DNA from: a virus
Taxonomy: Duplodnaviria; Heunggongvirae; Uroviricota; Caudoviricetes
Length of the DNA stretch: 42,163 nt
Reading direction: 5' to 3' (one strand)
IMG/VR virus record: IMGVR_UViG_2728369608_000007
The notes under the pieces were generated by a model. That model had not been told where the DNA came from. It saw nothing but the letters and a program-made list of their open reading frames with translations, and ran no database searches. Positions 1 through 42,163 of this stretch are shown here, in pieces (positions within the stretch are counted from its first letter, which is position 1; each line of letters opens with the position of its first letter). The position numbers and the translations under genes were made by a program.

Positions 1-267
1 ATGCGCAGAAAAGAATCAAACGTTAGCAGTTTGCCGGAACTCACCAATTTTGAGGTAAGCTATTCCCTAGTTACCAATGAAGTTTACTTGTCTGCATCCT
101 TCACTGATAACATGGCCTGTATACCAAACTGGCCCTTACAAGAATTTCCGGATCAACTAATATGCATTTCTCGAGCAAAAGCTATTGCCCTAATCGAAGA
201 GCTCCAGAAGACCATCGACTATATGGACGCAGGAATCGATCGACAATCAGGTAGCCTGCTCCAGTAG
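1..267 (+). CDS. hypothetical protein (ORF begins at window edge; true 5' extent uncertain)
   Basis: 88-aa ORF in AT-rich DNA upstream of the 281-aa cargo ORF; no recognisable motif. Confidence 0.3.
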   Translation: MRRKESNVSSLPELTNFEVSYSLVTNEVYLSASFTDNMACIPNWPLQEFPDQLICISRAKAIALIEELQKTIDYMDAGIDRQSGSLLQ

Positions 268-568
268 CTGGCGAGTTTTATACTCGTTCCCTGCAACAAT
301 GGGCTTTTGGTAAGGCACTCACAAATAAGGAATTCGTTAAGGCTTTTGTTCTGGAGACTCTGAAAGATACAAGGAATCAGTTGATGGCTGGTTTGATCAT
401 ACTAATTAATATATTGTCAAACTCACAATATATTAATTAGTGGTAGAACATAAAACCGAGTTCTTGACTTTCAATAGCTATTATATGCGATCAACAACCT
501 TAACCATCTCCTTATATTTTATGAGATACTCAAACAATTTAAATTTATGAGCAAAGGAAAATAATAAA

Positions 569-1414
569 GTGAATAAAAATCCCTGGGATATTCCAGCATG
601 GCACGCTCTGGGCCGAGAAGCATCTTTAGTTACACAGCTCATTGGTTCTGGGGCAACAGCCATAGGTAAAGCCAATTATGCAGACAAAATAGGTGAATAT
701 TACACAGCATTTTTTGGGCTTTCTGTAGGTTTTGAGAGACTTGCTAAACTAATACTTGTTGCACACTATGCCATTGAACACAAAGGGAAAATGCCTGATG
801 AGAATATTGTAAGAAAATTTGGACATAAGCTCATTGAATTAACCAACGAGGTTGATAGTATTTCTAAAAAAATGCAACTATCTCTGAGATATTCACGTCC
901 TACACATAAAATTACCTACAAAATACTTGAATGTTTAGATTCCTTTGCTGATGCCCGACGGGGACGTTACGCAAATTTCTCCTCATTAAGCAGCCCCAAT
1001 TTAACCAATAATGAACCTATTAATAAATGGTGGGGAGAAGTAGCCGAGAGTATCCTTGAAAAACATTATTATTATACAGTTGAACAAAGACGTGTTGAAG
1101 AAAATGCTAGGTTTATCAATGCCACTCTTTCACCGTATACAACGGTCATGTATATGAATGAAAGTACCAACATTATGCAAGACCTTATATCAGCCTCCAT
1201 CCGTACTGGACAAAATACCATTGTTCAAAAGTGGGGAAGATTCTATTCTCTTAGCATCGCTCGTTGGCTTGCCACAGTATTAGCAGAACTGTCTGATATA
1301 GCTTCTCATAAATATGGAATAATTAGTTTTTATGGCCTTAGTGAACATTGTTGCAGTTATATAGTTGAAGATAGTTTTTTAAAAAACAGAAAAATATGGC
1401 CACTTCGCCAATAG
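569..1414 (+). CDS. hypothetical cargo protein (281 aa), family not recognised
   Basis: GTG start preceded by AAGGA about 10 nt upstream; long ORF in AT-rich DNA that abuts the truncated invertase; convergent with the invertase remnant. Confidence 0.6.
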   Translation: MNKNPWDIPAWHALGREASLVTQLIGSGATAIGKANYADKIGEYYTAFFGLSVGFERLAKLILVAHYAIEHKGKMPDENIVRKFGHKLIELTNEVDSISKKMQLSLRYSRPTHKITYKILECLDSFADARRGRYANFSSLSSPNLTNNEPINKWWGEVAESILEKHYYYTVEQRRVEENARFINATLSPYTTVMYMNESTNIMQDLISASIRTGQNTIVQKWGRFYSLSIARWLATVLAELSDIASHKYGIISFYGLSEHCCSYIVEDSFLKNRKIWPLRQ

Positions 1415-1418
1415 TTAA

Positions 1419-1769
1419 CTAGAAAATCTGCATAAGGGGGAGAAATCCCCCACCTGTAATAACATAACTACTAAAATTAACACCTTGTTCGCACAACTCC
1501 TCCACCAGCACGACAAGATGCCGCACACTGCGCCCCAGCCGATCCAGCTTCCAGACAACCAGAGTGTCACCTGCCGATAATGTCCTGAGCAGTTTTTTCA
1601 GTCCCGGCCTTTCGGACTTTGTACCGCTTATCTTGTCTTCAAAAAACAGCTCGCATCCTGCACAGTTCAGCGCATTACGTTGTAGATCTGTGTTCTGGTC
1701 ATTTGTTGACACACGTACATAGCCAATAAGCATAGTGGATCCCTCTGACAAAAGCAGGAATGATGCCAT
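1419..1769 (-). pseudogene. DNA invertase (Pin/Gin/Hin serine recombinase family), truncated after about 87 codons
   Basis: MLIGYVRVSTNDQNTDLQRNAL...DTLVVWKLDRLGRS...GVNF matches the invertase N-terminal catalytic domain; the downstream about 100 aa including the HTH are absent and replaced by 17 unrelated codons; homology ends near 1473. Confidence 0.85.
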
Positions 1770-2257
1770 TTGCTCGTTATTTCTGCATTTTCATAAACGT
1801 TGGTTTGGGAGAAGGTGCCCCAGCTATTGGCGTTCCGTTCTTCTGGCCGTCCGCTGCAATGCCAAATTCTGTCATCGACAGCTGGTCCGGTATGGTGTTT
1901 TTGAAGTTTAACGGGGCGAAATTTTCTGCCTCTGATTACCCTGTGCTGGCGAAAGTGTTTCCTTCGCTGGTATTACCTGAAGCCCGCGGTGATTTCATTC
2001 GTATCTGGGATGACGGGCGAGGTGCAGACGGTGGTCGCGAATTATTAAGCTGGCAGGCAGCTACAAACTTTTCTCAGTTTGCCGGGAATATAGGCGATGG
2101 TGCGGGCCACACAATTAATTTTCATGATGGTATCGCCGGAAATCAGCCAGGATTTTCACGATTTAATTTCACCAGTAACTCTGTGGGTGATGGTGTGAAT
2201 TTTGTTGCCGTCAGACCGCGAAATATTGCATTTAACTTTCTGGTGAGGGCTAAATGA
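1760..2257 (+). CDS. alternative tail-fibre C-terminal (variable) segment, silent orientation
   Basis: GVPFFWPS...YP.L...LP..RG.FIR.WDDGRG motif typical of Mu S / P1-type tail-fibre C-termini; reading frame begins at the crossover site. Confidence 0.7.
   Translation: MMPFARYFCIFINVGLGEGAPAIGVPFFWPSAAMPNSVIDSWSGMVFLKFNGAKFSASDYPVLAKVFPSLVLPEARGDFIRIWDDGRGADGGRELLSWQAATNFSQFAGNIGDGAGHTINFHDGIAGNQPGFSRFNFTSNSVGDGVNFVAVRPRNIAFNFLVRAK
1788..1813. other. gix/hix-like recombination crossover site (left end of invertible segment)
   Basis: TTTTCATAAACGTTGGTTTGGGAGAA; shares the core GGTTTGGGAGAA in inverted orientation with the site at 3610-3635 and resembles hix/gix 26-bp sites. Confidence 0.6.
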
Positions 2258-2850
2258 TGACCCCAATTTTTGATGAAAATGGACTGGCTACAGTGCCGGG
2301 CGATATGCGTTGTTTTTATTATGATGCTGAAACATCTGAGTATACGGGCTGGTCTGATGAATATATTAATACTGGCGTAAGTATGCCCGCCTGTTCCACT
2401 GGAATTAACCCTGGCGAAAACATTCCGGGAAAAGTGGCTGTATTTACAGGTAAGGGATGGAGCCATGAAGAGGACCATCGCAATGAGACTGTTTACTCAA
2501 TCGAAAATGGCGCAGCTGTTACAGTGGATTATATCGGTGCCATCAAAGATGGTTATGTCACGCTTTCACCGTTAACGCCATACGATAAATGGGATGGTGA
2601 GAAATGGGTGACGGATACCGAGGCACAGCATAGCGCCGCAGTAGACGCGTCAGAAGCACAGCGCCAGTCACTGATTGATGCAGCAATGGCTTCCATTAGT
2701 CTGATTCAGCTGAAATTACAAGCCGGGCGGAAACTGACGCAGGCAGAAACAACCCGGCTTAACGCTGTGCTGGATTACATTGACGCGGTGACGGCAACAG
2801 ATACCAGCACCGCGCCGGATGTCATCTGGCCTGAACTGCCGGAGGCGTAG
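2254..2850 (+). CDS. tail fibre assembly protein (alternate copy, U'-like)
   Basis: Tfa-like sequence; convergent with and overlapping the 3' end of the expressed tfa gene, as in G-segment cassettes. Confidence 0.8.
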   Translation: MMTPIFDENGLATVPGDMRCFYYDAETSEYTGWSDEYINTGVSMPACSTGINPGENIPGKVAVFTGKGWSHEEDHRNETVYSIENGAAVTVDYIGAIKDGYVTLSPLTPYDKWDGEKWVTDTEAQHSAAVDASEAQRQSLIDAAMASISLIQLKLQAGRKLTQAETTRLNAVLDYIDAVTATDTSTAPDVIWPELPEA

Positions 2851-3262
2851 GCCATTCAATATCTGGCGCACCGGAAGTATCGACCAGTTCCAGTGCGTCC
2901 AGATAATCCAGCCACAAATTATATTGCACCAGTTCCTCACCTTTCAGGCGACCAATCGCCGCTTTACCAGGCCATTGCTTACTGTTTATGTATTCGTTGA
3001 CCTGATTAATCAATTGCTGCTTTTTCAGTTCGGCTGCGGCAATTTGTTCCTCATGAGTTGGCGGTGGAATATCAATCCATGCAGGCATTCCGTCGATGAC
3101 ACCTCTGTATTTTCCTTCTGGTGCTTCCTTCATAAATTCGGCAGCAACAGTGTCGTCAATTTCGATTCCATCATCGGGCCATTCGCCGGATTCCTGATAA
3201 GCGATTTTAAGCTCCACAGGGAAAAACGCATTTTTATCGGCACTGAAAATATATTTCTGCAT
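2822..3262 (-). CDS. tail fibre assembly protein (expressed orientation)
   Basis: 146-aa Tfa-like protein directly downstream of the tail-fibre gene. Confidence 0.8.
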   Translation of the reverse strand: MQKYIFSADKNAFFPVELKIAYQESGEWPDDGIEIDDTVAAEFMKEAPEGKYRGVIDGMPAWIDIPPPTHEEQIAAAELKKQQLINQVNEYINSKQWPGKAAIGRLKGEELVQYNLWLDYLDALELVDTSGAPDIEWPTPPAVQAR

Positions 3263-3264
3263 TT

Positions 3265-3978
3265 CTACCGTCCTATCGAAATATAACTGAATCTGTATTG
3301 CTGTGAGATATCACTGGTTGCCACACGCCACGCTGAATTACTGATATGTTCAAAATTTACAGACAAAACCTGCGGGGCAGGATTCGACGGGTCTGACTGA
3401 ACGGCATCAGACATAACACTGACTGAAATCATCGGCTGATTAGGGAATGGTATAGGGAAGTGTCCACTGATAAAGCGGGTCGTGTTTCCTGAAAAAGTGC
3501 CAAACTGAACAATATATCCACCTGGTAGCCTGAACCATCCCGAACCAGAAGCGAATGCTCCCATATCCGGTATCTGATTATCTCCTGTGCCCACATTCCG
3601 TTTTGCCGCTTCTCCCAAACCAAGGTTTTCGAGAGCTGTTTTCACCGTGCCGTCCGATTTGATATCGCCAAACGGATTCTTGCGGCTCAGGTATTCAACA
3701 GCAAACCCCGATCCCAGCAATTCAACAAAACCGGGCAGATCACCATTATCAAGCACATCCCGTTGCGTTTTATCACTTACAAACTGGGCCAGAGCTGCAG
3801 CAATAAAGCTGGCCTGCCGAATAACCTTATTGACTTGCGCACTGGAGGCTTTCCCTGCTGTAAATCCAGATAAAAGCGCGGGCAACGCTTCCCATTCCTC
3901 CTGCGATATAACATTGGCATTTCGATCCGTTGCAAACGCTTTAAAGTCATTTTTCGCCATCAGAGTAATACTCCCCAT
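3265..3978 (-). CDS. tail fibre protein (constant N-terminal part plus currently joined variable C-terminal part)
   Basis: 237-aa ORF; crossover site lies inside it at 3610-3635 (codons for [10 protein letters not shown]). Confidence 0.8.
3610..3635. other. gix/hix-like recombination crossover site (right end of invertible segment)
   Basis: TTCTCCCAAACCAAGGTTTTCGAGAG, inverted relative to the site at 1788-1813. Confidence 0.6.
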
Positions 3979-4640
3979 GCTCCTACATCAAAACCACTGA
4001 TGAATTCGTTATCCATATCAAAACCAAAAAATTTTGAGCCTTCCGATGGGGTTTCCACCGAAGGTGTTTCAATGCCACCCGCCCATACCCCGGCGGCTTT
4101 TACTGTGAGATACCCCTGTTTAATTGCCGCAATTAACTCACGCGATACATCTGAAATATCAGTATCAGGAAAGACCCAGACCGATATCGTCATGTCCTGG
4201 TTATCGACTATCTGCATTCGCAGCCCGGATCCTGCTGTTGCCGCGTCAAGAATTGCCGGAAGCGAATCATTCCGTCCGTCCCAGTTATTAATCGCAATCT
4301 TCGCTTTAAGAATGACACGATAAGTTTCATCGCTGAGATACATGTATCCTGAATCAGGATCGTATGGTCCCTGCCATACCCCCTGATCATATCCAAGCCC
4401 GTCGGTATCCCAGCTGAAATAGACACCTGAGATAGGCTGGCTGACAACACGGCTACGTCCGATCCACAATCCAAGGATGTCAAGTTGCACACCAACCGCA
4501 GAGTCAATATCAAATGCACTAATCAGCCCTCTGGTGGCAGCCGCAACATCAATAAGTGGCCGGGTCATCAGATCAACATGCGCAAGAAATTTAGGTTTGG
4601 TGGCGTGGTAGTTCGTGATTAGTTCGGTGTATTTGCTCAT
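3960..4640 (-). CDS. putative tail/baseplate protein (gpI-like position)
   Basis: 226-aa ORF between the baseplate J-like gene and the tail fibre; overlapping stops/starts typical of a tail operon. Confidence 0.6.
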
Positions 4641-5836
4641 GACTCCACCGTTATAACGATATTTTTCGGGGTACAGGACGCAGATTCGTTGTATCTGATA
4701 TCAATGTTTGATGACGACAAAGCCCCCGGGGATTTCCCAATCGTCAGTTCCTGAATATCGTAATAGCGTGCATTCCCGCCACTCACCACGCCAAGATTCG
4801 CCGGTGAGTAAATGCGACTTAAAAGGACCGAATCACCAATCATCAGACTATTGATATAGTCGGAAATAGCCTGCTGGATCTGCTGCCCTATCTGTGAGGT
4901 ATAACCCGTAAAAACTTTTAATTTAATCAGGGCATAAACAGGCACATCACTGGAACGCGAGAATTTGATTACATGGGGATTGCCGTATTTATCCGGAACC
5001 GTAACGGATGTTGTACCGTGAGTGGCTGTCCCCTGGCCTTTATTCCCTCTGATAGCCTGAGCAATATCCGTTACATCACCGCCATCCACAATTACAGCAA
5101 CAGAGTGTGGCGGTAACCCGTTACCGTCCTCCGAACCAGTATCGTTTTCATAGAGTTTGTGGCGGGTTACACCGGTAACATTAGAAACAGCACCATCCAG
5201 TGCTTCAAATGGGGTTATTGATGGCAACGCAACACTTTGCGACTGGCGGATACGTAACTCAGCGTCAGTTTCTGCCGGAGTGCCCACAGTGGCTGCAGCA
5301 GGATTGGTTACCGAAACCCAGCCACGGGTTGGCGTATTAATTTCAGTGATAGTTCCAGCCAGCGCCGCCACTGCACCACTGACGGAACATGTTGCGGTCA
5401 CCATCACTGTACCATCCACGCCTACCACCACTGAAGCAGGCAAACGCCATATCACATTATTACTGTCTTTCACGCTGCCATTAATGATGGTTGTTCCGGC
5501 AGTTCCTGTAAGAAGCAAATCAACCGTAGAGTTCGTCGCGCCTTTACGTGAAATACCATTTATTTTCACGTTACAGGTCAGTGCAGCCCCATAGCCGGTT
5601 GCCGGTGAAAAACAGTTGTAGACAGTTATCGCAGTATTATTGGCATCATGAATCGCCAGCGCCATCAGAGCCACCATCTGGCCGTCTTTGCTGTCCGGTT
5701 CGAGGTAGGCATCACTGCCATAAATCTGCTGAAAATAGCTAATCAGGGTGCTGAGTATCGTCTGATAATCAGGCGCACTGATCCCCTCCGCGGTTACCTT
5801 TGCAGATAAACCGAGAGAATCAAGGTTCAGAGCCAT
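4637..5836 (-). CDS. baseplate J-like protein
   Basis: 399-aa protein with the composition and position of baseplate J family proteins. Confidence 0.75.
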   Translation of the reverse strand: MALNLDSLGLSAKVTAEGISAPDYQTILSTLISYFQQIYGSDAYLEPDSKDGQMVALMALAIHDANNTAITVYNCFSPATGYGAALTCNVKINGISRKGATNSTVDLLLTGTAGTTIINGSVKDSNNVIWRLPASVVVGVDGTVMVTATCSVSGAVAALAGTITEINTPTRGWVSVTNPAAATVGTPAETDAELRIRQSQSVALPSITPFEALDGAVSNVTGVTRHKLYENDTGSEDGNGLPPHSVAVIVDGGDVTDIAQAIRGNKGQGTATHGTTSVTVPDKYGNPHVIKFSRSSDVPVYALIKLKVFTGYTSQIGQQIQQAISDYINSLMIGDSVLLSRIYSPANLGVVSGGNARYYDIQELTIGKSPGALSSSNIDIRYNESASCTPKNIVITVES

Positions 5837-6189
5837 TACGCCTCCGATGTAACAGTCGTTATTCCATAAAGAGTGTCGATTTCAGCGGAAAACATGACAC
5901 GTCGGGTCGTGGTATCCAGCGTCGTATTGAAAGAGAGGATTGATTTAACGCCCTGCGTTTCGAGGATGCGCTTACGGATCGCCAGGTTGTAGGTTTCCGG
6001 CTTCTGCTTACCGAGTACGGACTGGATCCACGGAGTCCCCTCGGTGGTGTCGAGAAACCATTGCCCATACCACAATTCGAATCGCGTTTTTACCGCCTGC
6101 GCCACGGCCTCCGGTGAGTTAATCAGCCAGGTGTCATCACCGCTGCCAAAGGTGTAATCGCCATCGGCGTCTTCACGTCTGTATCGCAT
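5836..6189 (-). CDS. baseplate wedge protein (W/gp25-like position)
   Basis: 117-aa ORF translationally coupled between the V-like and J-like genes. Confidence 0.55.
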   Translation of the reverse strand: MRYRREDADGDYTFGSGDDTWLINSPEAVAQAVKTRFELWYGQWFLDTTEGTPWIQSVLGKQKPETYNLAIRKRILETQGVKSILSFNTTLDTTTRRVMFSAEIDTLYGITTVTSEA

Positions 6190-6941
6190 CAGTTTACCCC
6201 GTCGGTACTGCTTCCACCGCGCTGAACACCACCATGAGTGTGCGTATCATCGATTGGCTTGCCGTTAGCCTTCACGCTCCCCAAAAACTCAACAGCACCA
6301 GTGATTTTTGAAGCCACACCAGAAACCACAGACCCCACCATGCCCCCCATCCAGGTTAACAGGCCATGAATGGTTACTTTCTCAGAAAAATCAGCCAGGG
6401 GGGCAACCACATCAAGCCCCCCCGGAGCGACAATTTTAATTTTCCTGGTATCAGGATTAAGCTCAAAATAGGTGCTGCCGTCGTCACTACGCAACTGTGT
6501 GGCACTGGTATTAATACCGCTAATCTTCCTAGCCTGCGACTGGGGACCGACAATACAAAACGCATCCGATAAATCATGCATTCTGTCATCAACCGTCTCC
6601 TGTATCCCGCCGCTCTGCCACCAGAAATCAATACAACGATCGGCAAAAACGACAAGACACTCATCCCCAGCTTTTACCGGAAAAGTCAACGTACAGCCTC
6701 CGCCGCGCGGGAATACCACTGGCACATCCACCAGCAATGGGTAATTTTTGGTAATGCGGTTACCGTCGTTATCCTTTTCAACTGACCGGATAGCTGGCTG
6801 CACAACCGCCGTCACCGCGTCAGGATCGAATGACTGAATAATGCCAGGCAAGGCGACACGGATCTGGTTCTTTGTTGTTTCCCGTTCAGATTTAAATGTT
6901 TCGGCAAGATCGCCACTGCGGGTCTGGTCAGTTACTGCCAT
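6189..6941 (-). CDS. baseplate spike / assembly protein V-like
   Basis: 250-aa protein, Gly-rich C-terminus, position upstream of W/J. Confidence 0.65.
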   Translation of the reverse strand: MAVTDQTRSGDLAETFKSERETTKNQIRVALPGIIQSFDPDAVTAVVQPAIRSVEKDNDGNRITKNYPLLVDVPVVFPRGGGCTLTFPVKAGDECLVVFADRCIDFWWQSGGIQETVDDRMHDLSDAFCIVGPQSQARKISGINTSATQLRSDDGSTYFELNPDTRKIKIVAPGGLDVVAPLADFSEKVTIHGLLTWMGGMVGSVVSGVASKITGAVEFLGSVKANGKPIDDTHTHGGVQRGGSSTDGVN

Positions 6942-7001
6942 TGGTAGGCTCCAAAAAGCAAAAAACCCGCCGGGTGGCAGGTTTTATCTCATGAAGAATG
7001 A

Positions 7002-7514
7002 CTATCGGTGGATAGTATTAAAGTATTCAGAAAGCTGATTATCAGTTATCAAACACAACTGCATCAAATAAATAGAGTATTTCAATAACTTTTCATCACG
7101 AACGGGGGCGGGACGTAAATACTTCCCGCCGTGAAAGAGATTATTTCTTATATACGGGATCTGCTTTAATGCTTCAGCAAGAGAATGAGGTTCGATTGGA
7201 GGTTTATCCTCCCACGAAAAATCATGCCTCTGCTGCTTCACAGGTTGCTGACATAGATACTCAACTGCCCTATCGACATTTCTATTTCCAGTAGGATATA
7301 AAGGCCGCGTATCATCAGTAGCGTAGCGGCTCCAGTCAGCACCGATTAGATAATTTCTACGATCAGTTTTTTTGAAATTAATTCTTTTTAACGCATATTC
7401 GAAACGCGAAAAATAATTAAAAAACCTTATAACAAGAGTAATATCAATTCCGCCGAGAAGTTCCTGAAAGTCAGGGTCTTGAAATGAATTCAAAGGATCA
7501 TCATCAACTGTCAC
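7002..7514 (-). CDS. hypothetical protein with RNxxxH (HEPN-like) motif; moron inside the tail operon
   Basis: 170-aa ORF in visibly AT-rich DNA; motif IRNNLFHGG; GC-rich stretch plus T-run immediately downstream of the stop. Confidence 0.6.
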   Translation of the reverse strand: MTVDDDPLNSFQDPDFQELLGGIDITLVIRFFNYFSRFEYALKRINFKKTDRRNYLIGADWSRYATDDTRPLYPTGNRNVDRAVEYLCQQPVKQQRHDFSWEDKPPIEPHSLAEALKQIPYIRNNLFHGGKYLRPAPVRDEKLLKYSIYLMQLCLITDNQLSEYFNTIHR

Positions 7515-7846
7515 TTGCTGCTCACTTTTTTACACGGGAAAGATCCAATGATTTTCGGCGCGTCCATGCTGTTCTGCAGCAGCTGGACGTTCAGGAAAGC
7601 TTTTCCGTTACGTTTCACAAACTCAAAGCCGTAATTGTTACCATCACGGGAAGGCATCAGGCCCATGTCCATTTTCATGTTTGAATAGTCACCATCTTTT
7701 CCCAGAAATTTTATCTTCTGTGATGTGACAGTTTCACCGTTAATAACAGTCATTCCGTCACCGGTCATCGTGTAGTTGCCGCACTGAATTGCAGCCATCG
7801 CCGGAGCAGTAACCATCATAACTAACGCCAAACATAACCGTTTCAT
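7511..7846 (-). CDS. small secreted protein (signal peptide, two Cys); moron
   Basis: N-terminal MKRLCLALVMMVTAPAMA signal-peptide-like segment; 4-nt overlap with the downstream ORF. Confidence 0.6.
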   Translation of the reverse strand: MKRLCLALVMMVTAPAMAAIQCGNYTMTGDGMTVINGETVTSQKIKFLGKDGDYSNMKMDMGLMPSRDGNNYGFEFVKRNGKAFLNVQLLQNSMDAPKIIGSFPCKKVSSK

Positions 7847-8910
7847 TAAAGCCCTCTTTCCCTCGCTGATGAGGAAACAAGATCCGCCGCGCCACGCGCT
7901 TCACACATCATATCCATGTACCACGCCTGGCCCCTTGTGTCGCCAGTGTACATAATCCCGCGCACAATATAAACGCCATCCGTTGCGATGCTGGCAGGCT
8001 GCGATGTGGTGCCGCTGAGCGTGATATTTCCGTCCGTGTTCTGGTCGGTGATCTGACCACCAGCCATCGCAATATCGTTGTTCGACAACGCGGTACGATA
8101 GACGGAAGCCTGATCCAGCTGAATGAGCCCGTTAACCCGGATGTTCGGATTAATAAGCGCGCGGACGTTTACGCCGTTACCGATAGTCTGCTGCGGCATT
8201 CCAATAAGCCCGGTAGCGCTGTTGAGCACAATCGCTTCGTGAACATATTCGTTATTCACCACCATCTGGCGCTGACCGTCCACGAATTGCCATGTTGCGC
8301 CACATTGTCCGGCTACGTTATCCATTAGATGCCGCGTCATGCCAAAGAGTACCCGCCCCCGGGGGAATACAGTAGCAGGCATTTCAGGCGTCAGGCCTTC
8401 GGTCGCGCCTTTGGCTTCGAAGTCTTTCATCAGCGCACGGTTCACATCAGCGACCGTGTAACCGGCAGCCAGCGTCTGTGAGGTTATACTGGTAGCAAAA
8501 GCCAGATCAGTATCTGCTGCCTGAATCAGGACGTAGGTATCAACCGGACTGTCTTTTCCTGTGACCGAGTAGCGAATTTCACCGCTGAAAATCAGTCCGT
8601 AGTTGCGGCCATCTCTCTGGCCCACGTCCGCCGCGTCAACTTCCCGCACGGTCCCTACGTCGCTTGCTGACACCTCCGGCGCGATACCGTCGTAACCGGC
8701 AATCAGACGCACTTTCGAAAACTCCTGCCCGGTAATTCGGTTCACAGTATCTGCCGAGAGGTTATAAATTTTGATAGTCCCTACCCGGGACGCGCTGCTG
8801 ATGTTGAACCAGTCGATCGTAAAGGTGACTTTGAAATCACTTAGCTCAATTCCCTGACCGTTCCCGTCCACAAGCTGCAGCTCGAAATGTCTCATCCAGT
8901 TCTGTGACAT
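7846..8910 (-). CDS. putative baseplate hub / tail protein
   Basis: 354-aa ORF in the tail operon between tape-measure-proximal genes and the baseplate genes. Confidence 0.55.
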   Translation of the reverse strand: MSQNWMRHFELQLVDGNGQGIELSDFKVTFTIDWFNISSASRVGTIKIYNLSADTVNRITGQEFSKVRLIAGYDGIAPEVSASDVGTVREVDAADVGQRDGRNYGLIFSGEIRYSVTGKDSPVDTYVLIQAADTDLAFATSITSQTLAAGYTVADVNRALMKDFEAKGATEGLTPEMPATVFPRGRVLFGMTRHLMDNVAGQCGATWQFVDGQRQMVVNNEYVHEAIVLNSATGLIGMPQQTIGNGVNVRALINPNIRVNGLIQLDQASVYRTALSNNDIAMAGGQITDQNTDGNITLSGTTSQPASIATDGVYIVRGIMYTGDTRGQAWYMDMMCEARGAADLVSSSARERGL

Positions 8911-8912
8911 GC

Positions 8913-9215
8913 TTACTCCGTTGATACCAGTAAATGGCTGCGACCGCCCAGGTCAGTTTTTGTGGGGTAATCCTGTGTGTTGTCATCACAGACCACCACC
9001 AGCTTAAAACCAAGCCCCATACAGGCGTACTGCGCCAGCAGGTCAGCACCAGTGACGAGAGGAATACCGGAGATTACCGGCTCCCCTCTGTCGTTCTGCA
9101 GGTCCATAATCCAGTACAGATCGCGCCATATGATGCTAATCCGCCAGGTGACACCACCCAGGACGATGCTGAACTGCTGGTTGTCCGCTGTCAGCGGAAT
9201 TTCCTGAATTGTCAT
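8913..9215 (-). CDS. tail protein (small)
   Basis: 100-aa ORF tightly packed in the tail operon. Confidence 0.5.
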   Translation of the reverse strand: MTIQEIPLTADNQQFSIVLGGVTWRISIIWRDLYWIMDLQNDRGEPVISGIPLVTGADLLAQYACMGLGFKLVVVCDDNTQDYPTKTDLGGRSHLLVSTE

Positions 9216-9802
9216 TAGCCGCCCCCCAGTAATGACGCCACGTTACCCGTGATGCTTTTCAGCAGTGAAGTATCTGGAGGCTTTGTGGTTTTGTTGCCGC
9301 TGTTCTGTACCGCCGACGTGCTGGCCCCTTCCTTCATGTTGGTTTTATCCGCGACGGTAATCTGCTGTGTCCGGGAGATAATGACCTCCCTCAGGGTGAG
9401 GACGGCGGACAGGACGTTTTCGGTTGTCTTGTCCGTCGTCACTTCCAGCGCCCGGATCAACATGTTGCTGTACAGCCGTTTACCGGTTACCACATCGAAG
9501 GGGATACGGCTTTCCTGCAGACCCAGTAGCTCCTGATACGTCTGCTGAGGACTCAGGCCGAGCAGGCTGGTAGCCGTCAGGTTACTGGCAAAATCCAGCA
9601 ATGCGCCGCCACCGGCGAAACCAACCTCCATCACCACTTCTGACGGTTTTTTATAGGCATGATCAGCGACAGCGGCCCCGACCTCTACCGGATGCTCTGT
9701 TATTTCAAGCATATCTGTATGCTTCTCTGAAATAACAACACTGGGAACAATCATTCCTATTTTTCTGCTCTGCTGATGAAAAAGTGTAGAGAGAATATCC
9801 AC
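9215..9802 (-). CDS. tail protein
   Basis: 195-aa ORF immediately downstream of the tape measure gene. Confidence 0.5.
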   Translation of the reverse strand: MDILSTLFHQQSRKIGMIVPSVVISEKHTDMLEITEHPVEVGAAVADHAYKKPSEVVMEVGFAGGGALLDFASNLTATSLLGLSPQQTYQELLGLQESRIPFDVVTGKRLYSNMLIRALEVTTDKTTENVLSAVLTLREVIISRTQQITVADKTNMKEGASTSAVQNSGNKTTKPPDTSLLKSITGNVASLLGGG

Positions 9803-11808
9803 TAACCCACCCTCACCTGATTACTTCGCATGACCTGAGCATTTGCAGACTGTTGCCGACGTGCAACCTCATTACCGACAGCGTGCGGATCTCCGCCACC
9901 GTAAATGTGGTAGGTATTTTGCTGGTTAACCTCTGTCACTTTGCCACTAATTCCCGCCACGGCAGCCTTATTAATCAGCTCTCGAGAATAGATATTTCTT
10001 CCATTCTCATGCTGGATAATGCTGCTCATCAATGCTGACATGGTTTGCGGATCGCTCATATTCAGGGCAGCCCGGGGATCCACTCCCAGTCGTTGCGATA
10101 CAGCCCTGATATACGCTGTTGTGTTGTTATTATCAGACGCAGGTGCCCAGGTAGAGATAATTTTCTCCACACTGTTTATTCCCCGTCCGGCGTACAGCAT
10201 TAACTGACGAGCAAGAGCCCGTAATCCATCAAAGGCAGTTTCAAATCTGGCAAATCGCCCGCCCGGGCGTTCAAGAGAAGCCCCTGCCTGACCAGCAAAA
10301 TTAAGGTTTCCCGGATTGTTATTCCGTTCTCCTCGTTTCGTAGCCTGTGCATATTGTTCCGGCTCAGCACCTGGAATATCTGACTGAATATTTGCGCCTT
10401 TTACGGTATGAGGATTACGACCAAAATCGGTATCAATGCCAAGCCAGCGCAATGAATCTCCAATATTTTGTTTCGTGTAATCCCAGGATGACTTCGCACT
10501 GGCACCAATATTTTCGCGATCAGAGTACAAATACGCAGCATAAGCCATCCAGCCTTTTAACCACGGCGGGACCGGCAAACCTGATATTTTCCCGAAAGCC
10601 CCCAGAACCCTGGATACCCAGACACCCGCGATGAATGTACCAAGGATTTCCAGTGCATTTTGCCAGCCGCCAACACCATCTTTTAGTTCCAGAAGGTGAT
10701 CACGAAGCCAGGTGATCGCATCCTTCGCTTTATCTATTGCCGGTTGCCATTTTTCCCAGTCGATAAGACTGTTACCGCCTTCTTTCCATGTTTTGTAGTC
10801 TTCCCACAAGAGACCGAGAGCCACGATCAGACCGGTAATCAGCCCTATAGGTGACATCCAGAAAGTAGAGTTAAGTATCCGCATGGCGACAACCAGACCG
10901 CCGATAACCTCTATCAGGGTTTTCGTTTCGGCATCCAGTTTCCCCCACCACTCGATGATATCTCCGACACCATCGACTATCCGAAATGCTACCCGCCCGA
11001 CTATCTCACCCAGCCAGAGGATCCCCTTTATGACCTTTGTGATGGTGACTTCAATTTTGGGAAAATTTTCAATTATCTTTTTGCGCAGGTTATCAATCTG
11101 CCCCGCCAGTCCGTCCGCAAGATTCGATCCGATTTTGTCCCGCGCCATCCTGGCCATTTCACCGAGCGATTTCAGCGAGGTCATAAACCGGTTTGACGAT
11201 AAGGCAGCCTGATCGGCATTAAATCCGATCGCTTTCACCATTTCTGAATACTGAGCGCTGAACTGCCCCACTCCGCGACGCATAGCCATCAGGGTATTTT
11301 CGTCAATGCCCAGCATCTGCGCATACTGGTTAGCCCGGTAATACGGCATGCTGCTGAGTTTCTGTCCAACGCCCGTAAAGATAGCAGCCATGTCACGCAT
11401 GTTACCGCTGGCATCACGGGTCTGTACGCCCAGGCGATTCAGAAAGCCTTCTGCTCCGGGATTGTTACGAATAAACCGGGAGAGGCTTTCCAGAGAAGAT
11501 CGCGCAGCGTCCACACTGCCGCCAACCTGCGAAACCGCATAGCCAATAGACTGAATTCCCTGGACCGTCGCGCCGGTGCGCTGTGACGCCCAGTAAAGAT
11601 TATCCAGGCCGGAGGCGATCTTAGCCGTGAAGGCCACCACGGACAGCGCAGCCCCTTCAACAGCCAGCCCCATTTTGATGACATTTGCAGTTGTACCGGC
11701 GAGGACAGAACCGAACTTTTTCGCTCCTGCATCATCCACACGGAAGCCAAGCGAGACGAGGAAATCTTTAATAGTTTCAGCGTTCATTATCCTCTCTCCA
11801 TTTCTCAA
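9802..11808 (-). CDS. tail tape measure protein
   Basis: 668-aa protein with long helical/hydrophobic central region; position after the chaperone gene. Confidence 0.85.
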   Translation of the reverse strand: MRNGERIMNAETIKDFLVSLGFRVDDAGAKKFGSVLAGTTANVIKMGLAVEGAALSVVAFTAKIASGLDNLYWASQRTGATVQGIQSIGYAVSQVGGSVDAARSSLESLSRFIRNNPGAEGFLNRLGVQTRDASGNMRDMAAIFTGVGQKLSSMPYYRANQYAQMLGIDENTLMAMRRGVGQFSAQYSEMVKAIGFNADQAALSSNRFMTSLKSLGEMARMARDKIGSNLADGLAGQIDNLRKKIIENFPKIEVTITKVIKGILWLGEIVGRVAFRIVDGVGDIIEWWGKLDAETKTLIEVIGGLVVAMRILNSTFWMSPIGLITGLIVALGLLWEDYKTWKEGGNSLIDWEKWQPAIDKAKDAITWLRDHLLELKDGVGGWQNALEILGTFIAGVWVSRVLGAFGKISGLPVPPWLKGWMAYAAYLYSDRENIGASAKSSWDYTKQNIGDSLRWLGIDTDFGRNPHTVKGANIQSDIPGAEPEQYAQATKRGERNNNPGNLNFAGQAGASLERPGGRFARFETAFDGLRALARQLMLYAGRGINSVEKIISTWAPASDNNNTTAYIRAVSQRLGVDPRAALNMSDPQTMSALMSSIIQHENGRNIYSRELINKAAVAGISGKVTEVNQQNTYHIYGGGDPHAVGNEVARRQQSANAQVMRSNQVRVG

Positions 11809-11964
11809 TGCGTCGCTGGTTATCCGCTTTTACCGCCAGATGGTCATTCAAGAGAGCAATGTCATACAAATCGACAGAGCCATCTTTAAGTGCTGTATAA
11901 GGAATTAACCCGGCGTCAACCGGATTGAGAAGGTAGGACAGCCCGTCCGGCAGGCTGTTAAACG

Positions 11965-12417
11965 TCAGCCCTGTTGCAGGCTCTGCGTCGTGCTGGTAAG
12001 GGGTGTAGGCAAAAAATTTCCCAGCGAATCGGCGACCACCCGCGCCACCAGCTGCAGCATGACCAGCAAGTCAATATCATCAAACATCAGTTCGCCCTGG
12101 GTAAATACCGGCACCCATCCGTCCATATGACGCCGCGATACCACCGCAAGACAGGGATGAATAATCGCATCGGTGTCATCTTCGGTCAGGGAAGACAGTT
12201 CCTCAGCGATACGCGGGAGCATGGTTTCAAACACCGGTTTTAACTGTTCGAATTTCACGGTGTCGATTTTGCCGTCAGCAGGCAAACGGGAGCGAATACT
12301 CCCGAAATCTGACATCATTCCTGCCAGCACCGGCAGAAGTTTGCGGGTCACTTTCAGCTGGTCAAAAACGCTGAGTTTTGCCGTGCGATATTTCACGCCT
12401 TTAATTTCGAATTCCAT
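11965..12417 (-). CDS. tail assembly chaperone (G-like); probable -1 frameshift extension into the 11808-11965 gap
   Basis: 150-aa ORF; 156-nt gap before the tape measure gene with no ATG-initiated ORF on this strand; A-AAT-TTT-TTG slippery-like run about 15 codons before the stop. Confidence 0.65.
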   Translation of the reverse strand: MEFEIKGVKYRTAKLSVFDQLKVTRKLLPVLAGMMSDFGSIRSRLPADGKIDTVKFEQLKPVFETMLPRIAEELSSLTEDDTDAIIHPCLAVVSRRHMDGWVPVFTQGELMFDDIDLLVMLQLVARVVADSLGNFLPTPLTSTTQSLQQG

Positions 12418-12420
12418 GCA

Positions 12421-12861
12421 TTAAAACTCCCCGAGAACCTGGTCAATCTTGCCGCAGTCAAACACCCACGGCATCGTATTACCGGTTTTAGCGTTGGCGT
12501 TATCCGGTTGTTTCTGGAACGCAACACTGCGTGCCGTGATGATGTCGCCGCTGACCTTGTTGCGGATAACGATAACGTTATTCCCCCATGTGGCAGAAGA
12601 CTGGCTCTGTGCGTTATACGCCAGCGACAATTTTTTATTTGTCGGTGATGTCTTCAGAAGGTTAACGGTAATCGTCCCGCTTTTATCTGCATGGAGGCTG
12701 TGCATCACTTCACCATCAGCACCGATGGTCATGGTGTTTTTAGGACCGCCCATCGCAACCACAATCCCCTCTTCAGAACTTGCCGAACCGTACCCGAGGT
12801 CAATCGAACCGGTCGGCCCGGTCAGCGTCGCAGTGACATCCATAAAAGAATAGGTAGACAT
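12421..12861 (-). CDS. tail tube protein
   Basis: 146-aa protein directly downstream of the sheath gene. Confidence 0.7.
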   Translation of the reverse strand: MSTYSFMDVTATLTGPTGSIDLGYGSASSEEGIVVAMGGPKNTMTIGADGEVMHSLHADKSGTITVNLLKTSPTNKKLSLAYNAQSQSSATWGNNVIVIRNKVSGDIITARSVAFQKQPDNANAKTGNTMPWVFDCGKIDQVLGEF

Positions 12862-12871
12862 TCACTTCCCC

Positions 12872-14017
12872 TTAGCGAACAACGTTAATCTGTACGTCAG
12901 CGTAATGAACCGCGCCTGCAAGTTTTATTGCAGCCTGAATCACCGGAGCCTTACGGGCTTCACGTTCTGATTGTGCCTGTTCATCCAGCGGCTGGGCGTA
13001 TACGTAATAACCTTTGGGCAGCGTGTCACCTGATGACAACTGGCCAAGGTCGCCACCGTTCCATACGCCCGGAGCAATCAGTCCATTCTGAACGGCCTGA
13101 TCCAGTGATTTTTCAACATTTGATAACAGTCGGGTAATACCGGCTTCAGTCTGGGGAACCTTCGTGGTGCTGGTATAAAGCAGGTTATAGAGGTTGGTCT
13201 GCACATAATTCTGTAACCAGTCCAGGCCGTGGCGTTCATCAAAGAAATCGCCGTTAGCCATCACTCCCTGCTGGAGGATAGCTGTATCATTCTGGTAGTA
13301 CACGAACACATTGCAGTTTTTTGCATCAAGTGCCGATGCCTGGCTGACTGTCAGTGTTTCATACCCGACACCCGGCTCCTGCTTAAACTTGAGCGTAATC
13401 GCGGTATTACTGCCATTGAAATTAACCGTGAATGCCCGGCCAAATGCAGATAACGCAGCGAATTTATTACCCGATGAATATTGTATAAAACTGCGTGAAT
13501 ATCCGGCGCTTTTCAGTTTTGATGCCAAATCATCTCTGGATGCAGTCTGCAGGCATTTCTCATCGCTTGTCGTAATCGCCAGAATACGGCTTACAGAAGA
13601 GGATTCGATCGCCGCAGCCACTTTCAGCCAGTCTGCATCCGGAATATCTGCATCGTCTGCAATCCCCAGCCCATACCATGAAGTATAATCAAGCATGGCA
13701 TTCACAGCCTGCTCCAGCGTCTCAGGCGTGGCCTGTTCGCTGTCTCCCTTCGTTTTCACCCAACGACCAACAAAAACCTCCTGAGGTTTCGGTGATTGTG
13801 AGAAAAACACCTGCGCAGCTTTATATTCTGGTGATTCCACGCCAAAATCTTTTCCAATATCTTCCGCGGCAGAATAACGGCGAATGCGCTCACTTACCGG
13901 AATGATTGTGGACGGGCCGAGAATGAGTAATGCACCAAAATTTCGCCCTGATGCTGCACGCGGCGACATGATCACATCAACATTAACAACGTTTGATACA
14001 GGCAAGCCCTGTGCCAT
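12872..14017 (-). CDS. tail sheath protein
   Basis: 381-aa protein at the sheath position of a contractile-tail operon. Confidence 0.8.
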
Positions 14018-14020
14018 AGC

Positions 14021-14587
14021 TTAATCTCCGAAAAAGATGACTGGTGCTTCCACCAGCGATTTAATACCGTACTCGCGCACAACCTTCCGGCGCAGGCGCA
14101 CCGTCATATCGTAGCGGCGGACCCATTGCTGATTAATAAGTTCAGGGAAGGGAGTCAGACCTGTGTAATCGCCAAGAGACAGCCCCAGCGCATTCAGTGC
14201 TGCATTGTTCTGCGGCACAGATATACCGTCACGAAACCGGGACGCATACACCATCCCCGCCGGTCCATAAAACGAAGCCATACACTCAATCGTTTCATGC
14301 CGCCAGAGCTGAGAGCCATCATCGGTCTGTCTGGTGAATGCCGGACTGTCATCACCTGACCATCCGATAACCCCAAACGCACACCAGTTCGTTTCAACCG
14401 GTAGCAGTGGCGGCTGCTCTTTCTGCCAGCGCGGGCGAACCATCCCGGCAGACAGGCCGGAAACGTTACGCATCCACTGGCTTAACAGCCTGTCGAGCGC
14501 TTCGTCATAATCCGGATCGCCACTGGTTGGTATTAACCATCCGCGCTCTGTACTGGTGTTATTGCTCAACCGGAGTTCCCCCATCAA
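14021..14587 (-). CDS. virion-associated hypothetical protein
   Basis: 188-aa ORF in the head-tail joining region. Confidence 0.5.
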   Translation of the reverse strand: MMGELRLSNNTSTERGWLIPTSGDPDYDEALDRLLSQWMRNVSGLSAGMVRPRWQKEQPPLLPVETNWCAFGVIGWSGDDSPAFTRQTDDGSQLWRHETIECMASFYGPAGMVYASRFRDGISVPQNNAALNALGLSLGDYTGLTPFPELINQQWVRRYDMTVRLRRKVVREYGIKSLVEAPVIFFGD

Positions 14588-14948
14588 ACGGCATCAACTC
14601 ACAATGCGCCTGAACGAATCCGGCACCATACGCTGTATACGGGTCGACGAAAGTCACACGATAATCACGGCCCTGATACGTCACGATATCGGCATCACGG
14701 CCAGTCTGTCCCTGTGTCAGTCGCTCAGTCGTCACAATCAGAATTGCACCACTGATTACCTGCCCGGCCTGCATACGACGGTTTTCCAGAGAGCGATCAA
14801 CAGTTACGACTCCGGCAAACTGCTTTTTAACTTCACTGTCGCTGCCGATCCCGTCCTCATCCACCGTTTGCACTCGGCGTGTTACCCACAAATTGAAGCC
14901 GCAAAAATCGGGGTCAAAAAGCACATCTGTTACATCAAGAGTCGGCAT
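14559..14948 (-). CDS. hypothetical protein (head-tail joining region)
   Basis: 129-aa ORF, overlapping neighbours. Confidence 0.5.
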   Translation of the reverse strand: MPTLDVTDVLFDPDFCGFNLWVTRRVQTVDEDGIGSDSEVKKQFAGVVTVDRSLENRRMQAGQVISGAILIVTTERLTQGQTGRDADIVTYQGRDYRVTFVDPYTAYGAGFVQAHCELMPFDGGTPVEQ

Positions 14949-15489
14949 CTTTATCCCTCACTACATGGGTAATAGCTCTGCGATATTGCCCGGTGTCAAT
15001 TAATGGTTTCGCCAGATCGGTTCCGGGAGATTCGCCAGCAACACGCCGGGCAAGTTCCAGTGTTGCCCCCTTGCGCCCCCGACGAGCCCGGGCTTCAACA
15101 GTGCTGTCAGCAAGCGGCGTAAAGCCGGTAATAGTCATGTAACGCCTGACGCCATTAGCGGCCAGCGTTCCGGCACGGTTGAGTGCGCGTTCTGCTCCCG
15201 CAGCATTACCATCAAGAGCAGCCTGCGCCGCGGTTTTGAGCTGCGGCACCGTCTGCTCTTCTGCCGATTTAACGCCGGGGACCAGGTGAGGTCGTGGCGG
15301 GATGTTCTGCTCTGGTGAGCCGTATTCGTTGAGGTAACCGATGCCCGCATTACCAAACGGAACATCATCCCGCCCGCTGTCTTCCGAAGGGATGCCGACC
15401 AGCACATCTTTTTTGGTTAACGACCTGAGCGCATCCAGAATGGCCTTAGCGTTATCCACCCTCGTTGTTACACCGCTTTTGAAACTCAT
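14935..15489 (-). CDS. hypothetical protein (head-tail joining region)
   Basis: 184-aa ORF. Confidence 0.5.
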
Positions 15490-15893
15490 AGCTGGCGACC
15501 GCCTGCACCGAACATCGTGATCAACTGATAAAATTCAGCGCCATATCGGGTGTTATTCCAGAAACCTGCATCAGGATTCAGCGTCGCGCTGGTGTCATAG
15601 CTGACGCTTACCTTGTCAACGGACTTTGAGGACTGAACACCATTGGTTGAACCGCCCGGCCCGCCAGCCAGCATCGCCCGGCTGTCTGCCGCCCAGAGCG
15701 TCATGTAGTGTGCAACGAACAATCCGGCAAAATACGGAAACAACTTTTTGCCGGTGACGTTTTCGCTCAGCAGTTCATCGGCCAGATTCAGACGAAACTG
15801 GATTTGCGCTTCGGGATATTTGGCAGGGTCAGCAAACTGCGGGAAGTCGCGGCGAAAATCACTTACCGCTGGCAGATTTTGATTCTTTGGCAT
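15486..15893 (-). CDS. putative head-tail connector protein
   Basis: 135-aa ORF downstream of capsid genes. Confidence 0.5.
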
Positions 15894-16080
15894 TTTTTAC
15901 CTCGTTACGCGCGTCTGTGGCTTTGCCAACGGATACTTCCGCGTGCGCACGAGTGAACCAGTGCGTGGCAACGTCTTCCTCCACAGCATGACGGCCTTTA
16001 ACAAACTCGCGCCGTGAACCGTCGGGAAGCGTGAGCACAAACGGGGTATGTACGTGTATTACTGCATTATTTTTTGCCAT
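15859..16080 (-). CDS. small hypothetical protein
   Basis: 73-aa ORF between the capsid and connector genes. Confidence 0.4.
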
Positions 16081-16121
16081 CGGGTCATCCTTAATGGCCC
16101 CGCCAGGGGGCCATGTGGCTG

Positions 16122-17063
16122 TTAAATGCCATCAACGTACGAAATGGTTTCTTTGTACACTGGCTCAACCGCACCCAGCTTGCCGTAGTAAGTGACGATC
16201 TGATACAGACCGCGATACTGCACCGGCACGCTCTGAAGCGGAACCAGCGGGTAGCGAACGTATTTTTTATCGTTGGTGTACGCAACCATGCGATCCTTTT
16301 TCCTCACACCACGGCCTTTCAGCCATTTAACCGCGCGGATATTCAGCGGAACACCGTTCTGGTGATAGCTGATGGTGTTGGTCTGAAGATACGTCAACAG
16401 GGACTGGTTACCCGCAGATGAAACGATGATGCTGGACAACAGAGCAAACTGCTCAGGCGGGATCAGCAAATCACGCGGAACCACAGAGTAACCGGAAGCG
16501 GCCCACGCATCAGACAGCACCTGGTTAATGCTTGCGCGGATTTCGTCCGGTGTTGAGGTTGCCCACGTTTTGGCAGCGTTGTTGACAGGCACGCCGTCCA
16601 GGGTAACAAGGCCTTTCAGGTTTAATGCGGAATCGCCAACATATACCTGTTCATCGTTATCCATCTGCCATTTCAGTTGCATACCGTCATACTTCTGCGT
16701 ATCAATCGGGCGGCCGACCTGCTGAGCAGCCTGCAATTCTATGACCGTCCAGCCAAGTTCCATCCCCCACAGGTTCAGCGGGTTACCGGATTTGCCGATA
16801 TCCACGTTCACGCCAGCAATAGCGGTTGAGTCTTTGCCTACCCAGTTTTTGCCATTCGGATTTGCACCAGTACCCGCAGCGGCGAAGCTGGTATTCGTCC
16901 AGCTGGAAATGTCATCTGCGATAGAGACATCTTCACGCAACTGAATATCGCGGGTCCAGGTGTACCCCACCAGTGGCAGGTTCAGCGTCTGGTCGAGTCG
17001 CTCCAGCTCCCCGATGAGAAAGGCACCAGAGCTGTCAACGGTTGCCTGATCAAAAGTAATCAT
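16122..17063 (-). CDS. major capsid protein
   Basis: 313-aa protein (MITFDQATVDSSGAFLIGELERLDQTL...) at the capsid position after the decoration and scaffold genes. Confidence 0.8.
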   Translation of the reverse strand: MITFDQATVDSSGAFLIGELERLDQTLNLPLVGYTWTRDIQLREDVSIADDISSWTNTSFAAAGTGANPNGKNWVGKDSTAIAGVNVDIGKSGNPLNLWGMELGWTVIELQAAQQVGRPIDTQKYDGMQLKWQMDNDEQVYVGDSALNLKGLVTLDGVPVNNAAKTWATSTPDEIRASINQVLSDAWAASGYSVVPRDLLIPPEQFALLSSIIVSSAGNQSLLTYLQTNTISYHQNGVPLNIRAVKWLKGRGVRKKDRMVAYTNDKKYVRYPLVPLQSVPVQYRGLYQIVTYYGKLGAVEPVYKETISYVDGI

Positions 17064-17074
17064 TCGTCTGTTCC

Positions 17075-17581
17075 TTAAATCTTCCAGGAAATTTCTGCAT
17101 TGCCGTCAGCATCACCGGCACCTGTGAATTCAGCGTTGGTCAGCACCACATTTTTGCCACTGACTGACGTGGACATGAATCCCCCCAGCGGCACTTTGAT
17201 GGATTCATCAGTGGAGACGACAACGTATACCGGGTCGCCTTTTTTGATGGTGCTGGCATCAAAATCAGAACCGAGATTAACAGTCACGTAGCCACGCTTC
17301 ATGGCGTCGCCCGGGAAGTTCTTGCCTGTTCCCACCTGGCGAACCATGTCCGGCTGCGACGTGGTCGGATAAGGGCGCACGTAGATCCCCTTTACCTTGT
17401 CTGCGGTATCACCATCTGCCAGCGGCACGAAAAAACCGTCATCATCGTATTTACCAGCCAGGCCATAGGCAGCGAAGGCGTTATCGGATTTAAGGACCAC
17501 CGGTTCGACGGTTAAGTCCTGCGGGCGAGAGACAGCCCCGGCAATGCCAACAGGCATCCGGTACAGAAATACATTATTCAT
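17075..17581 (-). CDS. head decoration / structural protein
   Basis: 168-aa ORF immediately upstream of the major capsid gene. Confidence 0.6.
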   Translation of the reverse strand: MNNVFLYRMPVGIAGAVSRPQDLTVEPVVLKSDNAFAAYGLAGKYDDDGFFVPLADGDTADKVKGIYVRPYPTTSQPDMVRQVGTGKNFPGDAMKRGYVTVNLGSDFDASTIKKGDPVYVVVSTDESIKVPLGGFMSTSVSGKNVVLTNAEFTGAGDADGNAEISWKI

Positions 17582-17584
17582 TTT

Positions 17585-18805
17585 TTACCCTTTACGGTTT
17601 GCCCAGAATTCAGCGTTTTGTTTGTTCAGGGAAGCGATACTGGTCATGCCCATGTTTAGGCGCTGTGCATCGCCGGTGGTGGCGCGGGTGTTTCGCCCTT
17701 TGGCAATCTCAGACACGGCATTAAACGCCATGTCGACCGATTGTTTCGGCAATTTGCGGATATCCGCATCACCGACAATCTGGCGAACCAGCGTTTTATC
17801 TGCGGAAGCCAGAACCTCGCGTTTGAACTCGGTCGGTTTCATCTTACGGCTCAGATCGATACCCGGAACGATAACTTCGGCACGCCAGGCTGAGTCACCA
17901 GTAATCGTGGTTTCCTCTTCATCGTCCTCGCCGTCACCGGTCGGATTATCGTCAGGCTTATTATCGTTATCGCCCGTGGCATTTCCTTCCAGCTTAGCCA
18001 GCAGGGCTTTCAGTAATGTTTTGAGGTCATCATCACTGTCGCCGGTTGGACCTCCACCCATCTCTGGTGCTTTGTCCGGTAGTGGTTGCTGCGGGGACAG
18101 GTTGATGTTGAGATTAACGCCCTGCGGCAAATCCCCCTCATCTCCTGTAACCGATGCGGGAGCCGACTCCACCAGTTCGTTCATGGTGTCGGCATCTCCT
18201 GTCTTGATGGCTGCACGCATGCGGTTCCACCAGTTTTTCTTTTGATTTGCCATTGTGTCTCTGTCTCCAATTGCACAACGATTTCCGGCTCTGCCTTTGG
18301 GGACAAGAGCCACATGGTTTCCGGTAATATCGACCTGCCCGGCTTTACCTGGCTCGGTCTGCTCGTACTCCGCGTCATAGCCGCACGACACTTCTCGCAG
18401 GCCATCTTCGATAAGCTGAATGGCGTTTTCGTCTTTGACGATAAGGTCAGCCAGCATCAAATCAGACTGCTCACCCGTCCCGCGCCGGACATTCTGGAGG
18501 TGCCCGACAGCAAGCTCTTTCCAGTTCTCGGGATTTACCAGCCGCACATTCCCGTTTTCATCTTCAGGATGCAGGATCGTGATGCTCATCCCTTCGAATG
18601 AGGCGAGCGTGGCCGGATGGAATACCTGCTCAGGAGAACGCGTGACGACTATTTCACCGAACTTATCGGGTTTCAGTTTTGGCAGGTCATCAGCACCATA
18701 GAGCTGCTTACCTGTTCGTCCTATCGGCACGTCTTTGCACAGCAACGAGCCGTCAGCCAGCTGATAGCGGGTTTCCCCCAGCCGGGTATTGAAAAAATAT
18801 TTCAT
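17585..18805 (-). CDS. putative head scaffolding protein (or prohead protease)
   Basis: 406-aa protein with highly acidic low-complexity central region, between morphogenesis and capsid genes. Confidence 0.6.
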   Translation of the reverse strand: MKYFFNTRLGETRYQLADGSLLCKDVPIGRTGKQLYGADDLPKLKPDKFGEIVVTRSPEQVFHPATLASFEGMSITILHPEDENGNVRLVNPENWKELAVGHLQNVRRGTGEQSDLMLADLIVKDENAIQLIEDGLREVSCGYDAEYEQTEPGKAGQVDITGNHVALVPKGRAGNRCAIGDRDTMANQKKNWWNRMRAAIKTGDADTMNELVESAPASVTGDEGDLPQGVNLNINLSPQQPLPDKAPEMGGGPTGDSDDDLKTLLKALLAKLEGNATGDNDNKPDDNPTGDGEDDEEETTITGDSAWRAEVIVPGIDLSRKMKPTEFKREVLASADKTLVRQIVGDADIRKLPKQSVDMAFNAVSEIAKGRNTRATTGDAQRLNMGMTSIASLNKQNAEFWANRKG

Positions 18806-18819
18806 GTGTTACCTGCGAT

Positions 18820-19593
18820 TCAGGCGGGATAAGAATGGGAGGTGGGAAAAACGATTTCTTTATAACAGCGGCAATTCGGGAGCTCGCCAGCGTGACCGGT
18901 CATGCCATCAAGCGTTGGAGGTTTGCCCCATTCGACAAATTTACCTTCCATTTCCCGATGAGAATGCCTGACGTCACCATCTTCGGCTGTACGCCAGATA
19001 TAACCATTCGAACCAATTGCCAGCGCACGCGCCTGATCCAGCGCGCCGGTTGCACGTCCAAGTTCAGTACGGGCAATCAGGTCAGCTCTGGACTTTGCTA
19101 TATCACCCGATGCGGCTATTTCTTTAGCAAAATGTTCCGCTCTCCCACCGGTCACAACAGCTTCAATCGCCCGATTCTGGATGTCGTACACCCTGTCAGC
19201 CGCCTCGAGGGGTAGCGATTTAATGTACTTAACCTGTTCAGCAACGATGGATTTCATCACCTGCCCTGGCGGGGCACTGTTTACCAGATTGCGTAGCTCA
19301 CGGCTGATGGTTTTGCTGTGTTTACGCCACTGCTCATCATTCTTGCGCACAATATCGGCGGTAAAGTTTTCCGCGACCTTTGTCGCCCAGGGGGTGATGA
19401 TTTCACTGTAGCGCTCCAGCGCCTCAATAATTTCCGTGATACTGTCATTTGAACCATCGTAGTGACCATTTACGATGTCCCCGACCGCCCGCGCTATCCT
19501 GCGTAGGCTGGTTCGATACCGGATTTCCGCCTGACGGTTCCTGCGGTTCGTCATCAGGTTCGCCGATGCCGGGCGGCGCTTCATCTTCGGCAT
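18820..19593 (-). CDS. head morphogenesis protein (Mu F / SPP1 gp7-like)
   Basis: C-terminal GHAGELPNCRC motif characteristic of the MuF family; true start probably downstream of the annotated ORF start because of the overlap with the portal ORF. Confidence 0.8.
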   Translation of the reverse strand: MPKMKRRPASANLMTNRRNRQAEIRYRTSLRRIARAVGDIVNGHYDGSNDSITEIIEALERYSEIITPWATKVAENFTADIVRKNDEQWRKHSKTISRELRNLVNSAPPGQVMKSIVAEQVKYIKSLPLEAADRVYDIQNRAIEAVVTGGRAEHFAKEIAASGDIAKSRADLIARTELGRATGALDQARALAIGSNGYIWRTAEDGDVRHSHREMEGKFVEWGKPPTLDGMTGHAGELPNCRCYKEIVFPTSHSYPA

Positions 19594-20911
19594 TCTCGAT
19601 GTCCTCGTCGGTAATGGATGCCCCGATGCCGGTTACGTCAGAATTTTCTCGCAAATCAGTCATAGCGGCTTTCAGTGTCATCAGACCATCACCCAGCGCT
19701 GTACTGATTGCGTTGGTAGTGTTTAACGCCACCGTTGAGCGATCGACATCAGACATTTGCCAGAGCGGGTTAAACTCAAACGTGAAATCGTCCGGCAGCG
19801 GCTTGCCAAGTTCCGAACGATGCATGATGTCCAGTATCCGCCGCACCGGAAGACGTAAACGCCTCTCCTGCAACGAGCTTACCCGGTCGTAATAGTTGGC
19901 AAGGTCTGCATCGCCGGTAGAAAATCCCTTCGGGGACTGTCCGAACAACCGCACCAGTGGGATACCAACAGCGCCACTAATCTGTTCTGCAAACTGTGAA
20001 AGGATGTCATCCAGACCACTGAAGCTGTACTGATGGGTTTCAAACTTATCCCGCGAGTCCATGAGAGTCATGCCTTCATTGCTCTGGAACTGTCGAATCA
20101 GGTCAATATTCTTCAGCAACGCTTCATACGCAGGACCACCAAGTGCGATAAGCTCGCGTAGCTTCTCCACGCTGTAGGTACGCAAATGCGCTTTGTAGAC
20201 CAGCTGCGCCGCGCCGACAGTAGCGCTGTCGAACGCGGTAAGACGATCCCAGATACGCTCTACAACCGACATTCCCCATTCGTTCTCGGTCATCTTCTGC
20301 TGAAATGGCAGCGTGACGCCATCAAAGCGAATCAGTCGACTGTGATGAATGCGCCAGGCAGGAATTCCCGTTGCTGTGGTCACCACATCGTAAAACTCAG
20401 GTTTACCCAGGTCCGGCCCCATATCTTTAATGCGGCGGGTCAGTACCGGGTCAATCATCCAGCGGTCGAGCGGGAGAATTCCCTTAAACTTGCCCTTACC
20501 GATGGTTTCGGGTCGCAGCGGGGTCATTGGTGCCTGCCCCTCAATCATGATGAAACCCACCGCGCCGCCGTAGAGGCGCGACCATTTCAGCACGTCATTC
20601 AGCGCATCCCAGATTTGCAACTCATCCAGTTGTGATTCGAGAATGCCACGATCTTTTGCATCAATTTCCGAAGTGATGCGAATGCCTTTGCGGGTCATAT
20701 CATCCGGGATAGCATCGACTGCTTCGCCGATGATCCAGGACGAACGATAGGACCATTCCACCAGCATGCGGTTACGACTGGTGAAATTAGCCCGGTAGGT
20801 GGATGCTGAGTGCTGGTTAGGTGTCTGCATCCCTACGCGGGCAATAAAATTCTCATAACCATCAGCTGTGGCCTGCGCAGTTCGCCGCAGGGCTTGTTTG
20901 TTTCGTGCCAT
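19445..20911 (-). CDS. portal protein
   Basis: 488-aa protein directly downstream of large terminase; acidic C-terminus. Confidence 0.8.
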   Translation of the reverse strand: MARNKQALRRTAQATADGYENFIARVGMQTPNQHSASTYRANFTSRNRMLVEWSYRSSWIIGEAVDAIPDDMTRKGIRITSEIDAKDRGILESQLDELQIWDALNDVLKWSRLYGGAVGFIMIEGQAPMTPLRPETIGKGKFKGILPLDRWMIDPVLTRRIKDMGPDLGKPEFYDVVTTATGIPAWRIHHSRLIRFDGVTLPFQQKMTENEWGMSVVERIWDRLTAFDSATVGAAQLVYKAHLRTYSVEKLRELIALGGPAYEALLKNIDLIRQFQSNEGMTLMDSRDKFETHQYSFSGLDDILSQFAEQISGAVGIPLVRLFGQSPKGFSTGDADLANYYDRVSSLQERRLRLPVRRILDIMHRSELGKPLPDDFTFEFNPLWQMSDVDRSTVALNTTNAISTALGDGLMTLKAAMTDLRENSDVTGIGASITDEDIENAEDEAPPGIGEPDDEPQEPSGGNPVSNQPTQDSAGGRGHRKWSLRWFK

Positions 20912-22533
20912 CAGGCCTGTCTCCCTAGCAGCTCCCAGATGTTCAGGGCTGAATTCATTGGGGCATAGTTGATCATCACCGAGTCGGCAAGGTTTGGCGA
21001 TCGGGTTCCATCAGGCTGTTTATCAATAACTATTTTTCCCACACCATTAATGGAATAGGTCGGCTGCGAAAGCTCGATGATGAGTTTATCTTTGAGTGCC
21101 ATGCTACTGCTGATTGAGATGATTTCGTCCGGGTTGTAAGCCATACCTTCAACCACGGCGCGCCAGGTATTCTGAAAAAGTTTACGTAACCGCCACCAGC
21201 TCTGGGCTTTGGCGTTAGCGAAGAAGTCCTTGTTCAGACGTGCGGCTTGCCCGTTGTCCCCGCGAACAGCTTCATCATCCGGATCAAATACCGCGCCACT
21301 ACCTCGAAACGGTGTGGCAAGTATTGACGGTCGACGCGCAGCGTTACGCAGTTCGTTGATAGCGCGTGCATCGCCGCGAACGCCAGCGCCCAGCCCGTCC
21401 TCGTCAAAGCGAAACTCTTCGAGGTTGTCCTGTTCGCAAAAGCCGAAAACCTTCTTGACGGACTGATAAATGTCGCTGCCCACACCGGACCATTCCCGCA
21501 CATTTTCCAGGAGGAAGCCATGACGGGTGGAAAAGGCATTTTTGTCCCTGCCTTCGTCGGCGACATCCATCGCGCCAAGTCGTTTGCCTGTTGGCTGGAT
21601 ACCCAGTTTGATATGCGCATCAACGGCAGCCTGTACCCATTCGGATGGAATCAGGACGCCTTCCGCTGATGCGCTGTAGTTCAGATCAAGTTCCTGTGCC
21701 ACCACCACCGGATTATCGATTTTCTCGCATTCCCTGCGATACCACTCTTCATCCTTGCGAGGATCATCCCGCCAGTGGAATGTGAATACCGGTATCTTCC
21801 CGCCATGACGCTTCTGAGCGAACGGGTTAGCCATGCCGTTAACTGAACTCAGGTCGATACGGCAACGCGTCGTTTGTGACAACGCCGCATCAATCAGCAG
21901 AGGACGCTGAAGGAATGCAGCCTCATCAACCAGATAAAGCGTGGTACGGTCACCACGACCAATATTATCGCCAGCCTCGCCTTTGATAACGGCACCAGTT
22001 TCAGGAAACTCAACACGCATATATGGCGCGTGCTTCTTCTCGCTCCACGAACCGCGAAACTCTACAGGCAGTGTTTCCACGAACTTGCGCGCCTTCCAGA
22101 ACAATGCTTTCGGGTCACCGGTGCTGTCGACGTATTCCTCTTTACGGGAGCCGAAACCGATAACCATTTCTTTGTTGAAGAGACAAAGCGAACATGCCAG
22201 TCCGATCGCGGTCCAACTGAGCCCCATTTCACGGGATTTTTCGGTAATACCATTCTCCCGATTGCCCCAGCGTTCCATAATCCAGTGGATCCACTCCTCC
22301 TGCTTAGGGAAGAGTAAAAACGGAATGGTCACCGGCAGGCCATAATCAATATTACGCGGGTCCGTTGTCATGCCCCAGTCGATGATGAACTGAGCCGGAT
22401 TGGTTCGGTAAAACTGTTTTAGTGCAGGCAATATTTCAGGATTCTGGCGAATGCGCTGTAGGCGTTCCATCCGCCATTCAAAAACCATCTGGTAATCAGG
22501 ATGTTTAAAATCGAAGGGGAATGGTAACGGCAT
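20911..22533 (-). CDS. terminase large subunit
   Basis: 540-aa protein with ATPase and nuclease-type regions (LYLVDEAAF Walker B-like). Confidence 0.9.
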
Positions 22534-22535
22534 AC

Positions 22536-23108
22536 TTAGCCCATCATTTTTCTATACGCCTCTGCAGCCTGCTCCGGCGTTAAGTTGGTAATTTCTGTTC
22601 TGACTGGTCCTCCATCAGCGCCAGTCACTTCATTTTTGACGTTGTCTTTAAACGCCTGAACAGAAACATGACGCCCAAGCAACTCAAGGTTTTTAACCTT
22701 ATCAGGCCACTTAATCTTTTTAAGGATCCCGACCATTTCTCTGTCATCTCCTCGCCCCTCAAACATTTCAGCGAGGTTAAATCCACTCAGGTACCGACGC
22801 CACGATTCCGGCCACGCAGACAGAGGCTTAATACTTAAATCGTCCTCTAGGATGTCAGCCACATCGAGCCTGTCGATCTCAACCAGTCGCATCAGCACAT
22901 AATTCGCATCAATGCCCAGTTGATCAATACGCTCCTGCTTTAGCTCGTTAATACGGGCGCGTATCTCAGGTTTACCGTATAGTTCAGCCCCCGTAACATG
23001 TGCTCGCCTGGAGACGTAGCCTGCGCGAATAGCTGCTTGTGTAGCATTCAGATCGACAAGAAACTCGCGACAAAACACCTCGTGTTTTGCTTTCAGCTTC
23101 TTAGTCAT
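22536..23108 (-). CDS. terminase small subunit
   Basis: 190-aa protein upstream of and coupled to large terminase. Confidence 0.8.
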
Positions 23109-23169
23109 TTTATTTTCCAGTTATCAGGTCATTATCGAAGCCCCTCCTGGAAGAGCTTCTGTAATGCTA

Positions 23170-23694
23170 TTACCGGGACTGTTCTATTTGTCGGACACCA
23201 GCCAACTGGTTATTCGCCTTCTCGATGGCTGCCAACAATGGGTTAATCCACAGAACAGCCTGGCAATATGTCAACGTTCTGGTGGTAGTGGCACGATCAC
23301 CGGCTGGGTCAATGTACCCGGAATCGGCGTGCAATGCGCTGGCGCGTAAACGGTTCGCGTAGTTGAGCAACCCGACAGCAATATCAGCAGGAACAGGGAA
23401 ATCACAGTTCTTTTCACGGAGCAGAACCTCACGGTATTTGATGACTGTCTTCTCGTGACCGATGTCGACCAGAGAATTTAATCGGCTTGCGTTTTCTGCT
23501 ATCTGGTTAAAACGATTGAAGTTTAATGCCTGATTAGCTATCACTTTCCCTTGATATTCAGCTTCACCTTCCGCTTTATCAGCCCGCAACTTTTCTGCCT
23601 GATACTTGCTGTGGTAATGGTTTGCAGACCAGACGAGCGCCCCAAAGGCAGAGAAGAAAAATGCCGCGATGACAATCTTATAAGTCAGCTTCAT
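23170..23694 (-). CDS. Rz-like i-spanin
   Basis: N-terminal TM helix followed by WSANHYHSKYQAEKLRAD, resembling lambda Rz; located after the endolysin. Confidence 0.7.
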   Translation of the reverse strand: MKLTYKIVIAAFFFSAFGALVWSANHYHSKYQAEKLRADKAEGEAEYQGKVIANQALNFNRFNQIAENASRLNSLVDIGHEKTVIKYREVLLREKNCDFPVPADIAVGLLNYANRLRASALHADSGYIDPAGDRATTTRTLTYCQAVLWINPLLAAIEKANNQLAGVRQIEQSR

Positions 23695-24154
23695 TTACCA
23701 CCCCACCAGCATCTTTAAACCTGGAAATCAGGTCACCGATTTTATGTTCATACTGACCGTAACCTGCACCAGGTAACGACGCCCAGATATTGCTGCAACG
23801 GTCGATTGCCTGACGAATATCGCCACGGTCAATCATCGGTAAAGCGCCACGCTCTTTAATCTGCTGCAGCGCCACAGCGTCCTGACTTTCTGGCGAAAAA
23901 TCTTTCAGGCCAAGCTGCTTGCGGTAGGCATCCCACCAGCGTGAAAGAAGCTGATACCGGCCTGCGGCTGTTGATTTAAGCTTCGGGTTTAGCGTGACAA
24001 GTTTGCGAGGGTGATCGGAGTAATCAGTGAACAACTCACCTCCGACGATAACGTCATAACCGTGATTACGTGTCGGTTGTCGCCCGTTATCCGTTCCTTC
24101 TGACCATGCCACCATATCCAGGAAAGCTTTACGTTGGGAATTTAGTGTCTGCAT
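23678..24154 (-). CDS. R: endolysin, lambda R-like lytic transglycosylase
   Basis: NSQRKAFLDMVAWSEGTDNGRQPTRNHGYDVIVGGELFTDYSDHPRKLVTLNPKLKS is near-identical to lambda R as I recall it. Confidence 0.9.
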   Translation of the reverse strand: MQTLNSQRKAFLDMVAWSEGTDNGRQPTRNHGYDVIVGGELFTDYSDHPRKLVTLNPKLKSTAAGRYQLLSRWWDAYRKQLGLKDFSPESQDAVALQQIKERGALPMIDRGDIRQAIDRCSNIWASLPGAGYGQYEHKIGDLISRFKDAGGVVNEADL

Positions 24155-24157
24155 GAA

Positions 24158-24517
24158 TTACTCCTTAGAGCCACCAAACTTGTTACCGATTACTCGCATT
24201 GCAGCCCCACGAATAGCATCGACACCGATCAGCCCAACACCACCACCAATGGCAACAGAAAGCGATTTAGGCCATCCGACATACTCAAGAGCGGATGCAA
24301 AAGTCAGCGTCAGAGCACCACAGAGCAAAATCTCAAGCGTTTTTCGTTTCCAGCCGCCGCCACCGCCAAAATAGGCAATGCGCAAGCCAGCCATAACAAT
24401 TGACATAACCACTGCGCCCAACGGCGTATCTCCACGCCACCAACTTTGTAAGAGTTCCAGTAAGTCAGGCCAGGAATGAGGAGCATTGTGCATTTTCATA
24501 CTTCCCACCTCCGCCAT
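24158..24517 (-). CDS. holin (likely starts at the internal Met-Lys-Met, about 24499)
   Basis: TM segments; Met-Lys-Met dual-start motif like the lambda S holin/antiholin; directly upstream of the endolysin. Confidence 0.7.
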   Translation of the reverse strand: MAEVGSMKMHNAPHSWPDLLELLQSWWRGDTPLGAVVMSIVMAGLRIAYFGGGGGWKRKTLEILLCGALTLTFASALEYVGWPKSLSVAIGGGVGLIGVDAIRGAAMRVIGNKFGGSKE

Positions 24518-24600
24518 TACGGGGTGTTGTTGAAAGGCGGGCCCTGCGTATACGCCCGTAGGATTGGGTTATGAGCCGTCCTTCGGTGGGCCCTGAATAC

Positions 24601-24623
24601 AAAAAAAGTTCGCCATAGCGAAC
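24601..24623 (-). terminator. intrinsic terminator of the short late leader transcript (tR'-like)
   Basis: On the minus strand GTTCGC-TATG-GCGAAC followed by TTTTTTT; lies between Q and holin. Confidence 0.7.
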
Positions 24624-25031
24624 CTTGTTAAATTTGTTAAAAAAGGAAGTTATTTAACATAATGTACGTTATAGGAACCACACGATCCCCGCTCGCAATA
24701 GATTTGCGATGAAAGGCCTATTTAATCAACTTAAGTGGTCCAGAATGACGAAATTCGAGTGAATAAAAGGTGCATAAAAAAGGGCAAAAACTGCATAGCG
24801 TTTTTTCGCAGCGAAAGCCCTGTTTTATTAACTTTTCCCCAGAATGGGGCAATAAAAAAGGCCCCCTTGCGGAAGCCTCTTCGTGATGAACTGTTTTCAA
24901 CAGATATCAGGCTAATCGGCTTTTTGGAATTCCACAACTATTTTTTATCTTACCTTGATACCTGAAGCCGTCAGGTGTTTACGGCAATCCTGAATACCAT
25001 CTGATTCCCTTACGTGATTGATTACTGGATA

Positions 25032-25454
25032 TTATGCCGCCGGGCAGCTCCTTCGCAAAGTCCTGATAGCCTTAGGCTTTGACTGAACTGCTTGATCCAT
25101 TTCCAGAACCACGTCCAGCATAGCCAGGCAGCCGTCGATAAATCCCTCTGCAGCCTGGAGCCTCTTCAGAACTTGAGTGTGTGATACGCCGAGCTTCACA
25201 CCCATAGCCCTCACAGGCATCGCCTGGATGTAATGCCACTCAAGGAGCGTACACAGGTACGGATCTTTTTTCTTCAGGCAGTTCATAGCAGAGCTGATGA
25301 TCAGACCGTCATTGTCACTGCACTTCAGCCGCCCGGCTTGCGTTGCAGGTAGCAGATTCTTAAATCCAGCGGAAACAGGTGGATAGTAGACACTGCAACC
25401 TTCGCTCGCAGCCCAGCCCCCCCATCGCTCTAAAACCAGTCGAATATCACGCAT
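25032..25454 (-). CDS. late gene antiterminator Q
   Basis: MRDIRLVLERWGGWAA... matches the Q antiterminator family of lambdoid phages; located upstream of the lysis cassette. Confidence 0.85.
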   Translation of the reverse strand: MRDIRLVLERWGGWAASEGCSVYYPPVSAGFKNLLPATQAGRLKCSDNDGLIISSAMNCLKKKDPYLCTLLEWHYIQAMPVRAMGVKLGVSHTQVLKRLQAAEGFIDGCLAMLDVVLEMDQAVQSKPKAIRTLRRSCPAA

Positions 25455-25479
25455 AGCTCTGACCTCTACGTTTTGCTAC

Positions 25480-25770
25480 TTACCGTTCATCTTTCATTTT
25501 GAGGTTAGAAAGATGTTTAAGCCGCTGGCAATACGCTTTCCAGTAAGCCTCAGAGTGCATCGGGTGCTCGATATCGCTATACAGCCATACACAGTCGTCG
25601 CGCTGAGTTACCGGCGGTGGCGCCAACACATCTCGAGTGGCCTGCGTTAGTGCTCTTTTGAAGAAAAAAGCCTCCCCTAAGGGCTGGTAGTCTCTGTTGA
25701 ATGCTTCCCAAGCCCCCTCAGCTGTTTTGCGGATACCGTAAGGCATACATTGGCGGAATATCTTTGACAT
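25480..25770 (-). CDS. hypothetical protein (nin-region position)
   Basis: 96-aa ORF between primase-helicase and Q. Confidence 0.5.
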   Translation of the reverse strand: MSKIFRQCMPYGIRKTAEGAWEAFNRDYQPLGEAFFFKRALTQATRDVLAPPPVTQRDDCVWLYSDIEHPMHSEAYWKAYCQRLKHLSNLKMKDER

Positions 25771-25820
25771 CGTCGTATCCTCATTTAGTTATTTGCTAAT
25801 TTTTTCAAGTTAATTTCCGG

Positions 25821-26084
25821 GTGACGGCTAGGTGACGCGTAATTACATATCCGTCACCTGCTGCAAAGCGCGCCATATAAGGCCTGAAGATGTTTTAGGT
25901 GACAGGTGACGGTTGATTTTAGTTCTCTATATATAAGCGATCGTATAATACCTAAAATACACACTATCGCGTATATAGTTTTAAATTCTGCCGTCACCTG
26001 TCACCTTTAGCACATTTCCCATTGTTTTATATATACTTTTTAAGGTGACGCTTAAGCGTTTTGCCGTCACCTAGCCGTCACCTT
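25821..26084. repeat. iteron cluster flanking an AT-rich core (putative replication origin)
   Basis: At least 9 copies of GGTGAC(G/A)G / CCGTCACC in both orientations around TATATATA-rich DNA, immediately downstream of the primase-helicase gene. Confidence 0.6.
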
Positions 26085-26085
26085 T

Positions 26086-28347
26086 TTACAATCCAGATTG
26101 CAAAATTTCGCAAGATTTATATATTTCGCGCAATTCTTCGTTGCTGAAATCGTTATTTTTTACAAGAATCCAAATCCTATATACAAACCCGTCAATTTTT
26201 ACGCGTACGGGTTCCCGCTTTGTTCTTTCTTTCAAAATGCGAGTAATATGCTTCTGGTTAATTTCTACATCCATTCCTGCTTCTGCCAGTATTGCGTTAA
26301 CAATTTGTTGATAAGTCATTGCTGGCACAGGCGGATTATCCAGGATTTCAATAAGAGCAGCCTCCACATCGCTCTTATTGCTTTCAATCATCAGAAGGCG
26401 TTCTTTCGTCTCGGGGGCGCGCTGCCAGTTAAAGCGAGACAGGTCAACGCCCATCAGATACCAGTACACCTGGGCGATAAAGTCGCTGTCGCTTAGCGCA
26501 CCGTACAGGCTGGCGTAATGCTCTTCAGTTGCGGCGAAGTCAGGGCCCCCCAGCACAGCGATACGTCGGTCTTCCTCTGGCAGCGCCAGCGCATCAAAGT
26601 GGTTGGTGTAGAACAGAAAGCCGGTGTATATATCCATCGTTTTTTTGCTGCCATATTTGCGGTTCACTTCAAACCGTGGTTCTGTCAGCACGTCACGGAT
26701 CTTATCGTTCACCTCATACCGCTTATCATTTTCGCGCACCTCGTCAATGGTGCATAGAAGCGTATTGTACAGATAGTCATGGAACTGGTTATCGCACAGG
26801 ATCTTCATGCGAGTACGAGCACAGTTCCACGGACCAAGCACGCGCTCCATTAACTGGCTGACCCATCCTCTGCCCGTACCATGTGCGGAAGCCACATGCA
26901 GAATAGAAATCGGGCATCGACGCTCCGGACGCTGAACCATCCACCCCAGACGGGCGATGAAAAACTCGCGCTGCCAGGCATCAGGTACCAGATACGCCAT
27001 ATGATTAAGGAACGTGGACACCTTACTTGTATCCGCTGTACGTGGATGCTCAGGCATATAAAATTCGTTTATCTCAAACCGCCCGTCGAAACGCTCGATA
27101 ATACGTCCCGCACCGGGCTTATAGCCTGTCGTCTCAGCAATCTTCTTATGCCGATGCTCTATCCACCGTTTGGTTGCGGGAGTTGGTTGCCCTTTCCCTT
27201 CTGGCGGGAACTGGTAAGGCGCCATCAGGTTTTTGAACGACTTCATATCCATCATGCACTGATATGGCGGTCGGCTAAGATCACATACCTGGTCACCCTC
27301 GATGACGTAGATAAAGCGTTCCAGAAAATGAGCTGTCATATCTGTATTAATATCGGTAAATTCAGGCTTATCGCCATCTTCAACCACCGTGAGATCTTCG
27401 AACAGGGATTGCGTATAGCCGTAGCCTTCCAGCCAGTCGGCATCAGTAAGCCCCGCATCGGTGTTGTGCATGCTTTTAAAATGTCCCTGTTCAAATCCCC
27501 CCGTCCCTTTTGGGAAATACTTAATGGATGTTTCGCTGCAACCGTTGCTGTATTCTGACTCATCCCGAAACGGTTTCAGATTGCGGGAACCATCAGAGCT
27601 GACTGACAGAGTCCACCCGTTCGCGTCAAGCCAGTCGGCGACATCATCTGTCGCGGAAGGATCAACACAGGAAAGATCACGCTGACGTCCTGCACCTGCG
27701 GTATAGCTGTCTTTCACGGGTAAGTTATCCGCCAGACGCTGCCACAGGCTTTCGAGCTGTTCAGATGTAATTTTCAGAGGTTCGCCGGGCAGACCGCAGT
27801 CCCACTGAATACGTTCGCCTGCCGGATGGGTACCACAAGCCACAAACTGCTGGCCCTTAGCGAGCAGCTCTATTTGTTTGTTTTCGCCTTCCAGGCGGTG
27901 ACCACGTTTACGGTAGTCGCCATCAACAGCAATCAGGTACAGGCATTTATGACTGTCAGCCCGCCAGCGACGTGGCGGAAGTTCCCCCAGGCATGACAGG
28001 ATAATATTGCGTACGATCTCCTGCATCCCGGCGTCATTGATATCGCAGTCCAGAGCCACCACCCCGTCGCCAGTACGAACGCAAATACCGTAATCGGGTT
28101 CGTTCGACCACCGGGCAAAATCGTTTTCCGTAACAACATAGTTAGCCCAGTCGGGGATACCAACAACCTTACGTTGGCCATTGTAGCGACTGGGGGTTTT
28201 GCCGAAATTATGAGACAGCTTGCTATTAGGCGACAGTTCTGCACAGGGATTGGACACCACAGGTAAAAGCCTGTCTGTCATCCCCAACACCAGATCGAAG
28301 TGGAACCACTCATCGGGCGTAGCTCCCCATGGTTTGTTATCAGACAT
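26086..28347 (-). CDS. primase-helicase (replication initiation protein)
   Basis: 753-aa protein with N-terminal primase-polymerase-like region and C-terminal NTPase-like region; first gene after cro. Confidence 0.75.
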   Translation of the reverse strand: MSDNKPWGATPDEWFHFDLVLGMTDRLLPVVSNPCAELSPNSKLSHNFGKTPSRYNGQRKVVGIPDWANYVVTENDFARWSNEPDYGICVRTGDGVVALDCDINDAGMQEIVRNIILSCLGELPPRRWRADSHKCLYLIAVDGDYRKRGHRLEGENKQIELLAKGQQFVACGTHPAGERIQWDCGLPGEPLKITSEQLESLWQRLADNLPVKDSYTAGAGRQRDLSCVDPSATDDVADWLDANGWTLSVSSDGSRNLKPFRDESEYSNGCSETSIKYFPKGTGGFEQGHFKSMHNTDAGLTDADWLEGYGYTQSLFEDLTVVEDGDKPEFTDINTDMTAHFLERFIYVIEGDQVCDLSRPPYQCMMDMKSFKNLMAPYQFPPEGKGQPTPATKRWIEHRHKKIAETTGYKPGAGRIIERFDGRFEINEFYMPEHPRTADTSKVSTFLNHMAYLVPDAWQREFFIARLGWMVQRPERRCPISILHVASAHGTGRGWVSQLMERVLGPWNCARTRMKILCDNQFHDYLYNTLLCTIDEVRENDKRYEVNDKIRDVLTEPRFEVNRKYGSKKTMDIYTGFLFYTNHFDALALPEEDRRIAVLGGPDFAATEEHYASLYGALSDSDFIAQVYWYLMGVDLSRFNWQRAPETKERLLMIESNKSDVEAALIEILDNPPVPAMTYQQIVNAILAEAGMDVEINQKHITRILKERTKREPVRVKIDGFVYRIWILVKNNDFSNEELREIYKSCEILQSGL

Positions 28348-28350
28348 GGG

Positions 28351-28551
28351 TTACGCCTTTTGTCTAGCTGTCACTTCCTGAAAAAGCTTTTCTATCGCAC
28401 GTACTGTAGAAAAGCGAGGGTCAGAATGAACCCCGGTGAGAAGCCGACTAATAGAAGACTGCTTCACGCCTGCAATTTCGGCAATTTGGTTTTGGGTATA
28501 CCCTGAATCAATCAAGCTTTTGACCATCTCTTGTGGTGTTAGTCCGGACAT
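28351..28551 (-). CDS. Cro-like HTH transcriptional regulator
   Basis: 66-aa HTH protein (QNQIAEIAGVKQSSISRL) divergent from cI. Confidence 0.75.
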   Translation of the reverse strand: MSGLTPQEMVKSLIDSGYTQNQIAEIAGVKQSSISRLLTGVHSDPRFSTVRAIEKLFQEVTARQKA

Positions 28552-28692
28552 ATTTAAGTCTCCACTTTCGTCTATAGCGCAAATTTATACGAAAACGGAT
28601 TATTCAGCAATACGGCAATTCTATATCATCCTGGATTAAAATATCCGATAACGCATAATCACCGTCCCTGTATACAACATGGATGAATCCAA
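28552..28692. promoter_or_regulatory. divergent cI/cro promoter-operator region
   Basis: 141-bp intergenic region between divergent repressor genes; individual operators not resolved by eye. Confidence 0.5.
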
Positions 28693-29367
28693 ATGATTGA
28701 TACTACCGATATCCTTTCTCAAAACATCAAGTACCTGATGGACAAAGCCAAGATAAGCTCGATAACTGAGCTGGCACGTCGGTTACAACTGAACCAACCA
28801 ACGCTACACAGGCTGGTATCAGGAGAGGTGAAAGATCCGAAATACGCAACGTTAAAGCAGATCGCCGACTACTTCCACGTGTCACCAATAGACCTGGCAG
28901 AAAGGAGCCTTCAAGAAATGGAGAAAGAGGACGCGACGGGTATAAAAACGTATATTTCTCTTAGGTTTAATAAAGTACCTGTTTTGGGAAACACTCAGCT
29001 AGGCGTTGGAGGACTTTGGAGCGACACCCAATATTCAGTAGGTAGCAGTGATGGTTTCATATACTGGCCGACAAAGGATGAAGATGCATACGCCCTGAAA
29101 TGTGTTGGTGATTCAATGATGCCTAGAATCAAAGAGGGTGAGTTCGTAATCGTCGAACCCAACCACGACTACACTCCTGGTGATGAAGTACTTGTGGTTA
29201 CCCGGGACGGTGAGGTCATGGTTAAAACCTTCTTGTTCGAACGCGATGGCCTGTTCCATCTAATGTCTGTAAATGAAGATCATCCACCAGTCAGAGTACC
29301 ACGCGAAAACATTGAAAAAATCCATTACGTGGCGGGGATCGCCAAATCCGCGCTACGCATGTACTAA
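28693..29367 (+). CDS. CI-like repressor (HTH + S24 LexA-type peptidase domain)
   Basis: N-terminal HTH; C-terminal GDSM...K self-cleavage motif. Confidence 0.9.
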   Translation: MIDTTDILSQNIKYLMDKAKISSITELARRLQLNQPTLHRLVSGEVKDPKYATLKQIADYFHVSPIDLAERSLQEMEKEDATGIKTYISLRFNKVPVLGNTQLGVGGLWSDTQYSVGSSDGFIYWPTKDEDAYALKCVGDSMMPRIKEGEFVIVEPNHDYTPGDEVLVVTRDGEVMVKTFLFERDGLFHLMSVNEDHPPVRVPRENIEKIHYVAGIAKSALRMY

Positions 29368-29397
29368 CCTTTACAGTCTGATAACTTACTTCTGATC

Positions 29398-29430
29398 AAA
29401 CCGCTCTCCACAAGGGCGGTTTTCTTATTT
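29398..29430 (+). terminator. intrinsic terminator downstream of cI
   Basis: AAACCGC-N11-GCGGTTT followed by a T-rich tail. Confidence 0.6.
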
Positions 29431-29451
29431 GCAAAATAATTCATTTTCGTA

Positions 29452-29509
29452 TTGACGCAAAATCCCATAACGCATATAAATACGATACCGCATAATTAAT
29501 GCGTTTTTT
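29452..29509 (+). promoter_or_regulatory. sigma70-like promoter (TTGACG-17-TATAAA) followed at once by hairpin plus T6
   Basis: -35 at 29452-29457, -10 at 29475-29480; CGCAT-AATTA-ATGCG hairpin at 29489-29503 then TTTTTT. Confidence 0.45.
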
Positions 29510-29742
29510 AATACCAGCTCTTTAACAAACTGAACCGCGTGACAGGTAAGCCGCAGTACTCCTGGCAAAATGAAATGGCACCCGATGGGATCGAGGTAAG
29601 CGCCGAGTCCGTATGCGTACGGTAAGCGTAGAGGACAACACCGCGACGAACTGATAAGTCACGCAAGTTGAAACGCCCCGACGATGGGGCGCTTAGTTCC
29701 TTTAACTCTGGGTGGCCGGAAGGGTACCCATGCTTAAAGAAA

Positions 29743-30312
29743 TTACTGGTTGTAAGGATCGTAATCCGTGATTGCCTTCCCCGGATTTTCATCTTCAGCA
29801 GGCAGTCTGGCCTCTAAAGCATTTCGGTTGAACAGATAGGAAGCCCTACAGTGCGAACAAACCATATTAACGGCTCGCCCAAGGCCTGGCTTAATAACCA
29901 GACCTTCCGCTTGCAATATAGATTTTCTCTTTTGCTCGTAGCAATTGGGACAAATATAAACCGGAGATTGGTCAGTATCTGCAGAAAGCTTGCTGCGATA
30001 GACCAGAGTACCCCGCATAGGCTGGTAAAGTTCATAGCTCGCCGCTTCAGCGGCCCAGTTCTCTTGCTTTACTTTCTCATTTTCCAGTTCAACAATTTTC
30101 TCCTTAGCCGCAATCAGCAGCTCCTGAAGCGACATTTGCTGCATCTGAACATCCATTAGCTTATCGAGTAAGGTGTGCGTCTTCTCTTTAACTGCATAGT
30201 CGACAGTCAGATTCTGAATCTCTCTTGCTGCTCCAACCGCGCCTTTAATTGCTCCTCCCACGCCGGATAACGATTCAGTTATCCGGGAAAGAATTCCTTT
30301 TTCTTCAGACAT
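29743..30312 (-). CDS. hypothetical coiled-coil protein with C-terminal zinc ribbon (CPNC...CSHC)
   Basis: 189-aa ORF convergent with cI; direct repeats in its upstream region; hairpin GCCCC-N6-GGGGC downstream at 29675-29690. Confidence 0.6.
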   Translation of the reverse strand: MSEEKGILSRITESLSGVGGAIKGAVGAAREIQNLTVDYAVKEKTHTLLDKLMDVQMQQMSLQELLIAAKEKIVELENEKVKQENWAAEAASYELYQPMRGTLVYRSKLSADTDQSPVYICPNCYEQKRKSILQAEGLVIKPGLGRAVNMVCSHCRASYLFNRNALEARLPAEDENPGKAITDYDPYNQ

Positions 30313-30536
30313 ATCTAATCTCTCTCAAACTGTAGGGGTGAAGAGATATTAGACGATTTCTCACTGTAGGGGTACAAGGAGAACCACCTCGCCTGATGTG
30401 GTTAAAAGCAGGCACTCGATGATATCCATGTAATTGCTGTGTGTAGTCTTTGCCCGCCGCAAATGACGGGCTTTTTTATGTCTGAAAGCGCACTCGCAAC
30501 AGCGCGCTCCCCGATATGAAAAAAGGAATACAACCG

Positions 30537-30686
30537 ATGAAACCTGAACACCTCTATCGACTGACGGGGCGCGATGTTCTCCGTTATCGCCGTAAAAACT
30601 TCGATTTGATGACCGGTCTGGCCGTTGCCACTGCGCTCGGTCTGATCATCACTTTCATTCTCCTTGTAGCGAGGACCACAGTATGA
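30537..30686 (+). CDS. small membrane protein (49 aa), low-confidence
   Basis: ATG with AAGGA 10 nt upstream; one hydrophobic helix; stop overlaps the start of the next gene (ATGA). Confidence 0.35.
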   Translation: MKPEHLYRLTGRDVLRYRRKNFDLMTGLAVATALGLIITFILLVARTTV

Positions 30687-31585
30687 GTTTAGAAACCAGT
30701 CTCGAACTTAATAATCAACTTCTGGCACAACATAATGCGCTGCTTGAACGTCTTATCCGCACAATGGCATCAGGTATTGTTATGCATCCTGACACGATTT
30801 CACGAGTGCAGGAATGTCGGGATACAGCAACTGAAACTGAAAATATGTCAGCGGCAATGACACTGGATGATCTGGAGTTCAGCGACGTTATCGCACTGGC
30901 TGGTTTCTACCCAGTAGCCACCCCTATCACAGAAGACATGCTGCAACGTGCTGTTGCCTACCGTGATGCTGAAGGCGATAAACGAGTAGTTCAGATTGAT
31001 GCTCTCGACAGCGCATTGCAGGGCGTCAAACGAGCCAGGGCGCTGCTTAAACCTGCTCTCCTGGACCTGTCCCGTAACATCCTTAAGTTCTGGGACGACC
31101 TGCCAACCATCGGCGAGCGACGTGCTTTTGCCGAGCAGCTACTTGATGCACCTGCGGATGGGCGTGATGAAGTTAAGCCGAAAAAGGCCAGTAACAAAGA
31201 TGGAGAACGCACGGGGCCGTTTTACGTCAAAAATGTATCCGGCACAGCAGCCAGTGAACTCCACACCTTACGCAAGTTGAACGAGATGCTGAAAAAAGGC
31301 CATATCGAGACCAACCGTGTTGAGTACCTTCAGCTGCAGGAAGAATTTGCACGCAGAGACACAGCAAATTCCAGCCAGAATAATGACGCCAAAGATGACC
31401 ATACAATTGATTTCGCGGCACTACGCAAACAAGCTGAAGGGTTGATCCTCCAGTTAGCAAAAGGGGGTTACCGGGCAGAAGCTATTGCAATTCTGGAAAA
31501 ACAGGGAGCCAGGAAACTTGGTGAAGTAACGGATGAAAATCTCGCTGAAGTAATCACCCTGGCTGAAAAAGCACTGGAGGGTTAA
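30683..31585 (+). CDS. hypothetical protein (first large gene of the early operon)
   Basis: 300-aa ORF, translationally coupled neighbours. Confidence 0.6.
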
Positions 31586-31587
31586 TC

Positions 31588-32889
31588 ATGCCAGACGTTC
31601 ATGCACAACTTTCTCCATCATCAGCGCATCGATGGATGCGCTGCCCAGGAAGTCTGGCGCTGGAGGCCACACAACCGGATAAAGAAACAACTTTTGCAAT
31701 CGAGGGCACTGCAGCGCACGCGCTTGCTGAAAAAGTTCTACGAAACAGGCAAAGCCACCCGGAACACTACGCCGGATGCAATGTTTCTATGTTTCTCGGC
31801 TCATACCCCCTTCGCGAAAATCCTGATGATACATCTGGCCCACAGGTGGATGATGAAATGGTCGAAGCCGTTGGCCGGTATGTTGATACGGTCTGGACTC
31901 TTGCACAGAATAATGAACTATTGGTTGAACAACGTGTTGATTTCTCACATATAACGGGTGTGGAAGAATCTTTCGGAACTGCCGACGGCATAATCATCGC
32001 TGGTAGCGAATTACAAATCCACGACCTGAAATATGGCAAAGGCGTCCGCATTGATGCAGAACAAAATGAGCAACTACAACTGTATGCTCTGGGTGCTCTC
32101 GAACAATTCAGCATGCTGTATGACTTTGAGACTGTAAGATTATTTATTCACCAGCCAAGGCTCAACCACGTTTCAGAATGGTCGTTAACCGTGCAGGAAC
32201 TTCAGTCTTTCGGTAAACGAGCACAGGAGGCCGCAACCAGTGCGATCCTTGTTCTCAATATTGCTGAATGCGAAGGCATTGAGACACTACCGCTGGAAAA
32301 CTTCATACCTGGAGAAAAGCAGTGCCGCTTCTGTAAAGCAAAAGCTATTTGCACTGCCCAGAAAATGCAGCATTTACAAACAGCGGCCAGCGACTTTGAA
32401 GATCTGACAAAGCCTGTCAGCGAAATAATCACCAATGCCAGCGCACGTGTACCTCTGTTAACCATTGAGCAGCTTGCGGAGATCTATAGCCAGGCCGACT
32501 TTATTGAGTCCTGGCTAAAGGCAGTACGGGACCGGGTTCACAATGAACTCAATGCCGGACATCCGGTACCGGGGTTTAAACTGGTAACAGGAAAACAAGG
32601 TAACCGGGCCTGGAGTGATGAAGAGGCAGCTCGCGCACTTCTGAAGGACCAGTTCAGGTACAAAACTGAAGAAGTATTCGACTTTAAACTTATTAGTCCC
32701 ACAAAAGCCGAAAAACTTATCAAAAAGGCCAGTCCACGCCGTTGGTCAAAAGTCGAGGCACTGATAACACGAGCTGATGGTAAACCAACCGTCGTTCCCG
32801 AGTCAGACCCACGCCCCGCACTCAATATCAACCCTGTAAATGATTTCGACGACGTATCCGACGATACGCTAACCGCAGACCTCATCTGA
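31588..32889 (+). CDS. PD-(D/E)xK nuclease, DUF2800-like (Cas4/RecB-type with C-terminal Cys cluster)
   Basis: N-terminal [14 protein letters not shown] signature; C-terminal [10 protein letters not shown] cluster. Confidence 0.8.
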
Positions 32890-32904
32890 TTTAAGGAAAT
32901 ACCC

Positions 32905-33453
32905 ATGAAACTGAAGCTGAACAATGTTCGTCTGGCCTTCCCGTCTCTGTTTGAAGCTAAAACTGTAAACGGCGAAGGCGATCCGCGTTTCTCCGCAGTA
33001 TTTTTAATGTCTCCCAAACACCCACAACTGGAAGAAATCCGTAAAGCTATGAAGCAGGTAGCGAAGGAAAAATGGGGAGAGAAGTGGGAGCCCATTTATA
33101 ACCAGCTGGAGAAAAAACTCAATCTGTGCCTGCATGATGGTGATGAAAAAGCAGAGTATGAAGGCTTCCCCGGCAATTTCTTCCTGAATGCTGCTAACAA
33201 AGCGCGCCCAGCTGTTCTTGATCGCGATCGTTCGCCACTTATTCAGGCTGACGGACGTCCTTATGCAGGGTGCTATGTAAACGCCGTTATCGATATCTGG
33301 GCACAGGACAATAATTTCGGTAAACGCATTAATGCCTCACTCGGCGGAGTCCAGTTCCTGCGAGACGGCGATGCATTCGCTGGCGGCGGAGTGGCAAGCG
33401 CTGACGATTTCGACGATATCAGCGAAGGTGCTGATGCTGAAGCACTAATTTAA
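32905..33453 (+). CDS. ssDNA-binding protein, DUF2815-like
   Basis: 182-aa protein with acidic C-terminal tail (DDFDDI), in the canonical position after the DUF2800-like nuclease. Confidence 0.7.
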   Translation: MKLKLNNVRLAFPSLFEAKTVNGEGDPRFSAVFLMSPKHPQLEEIRKAMKQVAKEKWGEKWEPIYNQLEKKLNLCLHDGDEKAEYEGFPGNFFLNAANKARPAVLDRDRSPLIQADGRPYAGCYVNAVIDIWAQDNNFGKRINASLGGVQFLRDGDAFAGGGVASADDFDDISEGADAEALI

Positions 33454-33505
33454 CCCTACTTCATAGACGCCCGGTTAAACACCGGGCTACTGATTAGGCG
33501 TATAA

Positions 33506-34135
33506 TCACTCAGGAATCTTAATCTTTCTCAATTCTTTATTTAGTTCACAGATCTTTTTCTTAGACGGGAAAGTATCATACATCCAAAAACCAACAGTCT
33601 CTAAAACTATTATCATAACCATATACACAAGATAATTTAAAAGGCCTTCATTTTGCCCTATGGAAATAATGCAGATAATAGAAAAAAGGGTAAACAGCAC
33701 AAAACACAGAAAGGAAAACAGACGACTAATAATAAATAAAAAACCTGAAAAATCAACATTAATAAAAAACACTCCGTTATCTTTCTCTATATAATTCTGA
33801 AGCTTAATCAACTGATTTATATACTGTCTTTTTTCTAATCTATTGCAAATGTAAATAACATCTCTTCGGTTATAAGAGGATTGCAATTTCAGCGCATCAC
33901 GAATAATTTTATCATTTATTCTTTTTTCTATGGCTTTCTTATCCTCCTTATCCAGATAACGTTCATACTTAATTAAATATAAAATTAACTTCTTGACATA
34001 TTTAGGCTCTTTATACTTATAATTAAAAATGATCTTTCTTATCCAGACTCCCATAACAATCAAACATGAAAAAATATATCCAGCTATTTTCTCCAGATGC
34101 TCTGTATGGTCAATCAAGTATTGGATCATATGCAT
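33506..34135 (-). CDS. hypothetical membrane protein (moron, antisense to the replication operon)
   Basis: 209-aa ORF in very AT-rich DNA; hydrophobic segments at N-terminus and in the C-terminal third; K/E/Y-rich middle. Confidence 0.65.
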   Translation of the reverse strand: MHMIQYLIDHTEHLEKIAGYIFSCLIVMGVWIRKIIFNYKYKEPKYVKKLILYLIKYERYLDKEDKKAIEKRINDKIIRDALKLQSSYNRRDVIYICNRLEKRQYINQLIKLQNYIEKDNGVFFINVDFSGFLFIISRLFSFLCFVLFTLFSIICIISIGQNEGLLNYLVYMVMIIVLETVGFWMYDTFPSKKKICELNKELRKIKIPE

Positions 34136-34181
34136 AATTAATCTTTTAATCAGTTAATAGAATAAAAACCTAGGTAAACAC

Positions 34182-36245
34182 ATGTCCAATATACTATGGG
34201 GCGACCTGGAAACCTATTGCGAAATCCCTATTACGAACGGTACCCATGCGTATGCCGAAGGCGTTGAAGTGATGCTTTTCGCATGGGCTATCAACGACGG
34301 GCCAGTAAACGTGTGGGATATCACTGCCGGTGGTGGTATTCCACACGGCTTATACGAAGCAATCGCAGACCCTGAAACCCTGCTTTATTTCCATAACTCT
34401 CACTTCGACCGCACCGTTCTGCGTTATGCAATGCCGCGACTGGCACCGCCAGTCGAACGTTGGCGCGACACGATGGTGCAGGCGCTGGCGCACGGTCTCC
34501 CGGGGTCTCTGGGGGAACTCTGCGAAGTACTAGGCGTCCCGCAAGACAAAGCGAAGGACAAAGAAGGTAAAGCGCTGATCCAGCTGTTCTGTAAGCCACG
34601 TCCGAAAAACAGCAAACTGCGTCGGGCCACCAGTAAAACCCATCCGGAAGAATGGCGGCGCTTTGTTGCTTACGCCGGACTGGATATCGAAGCAATGCGT
34701 GAAGTCTATAAACGTCTGCCGAAGTGGAATTATCAGGGGACAGAGCTGGCGCTCTGGCATCGTGATCAGCAGATCAACGACCGGGGCGTCTGCATGGACA
34801 TGCAACTCGCGCGCGCTGCGATCGAAGCGGTAGACCAGGAGCAAAAGCGCCTGGCAAAGCGTACACAGGAAATGACTGATGGCGAAGTGCAGGCAGCCAC
34901 ACAACGGGACGCGTTGATTAAGCACATCGTTGAATCCTACGGTGTGGAGCTACCAGACATGCAACGCAGTACCCTGGAACGTCGTATGGCCGACCCCGAT
35001 TTATCATCTGCCGTGAAAGAACTGCTGGCTATCCGCCTGCAAGCCAGTACTACCAGCACCAGTAAATACAAGGCACTGATGAAAGGCGTAAGCCACGACG
35101 GGCGCTTACGCGGTACGCTACAGTTCTGCGGGGCGTCACGTACCGGTCGTTGGGCCGGACGGCTATTCCAGCCCCAGAACCTTCCCCGCCCTTCACTAAA
35201 ACAGGAACAAATAGACGAAGGCATCGAAGCACTGAAAGCCGGATGTGCAGACCTGCTGTTTGACAATATCATGGAACTAACCAGTTCAGCGTTACGTGGC
35301 TGCATTATCGCGCCAACAGGCAAAAAACTAGTGGTAAGTGACTTGTCAAACATTGAAGGCCGTATGCTGGCATGGCTGGCGGGAGAAGAATGGAAACTGA
35401 ATGCATTCAGAGAGTATGACGCTGGAACGGGTCCGGACTTATATAAACTGGCGTATGCAAAAGCTTTCGATATTGCACCAGATGATGTTGATAAACACAT
35501 GCGTCAGATCGGTAAAGTCATGGAACTCGGTCTGGGTTATGGAGGTGGTGTATCGGCTTTCATCACTTTTGCTCTGGTTTACGGTCTCGATCTCGACGAG
35601 CTGGCGAACGCCGCACTGCCAAACATTCCCCGCGATGTTATCCGCGAGGCAAAAAGCTGGTACGACGAATCGGTTAAGCGTAAGTCGACCTTTGGCCTGT
35701 CCGAGCGTGTATTCATCGCATGTGACTCGCTCAAGCGCCTGTGGCGCAGGGCGCACCCGGCGACCTGCGATTTCTGGTACGAGCTGGAGCGCACTGTCCG
35801 CACAGCAATCGCCACACCGCAAAAAACATTGTATTGCGGCTATCTTAAAATCCGACGTGATGGCGCGTGGCTGCGCATACAGCTACCATCCGGACGCGCT
35901 GTATGCTACCCGTCTCCGGTTATCGAACAAGGGAATATCACCTACATGGGTGTTAACTCTTATTCGCGTAAATGGCAACGACTCAAAACCTACGGCGGAA
36001 AGCTGGTGGAGAACGTCACCCAGGCGGCCGCCCGCGACGTTCTAGCCAGAAACATGCCGCTGATCGAGGGTGCCGGTTACAGCATTGTGCTAACGGTACA
36101 CGACGAGGTGATCACCGAAGCACCAGACACAGAAGATTTCAACGATAAAGCGCTTTCCGCGCTTCTCTCCACTAACCCCGAATGGGCACCCGATATTCCG
36201 CTGAACGCTGGCGGCTTTGAGGCGTACCACTACAAAAAAGATTGA
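34182..36245 (+). CDS. DNA polymerase, family A, with 3'-5' exonuclease domain
   Basis: Exo motif GDLETY; polymerase motifs DLSNIEGR (A), K...LGLGYG (B), VHDE (C). Confidence 0.9.
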
Positions 36246-36309
36246 TATAACTCACCTTATCGAGCTATGGCGACATGCTGAATTCGAGTAAATTAAAGGA
36301 ACAATACTT

Positions 36310-37071
36310 ATGCAGGAACTAACTGAAATGCCGATCAACTATCCATACCCGAGAGAATCTTTTCCTGACTTTTTGAGGGAGTGTGGGTTCACCAATTTTT
36401 CCCACGAACAGCGTGAGACTTATGACTGCTATCGTTTAACGAATGGCGTAATTGTTAACCTTTACACCACCCGGACCATTCAGTTTCAAGGGAACCCTCA
36501 AGAACGTCCCAATGTTGAAACTGCAATAATGTCCCATTTAGGAACGCCCCCCACGGCAACACCACTAGCCGTAGAACAGCCATCTGAGCTTCCCAAAAAG
36601 ATATTCATTGTTCACGGCCATGACCATACTGCAAAGGAACAACTTGAGCTAATCCTTCATAAACTTGGATTACCAGACCATTTCATTTTGCAGAATACGG
36701 GAGGGACTGGACTCACCATTATTGAAGAGCTTGAACGTGAAATTGGGCAAGGACAAACTGCTACTCGTTTCGGGATTGTTCTTTTGACACCTGATGATAT
36801 GGGATACTCAAAGCGCGCCGGTGAAGCAGAAATCCAACCCCGCGCAAGACAGAACGTTGTACTCGAGATGGGTATGCTTCTTTCGTCCTTAGGGCGCAGC
36901 AATGTAGCAATCCTTCAGAAACAGCACCTAGAACAGCCTTCTGATGCTAACGGGATTTTGTATCTGAATTTCAACGACCATGTACGTGAAACAGTTCCTC
37001 GTCTAGTGCAACGGTTACAAAATTCTGGTTTCGAATTTACACAAGCTCAAATAGCTAACGCTTCCTCGTAA
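36310..37071 (+). CDS. hypothetical protein with C-terminal TIR-like/SLOG-type domain
   Basis: KIFIVHGHD ... FGIVLLTPDD ... ARQNVVLEMGMLL matches the TIR-like nucleotide-binding domain signature (conserved Glu in NVxxExG); N-terminal about 100 aa unknown. Confidence 0.7.
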   Translation: MQELTEMPINYPYPRESFPDFLRECGFTNFSHEQRETYDCYRLTNGVIVNLYTTRTIQFQGNPQERPNVETAIMSHLGTPPTATPLAVEQPSELPKKIFIVHGHDHTAKEQLELILHKLGLPDHFILQNTGGTGLTIIEELEREIGQGQTATRFGIVLLTPDDMGYSKRAGEAEIQPRARQNVVLEMGMLLSSLGRSNVAILQKQHLEQPSDANGILYLNFNDHVRETVPRLVQRLQNSGFEFTQAQIANASS

Positions 37072-37095
37072 TTACCCCCTTATTGTTGATTACAA

Positions 37096-37117
37096 CCCTG
37101 CATTGCGGGGTTTTTTA
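37096..37117 (+). terminator. terminator-like hairpin downstream of the TIR-like gene
   Basis: CCCTGC-ATT-GCGGGG followed by TTTTTT. Confidence 0.5.
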
Positions 37118-37135
37118 TTTGGGAATAAAAACCCT

Positions 37136-37276
37136 ATGTCATTTAAATACCGGGACAGTCCGCTTTATTACCGGACTGCACGGGAGGCTTTGCGCCTTGA
37201 ACAGTCCAGCGGGTACGACCGGGCGATGCAGGTCTGGGCCAAAGCGAACGTCGGTTTGATTTTTGTCTGATGCAGA
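37136..37276 (+). CDS. small ORF (46 aa), low-confidence
   Basis: ATG-initiated ORF below the length cutoff of the ORF track; weak ribosome-binding site. Confidence 0.25.
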
Positions 37277-37306
37277 ACATGCGCGAAAAGCGTAAGGAGG
37301 TGGACG

Positions 37307-37501
37307 ATGTCTAATATCGATAATAAAGGTTGGGGGTTCCCCGCCCTGTCGAAAAAAGCACATTTCTTTAATTCGGGGGAAGCCATATCACTATGCGGAA
37401 AATGGATGTTCACAGGTATCAGGATTGACGAATGGCATGACCATCCTGAGAACTGCGCTATCTGCATGAAGAAACGCAAAAAGCAGGAAGGCGAAAGCTA
37501 A
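37307..37501 (+). CDS. small putative zinc-binding protein
   Basis: Strong SD (AAGGAGG); Cys/His pattern C-x13-H-x2-H...C-x2-C; stop overlaps the VRR-NUC start. Confidence 0.45.
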   Translation: MSNIDNKGWGFPALSKKAHFFNSGEAISLCGKWMFTGIRIDEWHDHPENCAICMKKRKKQEGES

Positions 37502-37785
37502 TGGCCTATGAACGTGAAAACCTAATCGAAAAGCACCTCGTCGCTGAAGTAAAAAAGGCTGGCGGGGTTGCCTTTAAGTTCGTATCTCCCGGTCTCCGCT
37601 CGGTACCAGATCGCATTGTTCTGCTACCCGGCGGTCGCATCGTCTTTGTCGAATGCAAAGCACCAGGCAAACCACCACGACCTGATCAGTTGCGCGAGCA
37701 TGAACGTCTGCGAAAACTGGGCTTTACCGTGGTAGTACTGGATAGTAAGGAGCTTTCATGTATATTAGGCAAAAAATTACAATAG
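37501..37785 (+). CDS. VRR-NUC domain nuclease
   Basis: PDRIVLL...IVFVECKAPG PD-(D/E)xK-type motif; characteristically precedes the SNF2 helicase in phage replication modules. Confidence 0.8.
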   Translation: MAYERENLIEKHLVAEVKKAGGVAFKFVSPGLRSVPDRIVLLPGGRIVFVECKAPGKPPRPDQLREHERLRKLGFTVVVLDSKELSCILGKKLQ

Positions 37786-37800
37786 GAGTCTGTGTAAGCT

Positions 37801-38718
37801 ATGGCTAAGCAACAAACGAAAGAAATAAACCAAGATGATGTAAAAGACAACAAAAATATGCCACCTCATATATGCGGCATTATTATGCCAATTGCGGACA
37901 TAGAAGGTTATCCCACTGGACATTGGAGAAATGTTCATGACATTATTTGTGAAGCATCAAATGATGCCGGATTCAAGGCAAATTTGGTAAGTTCAGATGA
38001 TGATGTTGCAGTAATACAAAAACGAATTGTTCAAAATCTTTATGAAAACCCCATAGTTGTTTGCGATATAAGTGCTCGAAACGCTAATGTAATGTTTGAA
38101 TTAGGAATGCGTCTCGCATTTGACAAACCGACCGTAATTATTAAGGACGAGCGCACTCCTTATAGCTTTGACATTTCATCAATTGAACATTTAGAGTACC
38201 CTTCGGATTTAAGATACCAATCAATCAATTTATTCAAAGAAAGACTTGCGAGCAAGATAAAAGAAACATATTTAAAGTCAGTAACTGATCCTGAATACAC
38301 AACATTCCTCAAACATTTTGGCACTTTCAAAGTTGCACAACTAGACCAGAAAGAAGTATCAGAAACTGAGTATCTGGCATCTGAGATTAAAGATATCAAA
38401 TCATTATTGATATCTCTTAGGGCAACAGCAACGACAAAATCCAGATTTTTCGACTCACCGAAAAATTACTCGCAGCAGGAAATTGACAACTCTGTAGATA
38501 TTATTAAAAATGGAGTTGCCAGTTATACTATAAGGAGTGAAGGATTTAGTATATCAAAATCAGCACTAGAAAAGTTACGCCAAAGACTACACAACGCAGG
38601 ATTTCAAGTCGAGCAAATAGTATTGACAGGAAAAGAAGTAATTATTCATCTGTCATCACCTTTAATAAATGAAGAAGAAAATATTTTTAAAGATGCAATA
38701 GTAACAGCACTATTATAA
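37801..38718 (+). CDS. hypothetical protein with N-terminal TIR-like/SLOG- or nucleoside 2-deoxyribosyltransferase-like domain
   Basis: AT-rich gene; ICGIIMPIAD ... IVVCDISARNANVMFELGMRL shares the D..N(A/V)xxExGM pattern with the 36310-37071 product. Confidence 0.65.
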   Translation: MAKQQTKEINQDDVKDNKNMPPHICGIIMPIADIEGYPTGHWRNVHDIICEASNDAGFKANLVSSDDDVAVIQKRIVQNLYENPIVVCDISARNANVMFELGMRLAFDKPTVIIKDERTPYSFDISSIEHLEYPSDLRYQSINLFKERLASKIKETYLKSVTDPEYTTFLKHFGTFKVAQLDQKEVSETEYLASEIKDIKSLLISLRATATTKSRFFDSPKNYSQQEIDNSVDIIKNGVASYTIRSEGFSISKSALEKLRQRLHNAGFQVEQIVLTGKEVIIHLSSPLINEEENIFKDAIVTALL

Positions 38719-38733
38719 ATAACATTTTTAAAA

Positions 38734-38766
38734 CAACAAAAGGTCTAAATTGGCCTTTTGTTGTTT
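38734..38766 (+). terminator. terminator-like hairpin downstream of the AT-rich gene
   Basis: CAACAAAAGG-N10-CCTTTTGTTG followed by TTT. Confidence 0.45.
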
Positions 38767-38780
38767 AGGAGCCATATTAT

Positions 38781-40175
38781 ATGCCCCCAAAATATATACC
38801 TCGCCCCTACCAAGTTCTCATTATCAACCACGAAACCGAAACCCTGCGCGGCAACATCTGGGCGGGGATGGGAATGGGTAAAACCGTGGCAACGCTCACT
38901 GCGCTGGAAGATCTCTTTATGGCAGGGGCAGAAACATGCCCCGCACTGGTCCTCGCGCCGCTGCGCGTGGCTGCCAGCACATGGCCGGATGAAGCACTGA
39001 AGTGGGGACATTTGCGCAATATCGAGGTGCAGCCAATTATTGGTAATGCCAAAGCGCGCTCTATGGCGCTGACGAACAGCAACGCAAGCGTGTTCACCAT
39101 CAACTACGATAACCTTGTCTGGCTGATTGAAGAATTGGGAGAACGATGGCCGTTCGGTACTGTCATTCCAGATGAAAGCACCCGGCTAAAATCCTTCCGG
39201 CTGCGCGGTGGTGGTAAGCGCGCGGCGGCGCTGGGCAAAGTGGCGCATAAGTATGTCCGGCGCTGGATAAATCTCACCGGTACGCCAGCACCGAACGGCC
39301 TGGTAGATTTGTGGGGACAATCGTGGTTTGTGGACCAGGGGCAACGTCTCGGGCGCACTTACGGCGCGTTTACCTCACGCTGGTTCAACTCGATACAGTT
39401 TCCGGGGCAGAGCTGGACCAAACTGGAGCCTTTTGCTCACTCACAGGGTGAAATACAGCGAGCGTTAGCCGATGTAACCCTCTCGCTGGATGCGGCCGAC
39501 TGGTTCGATATCAAAGACCCCATCCATAACGTAATCCGCGTGGATATGCCACCGAAGGCCCGTCAGCAGTATCGTGAAATGGAAAAGGAAATGTTCCTCG
39601 AGCTGAATGGCGAAGGCATCGAAGCACCGAACGCCGCGGCAAAGACACTGAAGTGTCTGCAAATCGCCAGCGGCGCAGTATACACAGATGACACCGGAAG
39701 TTGGTCAGAACTGCATGACACCAAACTACAGGCGCTGGACAGCATACTGACCGAAGCAGCTGGCGCACCTGTGCTGGTTGCTTATCACTGGAAACACGAT
39801 CTTGAACGCTTGCTTAAAGCATTCCCTCGCGGTCGTCACCTCGACCAGGATCCACAGACACTGCGCGACTGGAATTCCGGAAAGATTCCTGTTCTCTTTG
39901 CACACCCAGCCAGCGCGGGCCACGGCCTGAACATGCAGGACGGCGGAAATATACTGGTATTTTTCTCACACTGGTGGGACCTGGAGCAATATCAGCAAAT
40001 TATTGAACGTATCGGCCCCACCAGGCAGATACAGGCCGGACACAATCGTCCGGTATTTATTCACCACATTATTGCTGCCGACACTATGGATGAAATGGTG
40101 ATGGAGCGGCGCAACTCAAAACGAACAGTGCAGGACATCCTGCTCGATGCCATGAAAAAGAGAGGTATAGCATGA
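38781..40175 (+). CDS. SNF2-family helicase
   Basis: Walker A GMGMGKT, DEST (motif II), C-terminal helicase motifs. Confidence 0.85.
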   Translation: MPPKYIPRPYQVLIINHETETLRGNIWAGMGMGKTVATLTALEDLFMAGAETCPALVLAPLRVAASTWPDEALKWGHLRNIEVQPIIGNAKARSMALTNSNASVFTINYDNLVWLIEELGERWPFGTVIPDESTRLKSFRLRGGGKRAAALGKVAHKYVRRWINLTGTPAPNGLVDLWGQSWFVDQGQRLGRTYGAFTSRWFNSIQFPGQSWTKLEPFAHSQGEIQRALADVTLSLDAADWFDIKDPIHNVIRVDMPPKARQQYREMEKEMFLELNGEGIEAPNAAAKTLKCLQIASGAVYTDDTGSWSELHDTKLQALDSILTEAAGAPVLVAYHWKHDLERLLKAFPRGRHLDQDPQTLRDWNSGKIPVLFAHPASAGHGLNMQDGGNILVFFSHWWDLEQYQQIIERIGPTRQIQAGHNRPVFIHHIIAADTMDEMVMERRNSKRTVQDILLDAMKKRGIA

Positions 40176-40372
40176 GCGAGAAACCCGACGATTTACTCAC
40201 CCCGGATGAAGTATGCCAAAAGTTAGGTATTACACAGAAAACGCTATGTGAGTGGAATATTAAGCATCGTCATCGGGCTATCCTGGCACCAATTCGTTTC
40301 AGTGCAAAAGTAGTTCGTTATGAGCGCCGAAATATCGACGCTTTTATTCAAAAATGTCGCAGCCAGTATTAA
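40172..40372 (+). CDS. AlpA/excisionase-like small DNA-binding protein
   Basis: 66-aa HTH-like protein adjacent to the integrase. Confidence 0.6.
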   Translation: MSEKPDDLLTPDEVCQKLGITQKTLCEWNIKHRHRAILAPIRFSAKVVRYERRNIDAFIQKCRSQY

Positions 40373-41693
40373 CCTCGCCGCCGTAGCAATGCCACCTGCG
40401 CAAGTATGCTCCGCTCGTGAGCCTCGAAAGCTTCGCGCTTCAACGCAATCTCTTCCTGTAAAATCTCATCAGAAAAGTCGTAATGTTCTGCCATCGGGTC
40501 ATCTGACTTGCTGGAGTGGTGAAGGCAAAGGAGGCTGATTTCCCTTCGGTCTGAGCGGGAATAGCCTCTTTCCTTCATCAAGGCAATAACATTGCTCTTA
40601 AGGAATTTACGGCACATCGTATTAAATGCACCGTCTTTCCCTTTAACAGTCCCATCATGTTTTATTCCTTTTACAGCCCCGTCCGGGCTGTATGTTTTCA
40701 CCAGCTTATCCAGTGATCGTTTTGAAAATGGCTGCATTGGATCACGTGGCTGCAAAAATACATAATCCCTGTTGCACTCAGGAACTGAATCACGCCAGGC
40801 TTTCTGCTCGTCGATAATCCGCCGGATCTCAGGGGTTATCGGCAGGCGGAAAGCCTTTTGTGTTTTCATAGCCCCTCGCATGCCGATAACCCCTTCCGGA
40901 TAAACAATTTCACCAGCCTCCTCGTGAACGTAGTCCCAGCGCAGGTTATGGACATTAATCGGACGAACACCAGTGATGATCATGAAGCGAACAGCATTCT
41001 TCTGGTGTACAGAGGTGCAGGCAGCAACATTGAGCCAGAGTCGGGCGATTGATTCAATATCGGTAAAAAGCCGTGTGGGGGTAGGTTTCTGTACGCGGGA
41101 GGAAACATAATCATCTGGCAGACTGGCGGCAACATTGCGGCCGTTGCAAAGAGTAGGTGCGCAGAACTTCCAGAACCGACGGAGCTCGGCAAACAACTCC
41201 AGGGCGTTATTGTTCGAGCGAGTAGCGATCCACTCGTCCAGCACTTCCACCAGCCGATTGTATGTTACGTCGCTGAACACCTCGCGCTCGCCGAACGTTG
41301 CTTTAATCCGGTCGATACGCACCCCGTAGGTTGTGAAACTGTCCGCAGGCCACCGTCAGCCATACCTAGCGCTTTTTCGCGCGCCAGCTGGATAGCGAGC
41401 TCCGGCCACTCGCCGAGCTTTTTACCTTTGAGGCCCATCTTTTTTGGAAACTCGGCGTAAAATGTAACCTTACCGGCTTTGCTGAAATCGATACGGAGAT
41501 AGTTCTCTTTTTCGTATTTGGAACGGCGAGCCACGCCGGAAGCAGCGAGGATGATTTTGGCGGCAGCAACACAGATTTTCATGTGTGCGCTGGTATAGGG
41601 GGGTTTACAGGCGTCCCATTTTTCAGATGCGGCTAAAACATCGTCATTATTGGGGCTATCCGGATTATGTGTTACAGTGCGCGGCATTCTCAA
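40369..41693 (-). pseudogene. tyrosine integrase, reading frame interrupted (two overlapping ORFs 41265-41693 and 40369-41322); likely true start near 41582
   Basis: N-terminal arm-binding-type domain in one frame and catalytic domain in another; frames switch at a CCCC run near 41322-41325. Confidence 0.65.
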
Positions 41694-41893
41694 TCCTTAT
41701 CTGCGTAGGCGCAGAAAACAAGCACACACATACAAGTCTTTTCTACGGGACAAAATGCAATGTGTTGCGGCTTTGTGTTACTGGACTGAGTTTATCAAGG
41801 TTAAATACACTGGATCAACATACAGTAAGTTAATGACAGTAAAGCATACAAACTCGATACAACTTACTGATTTTTAAAATGATTTAACGGTAA

Positions 41894-42163
<270 letters not shown>

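Follow-up and report, generated by a model that had tools for sequence, protein, structure and literature searches.

An AT-rich cassette with a candidate HEPN-fold defence gene in an Escherichia coli prophage, in place of the tail-fibre invertase gene's 3' part

A replacement cassette at the end of a SEN34-like prophage

The window, i.e., the whole stretch of 42,163 nt that was analysed, is an E. coli myovirus prophage related to Salmonella phage SEN34 and integrated at the 5' end of yfhL. No paper turned up in literature searches that used accession numbers and phage names. Compared to the empty K-12 site, the 38-bp att core is present in two copies, at -244..-207 and 41913-41950; as the left core is thereby mapped 207-244 bp ahead of window base 1, a position of 1-1472 outside of the prophage was ruled out. 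The integrase of the window carries a 79-bp deletion. The left end of the window contains the following features.

1..267, + strand: 88-aa gene of the phage backbone, att-proximal (phrog_17793, E 5.8e-46, profile 1-88/91)
283..1472: AT-rich replacement cassette, 1190 bp (GC 0.361 compared to 0.491 for the whole window)
290..409, + strand: frameshifted 3' relic of a dinI-like gene, approximately its final 40 codons, with the stop TAA at 407-409
401..441: perfect 17-bp palindrome with 7-nt spacer, terminator-like (arms 401-417 and 425-441, 100% complementary)
491..565, + strand: AT-rich spacer; two matches to sigma-70-like promoters lie at 491-518 and 538-565 (consensus scan only)
569..1414, + strand: 281-aa gene, candidate single-gene defence RNase with HEPN-like fold (from ORF, family and predicted fold)
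1419..1769, - strand: invertase stump, native start MLIGY at 1733, 87 native codons to 1473, then 17 unrelated codons and a stop
1436..1451: hairpin GGGGGA-GAAA-UCCCCC (G run 1436-1440, C run 1447-1451)

The 88-aa gene, taken for an ORF fragment in the original prediction, is in fact a complete backbone gene (profile 1-88/91) whose first base is window base 1, and its homologue adjoins the integrase gene and attP in SEN34. The region 1-282 has a GC content of 0.436 and shares 95-96% identity with sister prophages which lack the cassette. In sister prophage L019, which carries an intact pinE, homology extends over -597..282 and 1473..3085, and the sequence in between is unrelated. This comparison with an intact-invertase prophage, as proposed beforehand, sets the bounds of the replacement at 283-1472. 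The earlier view that AT-rich cargo occupies 1-1472 is thus right in that foreign DNA now stands where the invertase gene had its 3' part, except that the left edge is situated at 283 and 1-282 belong to the backbone. On the invertase side, homology to intact pin/P2-type invertase genes ends at 1473 (at 1467 in case of some relatives), in good agreement with the break placed earlier at approximately 1472/1473.

Compared to sister prophages at the yfhH/yfhL site, the cassette stands in place of the final 97 pinE codons together with a 215-aa unknown gene. Of 5426 complete E. coli genomes, 44 contain it, all of them with the same truncated recombinase gene alongside; the cassette with its 281-aa gene next to a full-length invertase gene, an arrangement named in advance as contradicting the replacement, was looked for and is present in none of these carriers. 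The 88-aa gene occurs in 125 genomes, of which only 44 contain the cassette. A two-gene system of the 88-aa and the 281-aa gene was rejected, since most genomes with the former lack the cassette and relatives of the latter occur elsewhere without the former.

The cassette is a composite of the frameshifted dinI-like relic with the terminator palindrome, the 281-aa gene, and the second hairpin. The relic shares 72-76% nucleotide identity with prophage genes annotated as "DinI-like family protein", and KAFVLETLKDT in one frame and ESVDGWFDHTN with the stop in the other match the DinI-like protein. Due to the displaced 215-aa gene and the dinI-like relic, the cassette is regarded as a recombined piece of another prophage end and not as a clean insertion. 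Convergent adjacency of dinI and pinE is seen in a dusA prophage, and the cassette was presumably assembled at another prophage end, in the interval that separates a dinI-like gene from pin; its entry into the present backbone may have involved illegitimate recombination at the left edge, with homologous recombination at the right one.

The 401-441 hairpin (dG -17.0, z -6.4; none of 200 shuffles folds equally well) is located where the dinI relic has its stop codon and is therefore explained as the terminator of the dinI-like gene. The 1436-1451 hairpin is situated between convergent genes, 22 nt past the 281-aa stop and within the junk tail of the invertase stump. On the + strand it forms a stem of 6 bp closed by a GAAA loop (dG -14.6, z -2.7) and, due to the missing U-tract, receives no intrinsic-terminator score; described earlier as GGGGG-N5-CCCCC at 1436-1450, it is real, with a spacer of N6 (AGAAAT) and its end at 1451. 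An Rfam search of window positions 1-2000 gave no match.

The slot that separates the 88-aa gene from the fibre module occurs in at least five cargo states across related prophages. In relatives it is filled by the 215-aa unknown gene, by O-antigen-type acyltransferases, by a serine acetyltransferase, or by GmrSD, the last being a type IV restriction enzyme (PADLOC mREase_IV, E = 0). With conserved flanks and interchangeable, unrelated cargo, this slot is a cargo hotspot, as had been supposed for the distal end of the tail module. Remote homology of the 215-aa alternative cargo to the 281-aa family was ruled out (hhalign probability 0.2).

The invertase stump and the tail-fibre switch

Next to the stump, the elements of a tail-fibre inversion system are arranged as follows.

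1795..1814: left crossover site AAACGTTGGTTTGGGAGAAG, 20-nt inverted repeat with 3609-3628
1815..3608: invertible segment, 1.8 kb, includes the expressed fibre C-terminus, exactly inverted in another carrier
1796-2257, + strand: silent alternative fibre C-terminus, in the invertible segment
2254-2850, + strand: tail-fibre assembly gene, in the invertible segment
2822-3262, - strand: tail-fibre assembly gene, in the invertible segment
3265..3978, - strand: tail-fibre gene, 237 aa, constant N-terminus and variable, expressed C-terminus (ORF and annotation)
3609..3628: right crossover site, 20-nt inverted repeat with 1795-1814

The stump corresponds to no more than the catalytic, N-terminal domain of serine invertases (PF00239, E 1.5e-28, profile 2-98/145; phrog_125 "DNA invertase") and is labelled "recombinase family protein, missing C-terminus" in RefSeq. 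Aligned with the intact PinE of L019, 87 of 184 residues are left, and the E-helix and the C-terminal HTH are missing. The reading of this frame as native up to ...GVNF and unrelated over the 17 codons from there to a stop is thereby borne out. Since residues 88-184 including the DNA-binding HTH are lacking, any inversion must be catalysed in trans.

In strain WP3-W18-ESBL-08 the segment is exactly inverted at 99.9% identity, with flanks that are 100% identical, and in flipped genomes the homology break is located at 1814, inside the left crossover site. The fibre orientation of the window is the rare one (4 of 44 carriers) and is enriched among carriers with a second pin gene; in most carriers no second pin gene was detected by megablast. 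As the orientation differs in these four carriers, inversion is crippled and not abolished. Thus, the supposed inactivation of phase variation applies to the invertase, which is dead in cis, but not to the segment, which is found exactly inverted between otherwise identical carriers. The view that inversion simply continues was toned down as well, given the small share of carriers with the window's orientation and the mostly undetected second pin gene. At this locus, cargo turnover at a prophage end erodes the phage's own host-range switch, leaving tail-fibre switching dependent on the invertases of other prophages.

The 281-aa gene, its family and its predicted fold

The 281-aa ORF, put forward as a gene with a GTG start and a good ribosome-binding site, proved to be real: the GTG start is common to six of seven homologues, an AAGGA motif is situated at about 554-558, approximately 10 nt ahead of the start, and dN/dS amounts to 0.05-0.26. 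The gene is annotated as intact, with no pseudogene call, in all E. coli carriers among the matches listed. Next to the window copy there is neither a restriction system nor an antitoxin nor a sensor. Homologous loci resemble one another upstream only over about 15-37 nt ahead of the start codon; the 286-nt region upstream of the gene (283-568), which contains the strong hairpin, is not conserved in these loci.

One search returned 486 family members and another one 955 clusters at 50% identity. Members of approximately 270-285 aa, "hypothetical" wherever a source gives a name, occur in Proteobacteria, Actinobacteria, Acidobacteriota, Nitrospinota, and Gemmatimonadota. More than 100 IncX plasmids are among the carriers, and so are type strains of O26 and O111 and a strain with the label ST38. 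In every host examined, the GC content of the gene is 3-26 points below that of its flanks, and nucleotide similarity between homologous loci stops at the ORF limits. A scan of longer members (294-357 aa) found no informative fusions.

Clustering of all genes within 4 kb in 60 species loci revealed hsdR, hsdS, and hsdM as the sole recurrent neighbours, so any other conserved partner gene was ruled out for these loci. Type I restriction genes lie beside the family gene in 12 of the 60, with the order hsdM-hsdS-X-hsdR in at least eight; locus L016 is an example of a family gene inside a Type I hsd operon. Copies embedded in this way begin at, or a few bases from, the hsdS stop, and in the chromosomal hsdM-hsdS-X-hsdR operons X is located on the same strand, with no phage genes. 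In about 80% of the family loci, that of the window among them, no Type I restriction system lies within 10 kb. One copy, with a PvuII restriction system next to it, occupies the gpA-portal slot of P2; further sites are the P2 G-FI slot, a lambdoid prophage end, a toxin-antitoxin island, a position near Thoeris, and a position 3' of hsdR in an integrase island. One relative is situated amid housekeeping genes.

The AF2 model of the 281-aa protein is all-helical (pLDDT 83.5, pTM 0.84) and fits the HEPN reference 4NQF, with the four-helix up-down bundle of approximately 100-120 residues that constitutes the HEPN core. Many further HEPN chains are matched by structure, among them AF0298, MNT-HEPN toxins, Csm6, sacsin, AbiV, AbiA, and the prophage protein HepS. 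In an alignment of 234 sequences, E56, K60, H86, and W154 are 100% conserved, R133 and Y134 more than 99%, and position 82 is R or K in 95%. The invariant residues are kept across phyla at 26-48% overall identity. E56-R-L-A-K60, invariant in 234 of 234 sequences and located in the predicted helix 41-70, corresponds to Ex3[KR], a described HEPN motif (PMC3710099). The canonical HEPN motif Rx4-6H, which belongs where the last core helix begins, is not conserved in the family; instead, [RK]82-x3-H86 and a separate R133-Y134-x-N136 are found, with R133 in a low-confidence loop of the model (129-147). A conserved His N-terminal to the motif Arg has been described for AbiV and AF0298-type HEPN families (PMC3710099).

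Searches of the 281-aa protein against Pfam (at E <= 1), NCBIfam, and PHROGs gave no match, and neither did PADLOC-DB v2.0.0 (5027 models); no P-loop or ABC domain was found in Pfam or NCBIfam. In case of 61 diverse relatives, PADLOC produced chance-level matches only, in four of them, and Pfam a single contact with HEPN_AbiV (1 of 61, E 0.0022). The family profile against all PDB sequences gave chance matches only and no solved HEPN structure, and Foldseek of the model against PDB and BFVD yielded nothing at E < 0.4. The search for an Abi, HEPN or nuclease identity thus succeeded for the predicted fold, which fits the Abi/HEPN type, and not for a family-level sequence match.

Proposed function and comparison with known systems

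For the 281-aa protein, an HEPN-type RNase aborting phage infection is the function proposed as most likely. It would be a stand-alone effector with an HEPN-fold N-terminal helical bundle and a putative metal-independent endoribonuclease, whose non-canonical active site may consist of the invariant E56-x3-K60, H86 with R/K82 ahead of it, and R133-Y134. The lysogen would express the gene from its own promoter, and a superinfecting phage would trigger the RNase, leading to the cutting of an essential RNA (tRNA or rRNA) and to abortion of the infection. The relatives embedded between hsdS and hsdR probably deliver a PrrC-like second strike after the restriction enzyme has been neutralised. The balance tips slightly in favour of the account as a whole, a replacement cassette from another prophage end together with a stand-alone HEPN-fold RNase defending by abortive infection, which explains the locus best. 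It is tempting to speculate, as a possible but tentative extension, that the family represents an unrecognised, widespread single-protein defence, a minimal HEPN RNase with the non-canonical site E-x3-K, H86, and R133 which, like PrrC, backs Type I restriction, though without an NTPase sensor, and also acts solo on prophages and IncX plasmids; if so, it would reveal a new way of holding an HEPN toxin latent and of triggering it.

A rather unlikely alternative is a non-catalytic HEPN-like nucleic-acid binder or regulator, or a conversion factor outside of defence, with cargo slots that merely tolerate insertions. HEPN domains without Rx4-6H can be non-catalytic binders, e.g., MtlR (PMC3710099), the canonical motif is missing from the family, and the acyltransferases in the relatives' slot are conversion genes and not defence genes. 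However, invariant E, K, H, R, Y, and W across phyla resemble an active-site pattern, and the repeated embedding in Type I operons and P2 defence hotspots points to a role in conflict.

Distinctly unlikely is a toxin of a toxin-antitoxin pair of type III, AbiV-like, restrained by a cis RNA from 283-568 (e.g., the 401-441 hairpin), which would stabilise the mobile element first and defend second. The AbiV HEPN RNase is indeed inhibited by an upstream non-coding RNA with a bound hairpin (bioRxiv 10.1101/2024.05.05.592566), a strongly folding hairpin is present upstream of the window gene, and one relative is situated among toxin-antitoxin pairs. This hairpin, however, is accounted for by the dinI terminator, upstream similarity among homologous loci is confined to the 15-37 nt mentioned above, Rfam gives nothing, and restriction-operon copies, starting at or near the hsdS stop, leave no space for an upstream RNA.

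Small acidic DNA mimics are known among anti-restriction proteins. A counter-defence or anti-restriction factor helping the phage, e.g., against Type I systems on entry or induction, would suit the gene's presence on prophages and on conjugative IncX plasmids, elements that have to escape restriction, but this is hardly probable, since an inhibitor is not expected inside same-strand chromosomal hsdM-hsdS-X-hsdR operons without phage genes, and 281 aa with enzyme-like conservation are unlike the known mimics. That the invertase truncation reflects ordinary decay of a defective prophage, unconnected with the gain of cargo, is very improbable, even though the integrase deletion and a frameshifted pinE in a sister prophage with unchanged cargo would agree with it.

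Under the preferred reading, an HEPN-fold RNase acting by abortive infection, the 281-aa gene is a good defence candidate and not a new principle. If the protein defends, a function would be assigned to approximately a thousand 50%-identity clusters from several phyla which are outside of all curated libraries, in a family carried by clinically common E. coli lineages and more than 100 IncX plasmids. The repeated hsdS-X-hsdR position would furthermore offer a compact system for the coupling of an RNase to a restriction enzyme, simpler than PrrC because of the missing ATPase domain.

Among known systems, AbiV of Lactococcus (PF18728; PDB 9bj5) is likewise a modestly sized helical protein of HEPN fold for which one protein gene suffices. 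Also in common are an R...H motif that is degenerate or shifted, a conserved His on the N-terminal side of a basic residue, and a conserved acidic/basic pair in helix 2; its family, HEPN_AbiV, is the only Pfam family touched by any relative. AbiB, AbiJ, and AbiV fit 4NQF at the same level as the 281-aa model (PMC13064643, review). In contrast, there is no significant sequence match, AbiV comprises 201 aa compared to 281 aa that include an additional helical half at the C-terminus, the R91-x5-H97 motif of L. lactis AbiV is a working one where the 281-aa protein has R/K-x3-H and the distant R133, and no conserved upstream RNA partner is apparent for the 281-aa gene. HepS (Gifsy-1 prophage HEPN protein; PDB 9oik) and HEC-08 (HEPN protein embedded in Hma systems) show weak structural similarity, restricted to the HEPN core; HEC-08 differs by DUF3644, zinc ribbons, and a canonical Rx4-6H, and PADLOC matched the 281-aa protein and its relatives to neither of them.

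The order hsdM-hsdS-X-hsdR equals the prrA-B-C-D order of the E. coli prr locus, and the position of PrrC between hsdS and hsdR is taken by a 281-aa relative in the at least 8 of 60 species loci given above. PrrC is an HEPN-class RNase whose gene lies in a Type I hsd operon, a "second-strike restriction RNase" always linked to EcoprrI homologues (PMC1484252, PMC3710099). Embedding of this kind applies to 12 of 60 relatives, e.g., L016, and not to the window copy, as there are no hsd genes at this prophage end. Unlike PrrC and RloC, the 281-aa protein has no N-terminal ABC-type NTPase domain, and no sequence similarity to PrrC was detected.

What links the fibre module to the Pin/Gin/Cin/Hin systems is its serine-invertase catalytic domain together with inverted crossover sites of 20 bp, an alternative C-terminus for the fibre, and assembly genes that come as a pair; it differs by the loss of invertase residues 88-184, DNA-binding HTH included. 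The cargo slot resembles the moron slots of temperate phages (P2 Z/fun, tin, old; P2/P4 hotspots, Rousset et al. 2022, PMC9122126) in its conserved flanks, swapped AT-rich cargo, and known defence genes, and members of the 281-aa family indeed occupy the P2 slots gpA-portal and G-FI. Unlike these, the present slot belongs to a SEN34-like lineage integrated at yfhL or near paoD, and its cargo turnover repeatedly erodes the adjoining invertase gene.

Prophage borders and the replaced half of the invertase gene

The window represents an E. coli prophage of ~42 kb, and several complete genomes carry the same or nearly the same DNA in the yfhH-yfhL interval. Set against the unoccupied site of K-12, it proves to be bordered by a duplicated 38-bp core that corresponds to the 5' start of yfhL. 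Since its outer copy precedes window base 1, the region 1-1472 lies inside the prophage, at the integrase-distal end adjoining the tail-fibre module. Kinship to Salmonella phage SEN34 (genus Brunovirus) is given by the baseplate and tail genes and by an 88-aa gene at this end.

Features of the window and of compared loci
41913-41950, and 207-244 bp ahead of window base 1: copies of the att core
1436-1451: hairpin GGGGG-AGAAAT-CCCCC, 6-bp stem, GAAA loop, dG -14.6, z -2.7
L019: 4874-5521; L088: 4826-5473; L018: 4206-4853: 215-aa AT-rich gene of cassette-free prophages (WP_001288814/816/820)
L094: 3868-4774: intact dinI-like gene and intact pinE, convergent, dusA prophage of strain CX05

The truncated invertase ORF, 1419-1769(-), encodes the N-terminal serine-recombinase domain only (PF00239, E 1.5e-28). 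Alignment with PinE from a sister prophage, intact at 184 aa, bears out the predicted break: residues 1-87 (...EELCEQGVNF) are kept, followed by 17 unrelated codons and a stop. The nucleotide homology with intact invertase genes breaks off at 1473 (1467 for some relatives). The 281-aa ORF (569-1414) faces this stump convergently, and no U-tract was found at the hairpin located at 1436-1451.

Prophages of this type whose pinE is intact occupy the same site in strains RIVM_C036204 (L019) and CB9615 (L088), and comparison with them fixed the replaced stretch, as had been proposed. Starting in the host flank, homology to the window extends up to 282; it picks up again at 1473. The 1065 bp in between, made up of a 215-aa gene with a GC of 0.33 and of 294 nt from the 3' end of pinE, are replaced in the window by a cassette of 1190 bp. 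The claim that foreign DNA replaced the 3' part of the invertase gene is thus right in substance. AT-rich DNA is indeed present at 283-1472 (GC 0.361), but does not begin at base 1, as 1-282 has a GC of 0.436, and the supposed ORF fragment upstream is the complete 88-aa gene (phrog_17793).

Elsewhere in the prophage, the integrase gene, 40369-41766(-), differs from the otherwise identical 22AR0747 prophage by a 79-bp deletion (breakpoint 41345/41346) flanked by 7-bp microhomology; due to the broken frame, this copy may have lost excision. A 253-aa TIR-domain protein of the CAP12/Pycsar-effector type (PF10137, E 2.9e-31), 36310-37071(+), is encoded in the replication module between a DNA polymerase gene and VRR-NUC/SNF2 genes and is possibly a second defence or counter-defence gene. 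A 209-aa ORF, 33506-34135(-), without a match in the Pfam search, runs antisense to the flanking replication genes (DUF2815, DNA polymerase) and is placed like cargo (moron) genes are. The counterpart of the ANR-family regulator (37136-37314) in 22AR0747 is flagged as frameshifted by RefSeq (record 1338247-1338425).

Cargo turnover and origin of the cassette

The 215-aa gene occupies the slot in all cassette-free sister prophages sampled at the yfhL site. Pfam and PADLOC searches with its product gave no match, and kinship to the 281-aa family was rejected. In IAI1 and JNEC-KY175 the slot contains the 215-aa gene and an acyltransferase gene, without an invertase. In F829, where the prophage is integrated elsewhere, the gene for a type IV restriction enzyme, GmrSD (PADLOC mREase_IV, E = 0), abuts an invertase cut at a different point than in the window. 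As relatives hold other, unrelated genes there, the slot is a true hotspot for cargo, in line with the original prediction. Exchange of this cargo has cut into the invertase on at least three separate occasions; plain decay as the cause of the truncation is hardly credible.

The cassette was found in 44 of 5426 complete E. coli genomes. In all of them the recombinase alongside is truncated, and the 281-aa gene next to a full-length invertase, an observation that would have spoken against the replacement, was encountered in none. Due to this constant neighbour and the equal extent of the cassette in 43 of the 44 carriers, its arrival points to one founding event. The exception, CAU16175, shows another rearrangement at the hotspot, with IS421 (IS4-like) next to the cassette, inserted within the stretch matching window 1-2300 (NZ_CP047378.1, ~4220604-4224253).

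Window 290-409 shares 72-76% identity with dinI-like prophage genes, and its frames ...KAFVLETLKDT and ESVDGWFDHTN* represent the frameshifted C-terminus of DinI-like proteins. A perfect 17-bp palindrome (401-441, z -6.4) looks like the dinI terminator, since it encloses the stop codon of this relic. In the dusA-integrated prophage of CX05, the integrase gene is followed by a dinI-like gene convergent with pinE and then by the invertible fibre segment, an arrangement that hints at the birthplace of the cassette. As the simplest account we infer that the 281-aa gene inserted between dinI and pin of a CX05-like prophage end, deleting the 3' half of pin; the resulting block would then have passed into the yfhL prophage, where an illegitimate joint at 282/283 would have left dinI without its 5' part, and the transfer would have been finished by homologous exchange inside pin or the fibre segment.

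Fibre inversion with a truncated invertase

The segment 1795-3628 is exactly inverted between prophages with 100% identical flanks. Four carriers share the orientation of the window and at least 20 show the opposite one. A megablast search with a chimeric query of the cassette and the 3' half of pinE detected no second pin gene in most carriers; pin-type 3' halves occur in 37% of complete E. coli genomes. Among 21 carriers at 100% identity, the minority orientation was observed in 2 of 3 genomes with a second pin locus versus 1 of 18 without (one-sided Fisher p ~0.04, hand-computed and ignoring shared ancestry; 22AR0747 and MSB1_6C may be clonal). The stump is unable to bind DNA, both crossover sites are intact, and the enhancer-holding 5' coding region of Hin/Gin systems is, judged by position, presumably kept in the stump. 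Given the defective stump, the intact sites and the skewed orientations, the predicted loss of phase variation applies to autonomous switching, which is mostly frozen, but not to the segment itself, which is still a substrate for invertases supplied in trans.

The 281-aa protein and its genomic company

The 281-aa ORF is a real gene, as predicted: its GTG start is common to 6 of 7 homologues and it is under purifying selection (dN/dS 0.05-0.26). Pfam, NCBIfam, PHROGs and PADLOC did not recognise the protein. Its family comprises 486 relatives in a collection clustered at 90% identity and, at the 50% level, 955 clusters. A length of 270-285 aa is shared by nearly all, and wherever a source names a member, it is as 'hypothetical'. 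Relatives at 45-74% identity occur in Gamma-, Alpha- and Betaproteobacteria, Mycobacterium, Nitrospinota, Gemmatimonadota and Binatia, farther ones (31-38%) in Promicromonospora, Acidobacteriota and Planctomycetota. The GC of the gene lies 3-26 points under that of its flanks in each host examined, and nucleotide similarity between loci is limited to the ORF and 15-37 nt upstream, the signature of an often-transferred minimal gene.

Over 234 full-length members, no variation was seen at E56, K60, H86 or W154. Conservation is >99% for R133 and Y134, 99% for R57 and R232 and 97% for E17, and in 95% of the members a basic residue (R or K) occupies position 82. Ex3[KR] is the second HEPN signature of Anantharaman et al. 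(PMC3710099), and in the AbiV and AF0298 families the motif His is absent and a conserved His lies N-terminal to the motif Arg (PMC3710099), a pattern that the 281-aa family shares. HEPN_AbiV is the only Pfam family touched, weakly, by any relative. A resemblance in fold to HEPN proteins was observed as well. The protein is therefore classed as HEPN-like in fold and probably in chemistry, outside every named HEPN family. A non-catalytic binder is an unlikely but not negligible reading; the toxin of a type III-like pair, with RNA as its partner, appears rather improbable, and an anti-restriction factor is more doubtful still.

The gene is solitary at all loci. Its only recurrent neighbours are hsdR, hsdS and hsdM (12 of 60 species-level loci). 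At least 8 of these 12, and also L016, show the order hsdM-hsdS-X-hsdR (X, the family gene) with near-abutting genes, and this arrangement recurs at several divergence levels. Where tested, genes lying inside Type I restriction operons have turned out to serve in defence; the 281-aa protein was not found among the PADLOC candidates derived from this approach. Except for one locus with housekeeping surroundings, further contexts are as follows.

Further genomic contexts of the family
Integrase island with HNH, Vsr and DUF4917 genes: downstream of hsdR
P2 gpA-portal slot: next to a PvuII restriction system
P2 G-FI slot: family gene present
Lambdoid prophage end: family gene present
PIN/Phd toxin-antitoxin pairs: family gene among them
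Thoeris system: 3.5 kb away
IncX1 plasmid accessory region: distant member, all key residues kept
L092: 3468-4289, IncX1 plasmid pE001 (NC_019067): 273-aa member near a resolvase and a DqlB type I toxin gene

Conjugative IncX-type plasmids with this 273-aa distant member (33% identity across the N-terminal half, every invariant residue kept) number more than 100 in E. coli, Klebsiella and Salmonella.

The cassette cargo plausibly belongs to a new, HEPN-like family of defence proteins and is a solid lead within a crowded field. In a lysogen, the gene would be transcribed from its own AT-rich promoter region to give a latent, metal-independent HEPN-type RNase; a superinfecting phage would switch it on, and cleavage of tRNA or rRNA would abort the infection. 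Some relatives of the 281-aa protein share their setting within hsd operons with PrrC, an anticodon nuclease of the HEPN class that becomes active once the restriction enzyme is inhibited (PMC1484252; PMC3710099).

Follow-up and report, generated by a model that had tools for sequence, protein, structure and literature searches.

A tail-fibre switch whose own invertase gene is truncated raises the question of whether its invertible segment is locked in one orientation or can still be flipped by an enzyme encoded elsewhere. We examined such a locus within a window (the whole stretch of DNA analysed) of 42,163 nucleotides, which represents an apparently complete prophage of 42 kb, located at yfhL/yfhH and having a baseplate module of the DUF2612/Phage_Wedge1 type. 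ON470579 and similar 'phage' records begin with the host genes tadA-yfhH and are therefore predicted prophage regions, so we rejected them as proof of virions. An earlier note on this DNA had described the locus as a Mu G-segment-like cassette frozen by the loss of its invertase. The recombination sites and the genes that they bracket are:

1788-1813, minus strand: pin-proximal recombination site (pix), TTCTCCCAAACC-AA-CGTTTATGAAAA, central dinucleotide at 1800-1801
3610-3635, plus strand: pin-distal recombination site (pix), TTCTCCCAAACC-AA-GGTTTTCGAGAG, central dinucleotide at 3622-3623, within the fibre gene
1801-3622: invertible segment, 1822 bp between the two central dinucleotides, with reverse-complemented counterparts in NZ_AP022003.1 and 17 other genomes
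3265-3960, minus strand: expressed fibre gene, 231 aa, Pfam Gp53-like_C and tail-fibre PHROGs
3623-3960, minus strand: constant N-terminal part of the fibre, outside the segment
3265-3622, minus strand: variable gp53-like C-terminus of the fibre, inside the segment
2822-3262, minus strand: tfa of the expressed C-terminus, 146 aa, Pfam Caudo_TAP (E 9e-34)
1796-2257, plus strand: silent fibre C-terminus of collar type, PHROG tail fibre / tail collar fibre (E 4e-53)
2254-2850, plus strand: tfa of the silent C-terminus, 198-aa ORF (197 aa in RefSeq), Pfam Caudo_TAP (E 5e-26) and phrog_105

The arms of the inverted repeat (1795-1814 and 3609-3628) are 20 nt long, 95% complementary and share 15 identical bases. 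Scanning the 42-kb window with a degenerate 26-mer gave two matches, at 1788-1813 and 3610-3635, and no others, while matches occurred in 0 of 100 shuffled sequences; the repeat search and the scan thus agree with the inverted 26-bp sites that the earlier note had placed here. Both sites have the 12-2-12 layout of the Din family, in inverted orientation and with identical AA cores. Sequence comparison revealed that they are base-for-base the two pix sites of the Escherichia coli K-12 prophage e14; the proximal site is also the pin-proximal site in Ceylon31, DEC5B and O111:H11 8D, and the distal site is likewise found in the e14-like prophage of strain 22AR0747. Likening the locus to the Mu G segment was therefore correct as to kind but not as to identity, since identical pix sites make this the e14 P segment rather than a loose look-alike of Mu G.

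The segment contains two opposed sets of genes, each comprising a fibre C-terminus and an assembly gene, with the constant fibre N-terminus outside, and the content previously proposed for the 1.8-kb segment, two fibre ends and two tfa genes, is supported by ORF, Pfam and PHROG analysis. The silent C-terminus at 1796-2257 has a weak Collar match and is labelled 'phage tail protein, missing N-terminus' in RefSeq; an ORF beginning at the ATG at 1760 gives it a 12-residue leader that is coded outside the segment. ORF translations contain the proposed common junction peptide, G-L-G-E, coded by GGTTTGGGAGAA in both fibre frames. In-silico inversion of 1801-3622 produces an in-frame fibre of 264 aa, as expected if inversion swaps the C-termini in frame, and genomes with the opposite orientation have an annotated fibre of this same length. 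A protein identical to the 146-aa Tfa is also present in e14/Mu-like and P2-like prophages.

The region on the pin side of the segment is organised as follows:

1419-1733, minus strand: pin stub, comprising 89 codons of pin (1467-1733), then 15 codons of unrelated sequence and a stop codon
1644-1715, minus strand: enhancer-homologous stretch (pin nt 19-90), at 85-157 bp from the proximal site (measured to its centre)
284-1466, plus strand: AT-rich replacement block, 36% GC, with a 281-aa ORF at 569-1414
1435-1452: terminator-like hairpin within the AT-rich replacement block

In alignments with the K-12 and Ceylon31 genes, homology to pinE stops at 267 nt, that is, after 89 of 184 codons, so the truncation recognised earlier is real but its length of 87 codons needs correcting. 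The Pfam Resolvase match covers only positions 2-97 of 145, the C-terminal part of the catalytic domain is missing, HTH_7 was not detected in the stub by Pfam, and RefSeq treats the gene as a pseudogene ('recombinase family protein, missing C-terminus'). With the catalytic C-terminal part and HTH_7 absent, switching would indeed require a trans-acting invertase, as had been argued. No complete small serine invertase gene adjoins the segment and no second invertase was found within the 42-kb window. The stub junction recurs in about 44 complete genomes that are independent of one another and span several E. coli lineages, and hence is not an assembly artefact, a possibility that had been left standing. 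The relative DEC5B has an intact 184-aa pin at the same place, and alignment with it shows homology at positions 1-283 and from about 1467, with unrelated sequence between. On this alignment, pin was cut after codon 89 as the AT-rich 281-aa cargo gene replaced an earlier cargo together with the 3′ half of pin.

The part of pin that survives includes nt 19-90, the interval that is annotated in cin of the P1 record as 'enhancer of Cin-mediated C-segment inversion'. This stretch has three mismatches to K-12 pinE in the alignment, and the enhancer region of the stub is about 80% identical to P1 cin as estimated by eye. From this homology we infer that it may still act as a recombinational (Fis) enhancer.

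Evidence on orientation comes from genome comparison, in which each assembly reports one orientation. On identical truncated pin and 100% identical flanks, the present orientation occurs in three complete E. coli genomes and the opposite orientation in 18 (ST38-like group). In the latter state, represented by NZ_AP022003.1 and 17 other genomes, the segment is exactly reverse-complemented between the same flanks, the breakpoints lie inside the recombination sites, and the backgrounds of the two orientations are 100% identical over 4.7 kb, or over 12 kb against prophage records. A second lineage, comprising O111:H11 8D and the O26 strain 97-3250, shares the stub and carries another cassette, and the two versions of that cassette are 100% identical after reverse complementing, so both states are present in this lineage too. 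Strain C11 was considered as a third lineage and dropped from the orientation comparison because its tail module is different and of the e14 type.

Invertase copies elsewhere in these genomes were counted with chimeric queries that joined the test sequence to a unique flank, single-copy in the counted genomes. The closest genomes, 22AR0747 and MSB1_6C, both in the present orientation, each have an e14-like prophage, complete-looking and 1.64 Mb from the fibre switch, with an intact pinE gene (184 aa); in 22AR0747, where this prophage was found near icd by walking the genome map, pinE lies at 3017229-3017783 of the record. In both genomes the distal site of the e14-like prophage is identical to that described here and the proximal site has one mismatch, so that each possesses a compatible invertase outside the fibre locus. 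The third genome in the present orientation, 1296KP, has a pinQ-type gene. A P2-like source for the extra invertase of 22AR0747 was rejected, as the ST38-like genomes have no P2-type sheath; 22AR0747 was not among the best matches listed for a P2 sheath-plus-invertase query.

Genes of the pinE and pinQ types are both absent from 10 of the 18 chromosomes with the opposite orientation (the count covered chromosomal genes), and the switch is therefore probably static in those strains. The pinE type is present in 2/3 genomes of the present orientation versus 1/18 of the opposite orientation (Fisher one-sided p = 0.04, phylogeny ignored), or 2/3 versus 2/19 when the divergent strain 82.0312, which has a B-like orientation and two pinE-type copies, is added. 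The link between orientation and possession of an invertase is statistically weak, and the e14-like elements of 22AR0747 and MSB1_6C are identical, possibly reflecting one event. In strains 097H6 and 82.0312, pinE-type genes coexist with the majority orientation, a state that is compatible with reversible flipping and gives it no positive support. The integrase in the window has a private, frameshifting 79-nt deletion that is absent from the compared complete genomes; since the source strain thus lies outside this set, it is from its nearest relatives that it can be presumed to carry an intact invertase.

The reading that we favour, with a probability of roughly 0.78, is that this is an orphan P segment of the e14 type with a cut pin, which remains static in strains without a compatible invertase and is flipped in trans where one is present. 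It would set the host range, through the tail fibre, of a temperate prophage of myovirus type (42 kb) between yfhL and yfhH, whose late operon would run from the baseplate genes through the constant fibre N-terminus (3960 to 3623) into whichever tip and assembly gene face it: at present the gp53-like tip with the 146-aa Tfa and, after inversion, the collar-type tip with the 197-aa Tfa. A serine invertase would recombine the two 26-bp pix sites, cutting them at the central AA, and an enhancer bound by Fis, within the first 90 nt of pin, would assist the inversion. Because pin is cut after codon 89, the locus makes no invertase of its own, but both sites and the enhancer region remain in cis. 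The enzyme that flips it may be PinE, encoded by an e14-like prophage at icd, with enzymes of the PinQ/PinR type as further possible candidates; flipping may likewise be continuing in the source strain.

If the segment were instead a relic that has not inverted since pin was lost, the two orientations would have to predate the truncation, or a block of stub plus cargo would have to have recombined into both. The inability of the stub to encode an active enzyme and the 10 of 18 genomes with no detectable chromosomal pinE- or pinQ-type gene would fit such a history, as would the divergence across carriers, where identity is at least 98.4% in the cargo gene and falls to 91% over window positions 1000-1815; since the stub diverges much more than the cargo gene, recombination does shuffle this area. 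However, the orientations differ on backgrounds without a single mismatch over the lengths given above, and both states are found in two lineages with different cassettes. The sites and the enhancer region are intact, the genomes of the minority orientation themselves carry compatible invertases, in two cases an intact PinE with matching sites, and sequencing reads have directly shown inversion in trans in a prophage with a truncated invertase (PMC4134206). We consider a frozen relic unlikely. Both orientations in sister genomes suggest that the segment is still flipped by invertases of other prophages, and the earlier view that the cassette had been frozen by loss of its invertase is not supported.

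A different proposal concerns what the lysogen gains. The short pin-proximal ORF (1760-2257 here, and a 132-aa gp53-like version in the opposite orientation) could encode an StfE2-like product that blocks the adsorption of other phages in an orientation-dependent manner, which would be additional to the host-range role and would not replace it. The chimeric K-12 protein StfE2 reportedly inhibits adsorption of T2 (PMC12529663). At this locus the ORF has its ATG and leader within sequence conserved with K-12 e14, and the 132-aa version is annotated as a CDS by RefSeq; against this, its C-terminal domains differ from those of K-12 StfP/StfE, and the support comes from one study of a different allele. 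We regard such a role as doubtful. Inversion through homologous recombination by RecA at the short inverted repeats, with no site-specific invertase involved, is highly improbable: the arms do offer some homology, with 15 identical bases or 95% identity across 20 nt, but 15 to 20 bp is far below the length of efficient RecA substrates, the repeats are genuine pix sites, whose AA cores match and whose layout is 12-2-12, and the same precise exchange is seen in the second lineage.

Trans flipping by the enzymes of other prophages, as we favour it, leaves room for the stub to be more than debris. Across the about 44 genomes, the block with the 281-aa cargo gene always spares the promoter-proximal 267 nt of pin, enhancer region included, and it is conceivable, though not likely, that the fibre switch is a deliberate 'client' of the invertases of co-resident prophages. 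Were this the case, host range, or an StfE2-like surface-blocking product, would change only in the presence, or on induction, of another prophage, for instance of the e14 or Qin/Rac type, and the arrangement would amount to cross-prophage regulation.

As a clean natural case, the locus illustrates how a phage host-range switch can survive the loss of its own recombinase and be operated with a neighbour's enzyme. For annotation, a truncated invertase does not equal a fixed orientation, and assemblies of such prophages may differ in orientation alone. The carriers include 22 ST38-like and nine B1 genomes. The near-isogenic strains range from those with no compatible chromosomal invertase detected, such as WP3-W18-ESBL-08, U1 and KKa019, through PinQ-type only, to PinE, and could serve to measure switching in trans and its requirement for the enhancer in cis.

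Flipping in trans has been described before, for a prophage segment with a truncated invertase in E. coli EC958 in 2014 and for the e14 segment with PinQ in 2025, and the advance made here is therefore incremental. In Phi4 of EC958 (ST131), the invertase is truncated and, as here, has no HTH domain, yet both orientations were present in PacBio reads, and the authors proposed that the invertase of another prophage with near-identical sites acts in trans (Forde et al. 2014, PMC4134206). That case differs in the prophage, in its 3106-bp segment with sites of the TTATCGAATACCTC-GGTTTACAGGAA type, and in its evidence, which comes from reads of one culture whereas ours comes from genome comparison. 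For the P segment of e14, inversion by PinQ acting in trans has been described, and the inverted state was found in 33% of 562 genomes (Kirigo et al. 2025, PMC12529663). There too an invertase acts on the P segment of a prophage other than its own and both orientations are common in sequenced genomes, but pinE at that locus is intact and the reported phenotype is StfE2-mediated defence against T2. The P segment of e14 and its invertase PinE, described in K-12 (Plasterk and van de Putte 1985, as cited in PMC12529663), share with our locus both 26-bp sites, a similar size (1797 bp versus 1822 bp here), the gene order (constant part of the fibre, variable tip, tfa, tfa′, tip′, pin, cargo) and a pin 5′ part that is only a few substitutions apart up to about codon 80. 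They differ in that pin is cut here after codon 89, the cargo is a 281-aa gene of unknown function in place of mcrA, the fibre tips are other alleles, and e14 resides at icd whereas the present prophage, with its distinct baseplate module, is at yfhL/yfhH. The Mu G segment with Gin and the P1 C segment with Cin, which belong to the Fis-dependent Din family, likewise have a constant N-terminus outside and two C-termini with assembly genes inside, 26-bp sites and, by the P1 annotation, an enhancer in the 5′ part of the invertase gene. Pin reportedly complements Mu gin and acts on hix. The Mu and P1 segments are, however, larger (3 and 4.2 kb) and have kept their own invertases, and cin of P1 reads towards the segment, which places its enhancer about 500 bp from cixL.

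The window is E. coli DNA that differs from the yfhL-yfhH region of strain 22AR0747 (NZ_CP195459.1) by two substitutions and one 79-nt deletion. In the RefSeq annotation, this region is a complete-looking 42-kb prophage with a tyrosine-type integrase, a replication module (family A DNA polymerase, SNF2, VRR-NUC, DUF2800/DUF2815 and primase-like genes), genes for lysis, terminase, head, contractile tail and baseplate, and a tail-fibre region at the yfhH end; no invertase besides the truncated pin gene is annotated in it. The early/replication region also encodes, adjoining the DNA polymerase, a TIR domain-containing protein (window ~36310-37071, plus strand) for which a role in defence or counter-defence is possible. 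The 79-nt deletion, located at 41339-41345 and bordered by 7-nt microhomology, cuts the integrase gene into two ORFs (40369-41322 and 41265-41693, both on the minus strand). With its integrase gene split in this way, the prophage may have lost the ability to excise in the source strain. The deletion is private to the window, the gene being intact (465 aa) in all of the at least 21 closely related complete genomes.

Features of the tail-fibre region; the segment (1801-3622, 1822 bp) lies between the two sites
569-1414, 281-aa ORF (the cargo gene)
1419-1733, minus strand, truncated pin remnant (the stub)
1788-1813, minus strand, pin-proximal 26-bp site, TTCTCCCAAACC-AA-CGTTTATGAAAA
1796-2257, plus strand, promoterless collar-type fibre C-terminus
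plus strand, second assembly gene, 198 aa, Caudo_TAP
minus strand, tail-fibre assembly gene (tfa), 146 aa, Caudo_TAP
3265-3960, minus strand, fibre gene, 231 aa, Gp53-like_C
3610-3635, plus strand, distal 26-bp site, TTCTCCCAAACC-AA-GGTTTTCGAGAG

The inverted repeat proposed in the earlier note was recovered, with 20-nt arms at 1795-1814 and 3609-3628 that are 95% complementary, and a degenerate 26-mer spanning both sites matched these two places only in 42 kb and nowhere in 100 shuffles. The common core GGTTTGGGAGAA indeed codes for GLGE in both fibre frames. In-silico inversion of the segment swaps the tip with the reading frame kept, as had been predicted, and yields a fibre of 264 aa, which is also the length of the annotated fibre in genomes with the other orientation. 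At every base, both sites match the two pix sites that border the P segment, the invertible tail-fibre segment of the K-12 cryptic prophage e14, and the same sequences occur in three other E. coli loci. Gene order is also that of e14 (ymfQ-like baseplate gene, fibre, tfa, tfa', fibre', pin, cargo). With identical sites and a shared gene order, the locus is therefore an e14-type P segment and belongs to the Din family of switches (Gin/Cin/Pin/Hin); the earlier description as Mu G-like thus captured the right kind of element but was too loose.

Truncation of the invertase was likewise borne out, except that the stub keeps 89 codons (267 nt) of pin and not 87. These cover positions 2-97 of 145 of Pfam Resolvase and run into 15 unrelated codons, and the HTH_7 domain is missing from the remnant. 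A member of this prophage family occupies the identical chromosomal position in the O55:H7 strain DEC5B, and its pinE is complete at 184 aa and is followed by a 215-aa cargo gene and then by an 88-aa terminal ORF that is also present in the window. The two sequences are homologous over window positions 1-283 and from about 1467 on and are unrelated between; the 3' half of pin was thus lost in a swap of cargo. The unrelated block has 36% GC, compared with 49% for the whole window, and contains the 281-aa ORF and a terminator-like hairpin. The last 29-30 nt of the stub (window 1467-1495, the last ~10 codons) show 7 mismatches in 29 nt to pinE, as against only a few in the preceding ~240 nt, as would be expected if recombination with another pin allele had produced the junction. 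The junction is old and no assembly artefact, since it recurs identically in about 44 complete genomes from several lineages. Among carriers, identity falls to about 91% in the stub region (window 1000-1815) and is at least 98.4% in the adjoining cargo gene, a pattern suggesting that the module boundary has recombined repeatedly with other pin alleles.

For the 281-aa cargo protein, 486 homologues form a family that is well conserved but carries no annotation, and the best 120 of them have 56-74% identity and come from Gamma- and Alphaproteobacteria; an Enterobacter homologue lies directly behind a type I restriction-modification operon in an integrase-bounded island. The cargo gene occupies the place of mcrA in e14, and a defence role is plausible. 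The stub itself may retain a functional element, as the enhancer of Cin-mediated inversion is annotated at cin nt 19-90 in the P1 GenBank record and the homologous nt 19-90 of pin are kept (window 1644-1715), with 3 differences from K-12 pinE and about 80% identity to P1 cin, estimated by eye. The centre of the proximal site is 85-157 bp away from this putative enhancer; hixL-enhancer spacing in the Hin system is about 100 bp (PMC3798978).

The proposal that the switch was frozen by loss of its invertase was not supported. A 4.7-kb locus query matched end to end in three genomes (22AR0747, MSB1_6C and 1296KP), whereas many others matched at 100% identity in two pieces that together cover 62% of the query, the remaining 38% being the segment. 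In NZ_AP022003.1, flanks and stub are as in the window, and what lies between the two sites is the exact reverse complement of the segment. Junction-specific queries found 3 genomes in the orientation of the window, which expresses the gp53-like tip, and 18 in the opposite one, which would express the collar-type tip, all with the same stub (99.9-100% identity); orientation was read from assemblies, one per genome, and these counts carry no switching rate. A second, independent case occurs in phylogroup-B1-type strains, where O111:H11 8D and O26 strain 97-3250 have the stub in common and another cassette that is 100% identical after reverse-complementing. With both orientations on an identical stub in two lineages, the simplest reading is that inversion took place after truncation, at least once per lineage.

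Three GenBank "phage genomes", ON470579.1, ON470588.1 and ON470593.1 (vB_EcoM-606R2, -611R5 and -683R1), contain the same prophage in the opposite orientation, with the truncated pin labelled just 'DNA invertase'. The host genes tadA, yfhB and yfhH at their start show that these records are prophage regions found by prediction rather than packaged DNA. A further ST38-like genome, 82.0312 (NZ_CP122451.1, locus 6761-7640), has the majority orientation, with prophage and stub unchanged and a different gp53-like/tfa allele as its pin-proximal silent cassette. As the rest of the locus is 100% identical, this replacement suggests that P segments of different prophages exchange cassettes; 82.0312 carries two pinE-type genes.

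Invertases available in trans were sought among chromosomal genes with chimeric queries, in which a unique flank was joined to the test sequence and places per record were counted; the flank alone was unique in all carriers. The pinE-type C-terminal half that the stub lacks has one further chromosomal copy in 22AR0747 and MSB1_6C and was absent from the chromosomes of 1296KP and 17 of the 18 opposite-orientation genomes. 1296KP and 8 of these 18 carry a pinQ/R-type gene, and in the other 10 neither type was detected on the chromosome. The intact Pin homologue whose search the earlier note had advised is thus present in the nearest relatives: 22AR0747 carries at icd a complete-looking e14-like prophage with mcrA, its own P segment and an intact pinE of 184 aa (NZ_CP195459.1 3017229-3017783), and an element 100% identical to it is found in MSB1_6C. 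This prophage (NZ_CP195459.1 3015896-3050000) is full-length, with head, tail, lysis and regulatory genes, whereas e14 of K-12 is only a 15-kb remnant. Its distal pix site is that of the window, and at the proximal site there is a one-base difference; its P segment is arranged like the orphan one, and the gp53-like/tfa146 half looks near-identical (a handful of mismatches by eye). Presence of a pinE-type gene is weakly associated with orientation (2/3 vs 1/18, Fisher one-sided p = 0.04) and the two positive strains are probably sisters, so the distribution is consistent with flipping in trans but is not proof of it. As the 79-nt deletion is absent from all complete genomes, PinE in the source strain of the window is extrapolated from its nearest relatives.

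The switch is orphaned, not frozen, and most probably remains functional in any cell that has a compatible invertase. Thousands of assemblies encode a Tfa protein identical to the 146-aa one of the window. It occurs in three tail architectures (this prophage family, e14/Mu-like baseplates and P2-like tails), always within an invertase-associated cassette, so the invertible cassette is passed between unrelated myovirus tails as a whole. Of 5426 complete genomes, at least 630 matched 80% or more of a P2-like query composed of fibre tip, invertase and sheath gene. Action of Din invertases in trans is long established, Pin complementing Mu gin and driving flagellar phase variation according to the titles of refs 64 and 65 in PMC12529663. 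The e14 P segment is inverted in trans by PinQ of prophage Qin, and 33% of 562 genomes were inverted (Kirigo et al., 2025; PMC12529663). The most direct precedent is prophage Phi4 of E. coli EC958, where the invertase is truncated and without its HTH domain, yet PacBio reads show the segment in both orientations, and flipping in trans by the invertase of another prophage was proposed (Forde et al., 2014; PMC4134206). Given these precedents, the locus adds to an already known phenomenon, and its only added value is that of a natural series of near-isogenic strains.

Follow-up and report, generated by a model that had tools for sequence, protein, structure and literature searches.

Defence-gene hotspots in prophages, morons and HEPN proteins of abortive infection are all established, and the lactococcal AbiD/AbiF (Abi_2) and AbiV (HEPN_AbiV) are stand-alone HEPN proteins that act alone. 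HepS ("HEPN Solo"), encoded by the Salmonella prophage Gifsy-1 (PDB 9OIJ/9OIK), is a tetramer that is non-toxic at rest, is activated by the tail-tip protein J of infecting siphophages and, once activated, cuts the anticodon loops of tRNAs (PMC13043305). Tha, the tail-activated HEPN system of Staphylococcus aureus prophages, is likewise activated by tail proteins (PMC11087260). In P2-like prophages, the cargo of the Z/fun and old/tin hotspots is variable and AT-rich, with defence and toxin genes among it (Rousset et al. 2022, PMC9122126; iLund4u preprint 10.1101/2024.10.15.618418), and bor and lom are described as lambdoid morons (Juhala et al. 2000; Cumby et al. 2012, both as cited in 10.1101/2024.10.15.618418).

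The locus described here lies in the genome of a temperate phage with a contractile tail, whose baseplate lineage is of the E217/Pam3 type; "the window" denotes the whole 42,163-nucleotide stretch of DNA that was analysed. The query stretch is essentially identical to the induced E. coli prophages vB_EcoM-689R2 and vB_EcoM-606R2. The annotation of the 606R2 record includes a Q antiterminator, and the host genes adjoining the phage in that record are annotated as tRNA adenosine deaminase, phosphatidylglycerophosphatase C and YfhH. An earlier note, made from the sequence of the window, had reported two co-oriented open reading frames between a hub-like gene and a spike gene, and these were confirmed; we refer to them as orfA and orfB. 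The baseplate genes run on the minus strand, and the features are given below in the order of transcription.

9215-9802, minus strand: Dit-like protein, first in the baseplate order
8913-9215, minus strand: Pam3-type plug (Pam3_gp18), after the Dit-like gene
7846-8910, minus strand: baseplate hub gene, 354 aa (PF22759 E217_GP41, 5e-05), conserved left flank of the variable slot
7511-7846, minus strand: orfA, 111 aa, ATG start, very probably an exported protein, lineage-conserved ("slot 1")
7514-7523, minus strand: left cargo junction, where homology between variants stops in the last ~3 codons of orfA, after ...CKKV (12 loci)
7002-7514, minus strand: orfB, 170 aa, GTG start, stand-alone HEPN-like protein, swappable cargo ("slot 2")
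7386-7412, minus strand: FSRFEYALK, residues 35-43 of orfB, second conserved block, in the first long helix (25-44), with E39 invariant
7125-7151, minus strand: IRNNLFHGG, residues 122-130 of orfB, candidate Rx4H catalytic motif (R123, N124, H128)
Between orfB and the spike gene, minus strand: spacer of 60 nt that holds the hairpin and T-run
6952-6985, minus strand: terminator-like hairpin AAAACCTGCC-ACCC-GGCGGGTTTT plus T-run, which stops ~10 nt short of the start codon of the spike gene
6189-6941, minus strand: spike gene, 250 aa (PF18352, 5e-44, plus Apex motif), conserved right flank
5836-6189, minus strand: 117-aa gene after the spike, whose counterparts are called sheath initiator
Next after the 117-aa gene: Baseplate_J protein
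After Baseplate_J: DUF2612 protein, whose counterpart is called Phage_Wedge1

Both flanks were identified much as first proposed: the hub match to PF22759 reached 23 bits, under the 27-bit cut-off of the family, and the spike has the PF18352 N-terminal domain and the Apex motif and is named membrane-puncturing spike protein in RefSeq. The start of orfA overlaps the hub stop by 1 nt, and the GTG start of orfB overlaps the orfA stop as GTGA. The pair had been called AT-rich, which is clearly so for orfB (0.384 GC) but only mildly so for orfA (0.452), with the hub at 0.544 and the spike at 0.511. A scan of the whole window against Rfam gave no match.

Set against these systems, orfB is like HepS in being a single small protein of an Enterobacterales prophage in an accessory-gene position, in its Rx4H motif (R100-H105 in HepS, R123-H128 in orfB) and in having no conserved partner or inhibitor gene, but it has no detectable sequence homology or close structural homology to HepS (9OIJ); no plausible ORF with R100-x4-H105 was found in the LT2 Gifsy-1 record. 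Tha resembles what we propose for orfB in being a prophage-encoded HEPN ribonuclease defence that acts by abortive infection, but it differs in having a cognate inhibitor, Ith, expressed from an overlapping antisense gene, and in lying near the integration/excision module (PMC11087260). The orfB family approaches AbiD/AbiF and AbiV through sub-threshold Abi_2 hits and one relative that adjoins a HEPN_AbiV gene; none of the hits reaches the curated thresholds. With the Z/fun hotspot, the slot between hub and spike shares conserved flanks, variable AT-rich cargo and a setting among tail genes; unlike the P2 hotspots, it belongs to the E217/Pam3-type lineage, lies between hub and spike, and has two positions, a near-constant exported protein and a conserved terminator as its border. 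A search of the literature on prophage hotspots found no description of a hub-spike hotspot, and both the hotspot and its two-position layout with a conserved terminator border appear to be new. Like the bor and lom morons, orfB is an extra gene of deviant composition, followed by a terminator, between genes that are adjacent in relatives; unlike them, it overlaps the gene before it and no promoter of its own can be recognised, and its terminator is that of the backbone.

The reading that we prefer, to which we assign a probability of about 0.5 for its parts taken jointly, is that the hub-spike interval in temperate contractile-tail phages of Enterobacterales is a two-position hotspot of accessory genes, that its cargo is exchanged, and that orfB is one such cargo, a putative stand-alone HEPN ribonuclease for abortive infection by analogy with known systems. 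Position 1 would hold an envelope-targeted protein, usually of the orfA family and occasionally swapped for a lipoprotein or another signal-peptide protein, while position 2 would hold AT-rich cargo exchanged by recombination between the 3' end of orfA and the hairpin before the spike. The orfB protein would be made in the lysogen and rest as an inactive oligomer until a product of a superinfecting phage activated it; it would then cleave tRNA or other RNA, and the infection would abort. We infer ribonuclease activity, latency and abortion because relatives of orfB lie in defence islands and because HepS and Tha provide precedents.

The variability of the slot was evident from its distribution. 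The hub-spike stretch (query 6189-8910) was matched by 352 complete E. coli genomes, only 36 of which cover at least 80% of it, and orfB was found in 25 of the 352. Among 5,426 E. coli genomes, orfB occurred in 25, always as a single copy and at least 99.8% identical. In the best-matching 80 IMG/VR loci the hub is at least 96% identical, and a census was made of 82 loci at this level of hub identity (74 IMG/VR contigs, seven E. coli genomes and phage 606R2), across which the proteins encoded between hub and spike were clustered. Hub and spike are 396 to 1,861 bp apart in these loci, and the 21 protein families found between them combine into 17 architectures. Position 2 is filled by the family pairs F3-F2 (23 loci) and F4-F2 (15), a DUF4282 protein (9), a YafO module (7), the pair F8-F9 (5) and orfB (3), is empty in three loci, and holds other sets in one to three loci each, so that at least 15 cargo sets other than orfB fill the slot. 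All cargo families are AT-rich (0.35-0.475 GC vs 0.51-0.54 in the flanks). The YafO toxin (Pfam, 4e-17) is the sole confidently identified cargo, and weak PADLOC matches among the cargo were to PycTM (9e-4) and HEPN_IX (0.009). The latter concerns F2, the commonest cargo, in which we also observed the pattern SRAYYGMYH...R.N.DY and which we suspect of being a HEPN protein. In annotated E. coli genomes, the genes in the gap encode a DUF4282 protein, a DUF2335 protein, a YafO toxin with its partner, two kinds of two-gene module and a 241-aa protein labelled HMG-box in RefSeq. The order hub, orfA-like gene, cargo and spike is also found, with other cargos, in the Klebsiella phages Mulock and ST340-VIM1phi10.1.

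The presence/absence comparison across related prophages that had been suggested earlier gave the same picture at the level of single genes. orfB is absent from 79 of the 82 loci and is thus no baseplate component common to all related phages, and 73 of the 76 loci with orfA have it without orfB. The alleles of orfA, which are either 97-100% or 54-70% identical to that of the window, combine freely with the same cargos; the YafO module, for example, stands beside a 99% allele in one locus (L013) and a 61% allele in another (L006). Homology between cargo variants stops at the junction near the orfA stop codon and resumes at the hairpin. These data show that orfB is dispensable, horizontally exchanged cargo. 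Since cargo and backbone meet within the final ~3 codons of orfA, the translational coupling that had been pointed out, although the GTGA overlap is real, is a by-product of the junction. By its presence/absence and its deviant composition orfB is a moron, as had been proposed for both genes, but orfA, present in 76 of the 82 loci, is conserved in the lineage.

Relatives of orfB are far more widespread than an indexed search, which returned only 27 homologue clusters, would indicate. An exhaustive profile search recovered 2,392 representatives (50% identity) at an E-value limit of 0.001, of which 606 remained at a limit of 1e-30; almost all are 155-180 aa long. In a scan of one genome per species, relatives were present in at least 440 genomes, with taxa that include Proteobacteria, Planctomycetes, Verrucomicrobia, Chloroflexi, Bacteroidota, Acidobacteria and one methanogen. 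The family is large, widely distributed and unannotated in Pfam, NCBIfam and PADLOC v2, and it appears to be new. Copies in prophages were found in E. coli, Pantoea, Klebsiella and one prophage remnant. A Pantoea stewartii prophage has, in succession, the hub, an orfA-like gene, a 49%-identical homologue as its cargo and the spike, and a 30%-identical homologue is the second gene after an Ig-domain tail protein in the tail operon of a Klebsiella phage. Five of the eight non-prophage contexts sampled are defence-related, and the other three were uninformative. Distant relatives lie between HEPN_AbiV and DUF4268, RNase_T, TIR_2 and Mrr-DEAD genes on an integrative element, after a 1,257-aa nSTAND3 NTPase, 15 nt downstream of the gene for a type I restriction R subunit (HsdR), next to an HsdR_N gene, and after a pair of XRE and M78-peptidase genes. 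A conserved partner gene was sought in 73 loci of orfB relatives from different species and none was found, the largest cluster of neighbouring proteins having two members; no antisense partner of orfB was found either. The architecture of orfB is therefore HepS-like, a solo gene with copies in prophages and no conserved partner. Fusions to DUF6884, a YaaA-like domain for which DNA binding has been proposed, occur in a few relatives, and the Rx4H motif is kept in all six fusion proteins examined. One relative has a fused N-terminal region that looks GNAT-like by eye.

The GC-rich stretch and T-run noticed earlier after the two genes correspond to the hairpin at 6985-6952, but this element does not belong to the pair. 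It consists of 10 pairs, then TTGCTTTTTG, with a folding z-score of -2.96, and none of 200 shuffled sequences folded as well. The identical stem, with 16 different loops, was found in 78 of the 82 loci whatever their cargo, including the cargo-free L033; among the exceptions, the hairpin of L030 is a different one, that of L045 is a copy with mismatches, and L031 and L039 have no hairpin. Because it is kept with any cargo and without cargo, the hairpin is an element of the backbone, where it forms the right-hand border of the slot.

Expression is the weakest link in the defence reading of orfB, and it is here that the main rival explanation gains its ground. According to this rival, orfB serves the phage's own lytic cycle, either as a late ribonuclease acting on host or competitor RNA or in counter-defence, and gives no protection to the lysogen; we consider this unlikely. 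Within the late baseplate operon, orfB is translationally coupled to orfA and is left no intergenic room for a promoter of its own, and a promoter scan of 6100-9300 found six sites against 3.7 +/- 2.0 expected, which is not above chance. With neither space for a promoter nor an excess of promoter-like sites, orfB may be expressed only late, along with the tail genes; a role in the lytic cycle would agree with such timing, and the 30%-identical homologue likewise sits inside a Klebsiella phage tail operon. Against this, distant members of the family are chromosomal, in defence islands or restriction-modification operons rather than in phages, and orfB is dispensable, as its absence from most related loci indicates. 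The conserved terminator of the slot also suggests non-antiterminated transcription. By our reasoning, only transcription without antitermination would be halted by such a terminator, and a strong one, conserved in a phage annotated with a Q antiterminator, would make sense if the slot were transcribed in that way; this argues indirectly for expression in the lysogen.

That orfB acts as a HEPN nuclease, as our preferred reading supposes, was examined from its sequence and its predicted structure. The string IRNNLFHGG, recognised earlier as an RNxxxH pattern, is present, and by our own estimate an RNxxxH string would occur by chance in roughly 1% of proteins of this size; the pattern in orfB is meaningful because it is conserved across homologues, not because of the string itself. 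In an alignment of 81 sequences (26% mean column identity), E39, Q95, R123, F127, H128, G129, K131 and R139 are invariant, and N124, N125 and the FSRFEYALK block are nearly so. R123 and H128 are also invariant, and N124 nearly so, in a smaller set of 25 homologues. The candidate site of orfB thus has the form of the Rx4-6H motif of the HEPN superfamily. The AlphaFold2 model (pLDDT 91.4, pTM 0.86) is mainly helical and places the motif at the end of a helix (112-127) that is followed by a loop and then a long helix (137-157). The best structural matches of this model were consistently HEPN nucleases, so that the predicted fold, an all-alpha bundle with the motif on a core helix, is closest to HEPN domains. 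A Foldseek search of the model against the PDB gave no match (best E = 2.7), and phmmer with orfB against the PDB returned noise only. The family profile aligned weakly in the PDB to the HEPN domain of Csx1-Crn2 (E = 0.027) and placed R123/N124/H128 of orfB on R401/N402/H406, which form the R-X4-6-H motif of that enzyme (PMC11317161).

The comparison with HEPN and Abi families that the earlier note had proposed gave sub-threshold hits only. When the 81 members were scanned singly against Pfam, the three families most often hit were all HEPN families, Abi_2 with four members (0.027), HEPN_Apea with two (0.0075) and HEPN_Swt1 with two (0.044), but all hits were sub-threshold. No curated HEPN model of Pfam, PADLOC or NCBIfam matched orfB significantly, and PADLOC and NCBIfam gave no HEPN match at all. 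The family has conserved blocks of its own, FSRFEYALK and PPKKQ...W, which lie outside the Abi_2 and HEPN_AbiV models. A further alternative is that orfB is HEPN-like but no nuclease, for instance a regulator that binds nucleotides or nucleic acids, or an adaptor, or that it is not a HEPN protein. We regard this as rather improbable, since the arginine and histidine of the motif, together with E39, Q95, K131 and R139, are invariant over very distant taxa, as active-site residues typically are, HEPN nucleases come out as the best structural matches, and the motif aligns with that of Csx1-Crn2. On the evidence of sequence and model, the orfB family most likely consists of ribonucleases with the HEPN fold, whose R-N-x3-H site is invariant.

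The orfA protein was considered separately. As had been suspected, its N-terminus (MKRLCLALVMMVTAPAMA/A, the slash marking the predicted cleavage site) resembles a signal peptide: inspection of orfA and 30 homologues showed a basic n-region, a hydrophobic core and an A-x-A site, and the predicted signal peptide covers residues 1-18 (window 7846-7793). Two cysteines had been counted, which is correct for the mature part, where C22 and C105 are invariant; the total is three, with C5 in the signal peptide. Among the 30 homologues the N-terminus and the C-terminal tail are variable and the mature part is highly conserved. From these features, orfA is very probably exported by way of a Sec signal peptide. 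Homologues form 410 clusters across Enterobacterales, some of them named "Secreted protein", and the family occurs in phages of Klebsiella, Salmonella, Yersinia and Citrobacter; all 12 phage records that have the hub in common contain orfA, as do eight Klebsiella and Citrobacter phages that are less closely related. It matched phrog_3443 (2.7e-53), and in PHROGs both orfA and orfB fall only into families of unknown function. Neither protein matched a significant family in Pfam, NCBIfam or PADLOC. The orfA model, of moderate confidence, consists of an N-terminal helix followed by a small beta-sheet domain and had no informative structural neighbour.

In 76 of the 82 related loci, a protein of the orfA family comes first after the hub, and the six others have unrelated exported proteins there (F10 in four, F14 in two), either a lipoprotein with the lipobox LTSC or another signal-peptide protein. 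The finding of a lipoprotein or exported protein wherever orfA is missing suggests that position 1 is reserved for an envelope function. orfA probably acts in the periplasm and independently of orfB, and it is a reasonable guess that it might block the entry of related phages (superinfection exclusion). The same evidence bears on the proposal that orfA and orfB are structural or assembly components of the baseplate, which we hold to be very unlikely: although both lie inside the baseplate operon and orfA is present in nearly all relatives, orfB is missing from most of them, orfA has a signal for export and gives way to unrelated exported proteins in 6 of 82 loci, and neither protein matches any structural protein family. 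The view of the earlier note that the two genes form one cassette, such as a toxin-antitoxin or sensor-effector pair, is hardly credible: overlapping stop and start codons and the adjacency of both families in the Pantoea prophage speak for it, but that adjacency follows from sharing the same slot, orfA stands with ~15 other cargos or alone and reassorts independently of orfB (3 of 82 loci), relatives of orfB elsewhere have no conserved neighbour, and the signal peptide would keep orfA from meeting a cytoplasmic protein. A type II toxin-antitoxin pair of orfA and orfB was rejected because orfA and the relatives of orfB each occur without the other and because of the export signal of orfA.

The preferred reading of orfB as exchangeable HEPN cargo of a two-position hotspot would have consequences beyond this phage. 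If orfB protects lysogens, a compact (~165 aa), partner-free and very widespread family of HEPN defence proteins would be gained, and many "hypothetical proteins" in defence islands would get a name. We put forward tentatively, and at less than even chances, the wider proposal that orfB represents a new family of single-protein HEPN abortive-infection nucleases and that the slot is a two-tier immunity hotspot, in which a periplasmic block to entry would be combined with a swappable intracellular killer; if the two-tier reading is true, more than 12 further cargo families would be new defence candidates. The retention of a periplasmic protein inside a baseplate operon across genera makes orfA a separate question. 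The slot can be recognised by its conserved flanks and terminator, and it could be mined for new genes of defence or exclusion in E. coli, Klebsiella, Salmonella and their relatives, in the way already applied to the P2 and P4 hotspots.

The interval between the hub and spike genes carries swappable cargo, and we compared the occupants of this slot across the 82 loci whose hub is at least 96% identical to that of the window. The commonest cargo was a two-gene module, found in 39 of the 82 loci and occupying the same slot as orfB, the gene for a 170-aa HEPN-like protein (window 7002-7514). Examples of this module and of the other occupants are as follows.

L002:1318-2477, two-gene module in E. 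coli T28R
L007:1318-2470, two-gene module in E. coli E2348/69
L004:1319-2044, protein replacing orfA at position 1 in E. coli OkiPb01676; replacements also lie in loci L058 and L082
L041:391-945 of the gap segment, 184-aa membrane-protein cargo (family F8)

The first gene of the module encodes a protein of 243-276 aa that belongs to one of three unrelated families (F3, F4 and F21), one of which gave a weak TPR match, and the second encodes F2 (127-153 aa). The F2 proteins share the pattern SRAYYG/ALYH...R.N.DY, which looks like that of a HEPN protein; database support for HEPN came only from a weak match to PADLOC HEPN_IX (0.009). At position 1, unrelated exported proteins took the place of orfA in six of the 82 loci. 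These were of two kinds, a 241-aa lipoprotein with the lipobox LTSC, labeled in RefSeq as "HMG-box domain-containing protein," and a signal-peptide protein of 153-158 aa. The F8 protein weakly matched the PADLOC model for the PycTM effector (9e-4), and no cyclase gene was present in the slot that carries it.

The terminator hairpin (window 6952-6985, and the equivalent site in loci L001-L088) has a near-invariant stem, but its loop occurs as 16 different sequences that partly follow the type of cargo. The loop GGATG was present in all four loci with the exported family F10, and TTCG accompanied every locus with family F11. This pattern suggests that recombination junctions lie inside or adjoining the hairpin.

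The orfB family was also found beyond this slot.

L099:3971-4489, orfB homologue (30% identical) in the tail operon of Klebsiella phage ST101-KPC2phi6.1

This phage is unrelated to that of the window, and the homologue directly follows a DUF6246 gene; thus, tail operons of phages have acquired members of the orfB family on more than one occasion. In addition, some family members form the C-terminal part of longer proteins (P0167, P0175 and P0184). Two are fusions with DUF6884, which resembles YaaA and for which a DNA-binding role has been proposed, and one is a fusion with an N-terminal region that by eye looks GNAT-like.

Further features were located elsewhere in the window prophage.

1419-3980, segment with a DNA invertase gene (about 1419-1733; annotation of phage vB_EcoM-606R2)
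33506-34135, minus strand, 209-aa ORF
36310-37071, plus strand, 253-aa protein

In the first, the invertase gene adjoins oppositely oriented tail-fibre and tail-fibre-assembly genes, a layout that resembles an invertible host-range segment of the Gin (Mu) or Cin (P1) type. GC content within the window is lowest around the 209-aa ORF (0.28 across 33501-34000), which is flanked on the opposite strand by the gene for an Enc34-type ssDNA-binding protein and by a gene that is annotated in 606R2 as DNA polymerase. It had no match in Pfam or PADLOC and is probably another accessory gene. The 253-aa protein, encoded among the early genes of the prophage that carries orfB, is the product of a TIR-domain candidate defence gene: it matched PDC-S35, a PADLOC candidate defence system (E = 1.2e-108), as well as Pfam CAP12-PCTIR_TIR (2.9e-31). 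The neighboring ORF 37801-38718 weakly matched a TIR effector (1e-6).

Follow-up and report, generated by a model that had tools for sequence, protein, structure and literature searches.

A probable Rip1-family abortive-infection gene at the sieB position of an Escherichia prophage, preceded by a conserved promoter and antisense-RNA module

The stretch of DNA that we analyzed (42,163 nucleotides, hereafter the window) has the same sequence as the temperate Escherichia phage vB_EcoM-606R2 (ON470579), with 2564 to be subtracted from record positions to obtain those of the window; the prophage adjoins tadA/pgpC. A primase-helicase gene (26086-28347) and a cro-like gene (28351-28551) run leftward on its minus strand and are followed by a LexA-type cI on the plus strand (28693-29367) and, after cI, by a terminator-like hairpin (29398-29422). 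Beyond this hairpin, we read from the sequence a strong promoter-like site, TTGACG-N17-TATAAA (29452-29480, plus strand), that resembles an early promoter of the PL type. Three 14-bp palindromes of the form ATNCG-N4-CGNAT lie over it (29439-29452, 29462-29475 and 29480-29493), and the same repeat family is found in the cI-cro intergenic region (28587-28610 and 28640-28657). The palindromes common to both regions are the presumptive operators of the LexA-type repressor CI. Further on, as an earlier note on this DNA had described, a gene for a 189-aa protein occupies positions 29743-30312 of the minus strand, convergent with cI, and its translation contains the motifs CPNC (...ICPNCYEQ...) and CSHC (...VCSHCRAS...). 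This gene, the rip1 homolog of the following paragraphs, is preceded by a 203-bp intergenic region, beyond which the plus-strand early operon continues with a 56-aa ORF, a 300-aa ORF, a DUF2800 nuclease, an Enc34-type SSB, a DNA polymerase and other genes. A consensus promoter scan listed neither the PL-like promoter, because its -10 ends in A, nor the PsieB-type promoter of the rip1 homolog; both were recognized by reading and by homology.

The gene had been assigned to the position where lambda carries rexAB. Genes of the rexAB type share the strand of cI, lie between cI and OL/PL and are co-transcribed with cI from PRM. This placement had to be given up, as the gene and cI are convergent and are separated by both the terminator-like hairpin and the PL-like promoter, with the gene antisense to PL-type transcription, like lambda sieB. 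Indeed, the rip1 homologs of HK446 (gp37, which is Rip1) and HK620 (HkaP) are found downstream of PL and N and antisense to the PL operon, in the same slot where lambda and P22 carry sieB. The arrangement is hence that of a moron in the sieB slot, located downstream of the PL-like promoter and antisense to transcription of the PL type. The broader proposal of an exclusion-gene slot is thus borne out by the location of the HK446 and HK620 homologs, as well as by the homology of the upstream region to P22 PsieB.

The borders of the insertion were obtained from two related prophages. The first (L006), which shares the immunity region, is about 97% identical to the window up to position 29691 and again from 30424, and between these points it harbors a different small plus-strand ORF and no rip1. 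In the second (L005), which has the same early operon without rip1, homology resumes at 30425. Because the identity with L006 stops at 29691 and restarts at 30424, we delimited the inserted cassette, comprising the rip1 homolog and its PsieB/sas-type control region, to positions 29692-30423. The existence of two relatives without the gene is in good agreement with the earlier view of a self-contained moron with its own promoter, located where lambdoid phages keep exclusion genes. The same comparison led us to reinterpret the hairpin GCCCC-GACGAT-GGGGC (GCCCC-N6-GGGGC, 29675-29690), which is present as described but is not specific to the gene: since it is common to L006, which lacks rip1, and homology ends exactly at 29691, it belongs to the backbone, at the left junction of the cassette. 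We therefore rejected it as a terminator travelling with rip1; as a backbone element, it may stop rip1 transcription. On the plus strand, this hairpin, resembling a boxB-type stem-loop, forms the end of a leader of about 190 nt (29500-29691) that extends from the PL-like promoter to the cassette junction and is kept in a relative with different cargo; no N-like gene was seen.

We next turn to the protein. Its AlphaFold model (pLDDT 74) consists of long helices (residues 7-34 and 39-90) followed by a beta-rich C-terminal domain that harbors four invariant cysteines (C121, C124, C152 and C155). Compared by Foldseek, the model matched the structure "HK446 Rip1 in complex with phage T6 small terminase" (PDB 9OOX) with an E value of 1.6e-10 and a TM score of 0.87 on the target. 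At the sequence level, phmmer against chain L of 9OOX gave an E value of 8.5e-48 (residues 3-166 versus 3-162), and BLASTP against HK446 Rip1 gave 52% identity end to end (E 1e-59). An exhaustive profile search (cutoff E <= 1e-3) recovered a family of proteins of about 150-190 aa with 3451 representatives, in which Y93, Y105 and the four cysteines are invariant, while a word-indexed protein search had found only 16 close relatives, none of them named. No significant match was obtained in Pfam, NCBIfam or PADLOC 2.0, libraries that predate or lack Rip1, and the sole match in PHROGs was phrog_1244, for which no function is annotated there. Membership in the SieB family was rejected, as phrog_1244 was the only hit and no SieB family appeared among the Pfam and PHROG matches. 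The protein thus has full-length sequence similarity to a characterized Rip1 and the corresponding fold, with an N-terminal helical part and a C-terminal domain equivalent to the ring-contacting one of Rip1; its gene is prophage encoded and set apart from the lytic genes, on the strand opposite to the early operon and behind a predicted PsieB-type promoter. Because of the phmmer, BLASTP, Foldseek and locus matches, we filed the gene under the Rip1 family, the likeness covering sequence, fold and type of locus. The description of the function as unknown is thereby outdated.

Rip1 (ring interacting pore 1) was described by Patel, McCarthy, Taylor et al. (Nature 651:1060, 2026; via the review PMC13434031). 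According to this review and a meeting report (PMC12908700), it is a single prophage protein that is harmless by itself and whose homologs are widespread among proteobacterial prophages. Its C-terminal domain binds round the small-terminase or portal ring of a superinfecting phage, about 12 copies encircling the 11-mer terminase ring, and its N-terminal amphipathic helices form an inner-membrane pore that permeabilizes the membranes, so that the cell dies before the progeny of the incoming phage mature. Escape mutants were found in portal genes for Pseudomonas phages and in small-terminase genes for E. coli phages, and anti-phage activity, ring activation and pore formation are known only for HK446 and Pseudomonas Rip1 (PMC13434031, PMC12908700). 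A defined, recently discovered defense mechanism is hence assigned to a "hypothetical protein," with activity and trigger predicted by homology; for the specificity of the trigger, this prediction is made at only 52% identity to the solved Rip1.

The closest known system, HK446 Rip1, shares with our gene the helical-hairpin and Cys4 beta-domain fold, its location in a prophage, transcription against the early operon and the same upstream module of about 95 bp with both repeats. However, the protein studied here is 25 aa longer at its C terminus, in a tail modeled with low confidence, and the phage is not lambdoid: it encodes a primase-helicase, a family-A polymerase, a DUF2800 nuclease and an Enc34-type SSB, has a myovirus-type tail and carries no N gene upstream. 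HK620 HkaP, annotated as "putative superinfection exclusion protein," and orf25 of Pseudomonas phage D3112 are members of the same protein family, but their sequences have diverged much further (26-35% identity). The upstream module is also found in front of the HkaP gene, which occupies the sieB slot, whereas Pseudomonas-type loci are devoid of the PsieB/sas module. In D3112, orf25 is found on the opposite strand, flanked by orf24, which is annotated as a DNA-binding protein and occupies the small-terminase position, and by the gene for the large terminase, in agreement with the Pseudomonas Rip1 locus described in the review (PMC13434031). The exclusion genes of Pseudomonas phage Fc02 were also considered and are different genes from the rip1 homolog.

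This packaging-module location in Pseudomonas phages, together with the binding of Rip1-type proteins to terminase rings, would also fit an early function in the phage itself, for instance as a packaging or recombination accessory with affinity for the phage's own terminase, rather than a defense function, and an antisense placement in the early operon could mean lytic-cycle regulation. Such a function is highly improbable. Indeed, a function common to all relatives was not found, as rip1 is absent from the two close relatives, although their early, packaging and replication genes are the same. Furthermore, the gene is on the strand opposite to all neighboring lytic genes, its promoter module is that of a known lysogen-expressed exclusion gene, and published work gives the family a defense activity (PMC13434031).

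We then analyzed the region upstream of the gene. The 11-mer ACTGTAGGGGT occurs exactly twice in the window (30329-30339 and 30363-30373), and the two copies flank a TAATAT hexamer (30351 to 30346 on the coding strand), just as the earlier note had reported. This hexamer (30346-30351, minus strand) corresponds to the -10 of a PsieB-type promoter. By homology to P22 PsieB, the promoter-proximal copy (30329-30339), which reads ACCCCTACAGT on the coding strand, would cover about +1 to +10 of the mRNA, and the promoter-distal copy (30363-30373) would overlap the -35 region at about -34 to -25. The latter copy is part of a TGTA-CCCC-TACA palindrome, for which a LexA box and a CRP-like site were both dropped because of ill-fitting half-sites. 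We likewise discarded a type III toxin-antitoxin repeat array, since there are just two short copies with an unrelated spacer. A Shine-Dalgarno-like GAGAGAG (30320-30326, minus strand), also read from the sequence, is located 7 nt before the ATG, and its GAGAG is kept in homologous upstream regions. Dinucleotide shuffles of the window gave 0.66 exact 11-mer pairs within 60 nt and at least one such pair in 39.5% of the shuffles. The repeat by itself is therefore within chance, and its significance comes from its conservation across loci.

An identity of 83-87% links positions 30325-30415 with lambda 34395-34485, which immediately precedes sieB, with P22 29651-29736 and with the sequences in front of HK446 rip1 and HK620 hkaP. 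For the P22 segment, which encloses the annotated PsieB, the identity is 86%. The P22 record (AF527608) places PsieB at 29690-29720 (TGTACC-N19-TAAACT), and its TAAACT is matched in the alignment by TAATAT here and by TAAAAT in HK446 and HK620. The proximal repeat copy is identical in lambda, P22, HK446 and HK620 and lies inside the region homologous to P22 sas RNA. By these alignments, the upstream block of about 95 bp is a homolog of the PsieB region of lambda and P22. Both features expected of a PsieB/sas module are found, namely, homology to the mapped PsieB and sas RNA of P22, and a conserved -10 accompanied by conserved RNA helices.

In order to avoid selecting on the repeat itself, we gathered loci through the Rip1 protein and obtained 13 distinct upstream regions of enterobacterial homologs (31-100% protein identity). 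The core of the distal copy, TACCCCTACA, was base-identical in all 13 (with an extra C in one locus), the proximal copy was nearly so, and the -10 was invariant at positions 1, 2 and 6 (TAnnnT). The spacer between the copies varied (40-70% conserved), except for TAnnnT and an invariant GAGA adjoining the distal copy. Two loci (L172 and L175) carried the same G-to-A change in both copies (ACCCCTACAA); in three others, one copy was changed or both were changed differently, and two loci retained the helices without the repeats. A pattern search of IMG/VR additionally recovered at least 120 prophage loci with both copies, and at least 80% of the 203-bp upstream region was present in 76 of 5,426 complete E. 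coli genomes. Nearly all genes behind the two-copy module in IMG/VR encode SieB-type membrane proteins or Rip1-type proteins, the SieB-type cargo being hydrophobic and unrelated in sequence to the Rip1 homolog. Enterobacterial prophage rip1 genes hence travel with the same control module as sieB. A few of these IMG/VR loci (L095 and L008) have neither SieB nor Rip1 but instead a 105-aa membrane-like protein or an 83-aa protein, possibly further exclusion genes on this module.

The copies are far better conserved than their spacer. They flank the -10 at a spacing of 34 bp, one on the -35 region and the other on the start site, and in L172 and L175 both bear the same change. This is what one would expect of operators through which a DNA-binding regulator would switch the promoter, be it a factor shared by many phages or one from the host. 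The prophage repressor, one of the candidates named earlier, does not qualify. Both the motif and the immunity specificity speak against CI or Cro: the cI-cro and PL-like regions share ATNCG-N4-CGNAT and not ACTGTAGGGGT, and the repeats are identical in the heteroimmune phages lambda, P22, HK620 and HK446. Repeats that are identical across unrelated repressors and unlike the phage's own operator-like palindromes are therefore not CI/Cro operators. As for another regulator, the cassette brings no candidate gene for one, the region corresponds in P22 to a detected RNA (sas), and the distal copy is part of a hairpin, the stem of which shows a covarying change in L172. We thus consider operators unlikely and favor a conservation of the repeats as part of a module that serves both as promoter and as antisense RNA.

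In P22, sas inhibits SieB synthesis. Ranade and Poteete reportedly found in 1993 that this antisense RNA switches translation from SieB to the antidote Esc. The plus strand of the window aligns with the 127-nt P22 sas RNA over its whole length, which puts a sas-like antisense region, with presumed ends in this phage, at 30308-30423 (plus strand). Its content is the complement of the rip1 start codon, the Shine-Dalgarno-like site, both repeats and the promoter, followed by two overlapping helices. The P22 RNA, listed as P22A-sas in a 2026 small-RNA study of that phage (PMC13397905, Table 2), begins slightly 5' to the nucleotides complementary to the start codon of sieB, crosses both CUGUAGGGGU copies and ends after AACCACCGAGCCUGACGUGGUUAAAAGACAGGC.

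The two helices (30382-30413, plus strand, with folding on either strand) are interleaved, with arms at 30382-30387/30398-30403 and 30391-30395/30409-30413. Their arm sequences, GCCTG/CAGGC and AACCAC/GTGGTT, are those of the 3' part of P22 sas RNA. Across 28 distinct sequences, 91% of the cells were paired, compared to 18-43% in slid controls, and 5 of the 11 pairs had changed on both sides (15 such cells), a covariation score reached by none of 500 shuffles. Among the G-U pairs, three favor each strand. The helices may represent either alternative hairpins or an H-type pseudoknot. In the fold of P22 sas, the distal repeat copy is part of a UGUA-GGGG-UACA hairpin, and in L172, the G-to-A change in this copy is matched by a change in the opposite hairpin arm. 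Because the PsieB homology, the alignment to sas and the covarying helices coincide, we interpret the block as a dual-use element, with a promoter on one strand and a structured antisense RNA from the opposite one.

The likeness to the sieB-esc-sas systems of P22 and lambda comprises the homologous promoter/antisense region with its 83-87% identity, both repeats and both helices, and the genomic logic of a lysogen-expressed abortive-infection gene lying antisense in the PL operon. The cargo is unrelated, however: SieB belongs to the membrane proteins, whereas Rip1 remains soluble until it is triggered, and a counterpart of the internal product Esc of P22 is not evident for the rip1 homolog.

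This conservation might simply reflect a recent spread of the cassette by recombination, the 95-bp block then being a mosaic junction or linker and the duplication being functionless. Indeed, lambdoid genomes swap modules at conserved boundary sequences, the block adjoins many different cargo genes, and chance alone gives 0.66 pairs of an 11-mer within 60 nt in each window. However, the cargo proteins are only 31-54% identical and the spacer and flanks have diverged, yet the repeat cores, TAnnnT and the helices, the latter with compensatory changes, have been kept. This pattern argues for selection rather than recent common descent, and we regard a functionless linker as very unlikely.

We therefore favor, with a probability of roughly three in four, a Rip1-family abortive-infection moron cassette in which the repeats are conserved as part of a dual-use promoter/antisense-RNA module and not as operators of a phage repressor. 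In the lysogen, rip1 would be transcribed at a low constitutive level from the weak PsieB-type promoter, which has a good -10 (TAATAT) and a poor -35, with the two ACCCCTACAG copies at about -34 to -25 and +1 to +10. Upon induction, the PL-like promoter (29452-29480) would fire and transcription would run antisense across rip1, producing a sas-like RNA complementary to the rip1 5' untranslated region, Shine-Dalgarno sequence and start codon. By analogy with the action of P22 sas on SieB, this RNA would shut off new Rip1 synthesis during the phage's own lytic growth, and the terminase and portal rings of the prophage would therefore trigger no suicide. The proposed transcription start, the presumed sas-like RNA and its predicted action on Rip1 are carried over from P22 sieB, a system with unrelated cargo. 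Moreover, the model would account for the conservation of the 10-nt motif but not for its double occurrence, and it is complicated by an RprA-like terminator that separates the first early gene from the antisense region. The linkage of Rip1 to sas suggests a general answer to self-killing by abortive-infection prophages, namely, antisense silencing from the early lytic promoter. The main interest of the locus lies in this linkage and in the RprA-like neighbor.

The RprA-like module (30424-30477, plus strand) belongs to the prophage backbone and is located directly 3' of the sas-like region, before the first early gene. Alignment with K-12 rprA revealed a stretch of 24 nt (30432-30455) identical to the 3' half of the E. 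coli gene, followed by an intrinsic terminator composed of a hairpin (30452-30471), whose stem sequence differs from that of rprA, and a T-run (30472-30477). The 5' half of the phage element is unrelated to RprA, and no promoter of its own was found. Against Rfam RF00034, the module scored 50.2 bits (E 1.3e-4); since the gathering score is 70, it falls outside the RprA family by this test. The elements of relatives scored 49-58 bits. Such elements are present in the relatives without rip1 (L005, 2501-2560; L006, 2501-2558), and they follow the same module in other prophages, including the L137 and L138 upstream regions, with Rip1 or SieB cargo. P22 and lambda lack an RprA-like terminator, whereas the sas-like region here runs straight into one. 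No description of an RprA-like phage element was found in the literature searched. StxS, an sRNA that arises from early termination of a phage transcript, provides a precedent for a terminator-derived sRNA (PMC7547250), and the RprA-like element is likewise found just downstream of an early phage promoter region.

The sas-type region and the RprA-like seed and terminator could conceivably make up a single Hfq-type RNA with two jobs, silencing rip1 in cis and, as a mimic of the processed host sRNA RprA, reprogramming host stress and biofilm targets in trans. The repeated CUGUAGGGGU would then be an RNA recognition element, used for loop-first pairing with the mRNA 5' end or as a processing site, rather than a DNA operator. 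We propose this only tentatively and think it doubtful. The RprA-like neighbor hints at prophages copying host sRNA seeds into their early leaders.

Two other genes of the early region deserve mention. A 209-aa ORF (33506-34135, minus strand) between the SSB and DNA polymerase genes, rich in I, K, Y and F and with hydrophobic stretches, had no Pfam or PADLOC match and looks like another moron. Downstream, the early operon encodes a TIR-domain protein (36310-37071, plus strand; Pfam CAP12/Pycsar TIR, 2.9e-31) that matches the PADLOC candidate defense system PDC-S35 (1.2e-108) and is possibly a second defense gene of the same prophage.

Follow-up and report, generated by a model that had tools for sequence, protein, structure and literature searches.

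We conclude that the gene at positions 33506-34135 of a 42,163-nt stretch of Caudoviricetes DNA (IMG/VR record IMGVR_UViG_2728369608_000007; the whole stretch is referred to here as the window) is an autonomous accessory ('moron') gene lying in a cassette-exchange slot of a temperate E. coli phage, and that its 209-aa product founds a superfamily that is rare and uncharacterised. The best-supported reading of its function, to which we give roughly even odds when its two modes are taken together, is an anti-phage role at the inner membrane, exerted either by blocking entry or by abortive infection. Within that reading, the likeliest single possibility (probability roughly 0.4) is that the protein is a lysogen-expressed inner-membrane exclusion factor that blocks entry in the manner of SieA of phage P22. 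The anti-phage reading draws on the variability of the slot, the neighbourhoods in which relatives are found, base composition, retention of the gene after prophage decay and an architectural analogy.

The gene starts with ATG and lies on the minus strand, between two plus-strand genes.

33506-34135, minus strand: gene for a 209-aa orphan protein, predicted to be a three-TM inner-membrane protein (ORF call, phrog_10579, full-length relatives, dN/dS)

Its neighbour on one side encodes a DUF2815/Enc34 ssDNA-binding protein (32905-33453), the Klebsiella counterpart of which matches PF10991 (Enc34 ssDNA-binding), and its neighbour on the other side encodes a family A DNA polymerase (34182-36245). 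The positions and strands of these ORFs agree with a sequence-only reading of this DNA, which had described an antisense gene between single-stranded DNA-binding and DNA polymerase genes, and which had also remarked that the ORF is far more AT-rich than its neighbours. The latter observation holds as well: the GC content of the ORF is 0.287 (29%, compared to about 50% in the flanks), and in a sliding window it is 0.26-0.33 over positions 33450-34199 but 0.46-0.56 on either side. The composition of the ORF is foreign: a value of 0.287 deviates from the 0.49-0.51 of the host element, as expected of a cargo gene.

That the ORF might be spurious, an accident of AT-rich spacer DNA, has next to no probability in our estimate. 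The gene is annotated only as hypothetical and the Shine-Dalgarno sequence upstream of it is weak; however, stop codons are frequent in AT-rich DNA, and when the 687-bp cassette was simulated 2000 times with a Markov-1 model, no run reached 209 stop-free codons (maximum 143), so an ORF of this length is not due to chance. Moreover, full-length homologues with 17-44% identity share the predicted architecture, and dN/dS is well below 1. Conservation and dN/dS together rule out a spurious AT-rich ORF, which the sequence-only reading had named as a way in which it could be wrong. We conclude that 33506-34135 is a genuine gene.

Hydropathy analysis confirmed the hydrophobic N-terminus (about aa 14-37) and hydrophobic C-terminal third (about aa 122-186) seen at first reading. 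The region between them had been called Lys/Glu/Tyr-rich, which is correct for Lys and Tyr but not for Glu: aa 38-126 contain 17% K, 13.5% I, 11% Y and 9% N, but only 6.7% E, with a net charge of +10, such that 'Lys/Tyr-rich and basic' is a more accurate description. Topology prediction, which had been proposed as a check on the membrane-protein assignment, gave three TM helices in an N-out/C-in orientation that follows the positive-inside rule in 15/15 family members, with the following layout.

34025-34087, minus strand: codons 17-37, predicted TM1, moderately hydrophobic (Kyte-Doolittle, charge in 15 members, AF2)
33758-34024, minus strand: codons 38-126, basic (+22/-12) helical soluble domain with a small beta-hairpin, predicted to be cytoplasmic (alignments A1-A3, positive-inside analysis, AF2 model)
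33575-33757, minus strand: codons 127-187, predicted TM2-TM3 helical hairpin with a 7-residue periplasmic turn
33509-33574, minus strand: codons 188-209, predicted basic cytoplasmic tail (near-invariant columns in alignments A2, A3 and A4)

The tail that precedes TM1 is net acidic (+1/-3) and is predicted to be periplasmic. All 15 of the 15 members have an identical charge pattern, consisting of an acidic N-tail, a basic loop, a neutral or acidic TM2-TM3 turn and a basic C-tail. An AF2 model built with the 15-sequence alignment (pLDDT 75, pTM 0.55) comprises helices within residues 2-40, of which the one at 11-40 supports TM1, a helical soluble domain, a beta-hairpin at 116-125, long helices at 132-161 and 165-188, and a terminal helix at 192-202; the model built from the single sequence (pLDDT 53) was too poor for use. 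These predictions fit three TM helices in an N-out/C-in topology, which would place the soluble mass of the protein in the cytoplasm. Since the hydrophobicity of TM1 is only moderate, a hairpin of two TM helices together with an amphipathic N-terminal helix is a conceivable alternative. Foldseek searches with the AF2 model against PDB and BFVD returned nothing below E 0.5, and no solved or viral predicted structure in them resembled the model beyond generic helical bundles.

In PHROGs, the protein belongs to phrog_10579 (E 7e-107, 356 bits; aa 28-209 aligned to positions 1-182 of a 182-position profile), a family whose function is recorded there as unknown. We prefer the longer start over M28, where the phrog_10579 profile begins, because homologues align from residue 1-3. 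Searches with 15 members against Pfam gave nothing better than E 0.0048, all matches being to unrelated DUFs; NCBIfam gave only matches far below cut-off, and no SieB, RexB, Imm or Abi model from either database was matched. The best match in a sequence profile search of PDB had an E-value of 0.94. We rejected assignment as a holin, since the only such match was to phrog_2508 (E 0.37) and the holin, endolysin and Rz genes of the phage lie elsewhere.

Relatives are few. In 5.8 billion proteins, a word-indexed search picked up near-identical sequences only, and an exhaustive HMMER scan of 1.84 billion representatives yielded 10 matches, among them full-length relatives with 26-43% identity; a profile search added proteins from Xenorhabdus. 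Overall, full-length relatives are 23-44% identical to the 209-aa protein, and the superfamily amounts to only about 20 protein clusters among the billions of proteins searched. A search of a plasmid collection with one relative, P0004, gave no match. Two motifs are conserved in the family: YL.KY..YLS..DK.YIK..I..EIM in the soluble region (alignments A1-A3) and P....I..IN.EL.K.K in the tail, the latter being the family's best-conserved motif (P190, I195, N199, E201, L202 and K204; 'LNKELRK' in the 209-aa protein). L54, N199 and L202 are invariant in the alignment. A 199-aa protein also belongs here: it matches the family profile as a single sequence with an hhalign probability of 96.5%, and the profile of its subfamily does so with a probability of 98.1% (E 9e-14, 190 columns, 17% identity). 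We conclude from these profile comparisons that the 199-aa and 209-aa proteins are distant homologues within one superfamily.

The phage itself is a temperate, myovirus-type E. coli prophage that has a lysis cassette, a cI/cro switch and a Q antiterminator. Comparison of a 1.8-kb region showed 100% identity between the window and three phages, namely Escherichia phage vB_EcoM-606R2 and two siblings of it, and these near-identical phages were the only matches in a tblastn search of a phage collection; literature searches by accession or name of the phage found nothing. Among 5,426 complete E. coli genomes, 67 contain the 728-bp region that includes the gene, at 95-100% identity, in one copy each and always on the chromosome. 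Carriers include IAI1, O103:H2 12009, O55:H7 CB9615 and ETEC H10407. By contrast, both flanks are present in 159 genomes, with the middle part in only 67 of them. Checking whether related prophages have a different gene in this position, as had been suggested, revealed that near-identical backbones carry alternative cargo. There are five slot states with flanks that are 96-100% identical, i.e. a replacement polymorphism at a fixed junction: the 209-aa antisense gene (67 genomes), the 199-aa antisense homologue (13 genomes), an Nmad5 gene with a 229-aa soluble antisense gene (27 genomes), an Nmad5 gene with an 89-aa 2-TM antisense gene (32 genomes), and a co-directional BRO-N gene (at least 5 genomes). 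The two antisense genes that accompany Nmad5 are unrelated and together account for 59 genomes. Two deeply diverged members of the superfamily (209 aa and 199 aa) hence alternate in one slot of near-identical phages. The limits of the exchanged segment, and the hairpin adjoining it, are as follows.

33488-34181, no strand: exchangeable cassette, defined by homology breakpoints among slot variants
33469-33487, no strand: GC-rich hairpin GCCCGG-N7-CCGGGC, a backbone element common to the BRO-N slot variant

Homology between variants ends at the DUF2815 stop codon or at the hairpin, and is regained at the polymerase ATG. Because it resumes exactly at this ATG, each cassette supplies its own ribosome-binding site for the polymerase gene. 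We conclude that the slot between the DUF2815 gene and the polymerase gene is, as judged from these genome comparisons, a cassette-exchange site; we did not find it described in the papers searched. A second variable slot follows the polymerase gene: there the window and IAI1 have a TIR-like gene, H10407, O103 and KOr019 have ANR and DUF4406 genes, and DEC5B has a YfbU gene. The TIR protein matches PADLOC PDC-S35 (E 1e-108) and is a defence candidate, so that its presence in the neighbouring slot counts in favour of phage exclusion. A link between the membrane gene and the TIR-like gene was considered and dropped, since their cassettes assort independently of each other, the TIR gene being absent from H10407, O103, KOr019 and DEC5B.

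The hairpin had been noted at first reading as lying between the convergent genes, and it is present at 33469-33487, with a folding energy of -16.7 kcal/mol on the plus strand and -19.2 kcal/mol on the minus strand (z about -3 on either strand); the window contains 4 perfect all-GC 6-bp stems, compared to 1.3 expected. We dropped a terminator role for this hairpin, since it is not followed by a T/U-run on either strand, and a terminator scan scored no terminator-like site. Among the slot variants, only the BRO-N variant shares the hairpin of the window, and there it is followed by TGTTTTTG, forming a normal terminator, whereas in the window the cassette joint replaces the T-run. Given that the hairpin is shared with the BRO-N variant and has lost its T-run at the cassette joint, we conclude that it is a relic of the backbone and is not among the gene's own expression signals. 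The scan found no intrinsic terminator that would belong to the 209-aa gene, and Rfam has no match in the window.

Upstream of the gene, two candidate promoter elements were identified.

34188-34195, minus strand: invariant AGTATATT block with a candidate -10 element, TATATT, within polymerase codons 3-5 (alignment A6)
34159-34188, minus strand: alternative candidate promoter TGGACA-18-TATTCT, 9/12 matches (consensus scan; window-specific)

AGTATATT is the only block that is invariant in the upstream regions of eight copies of the gene, including three ectopic copies, and the candidate -10 element (34193-34188, minus strand) falls within polymerase codons 3-4. In intact phages, conservation of the block could be due to the polymerase coding sequence. 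The three ectopic copies, however, retain AGTATATT with only stubs of the polymerase gene, and since the polymerase gene has been lost, polymerase coding does not explain its presence there. We roughly estimate that chance conservation of this 8-mer in all three ectopic copies, at the identity of their flanks, has a probability of about 1%. The -35 element paired with TATATT is weak (TAGGTT), and the consensus scan showed no significant enrichment of promoters (5 sites, compared to 3.3 expected). We hypothesise that a promoter is embedded in the 5′ codons of the polymerase gene. Transcription would start at about 34180-34186; in the lysogen, the 209-aa gene would be transcribed from its own promoter, facing a repressed early operon, and during lytic growth convergent transcription of the early operon would damp the antisense promoter.

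This arrangement raises the question of whether the cassette serves the phage, with antisense transcription or a roadblock tuning polymerase expression and the protein being of secondary importance. The cassette does supply the polymerase ribosome-binding site, and the candidate promoter overlaps the polymerase start codon in an arrangement that is common to all four antisense slot variants. On the other hand, the protein sequence is under purifying selection and is also conserved in locations that have no polymerase gene, namely in the P2 slot, in chromosomal islands and in Xenorhabdus, and BRO-N variants manage without an antisense gene. We consider a tuning role to be quite improbable.

Outside the window, relatives of the gene are found in a variety of places. 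Several loci in P2-like prophages have a relative between gpS and gpV (the orf30 slot), which is one of three P2 regions known for horizontally acquired genes (PMC3091744). Other relatives lie in a lambdoid prophage, immediately upstream of Q and beside GAPS4-type PDDEXK, methylase, HNH and HD genes; antisense between PAPS-reductase and RecT genes; near TraG_N in a TraG-bearing element; near an integrase gene and a Tlde1-domain gene; in a Xenorhabdus region with Tn3, HicA and Tad2-like genes; in a Serratia integrase island adjoining PtuA/PtuB-like (Septu / PDC-M01) genes and a type I R-M S subunit; in the same DUF2815-polymerase slot of Klebsiella aerogenes (199-aa clade); and at the edge of a CP4-57-like island in Enterobacter. 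In eight other contexts, the GC content of relatives' genes is 0.28-0.34 (one 0.40) whatever the GC content of the host. Relatives are single-gene cargo in places that are rich in horizontal transfer or defence genes (P2 orf30, the Septu-like genes with R-M, and the GAPS4 cluster), and no conserved partner gene was found across the 13 neighbourhoods of relatives examined. A 363-aa neighbour present at two of the loci (L009 and L024) was rejected as a partner, the two proteins being unrelated to each other. In P2-like prophages the relative is co-directional with the late genes, indicating that lysogen-specific expression is not a rule for the family. In PADLOC-DB v2.0.0 there were 0 matches for the window protein; one of about 16 members, P0010 from Xenorhabdus, weakly matches PDC-S47 (E 4.2e-4, 17.9 bits, aa 18-94, about 30% of the profile), which we treat as a lead only, and for which we found no literature.

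Estimates of selection differ between groups of relatives: dN/dS is 0.11-0.16 in the 199-aa clade, 0.07-0.11 among three Xenorhabdus species and 0.27-0.42 among close E. coli alleles, which have few substitutions; pairs of E. coli alleles involving IAI1, with six or fewer differences, give 1.19. The O55:H7 DEC5B allele has a nonsense codon at K63, indicating that the gene is dispensable. In an Enterobacter genome (L042) and a metagenome contig (L044), an intact 199-aa gene is found amid flanking phage genes that have decayed to 55-141 nt at the 5′ end of the polymerase gene and 45-259 nt at the 3′ end of the DUF2815 gene; the Serratia copy (L024; 44% protein identity) keeps 40 nt of the polymerase 5′ end, with 82.5% identity. 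We conclude that members of the superfamily are under purifying selection even after decay of the surrounding prophage. An intact gene amid prophage remnants indicates that the gene outlives the phage, and this argues less for a role in phage replication than for an addictive property or a benefit to the cell.

A cell-level benefit need not involve phages. The gene could provide a host-beneficial membrane function by lysogenic conversion, such as immunity to a membrane-targeting bacteriocin or to a T6SS or CDI toxin, or it could encode an envelope or stress factor. Genes for immunity to pore-forming colicins are likewise small, multi-TM and antisense. Consistent with a function of this type, the gene remains intact after prophage decay, one relative is near a Tlde1-domain gene, the window protein has no match in the defence database, and in the three Xenorhabdus species (dN/dS 0.07-0.11) the gene is vertically inherited and syntenic, being located between an SLT gene and thrS, upstream of thrS. 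However, other contexts have no adjacent toxin gene, the cytoplasmic domain, being large and basic, sets the protein apart from the small immunity proteins that are known, and co-location with phage-defence genes recurs. We regard a function unrelated to phages as unlikely. With respect to the Xenorhabdus genes, synteny and strong purifying selection are less typical of fast-turnover defence genes, which counts against exclusion, and fit a general membrane function equally well.

The sequence-only reading had pointed to superinfection exclusion or abortive infection as frequent roles of single membrane proteins in such slots, and we find its interpretation partly supported. We favour phage exclusion, in which the 209-aa protein, located in the inner membrane, would protect its lysogen from other phages. 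Of the possible modes, the likeliest would be that of P22 SieA, i.e. interference with genome delivery across the cytoplasmic membrane, with infection-triggered membrane damage as a close second. In the latter case the protein would be an abortive-infection effector: its cytoplasmic domain would sense a phage product, the TM2-TM3 hairpin with its buried Glu would oligomerise and depolarise the membrane, and the infected cell would die before phage release. Most of the soluble mass (89 aa plus the 22-aa tail) is predicted to be cytoplasmic, the gene is single and autonomous in defence-rich contexts, and an acidic TM3 residue, the predicted membrane-embedded E179, is conserved in the 209-aa clade. 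Set against this, E179 is not kept in the 199-aa clade, where the position is occupied by Cys or another residue, and no RexB, SieB, Abi or PADLOC effector shows homology to the protein. As a separate proposition, an abortive-infection effector of this kind is doubtful.

A wider proposal, which is tentative and less probable than exclusion itself, is that the proteins form a new superfamily of single-gene SieA-like exclusion proteins, and that the slot is a defence hotspot inside a replication operon with a polymerase-embedded promoter and swappable antisense cargo. The hidden promoter would drive interchangeable antisense cargo in the lysogen, and would be turned off upon induction by convergent early transcription. 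If this were correct, the 209-aa and 199-aa alleles (17% identity) would define different exclusion specificities. These strongly diverged alleles, set in a backbone that is otherwise identical, constitute a ready-made specificity experiment. The arrangement would also be a compact natural design, in which a promoter in the 5′ codons of an essential gene drives swappable antisense cargo. Were phage exclusion borne out, a sequence-unrelated family would join the few characterised inner-membrane exclusion proteins, with a bearing on prophage-mediated resistance in pathogenic E. coli (O103:H2, O55:H7, ETEC H10407 and ST38). Were the protein to have no effect on phages, its retention in decayed prophages and its fixation in Xenorhabdus would still mark a selected membrane function.

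The kind of element described here is a familiar one; as far as we found, no description exists of the family, of the slot or of the embedded-promoter arrangement. The slot resembles the orf30, Z/fun and tin-old hotspots of P2 (PMC3091744, PMC9122126) in that near-identical backbones carry alternative foreign genes at a fixed junction, and one clade of the family sits in the P2 S-V (orf30) slot itself. It differs from the P2 hotspots in lying within a DUF2800-DUF2815-PolA replication operon, in having cargo that is mostly antisense, and in that this cargo apparently shares a promoter embedded in the 5′ codons of the polymerase gene. The resemblance to SieB of lambda and P22 is in size (about 190 aa), in an N-terminal hydrophobic anchor, and in a gene that is antisense inside the early operon with its own promoter (P22 annotation). 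In contrast, the protein has no Pfam SieB match, the hhalign probability is 0.2%, and SieB has one long hydrophobic stretch rather than the 1+2 TM layout predicted here.

SieA, with its 162-164 aa, resides in the inner membrane; it is predicted to have three TM helices and carries a conserved motif at its cytoplasmic C-terminus, FxRYPxEAxxFNK, after which comes EFIK, and its types A, B and C, with about 25% identity, are found at one locus (PMC10883804). We rejected membership of the SieA family, since there is no homology to type A (hhalign of alignment A2, probability 0.2%) or to type B from E. coli HS1 (probability 0.5%). The cytoplasmic loop is also longer here (89 aa, compared to about 45 aa in SieA), the 209-aa gene lies in a replication operon whereas sieA lies beside ejection-protein genes, and the 209-aa family occurs outside phages as well. 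Nevertheless, the two proteins share a three-TM inner-membrane layout (predicted for the 209-aa protein) in a size range of about 160-210 aa. In both layouts TM1 leads into a charged loop, and TM2 and TM3 form a pair, behind which lies a short, basic tail on the cytoplasmic side. The best-conserved motif is in the tail in both cases: SieA has ...YPGEANGFNKEFIK and the 209-aa protein ...FPSKKKICELNKELRK, such that the SieA tail ends FNKEFIK and that of the 209-aa protein LNKELRK. At the level of the gene, sieA is similarly AT-rich (0.34 GC, compared to 0.46 for the P22 locus) and antisense to its flanking genes, with its own promoter in P22, and in both systems types with only about 17-25% identity share one locus. 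We conclude that P22 SieA is the closest analogue, in the sense that the 209-aa protein may work like SieA rather than being a member of its family.

Members of the membrane-protein family are found outside the slot between the DUF2815 and DNA polymerase genes, in islands of Enterobacter and Serratia:

L042 6920-7671, L044 6860-7859 and L024 5930-5969: family copies outside the slot, with polymerase 5′ remnants

What remains of the polymerase 5′ end in the flanks of these ectopic copies is short and decayed, and L042 and L044 additionally carry remnants of the DUF2815 3′ end. These remnants imply that the ectopic copies derive from the prophage slot, the gene having been retained and having outlasted the phage. 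The family also has chromosomal members in three Xenorhabdus species:

L007 8001-8639: X. indica
L047 4001-4639: X. innexi
L048 4001-4639: X. budapestensis

In all three species the gene lies at a syntenic site, with an SLT gene on one side and thrS-infC on the other, and it is still about 30% GC. Given the syntenic chromosomal location and a dN/dS of 0.07-0.11, the Xenorhabdus family member looks like a domesticated copy.

Codon 63 of the membrane gene carries a nonsense mutation in O55:H7 DEC5B (L023 3807-4436), while ETEC H10407 (L019 4483-6557) has a frameshifted DNA polymerase gene and an intact membrane gene. The PHROG profile begins at Met28, giving a 182-aa form. Since homologues of the protein encoded at window 33506-34135 contain TM1 and can be aligned to it starting at residues 1-3, database entries beginning at Met28 probably represent a truncated protein. 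The gene opens with ATG-CAT-ATG, and either Met1 or Met3 is compatible as the start.

Other E. coli carry alternative cargo in the same slot:

L003 2306-3630 and L004 2306-3281: Nmad5-family gene, then a 229-aa soluble or an 89-aa two-TM antisense gene

Neither antisense gene has a Pfam or PADLOC match. Both share with the 209-aa gene its upstream sequence in the polymerase 5′ end, and hence may use the same embedded candidate promoter. In strain VL7S7 (L005 1705-2220), an HNH endonuclease gene lies between the DUF2800 and DUF2815 genes, in the same operon. The replication module thus has a further site of insertion at the DUF2800/DUF2815 junction.

Elsewhere in the window, three more perfect all-GC 6-bp stem-loops were located:

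window 16096-16112
window 20561-20580
window 29674-29691

The whole window thus holds four, versus 1.3 expected; the three additional stem-loops are presumably operon terminators or punctuation. At about window 1419-1733 and neighbours, the annotation deposited with record ON470579 (3983-5733) places a DNA invertase gene beside tail-fibre and tail-fibre-assembly genes in opposite orientations, an arrangement that suggests an invertible host-range segment.

One family member adjoins Q in a lambdoid prophage (L014 888-7743). Just upstream are a GAPS4-type PDDEXK gene, a cytosine methylase with HNH gene and an HD-domain (dGTPase-like) gene; the group is a dense defence-type cluster.

Directly after the polymerase gene in the window lies a second variable slot:

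window 36310-37071, + strand: CAP12/Pycsar-type TIR protein gene (PF10137, E 3e-31)

In further prophages that have this membrane gene, ANR and DUF4406 genes, or a YfbU-family gene, replace the TIR gene, the product of which is a full-length match to PADLOC candidate PDC-S35 (E 1e-108).

Follow-up and report, generated by a model that had tools for sequence, protein, structure and literature searches.

Which genes does a temperate phage carry in the middle of its replication module, and what might they do for it? We approached this question in the window, the whole stretch of 42,163 nucleotides of phage DNA that was analysed, in which two genes, here termed ORF1 and ORF2, lie between the genes for PolA and SNF2. 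The window turned out to be a prophage of the yfhL site of Escherichia coli, identical to the induced phages vB_EcoM-689R2 and 611R5. Its phage is temperate, is integrated beside yfhL and has two variable slots in its early/replication operon. A first-pass annotation, made from the letters alone, had regarded both genes as cargo with a common TIR-like motif and had offered three functions, namely superinfection exclusion, counter-defence and the remodelling of nucleotide pools.

Two variable slots in a prophage replication operon

The following features of the window are needed for the argument (positions, strand where assigned, description).

34182..36245, PolA gene, upstream of ORF1
36246..36309, + strand, intergenic leader at the left end of the ORF1 cassette, with ribosome-binding site (AAAGGAAC)
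36310..37071, + strand, ORF1 (253 aa), single-gene TIR protein, PADLOC candidate family PDC-S35
36331..36543, + strand, ORF1 N-terminal domain (aa 8-78), probably RnlA-N/TBP-like, presumed sensor
36598..37023, + strand, ORF1 TIR domain (aa 97-238), CAP12/Pycsar type
37094..37120, + strand, intrinsic terminator closing the ORF1 cassette, 8-bp GC-rich stem and T-run (consensus scan)
37136..37314, + strand, ANR-family regulator gene of the phage backbone, frameshifted (in RefSeq a frameshifted pseudogene)
37307..37501, + strand, 64-aa backbone ORF between the two slots
37501..37785, + strand, VRR-NUC nuclease gene, backbone, between the two slots
37801..38718, + strand, ORF2 (305 aa), large unannotated family
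37867..38286, + strand, ORF2 N-terminal TIR-like domain (aa 23-162)
38473..38712, + strand, ORF2 C-terminal domain (aa 225-304), beta-beta-alpha twice, presumed specificity/sensor domain
38730..38766, + strand, strong hairpin after ORF2, directly before the SNF2 ribosome-binding site
38781..40175, SNF2 gene, downstream of ORF2

Both ORFs begin and end exactly where they had first been placed, and the lower GC content ascribed to them was confirmed, with 45.1% for ORF1 (GC3 39.8%) and 34.4% for ORF2 (GC3 25.8%) compared to 54.1% for PolA and 54.6% for SNF2. As regards the backbone genes between them, translation of ANR ends after 44 aa here, while the gene is intact in relatives. The 64-aa ORF and the VRR-NUC gene keep their position across related prophages; the backbone genes between the slots match phrog_2358 and phrog_93, with a PF08774 match at E = 0.002. 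An Rfam search of positions 33000-42163 found no RNA family.

Among 5,426 complete E. coli genomes, the prophage backbone is present in 159, ORF1 in 37 and ORF2 in 24. Comparison with related prophages thus shows variable cargo, as had been proposed; a role of the two as core replication genes was rejected, since most relatives carry neither. In relatives with an empty slot (L022, L023), the ANR start codon lies 6 nt after the PolA stop codon; the window holds approximately 890 extra bases between these two genes, and the insertion of ORF1 is clean. The suspicion of a variable hotspot also held, as both slots harbour differing genes across related prophages: a GHKL ATPase in slot 1, and BstA (PADLOC, E = 1e-115), PDC-S42, DUF6338 or a Dcm methyltransferase in slot 2. 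Several unknown genes occupy the PolA-SNF2 slots of related prophages as well.

Each gene also occurs on its own, in integron cassettes, on islands and in other prophages. Homologs of ORF1 occur as a first integron cassette beside Mrr and PemK and in an integrative element of Vibrio cholerae, those of ORF2 as a cassette of a Vibrio superintegron, within the nin region of a lambdoid prophage of Klebsiella and in a Pseudomonas island; no conserved neighbour was seen at about 150 ORF2-family loci examined. Among 50,697 phage records, relatives of ORF2 are limited to temperate phages, two of which, from Gram-positive hosts, have them on the same strand as integrase and repressor. One strain carries ORF2 interrupted by IS1.

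Each gene had been described as followed by its own terminator-like hairpin. For ORF1 this structure is a canonical intrinsic terminator (stem 37094-37112, then TTTTTATTT) that was found by the consensus scan. The hairpin after ORF2 is real, with a 14-bp stem, a folding energy of -21 kcal/mol and z = -5.2 (0/200 shuffles fold as well), but was not called as a terminator by the same scan, because its T-run lies partly in the stem and extends into the SNF2 ribosome-binding site; it is possibly a weak or bidirectional terminator. A promoter scan of 36246..36309 returned nothing and no convincing sigma-70 promoter precedes ORF1, while a single 9/12 promoter-like site (37739-37766) lies before ORF2; such sites are no commoner across the region than in shuffled sequence. 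Measured against the usual marks of a moron, both genes vary in presence among syntenic phages and deviate in base composition; as to own transcription signals, ORF1 has the canonical terminator and ORF2 the non-consensus hairpin. We take ORF1 and ORF2 to be two independent, separately acquired single-gene cargo cassettes, i.e. morons.

ORF1 and its domains

Against the Pfam family PF10137 (CAP12/Pycsar TIR), ORF1 scores 108.4 bits at a gathering cut-off of 24.7 (E = 2.9e-31), and the same model is matched by 36/36 tested members of its family and by all 120 of those listed among its 2,703 homologs. Its structural matches include solved TIR-STING structures, Cat1, TIR-SAVED, SARM1 and SpbK, so that profile and structure both agree with the TIR-like domain first proposed; the nucleoside 2-deoxyribosyltransferase (NDT) family PF05014 was not matched by ORF1. 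The catalytic Glu186 (codon 36865-36867) forms a complete site with R180, N182 and D212, four residues that align with R78, N80, E84 and D110 of SfSTING and are invariant across the ORF1 family. Judged by its sequence, ORF1 is clearly a CAP12/Pycsar-type TIR protein. It also matches the PADLOC HMM of PDC-S35 (PDLC05003) as a full-length single-gene hit, with residues 10-253 on profile positions 3-245 of 245 (E = 1.2e-108), and a divergent allele in E. coli ECONIH2 is likewise matched end to end. ORF1 corresponds to phrog_16442 and is named 'TIR domain-containing protein' in RefSeq (WP_001551506.1); its identity as a TIR protein is already in public annotation. No publication was found that mentions PDC-S35, the two RefSeq accessions or the phages by name.

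The N-terminal domain of ORF1 had been considered unrecognised. It adopts an alpha, four-beta, alpha fold in the AlphaFold model (pLDDT about 90) and is probably RnlA-N/TBP-like, all matches lying below curated thresholds. Weak but recurrent matches point to the N-terminal domain of RNase LS (RnlA/LsoA): PF15935 (RnlA_toxin) was hit by 11/36 ORF1-family members (best E = 8.5e-4, below the 27-bit cut-off) and by aa 46-64 of ORF1 itself (E = 0.14), and the family profile reached LsoA (5hy3) at a sub-threshold E of 0.21. [quoted passage not shown] The domain alone, searched against 1.84 billion representatives, gave four uninformative matches, one of them a low-complexity protein. Since the TBP-like fold of RNase HIII binds RNA/DNA hybrids (PMC3710099), the likeness suggests the N-terminal domain of ORF1 as a candidate nucleic-acid sensor.

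ORF2, its family and the motif common to both proteins

In ORF2, a TIR/NDT-like domain at the N-terminus is followed by a linker helix and by a C-terminal domain that varies across the family. The protein is a 'hypothetical protein' in RefSeq (WP_001551510.1), corresponds to phrog_3634 and has 4,466 homologs, with a precomputed Pfam domain in 0/120 of those listed. Profile searches supported the proposed TIR-like/NDT fold in part. Curated cut-offs were reached neither for PF10137 (16.2 bits, E = 0.011, with sub-threshold matches in 13/40 family members) nor for PF05014 (13.2 bits, gathering cut-off 28.8), but a CBASS TIR-effector HMM was matched by 40/40 ORF2-family members tested. A PDB sequence-profile search with the family gave no significant match. 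At the level of structure, the closest neighbours are the TIR domain of Cap12, which is the best match, and the NDT-fold hydrolase MilB.

The conserved glutamate that had been singled out in ORF2, Glu100 (codon 38098-38100), is invariant across the family together with N96 and D136. The active-site set of SfSTING is thus present in part, as the position of its R78 is taken by an asparagine (N94). Further signatures are CGIIMPI, HW, NxNVMFELG and EHLxYPxDLR, motifs which, at the level of sequence, define a family separate from DUF4062. Identity of the N-terminal domain is 50-66% from the E. coli phage to Acidobacteriota, Bacteroidota, Verrucomicrobiota and Planctomycetota. The C-terminal domain is confidently modelled (AlphaFold pLDDT 86-94) and alignable among close relatives only; searched alone it returned no homologs, a null that we treat as a limit of the search tool since close full-length homologs exist.

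How are the two proteins related to each other? The motif strings quoted in the first-pass annotation, FGIVLLTPDD...ARQNVVLEMGMLL in ORF1 and IVVCDISARNANVMFELGMRL in ORF2, are present and occupy equivalent places in both AlphaFold models, namely strand beta3 followed by the third helix with the glutamate. Pairwise BLASTP gave E = 0.04, which is not significant by itself, whereas the family profiles aligned in hhalign with E = 2.5e-4 (full alignments) and 7.5e-5 (domain-trimmed; 62% probability, 97 columns), including a second common motif, HLE(Y/Q)PSD. Upstream of the Glu helix, beta2 of ORF2 is paired with beta3 of ORF1, which looks misregistered in comparison with the AlphaFold topologies, and we therefore used the alignment from the Glu helix to the PSD motif only. 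The C-terminal domain of ORF2 aligned with the N-terminal or TIR domain of ORF1 at 5-9% probability, hence we claim no relationship there. The TIR-like/NDT reading was supported, for ORF1 by PF10137 and the solved TIR-STING structures, for ORF2 by the CBASS TIR-effector HMM and the structural neighbours. The additional label SLOG had to be dropped: Pfam and NCBIfam scans of both proteins at E ≤ 1 contained no LOG/SLOG family (PGGxGTxxE-type motif), nor did the ORF1-family list or the 25 listed of the 30 Pfam families matched by ORF2-family members.

Possible functions and comparison with known systems

Among the three functions offered, genomic context favours superinfection exclusion or abortive infection. 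We lean towards the reading that ORF1 and ORF2 are prophage cargo encoding single-gene anti-phage effectors, which would act by abortive infection via depletion of NAD+. Each protein would combine a highly conserved N-glycosidase domain of the TIR type, with its catalytic glutamate in the third helix (E186 in ORF1, E100 in ORF2), and a second, more variable domain, which is N-terminal and RnlA-N/TBP-like in ORF1, and C-terminal and alpha/beta in ORF2. In the lysogen, both proteins would be held inactive until the variable domain senses a component or a replication intermediate of a superinfecting phage. Recognition would then cause the TIR domains to oligomerise and to complete the active site in trans (via D212 in ORF1 and D136 in ORF2), and the resulting hydrolysis of NAD+ would arrest or kill the infected cell before the invader multiplies, an outcome to the benefit of the prophage. 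This scheme is modelled on other Cap12-type and single-protein TIR defences: the NADase of TIR-STING is activated by filament formation (PMC9402430), the DUF4062 defence works through a TIR-like NADase (bioRxiv 10.64898/2026.05.01.722283), and 12 of 32 proteins in a screen of E. coli TIR proteins conferred defence, among them single-protein systems whose TIR domain is C-terminal (PMC11350192).

Several observations count against a defensive function. The other 20 candidates of that screen did not defend (PMC11350192). Both genes run in the same direction as the replication genes and lack a convincing promoter upstream, and we can thus only infer their expression in the lysogen. The N-terminal domain of ORF2 is more conserved across phyla than is usual in immune effectors. 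Given the asparagine in place of R78 of SfSTING, the substrate of ORF2 may not be NAD+; in view of this and of the unusual conservation, its substrate or product may differ from that of plain NAD+ hydrolysis. With this reservation we put forward, as a tentative proposal, that ORF2 represents a previously unnamed multi-phylum TIR-like family of more than 4,400 proteins, serving as stand-alone immune effectors of prophages and integron cassettes with a hypervariable C-terminal sensor for specificity.

But could ORF2, or with lower likelihood ORF1, have dNMPs, NMPs or some modified nucleotide as its substrate instead of NAD+, as an N-glycosidase of the NDT/DNPH1/MilB type that either remodels nucleotide pools for phage replication or defends by depleting them? 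PF05014 is weakly matched around the Glu helix by 37/40 ORF2-family members, the arginine is missing, the gene sits in the replication module, and in relatives of the prophage VRR-NUC is adjoined by DUF4406, which we take to be a member of the NDT clan. We nevertheless consider this unlikely, as every PF05014 match is below the curated cut-off (best E = 0.0037), whereas the TIR-effector HMM matches 40/40 members with better E-values and a TIR domain is the top structural match. ORF2 is moreover dispensable cargo that is split by IS1 in one strain, has homologs on an integron cassette and non-phage islands, and is absent from virulent phages. Even effectors of NDT-like defences, e.g. that of Retron-Eco1, are reportedly NADases.

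It is quite improbable that one or both proteins are counter-defence enzymes of the early lytic phase, which would destroy host immune signals or their precursors, such as NAD-derived Thoeris signals or cyclic nucleotides. Their place in the early operon, co-oriented with replication genes, would suit such a task, TIR-fold enzymes act on NAD-derived molecules, and an Acb2/Tad1-like sponge gene is also found in Klebsiella prophages bearing an ORF2 homolog. Both families, however, are common outside phages, as integron cassettes or island genes beside Mrr and toxin-antitoxin genes, and absent from virulent phages; bona fide defence genes such as BstA use the same slots, the ORF1 family was originally selected because its members sit inside BREX, DISARM or type I RM loci, and we know of no TIR-fold anti-defence enzyme.

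An interdependent two-component system (a hetero-oligomeric TIR assembly, or a signal producer with its effector) is hardly credible: the two proteins have TIR-like chemistry in common, ORF1 accompanies ORF2 in 24/24 E. coli genomes, and a diverged Providencia alcalifaciens prophage holds both in the same two slots (ORF1 homolog 65% identical), but at least 13 E. coli prophages have ORF1 without ORF2, five of the same backbone have an ORF2 homolog and no ORF1, an ORF1 homolog lies within 7 kb at 4/160 ORF2-family loci (all identical E. coli phage contigs), the ORF2 family lacks a conserved neighbour, and between the two genes lie three from the backbone as well as a terminator. A functional pair was thus not borne out, and an obligate two-gene system was rejected on this co-occurrence.

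For the preferred reading, the anti-phage effectors, the nearest relatives are CBASS Cap12/TIR-STING (SfSTING) and PycTIR, whose Pfam family and R/N/E/D residues ORF1 retains, along with the trans-acting Asp of the PSD/PTD motif of SfSTING, while ORF2 keeps N, E and D. The chemistry to be expected of both would be the oligomerisation-activated NAD+ hydrolysis of Cap12/TIR-STING. ORF1 differs from these in its C-terminal TIR domain, and unlike in CBASS and Pycsar effectors, no sensor domain of the STING, SAVED or cyclic-nucleotide-binding (CNB) kind was found in either protein. The neighbouring genes (PolA, ANR, VRR-NUC, SNF2) include no cyclase or CD-NTase. Being stand-alone proteins with different partner domains, ORF1 and ORF2 were rejected as CBASS or Pycsar effectors. 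The match of ORF1 to PDC-S35 makes it a candidate only, as PDC families are guilt-by-embedding predictions, made from genes that were located within BREX, DISARM or type I RM loci, and ORF1 is prophage cargo not nested in another system. Single TIR proteins of E. coli described in 2024 are short, share a conserved TIR domain at the C-terminus but differ in their N-termini, and cause abortive infection triggered by structural proteins of the phage, either portal or tail fibre (Wang et al. 2024, PMC11350192); ORF1 resembles them in architecture and host species. BstA, found in slot 2 of a sister prophage, and other abortive-infection morons occupy the same niche as single-gene, low-GC, variably present cargo, though they are unrelated in fold and mechanism.

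Prophage-encoded defences shape the phage susceptibility of E. coli lineages that are important in the clinic. Many human isolates are among the 24 complete E. coli genomes in which the prophage holds both genes; one of the records bears the label ST38, and the strain names hint at carriers of ESBL and OXA. ORF1 would extend the single-protein TIR defences by one that is borne by a prophage and has a candidate sensor domain of the nucleic-acid type, and the PolA-SNF2 slots could serve as a defence hotspot to be mined across this phage family. ORF2 matters more, as a testable representative of a very large family unnamed in any curated library, which seems to form a further branch of the TIR/NDT N-glycosidase superfamily. 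Its domain layout is that of the DUF4062 'Swarozyc' proteins, TIR-like single-gene antiphage systems between the TIR and NDT superfamilies by sequence, with an N-terminal catalytic domain whose Glu lies near residue 97-100, then a helical stalk and finally a C-terminal region (Osinski et al. 2026 preprint), while DUF4062 itself is absent from the Pfam matches of ORF2 (E ≤ 1) and from the 25 of 30 families listed in a scan of 40 members. If our proposal is true, the ORF2 family would parallel this recently described system.

Two low-GC genes in the early region of an E. coli prophage

The virus is an E. coli prophage integrated beside yfhL, and the two genes analysed here lie toward the right end of the window:

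36310-37071, plus strand: ORF1, 253 aa, TIR-like cargo gene
37094-37112, 3' of ORF1: stem of an intrinsic terminator, with T-run
37801-38718, plus strand: ORF2, 305 aa, TIR-like cargo gene
38730-38766, 3' of ORF2: hairpin, -21 kcal/mol, z = -5.2

The coordinates of both ORFs in the first-pass annotation proved exact, and its impression of a lower GC content was correct: ORF1 has 45.1% and ORF2 34.4% (GC3 39.8% and 25.8%), compared to 54.1% for PolA and 54.6% for SNF2. A terminator-like hairpin had been assigned to each gene; that of ORF1 is a textbook terminator, whereas that of ORF2 is very stable, but was not called as a terminator in the consensus scan. A promoter scan found no convincing promoter for the two genes.

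Region 36200-38800 recurs with 100% identity in two induced phages, vB_EcoM-689R2 and vB_EcoM-611R5, and in 24 complete E. coli genomes. RefSeq gives the gene order of an identical stretch as tyrosine integrase, HTH gene, SNF2, hypothetical protein, VRR-NUC, hypothetical protein, frameshifted ANR regulator, 'TIR domain-containing protein', DNA polymerase, reverse-strand hypothetical protein, DUF2815, DUF2800 and cI-like repressor, followed by the divergent cro/primase arm. In the window, the minus strand encodes a Prim-Pol/DUF5906 primase and a holin; the identical phage, as annotated, also has Q, terminase, the structural genes and the rest of the lysis genes on this strand. The plus strand holds the replication genes and the cI-type repressor (HTH plus S24 peptidase), so that ORF1 and ORF2 lie within an early operon, co-oriented with the repressor.

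A third cargo-like gene (33506-34135, minus strand; 209 aa, GC 28.7%) is found between the DUF2815 SSB-like gene and PolA. Its product matches phrog_10579 (E 7e-107) and no Pfam or PADLOC family; weak holin and transporter matches suggest that its C-terminal half may be hydrophobic. The corresponding slot of the Providencia relative contains a reverse-strand gene of 234 aa. Near its left end, the window has a 281-aa ORF of low GC (569-1414; GTG start, 36-40%) without Pfam match, which adjoins a 115-aa ORF (1419-1769) with a resolvase/invertase N-terminal domain only (PF00239, E 1e-28). The stretch 569-1769 may be the remnant of an invertible tail-fibre switch, or more cargo.

Exchangeable cargo slots

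Of 5,426 complete E. coli genomes, 159 contain the PolA-to-SNF2 backbone, and within these we found ORF1 in 37 and ORF2 in 24, the former being a lower bound since in strain ECONIH2 this slot carries a divergent allele of PDC-S35, a PADLOC candidate phage-defence family. Where relatives have nothing in slot 1 (the gap between PolA and ANR), the ANR start follows six bases after the PolA stop; at this position the window has about 890 extra bases (36246-37133), comprising ORF1 and its terminator. An alternative cargo of slot 1 is a reverse-strand GHKL ATPase. Slot 2, the gap between VRR-NUC and SNF2, is hypervariable between prophages and holds ORF2, an Arc/Arc/Rha module, a Dcm methyltransferase, BstA (PADLOC E 1e-115), PDC-S42 (also a PADLOC candidate family) plus two unknown genes, DUF6338, or mostly oppositely oriented unknown genes of 236 or 265 aa. 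In the clinical isolate E. coli JNEC-KY203, ORF2 is split by IS1 (locus L028, 1501-3195) and ORF1 is intact. Given the exchangeable contents and the IS1-split ORF2, both slots are dispensable, exchangeable cargo positions, which also hold known defence genes; the proposal that the genes are variable cargo and not core replication genes was thus confirmed. The IS1 insertion recalls the toxic, IS1/IS4-disrupted TIR-V (Wang et al. 2024, PMC11350192), and may hint at a fitness cost.

Just 3' of the ORF1 cassette, the ANR-family regulator gene (37136-37314) carries a frameshift that ends translation after 44 aa. The frameshift is present in every prophage inspected with this ORF1 allele, and the gene is intact in empty-slot relatives and in ECONIH2 with its divergent TIR allele. 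The gene between ANR and VRR-NUC is exchangeable too: it is a 64-aa ORF in the window (37307-37501, phrog_2358), a 99-aa DUF4406 protein in relatives (PF14359, E 6e-34; locus L023, 1564-1863) and a DUF7446 protein or class I SAM methyltransferase in others. DUF4406, which we take to belong to the NDT clan, would thus be one more TIR/NDT-superfamily gene in this module. In a Providencia alcalifaciens prophage (L031-L033), diverged copies of ORF1 and ORF2 occupy the same two slots, and an Nmad5 (nucleotide-modification-associated) gene lies upstream of DUF2800.

Domain assignment of ORF1 and ORF2

Profile searches unambiguously place ORF1 among the CAP12/Pycsar-type TIR proteins. Residues 97-222 match Pfam PF10137 (E 2.9e-31), the CBASS Cap12 and PycTIR models match with lower scores, and the full-length protein matches PDC-S35 (E 1.2e-108). 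ORF1 has 2,703 homologs, and the 120 listed are mostly of about 250 aa and contain PF10137 throughout (120/120). Alignment of the family profile to PycTIR and to SfSTING, the TIR-STING of CBASS, equates R180, N182, E186 and D212, all invariant across the ORF1 family, with SfSTING R78, N80, the catalytic E84 and the trans-acting D110, which form an NADase site completed by filament formation (PMC9402430). The N-terminal 80 residues are modelled by AlphaFold with high confidence as an alpha helix, four beta strands and an alpha helix. In 11 of 36 members this domain weakly matches the N-terminal RNase LS (RnlA/LsoA) domain PF15935 (best E 8.5e-4); other weak matches are DUF3378 (2/36 members) and LsoA (E 0.21). 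RNase HIII has a TBP-like N-domain that binds RNA/DNA hybrids and to which the RnlA/LsoA domain is related (Anantharaman et al., PMC3710099), and the N-domain of ORF1 is probably a candidate RnlA-N/TBP-like sensor, an assignment we treat as a lead only. Homologs of ORF1 were also found as first cassette after an integron-type integrase, adjoining Mrr_cat and PemK, and in a Vibrio cholerae integrative element that also encodes a TrwC relaxase and an SMC-like ATPase.

ORF2 is without a name in any curated library searched: nothing scored above threshold in Pfam or NCBIfam, PHROGs yielded phrog_3634 only ('unknown function') and RefSeq labels it 'hypothetical protein'. It has 4,466 homologs. Among 40 diverse members, the first ~185 residues contain about 55 invariant columns, including N96, E100 and D136, and the last ~100 residues can be aligned among close relatives only. 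The AlphaFold model (pLDDT 75) has a five-unit beta-alpha domain with E100 in its third helix, then a linker helix and a confident beta-beta-alpha-beta-beta-alpha C-terminal domain. The PADLOC CBASS 'Effector TIR' model PDLC00733 was matched by all 40 members (best E 1e-8), with weak matches to PF05014 (NDT) in 37 and to PF10137 in 13.

The motif first noticed in both sequences is indeed present and takes an equal topological position in the two AlphaFold models, with beta3 ending in Asp, followed by the Glu-bearing third helix. Pairwise BLASTP of ORF1 and ORF2 was not significant (E 0.04), but the family profiles align (E 2.5e-4 for full alignments; E 7.5e-5, 62% probability, when domain-trimmed) across the stretch spanning the Glu helix and a second motif, HLE(Y/Q)PSD. 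Compared to SfSTING, ORF2 keeps the Asn at -4, the Glu and the PSD Asp, and has Asn in place of Arg. A short BLASTP similarity (E 0.01) between the C-terminal helix of ORF1, RETVPRLVQRLQNSGFEFTQ (36985-37044), and a C-domain helix of ORF2, KSALEKLRQRLHNAGFQVEQ (38557-38616), probably reflects a chance amphipathic helix plus GF turn, since profile comparison did not support homology (5-9% probability).

We conclude from these profiles that the ORF2 N-domain is a predicted divergent member of the TIR/NDT N-glycosidase superfamily, nearest to the Cap12 type. At the level of sequence we regard superfamily membership as settled; a weakness is that the assignment depends on sub-threshold matches to curated models, the domain falling below the membership threshold of every named family. 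The anticipated TIR-like/NDT-related domains with a conserved Glu were hence borne out by profile matches (clear for ORF1, sub-threshold for ORF2) and AlphaFold topology; no SLOG or LOG model was among the Pfam and NCBIfam matches of either protein (E <= 1), and the SLOG label is dropped.

The ORF2 N-domain had 334 confirmed matches among GTDB species-representative genomes, with 50-66% identity in Acidobacteriota, Bacteroidota, Verrucomicrobiota, Planctomycetota, Nitrospinota and Lentisphaeria (L034-L113), an unusually strong conservation for a mobile accessory gene. One homolog is a cassette of the Vibrio parahaemolyticus superintegron, close to a BstA_C cassette. Others were found in Klebsiella lambdoid prophages, where the gene sits between the replication region and the nin/Q region, at the border of a small integrase island of Pseudomonas, and in Aeromonas. 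The Klebsiella prophages with an ORF2 homolog (L006-L009, ~14150-15130) also encode an Acb2/Tad1-hairpin family protein, which has an anti-CBASS/anti-Thoeris sponge fold and whose gene lies downstream of the lysis genes. Relatives of ORF2 occur in 20 of 50,697 phage records, all temperate. Streptococcus phage Javan306 and Latilactobacillus phage TMW 1.46 P1 encode a homolog of ~200 aa on the strand of the integrase and repressor; the early lytic genes lie on the other strand.

Proposed function and comparison with known systems

By analogy, the best-supported reading, held with moderate confidence, is that each protein is a putative self-contained sensor-effector that would be expressed in the lysogen. 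The variable domain would sense a cue of a superinfecting phage, TIR-TIR packing would complete the active site in trans, as in SfSTING, and NAD+ hydrolysis would abort the infection. One precedent is a screen of E. coli TIR candidates (PMC11350192), of which 12 of 32 protected against phages; among these were single proteins that have the TIR domain at the C-terminus and respond to portal or tail-fibre proteins. The DUF4062/Swarozyc system (below) is another precedent. The other 20 candidates of the screen were inactive, which weakens this reading, as does the outcome of the promoter scan.

That ORF2 is an NDT-type nucleotide glycosidase appears unlikely. A counter-defence role of the two genes seems quite improbable. 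We give hardly any credence to an obligate pair of ORF1 and ORF2. ORF1 accompanies ORF2 in 24 of 24 E. coli genomes (these copies, however, are at least 99% identical to each other), and the diverged Providencia prophage with the same backbone has both genes, its ORF1 homolog being 65% identical. Yet ORF1 is combined with different slot-2 cargo in at least 13 E. coli prophages, and ORF2 homologs lack ORF1 at five loci of the same backbone. Moreover, among 160 loci of the ORF2 family, 80 from species-representative genomes and 80 from IMG/VR contigs, only four lie within 7 kb of an ORF1 homolog, all of them identical E. coli phage contigs. Clustering of three neighbours on each side of ORF2 homologs gave no family in more than 15 of ~150 loci, the largest cluster (15 loci) being one phage group with the gene beside terminase. 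Co-occurrence and neighbourhood thus indicate that the ORF1 and ORF2 families each work as stand-alone genes. Apart from this implied pairing and the SLOG label, the first-pass annotation was essentially right.

The kind of system to which these putative sensor-effectors belong is already well known. ORF1 adds a new member to a catalogued candidate family, and public records already list it as a TIR protein; what is new is its context in a prophage hotspot and the probable RnlA-N/TBP-like sensor. The more interesting gene is ORF2. Its family is unnamed, very large, phylum-spanning and TIR-like, and is distinguished by its own motif set and by a partner domain that is hypervariable. It is analogous to, but a separate family from, the DUF4062/Swarozyc system, a TIR-like family intermediate between TIR and NDT and activated by phage portal (bioRxiv 10.64898/2026.05.01.722283).
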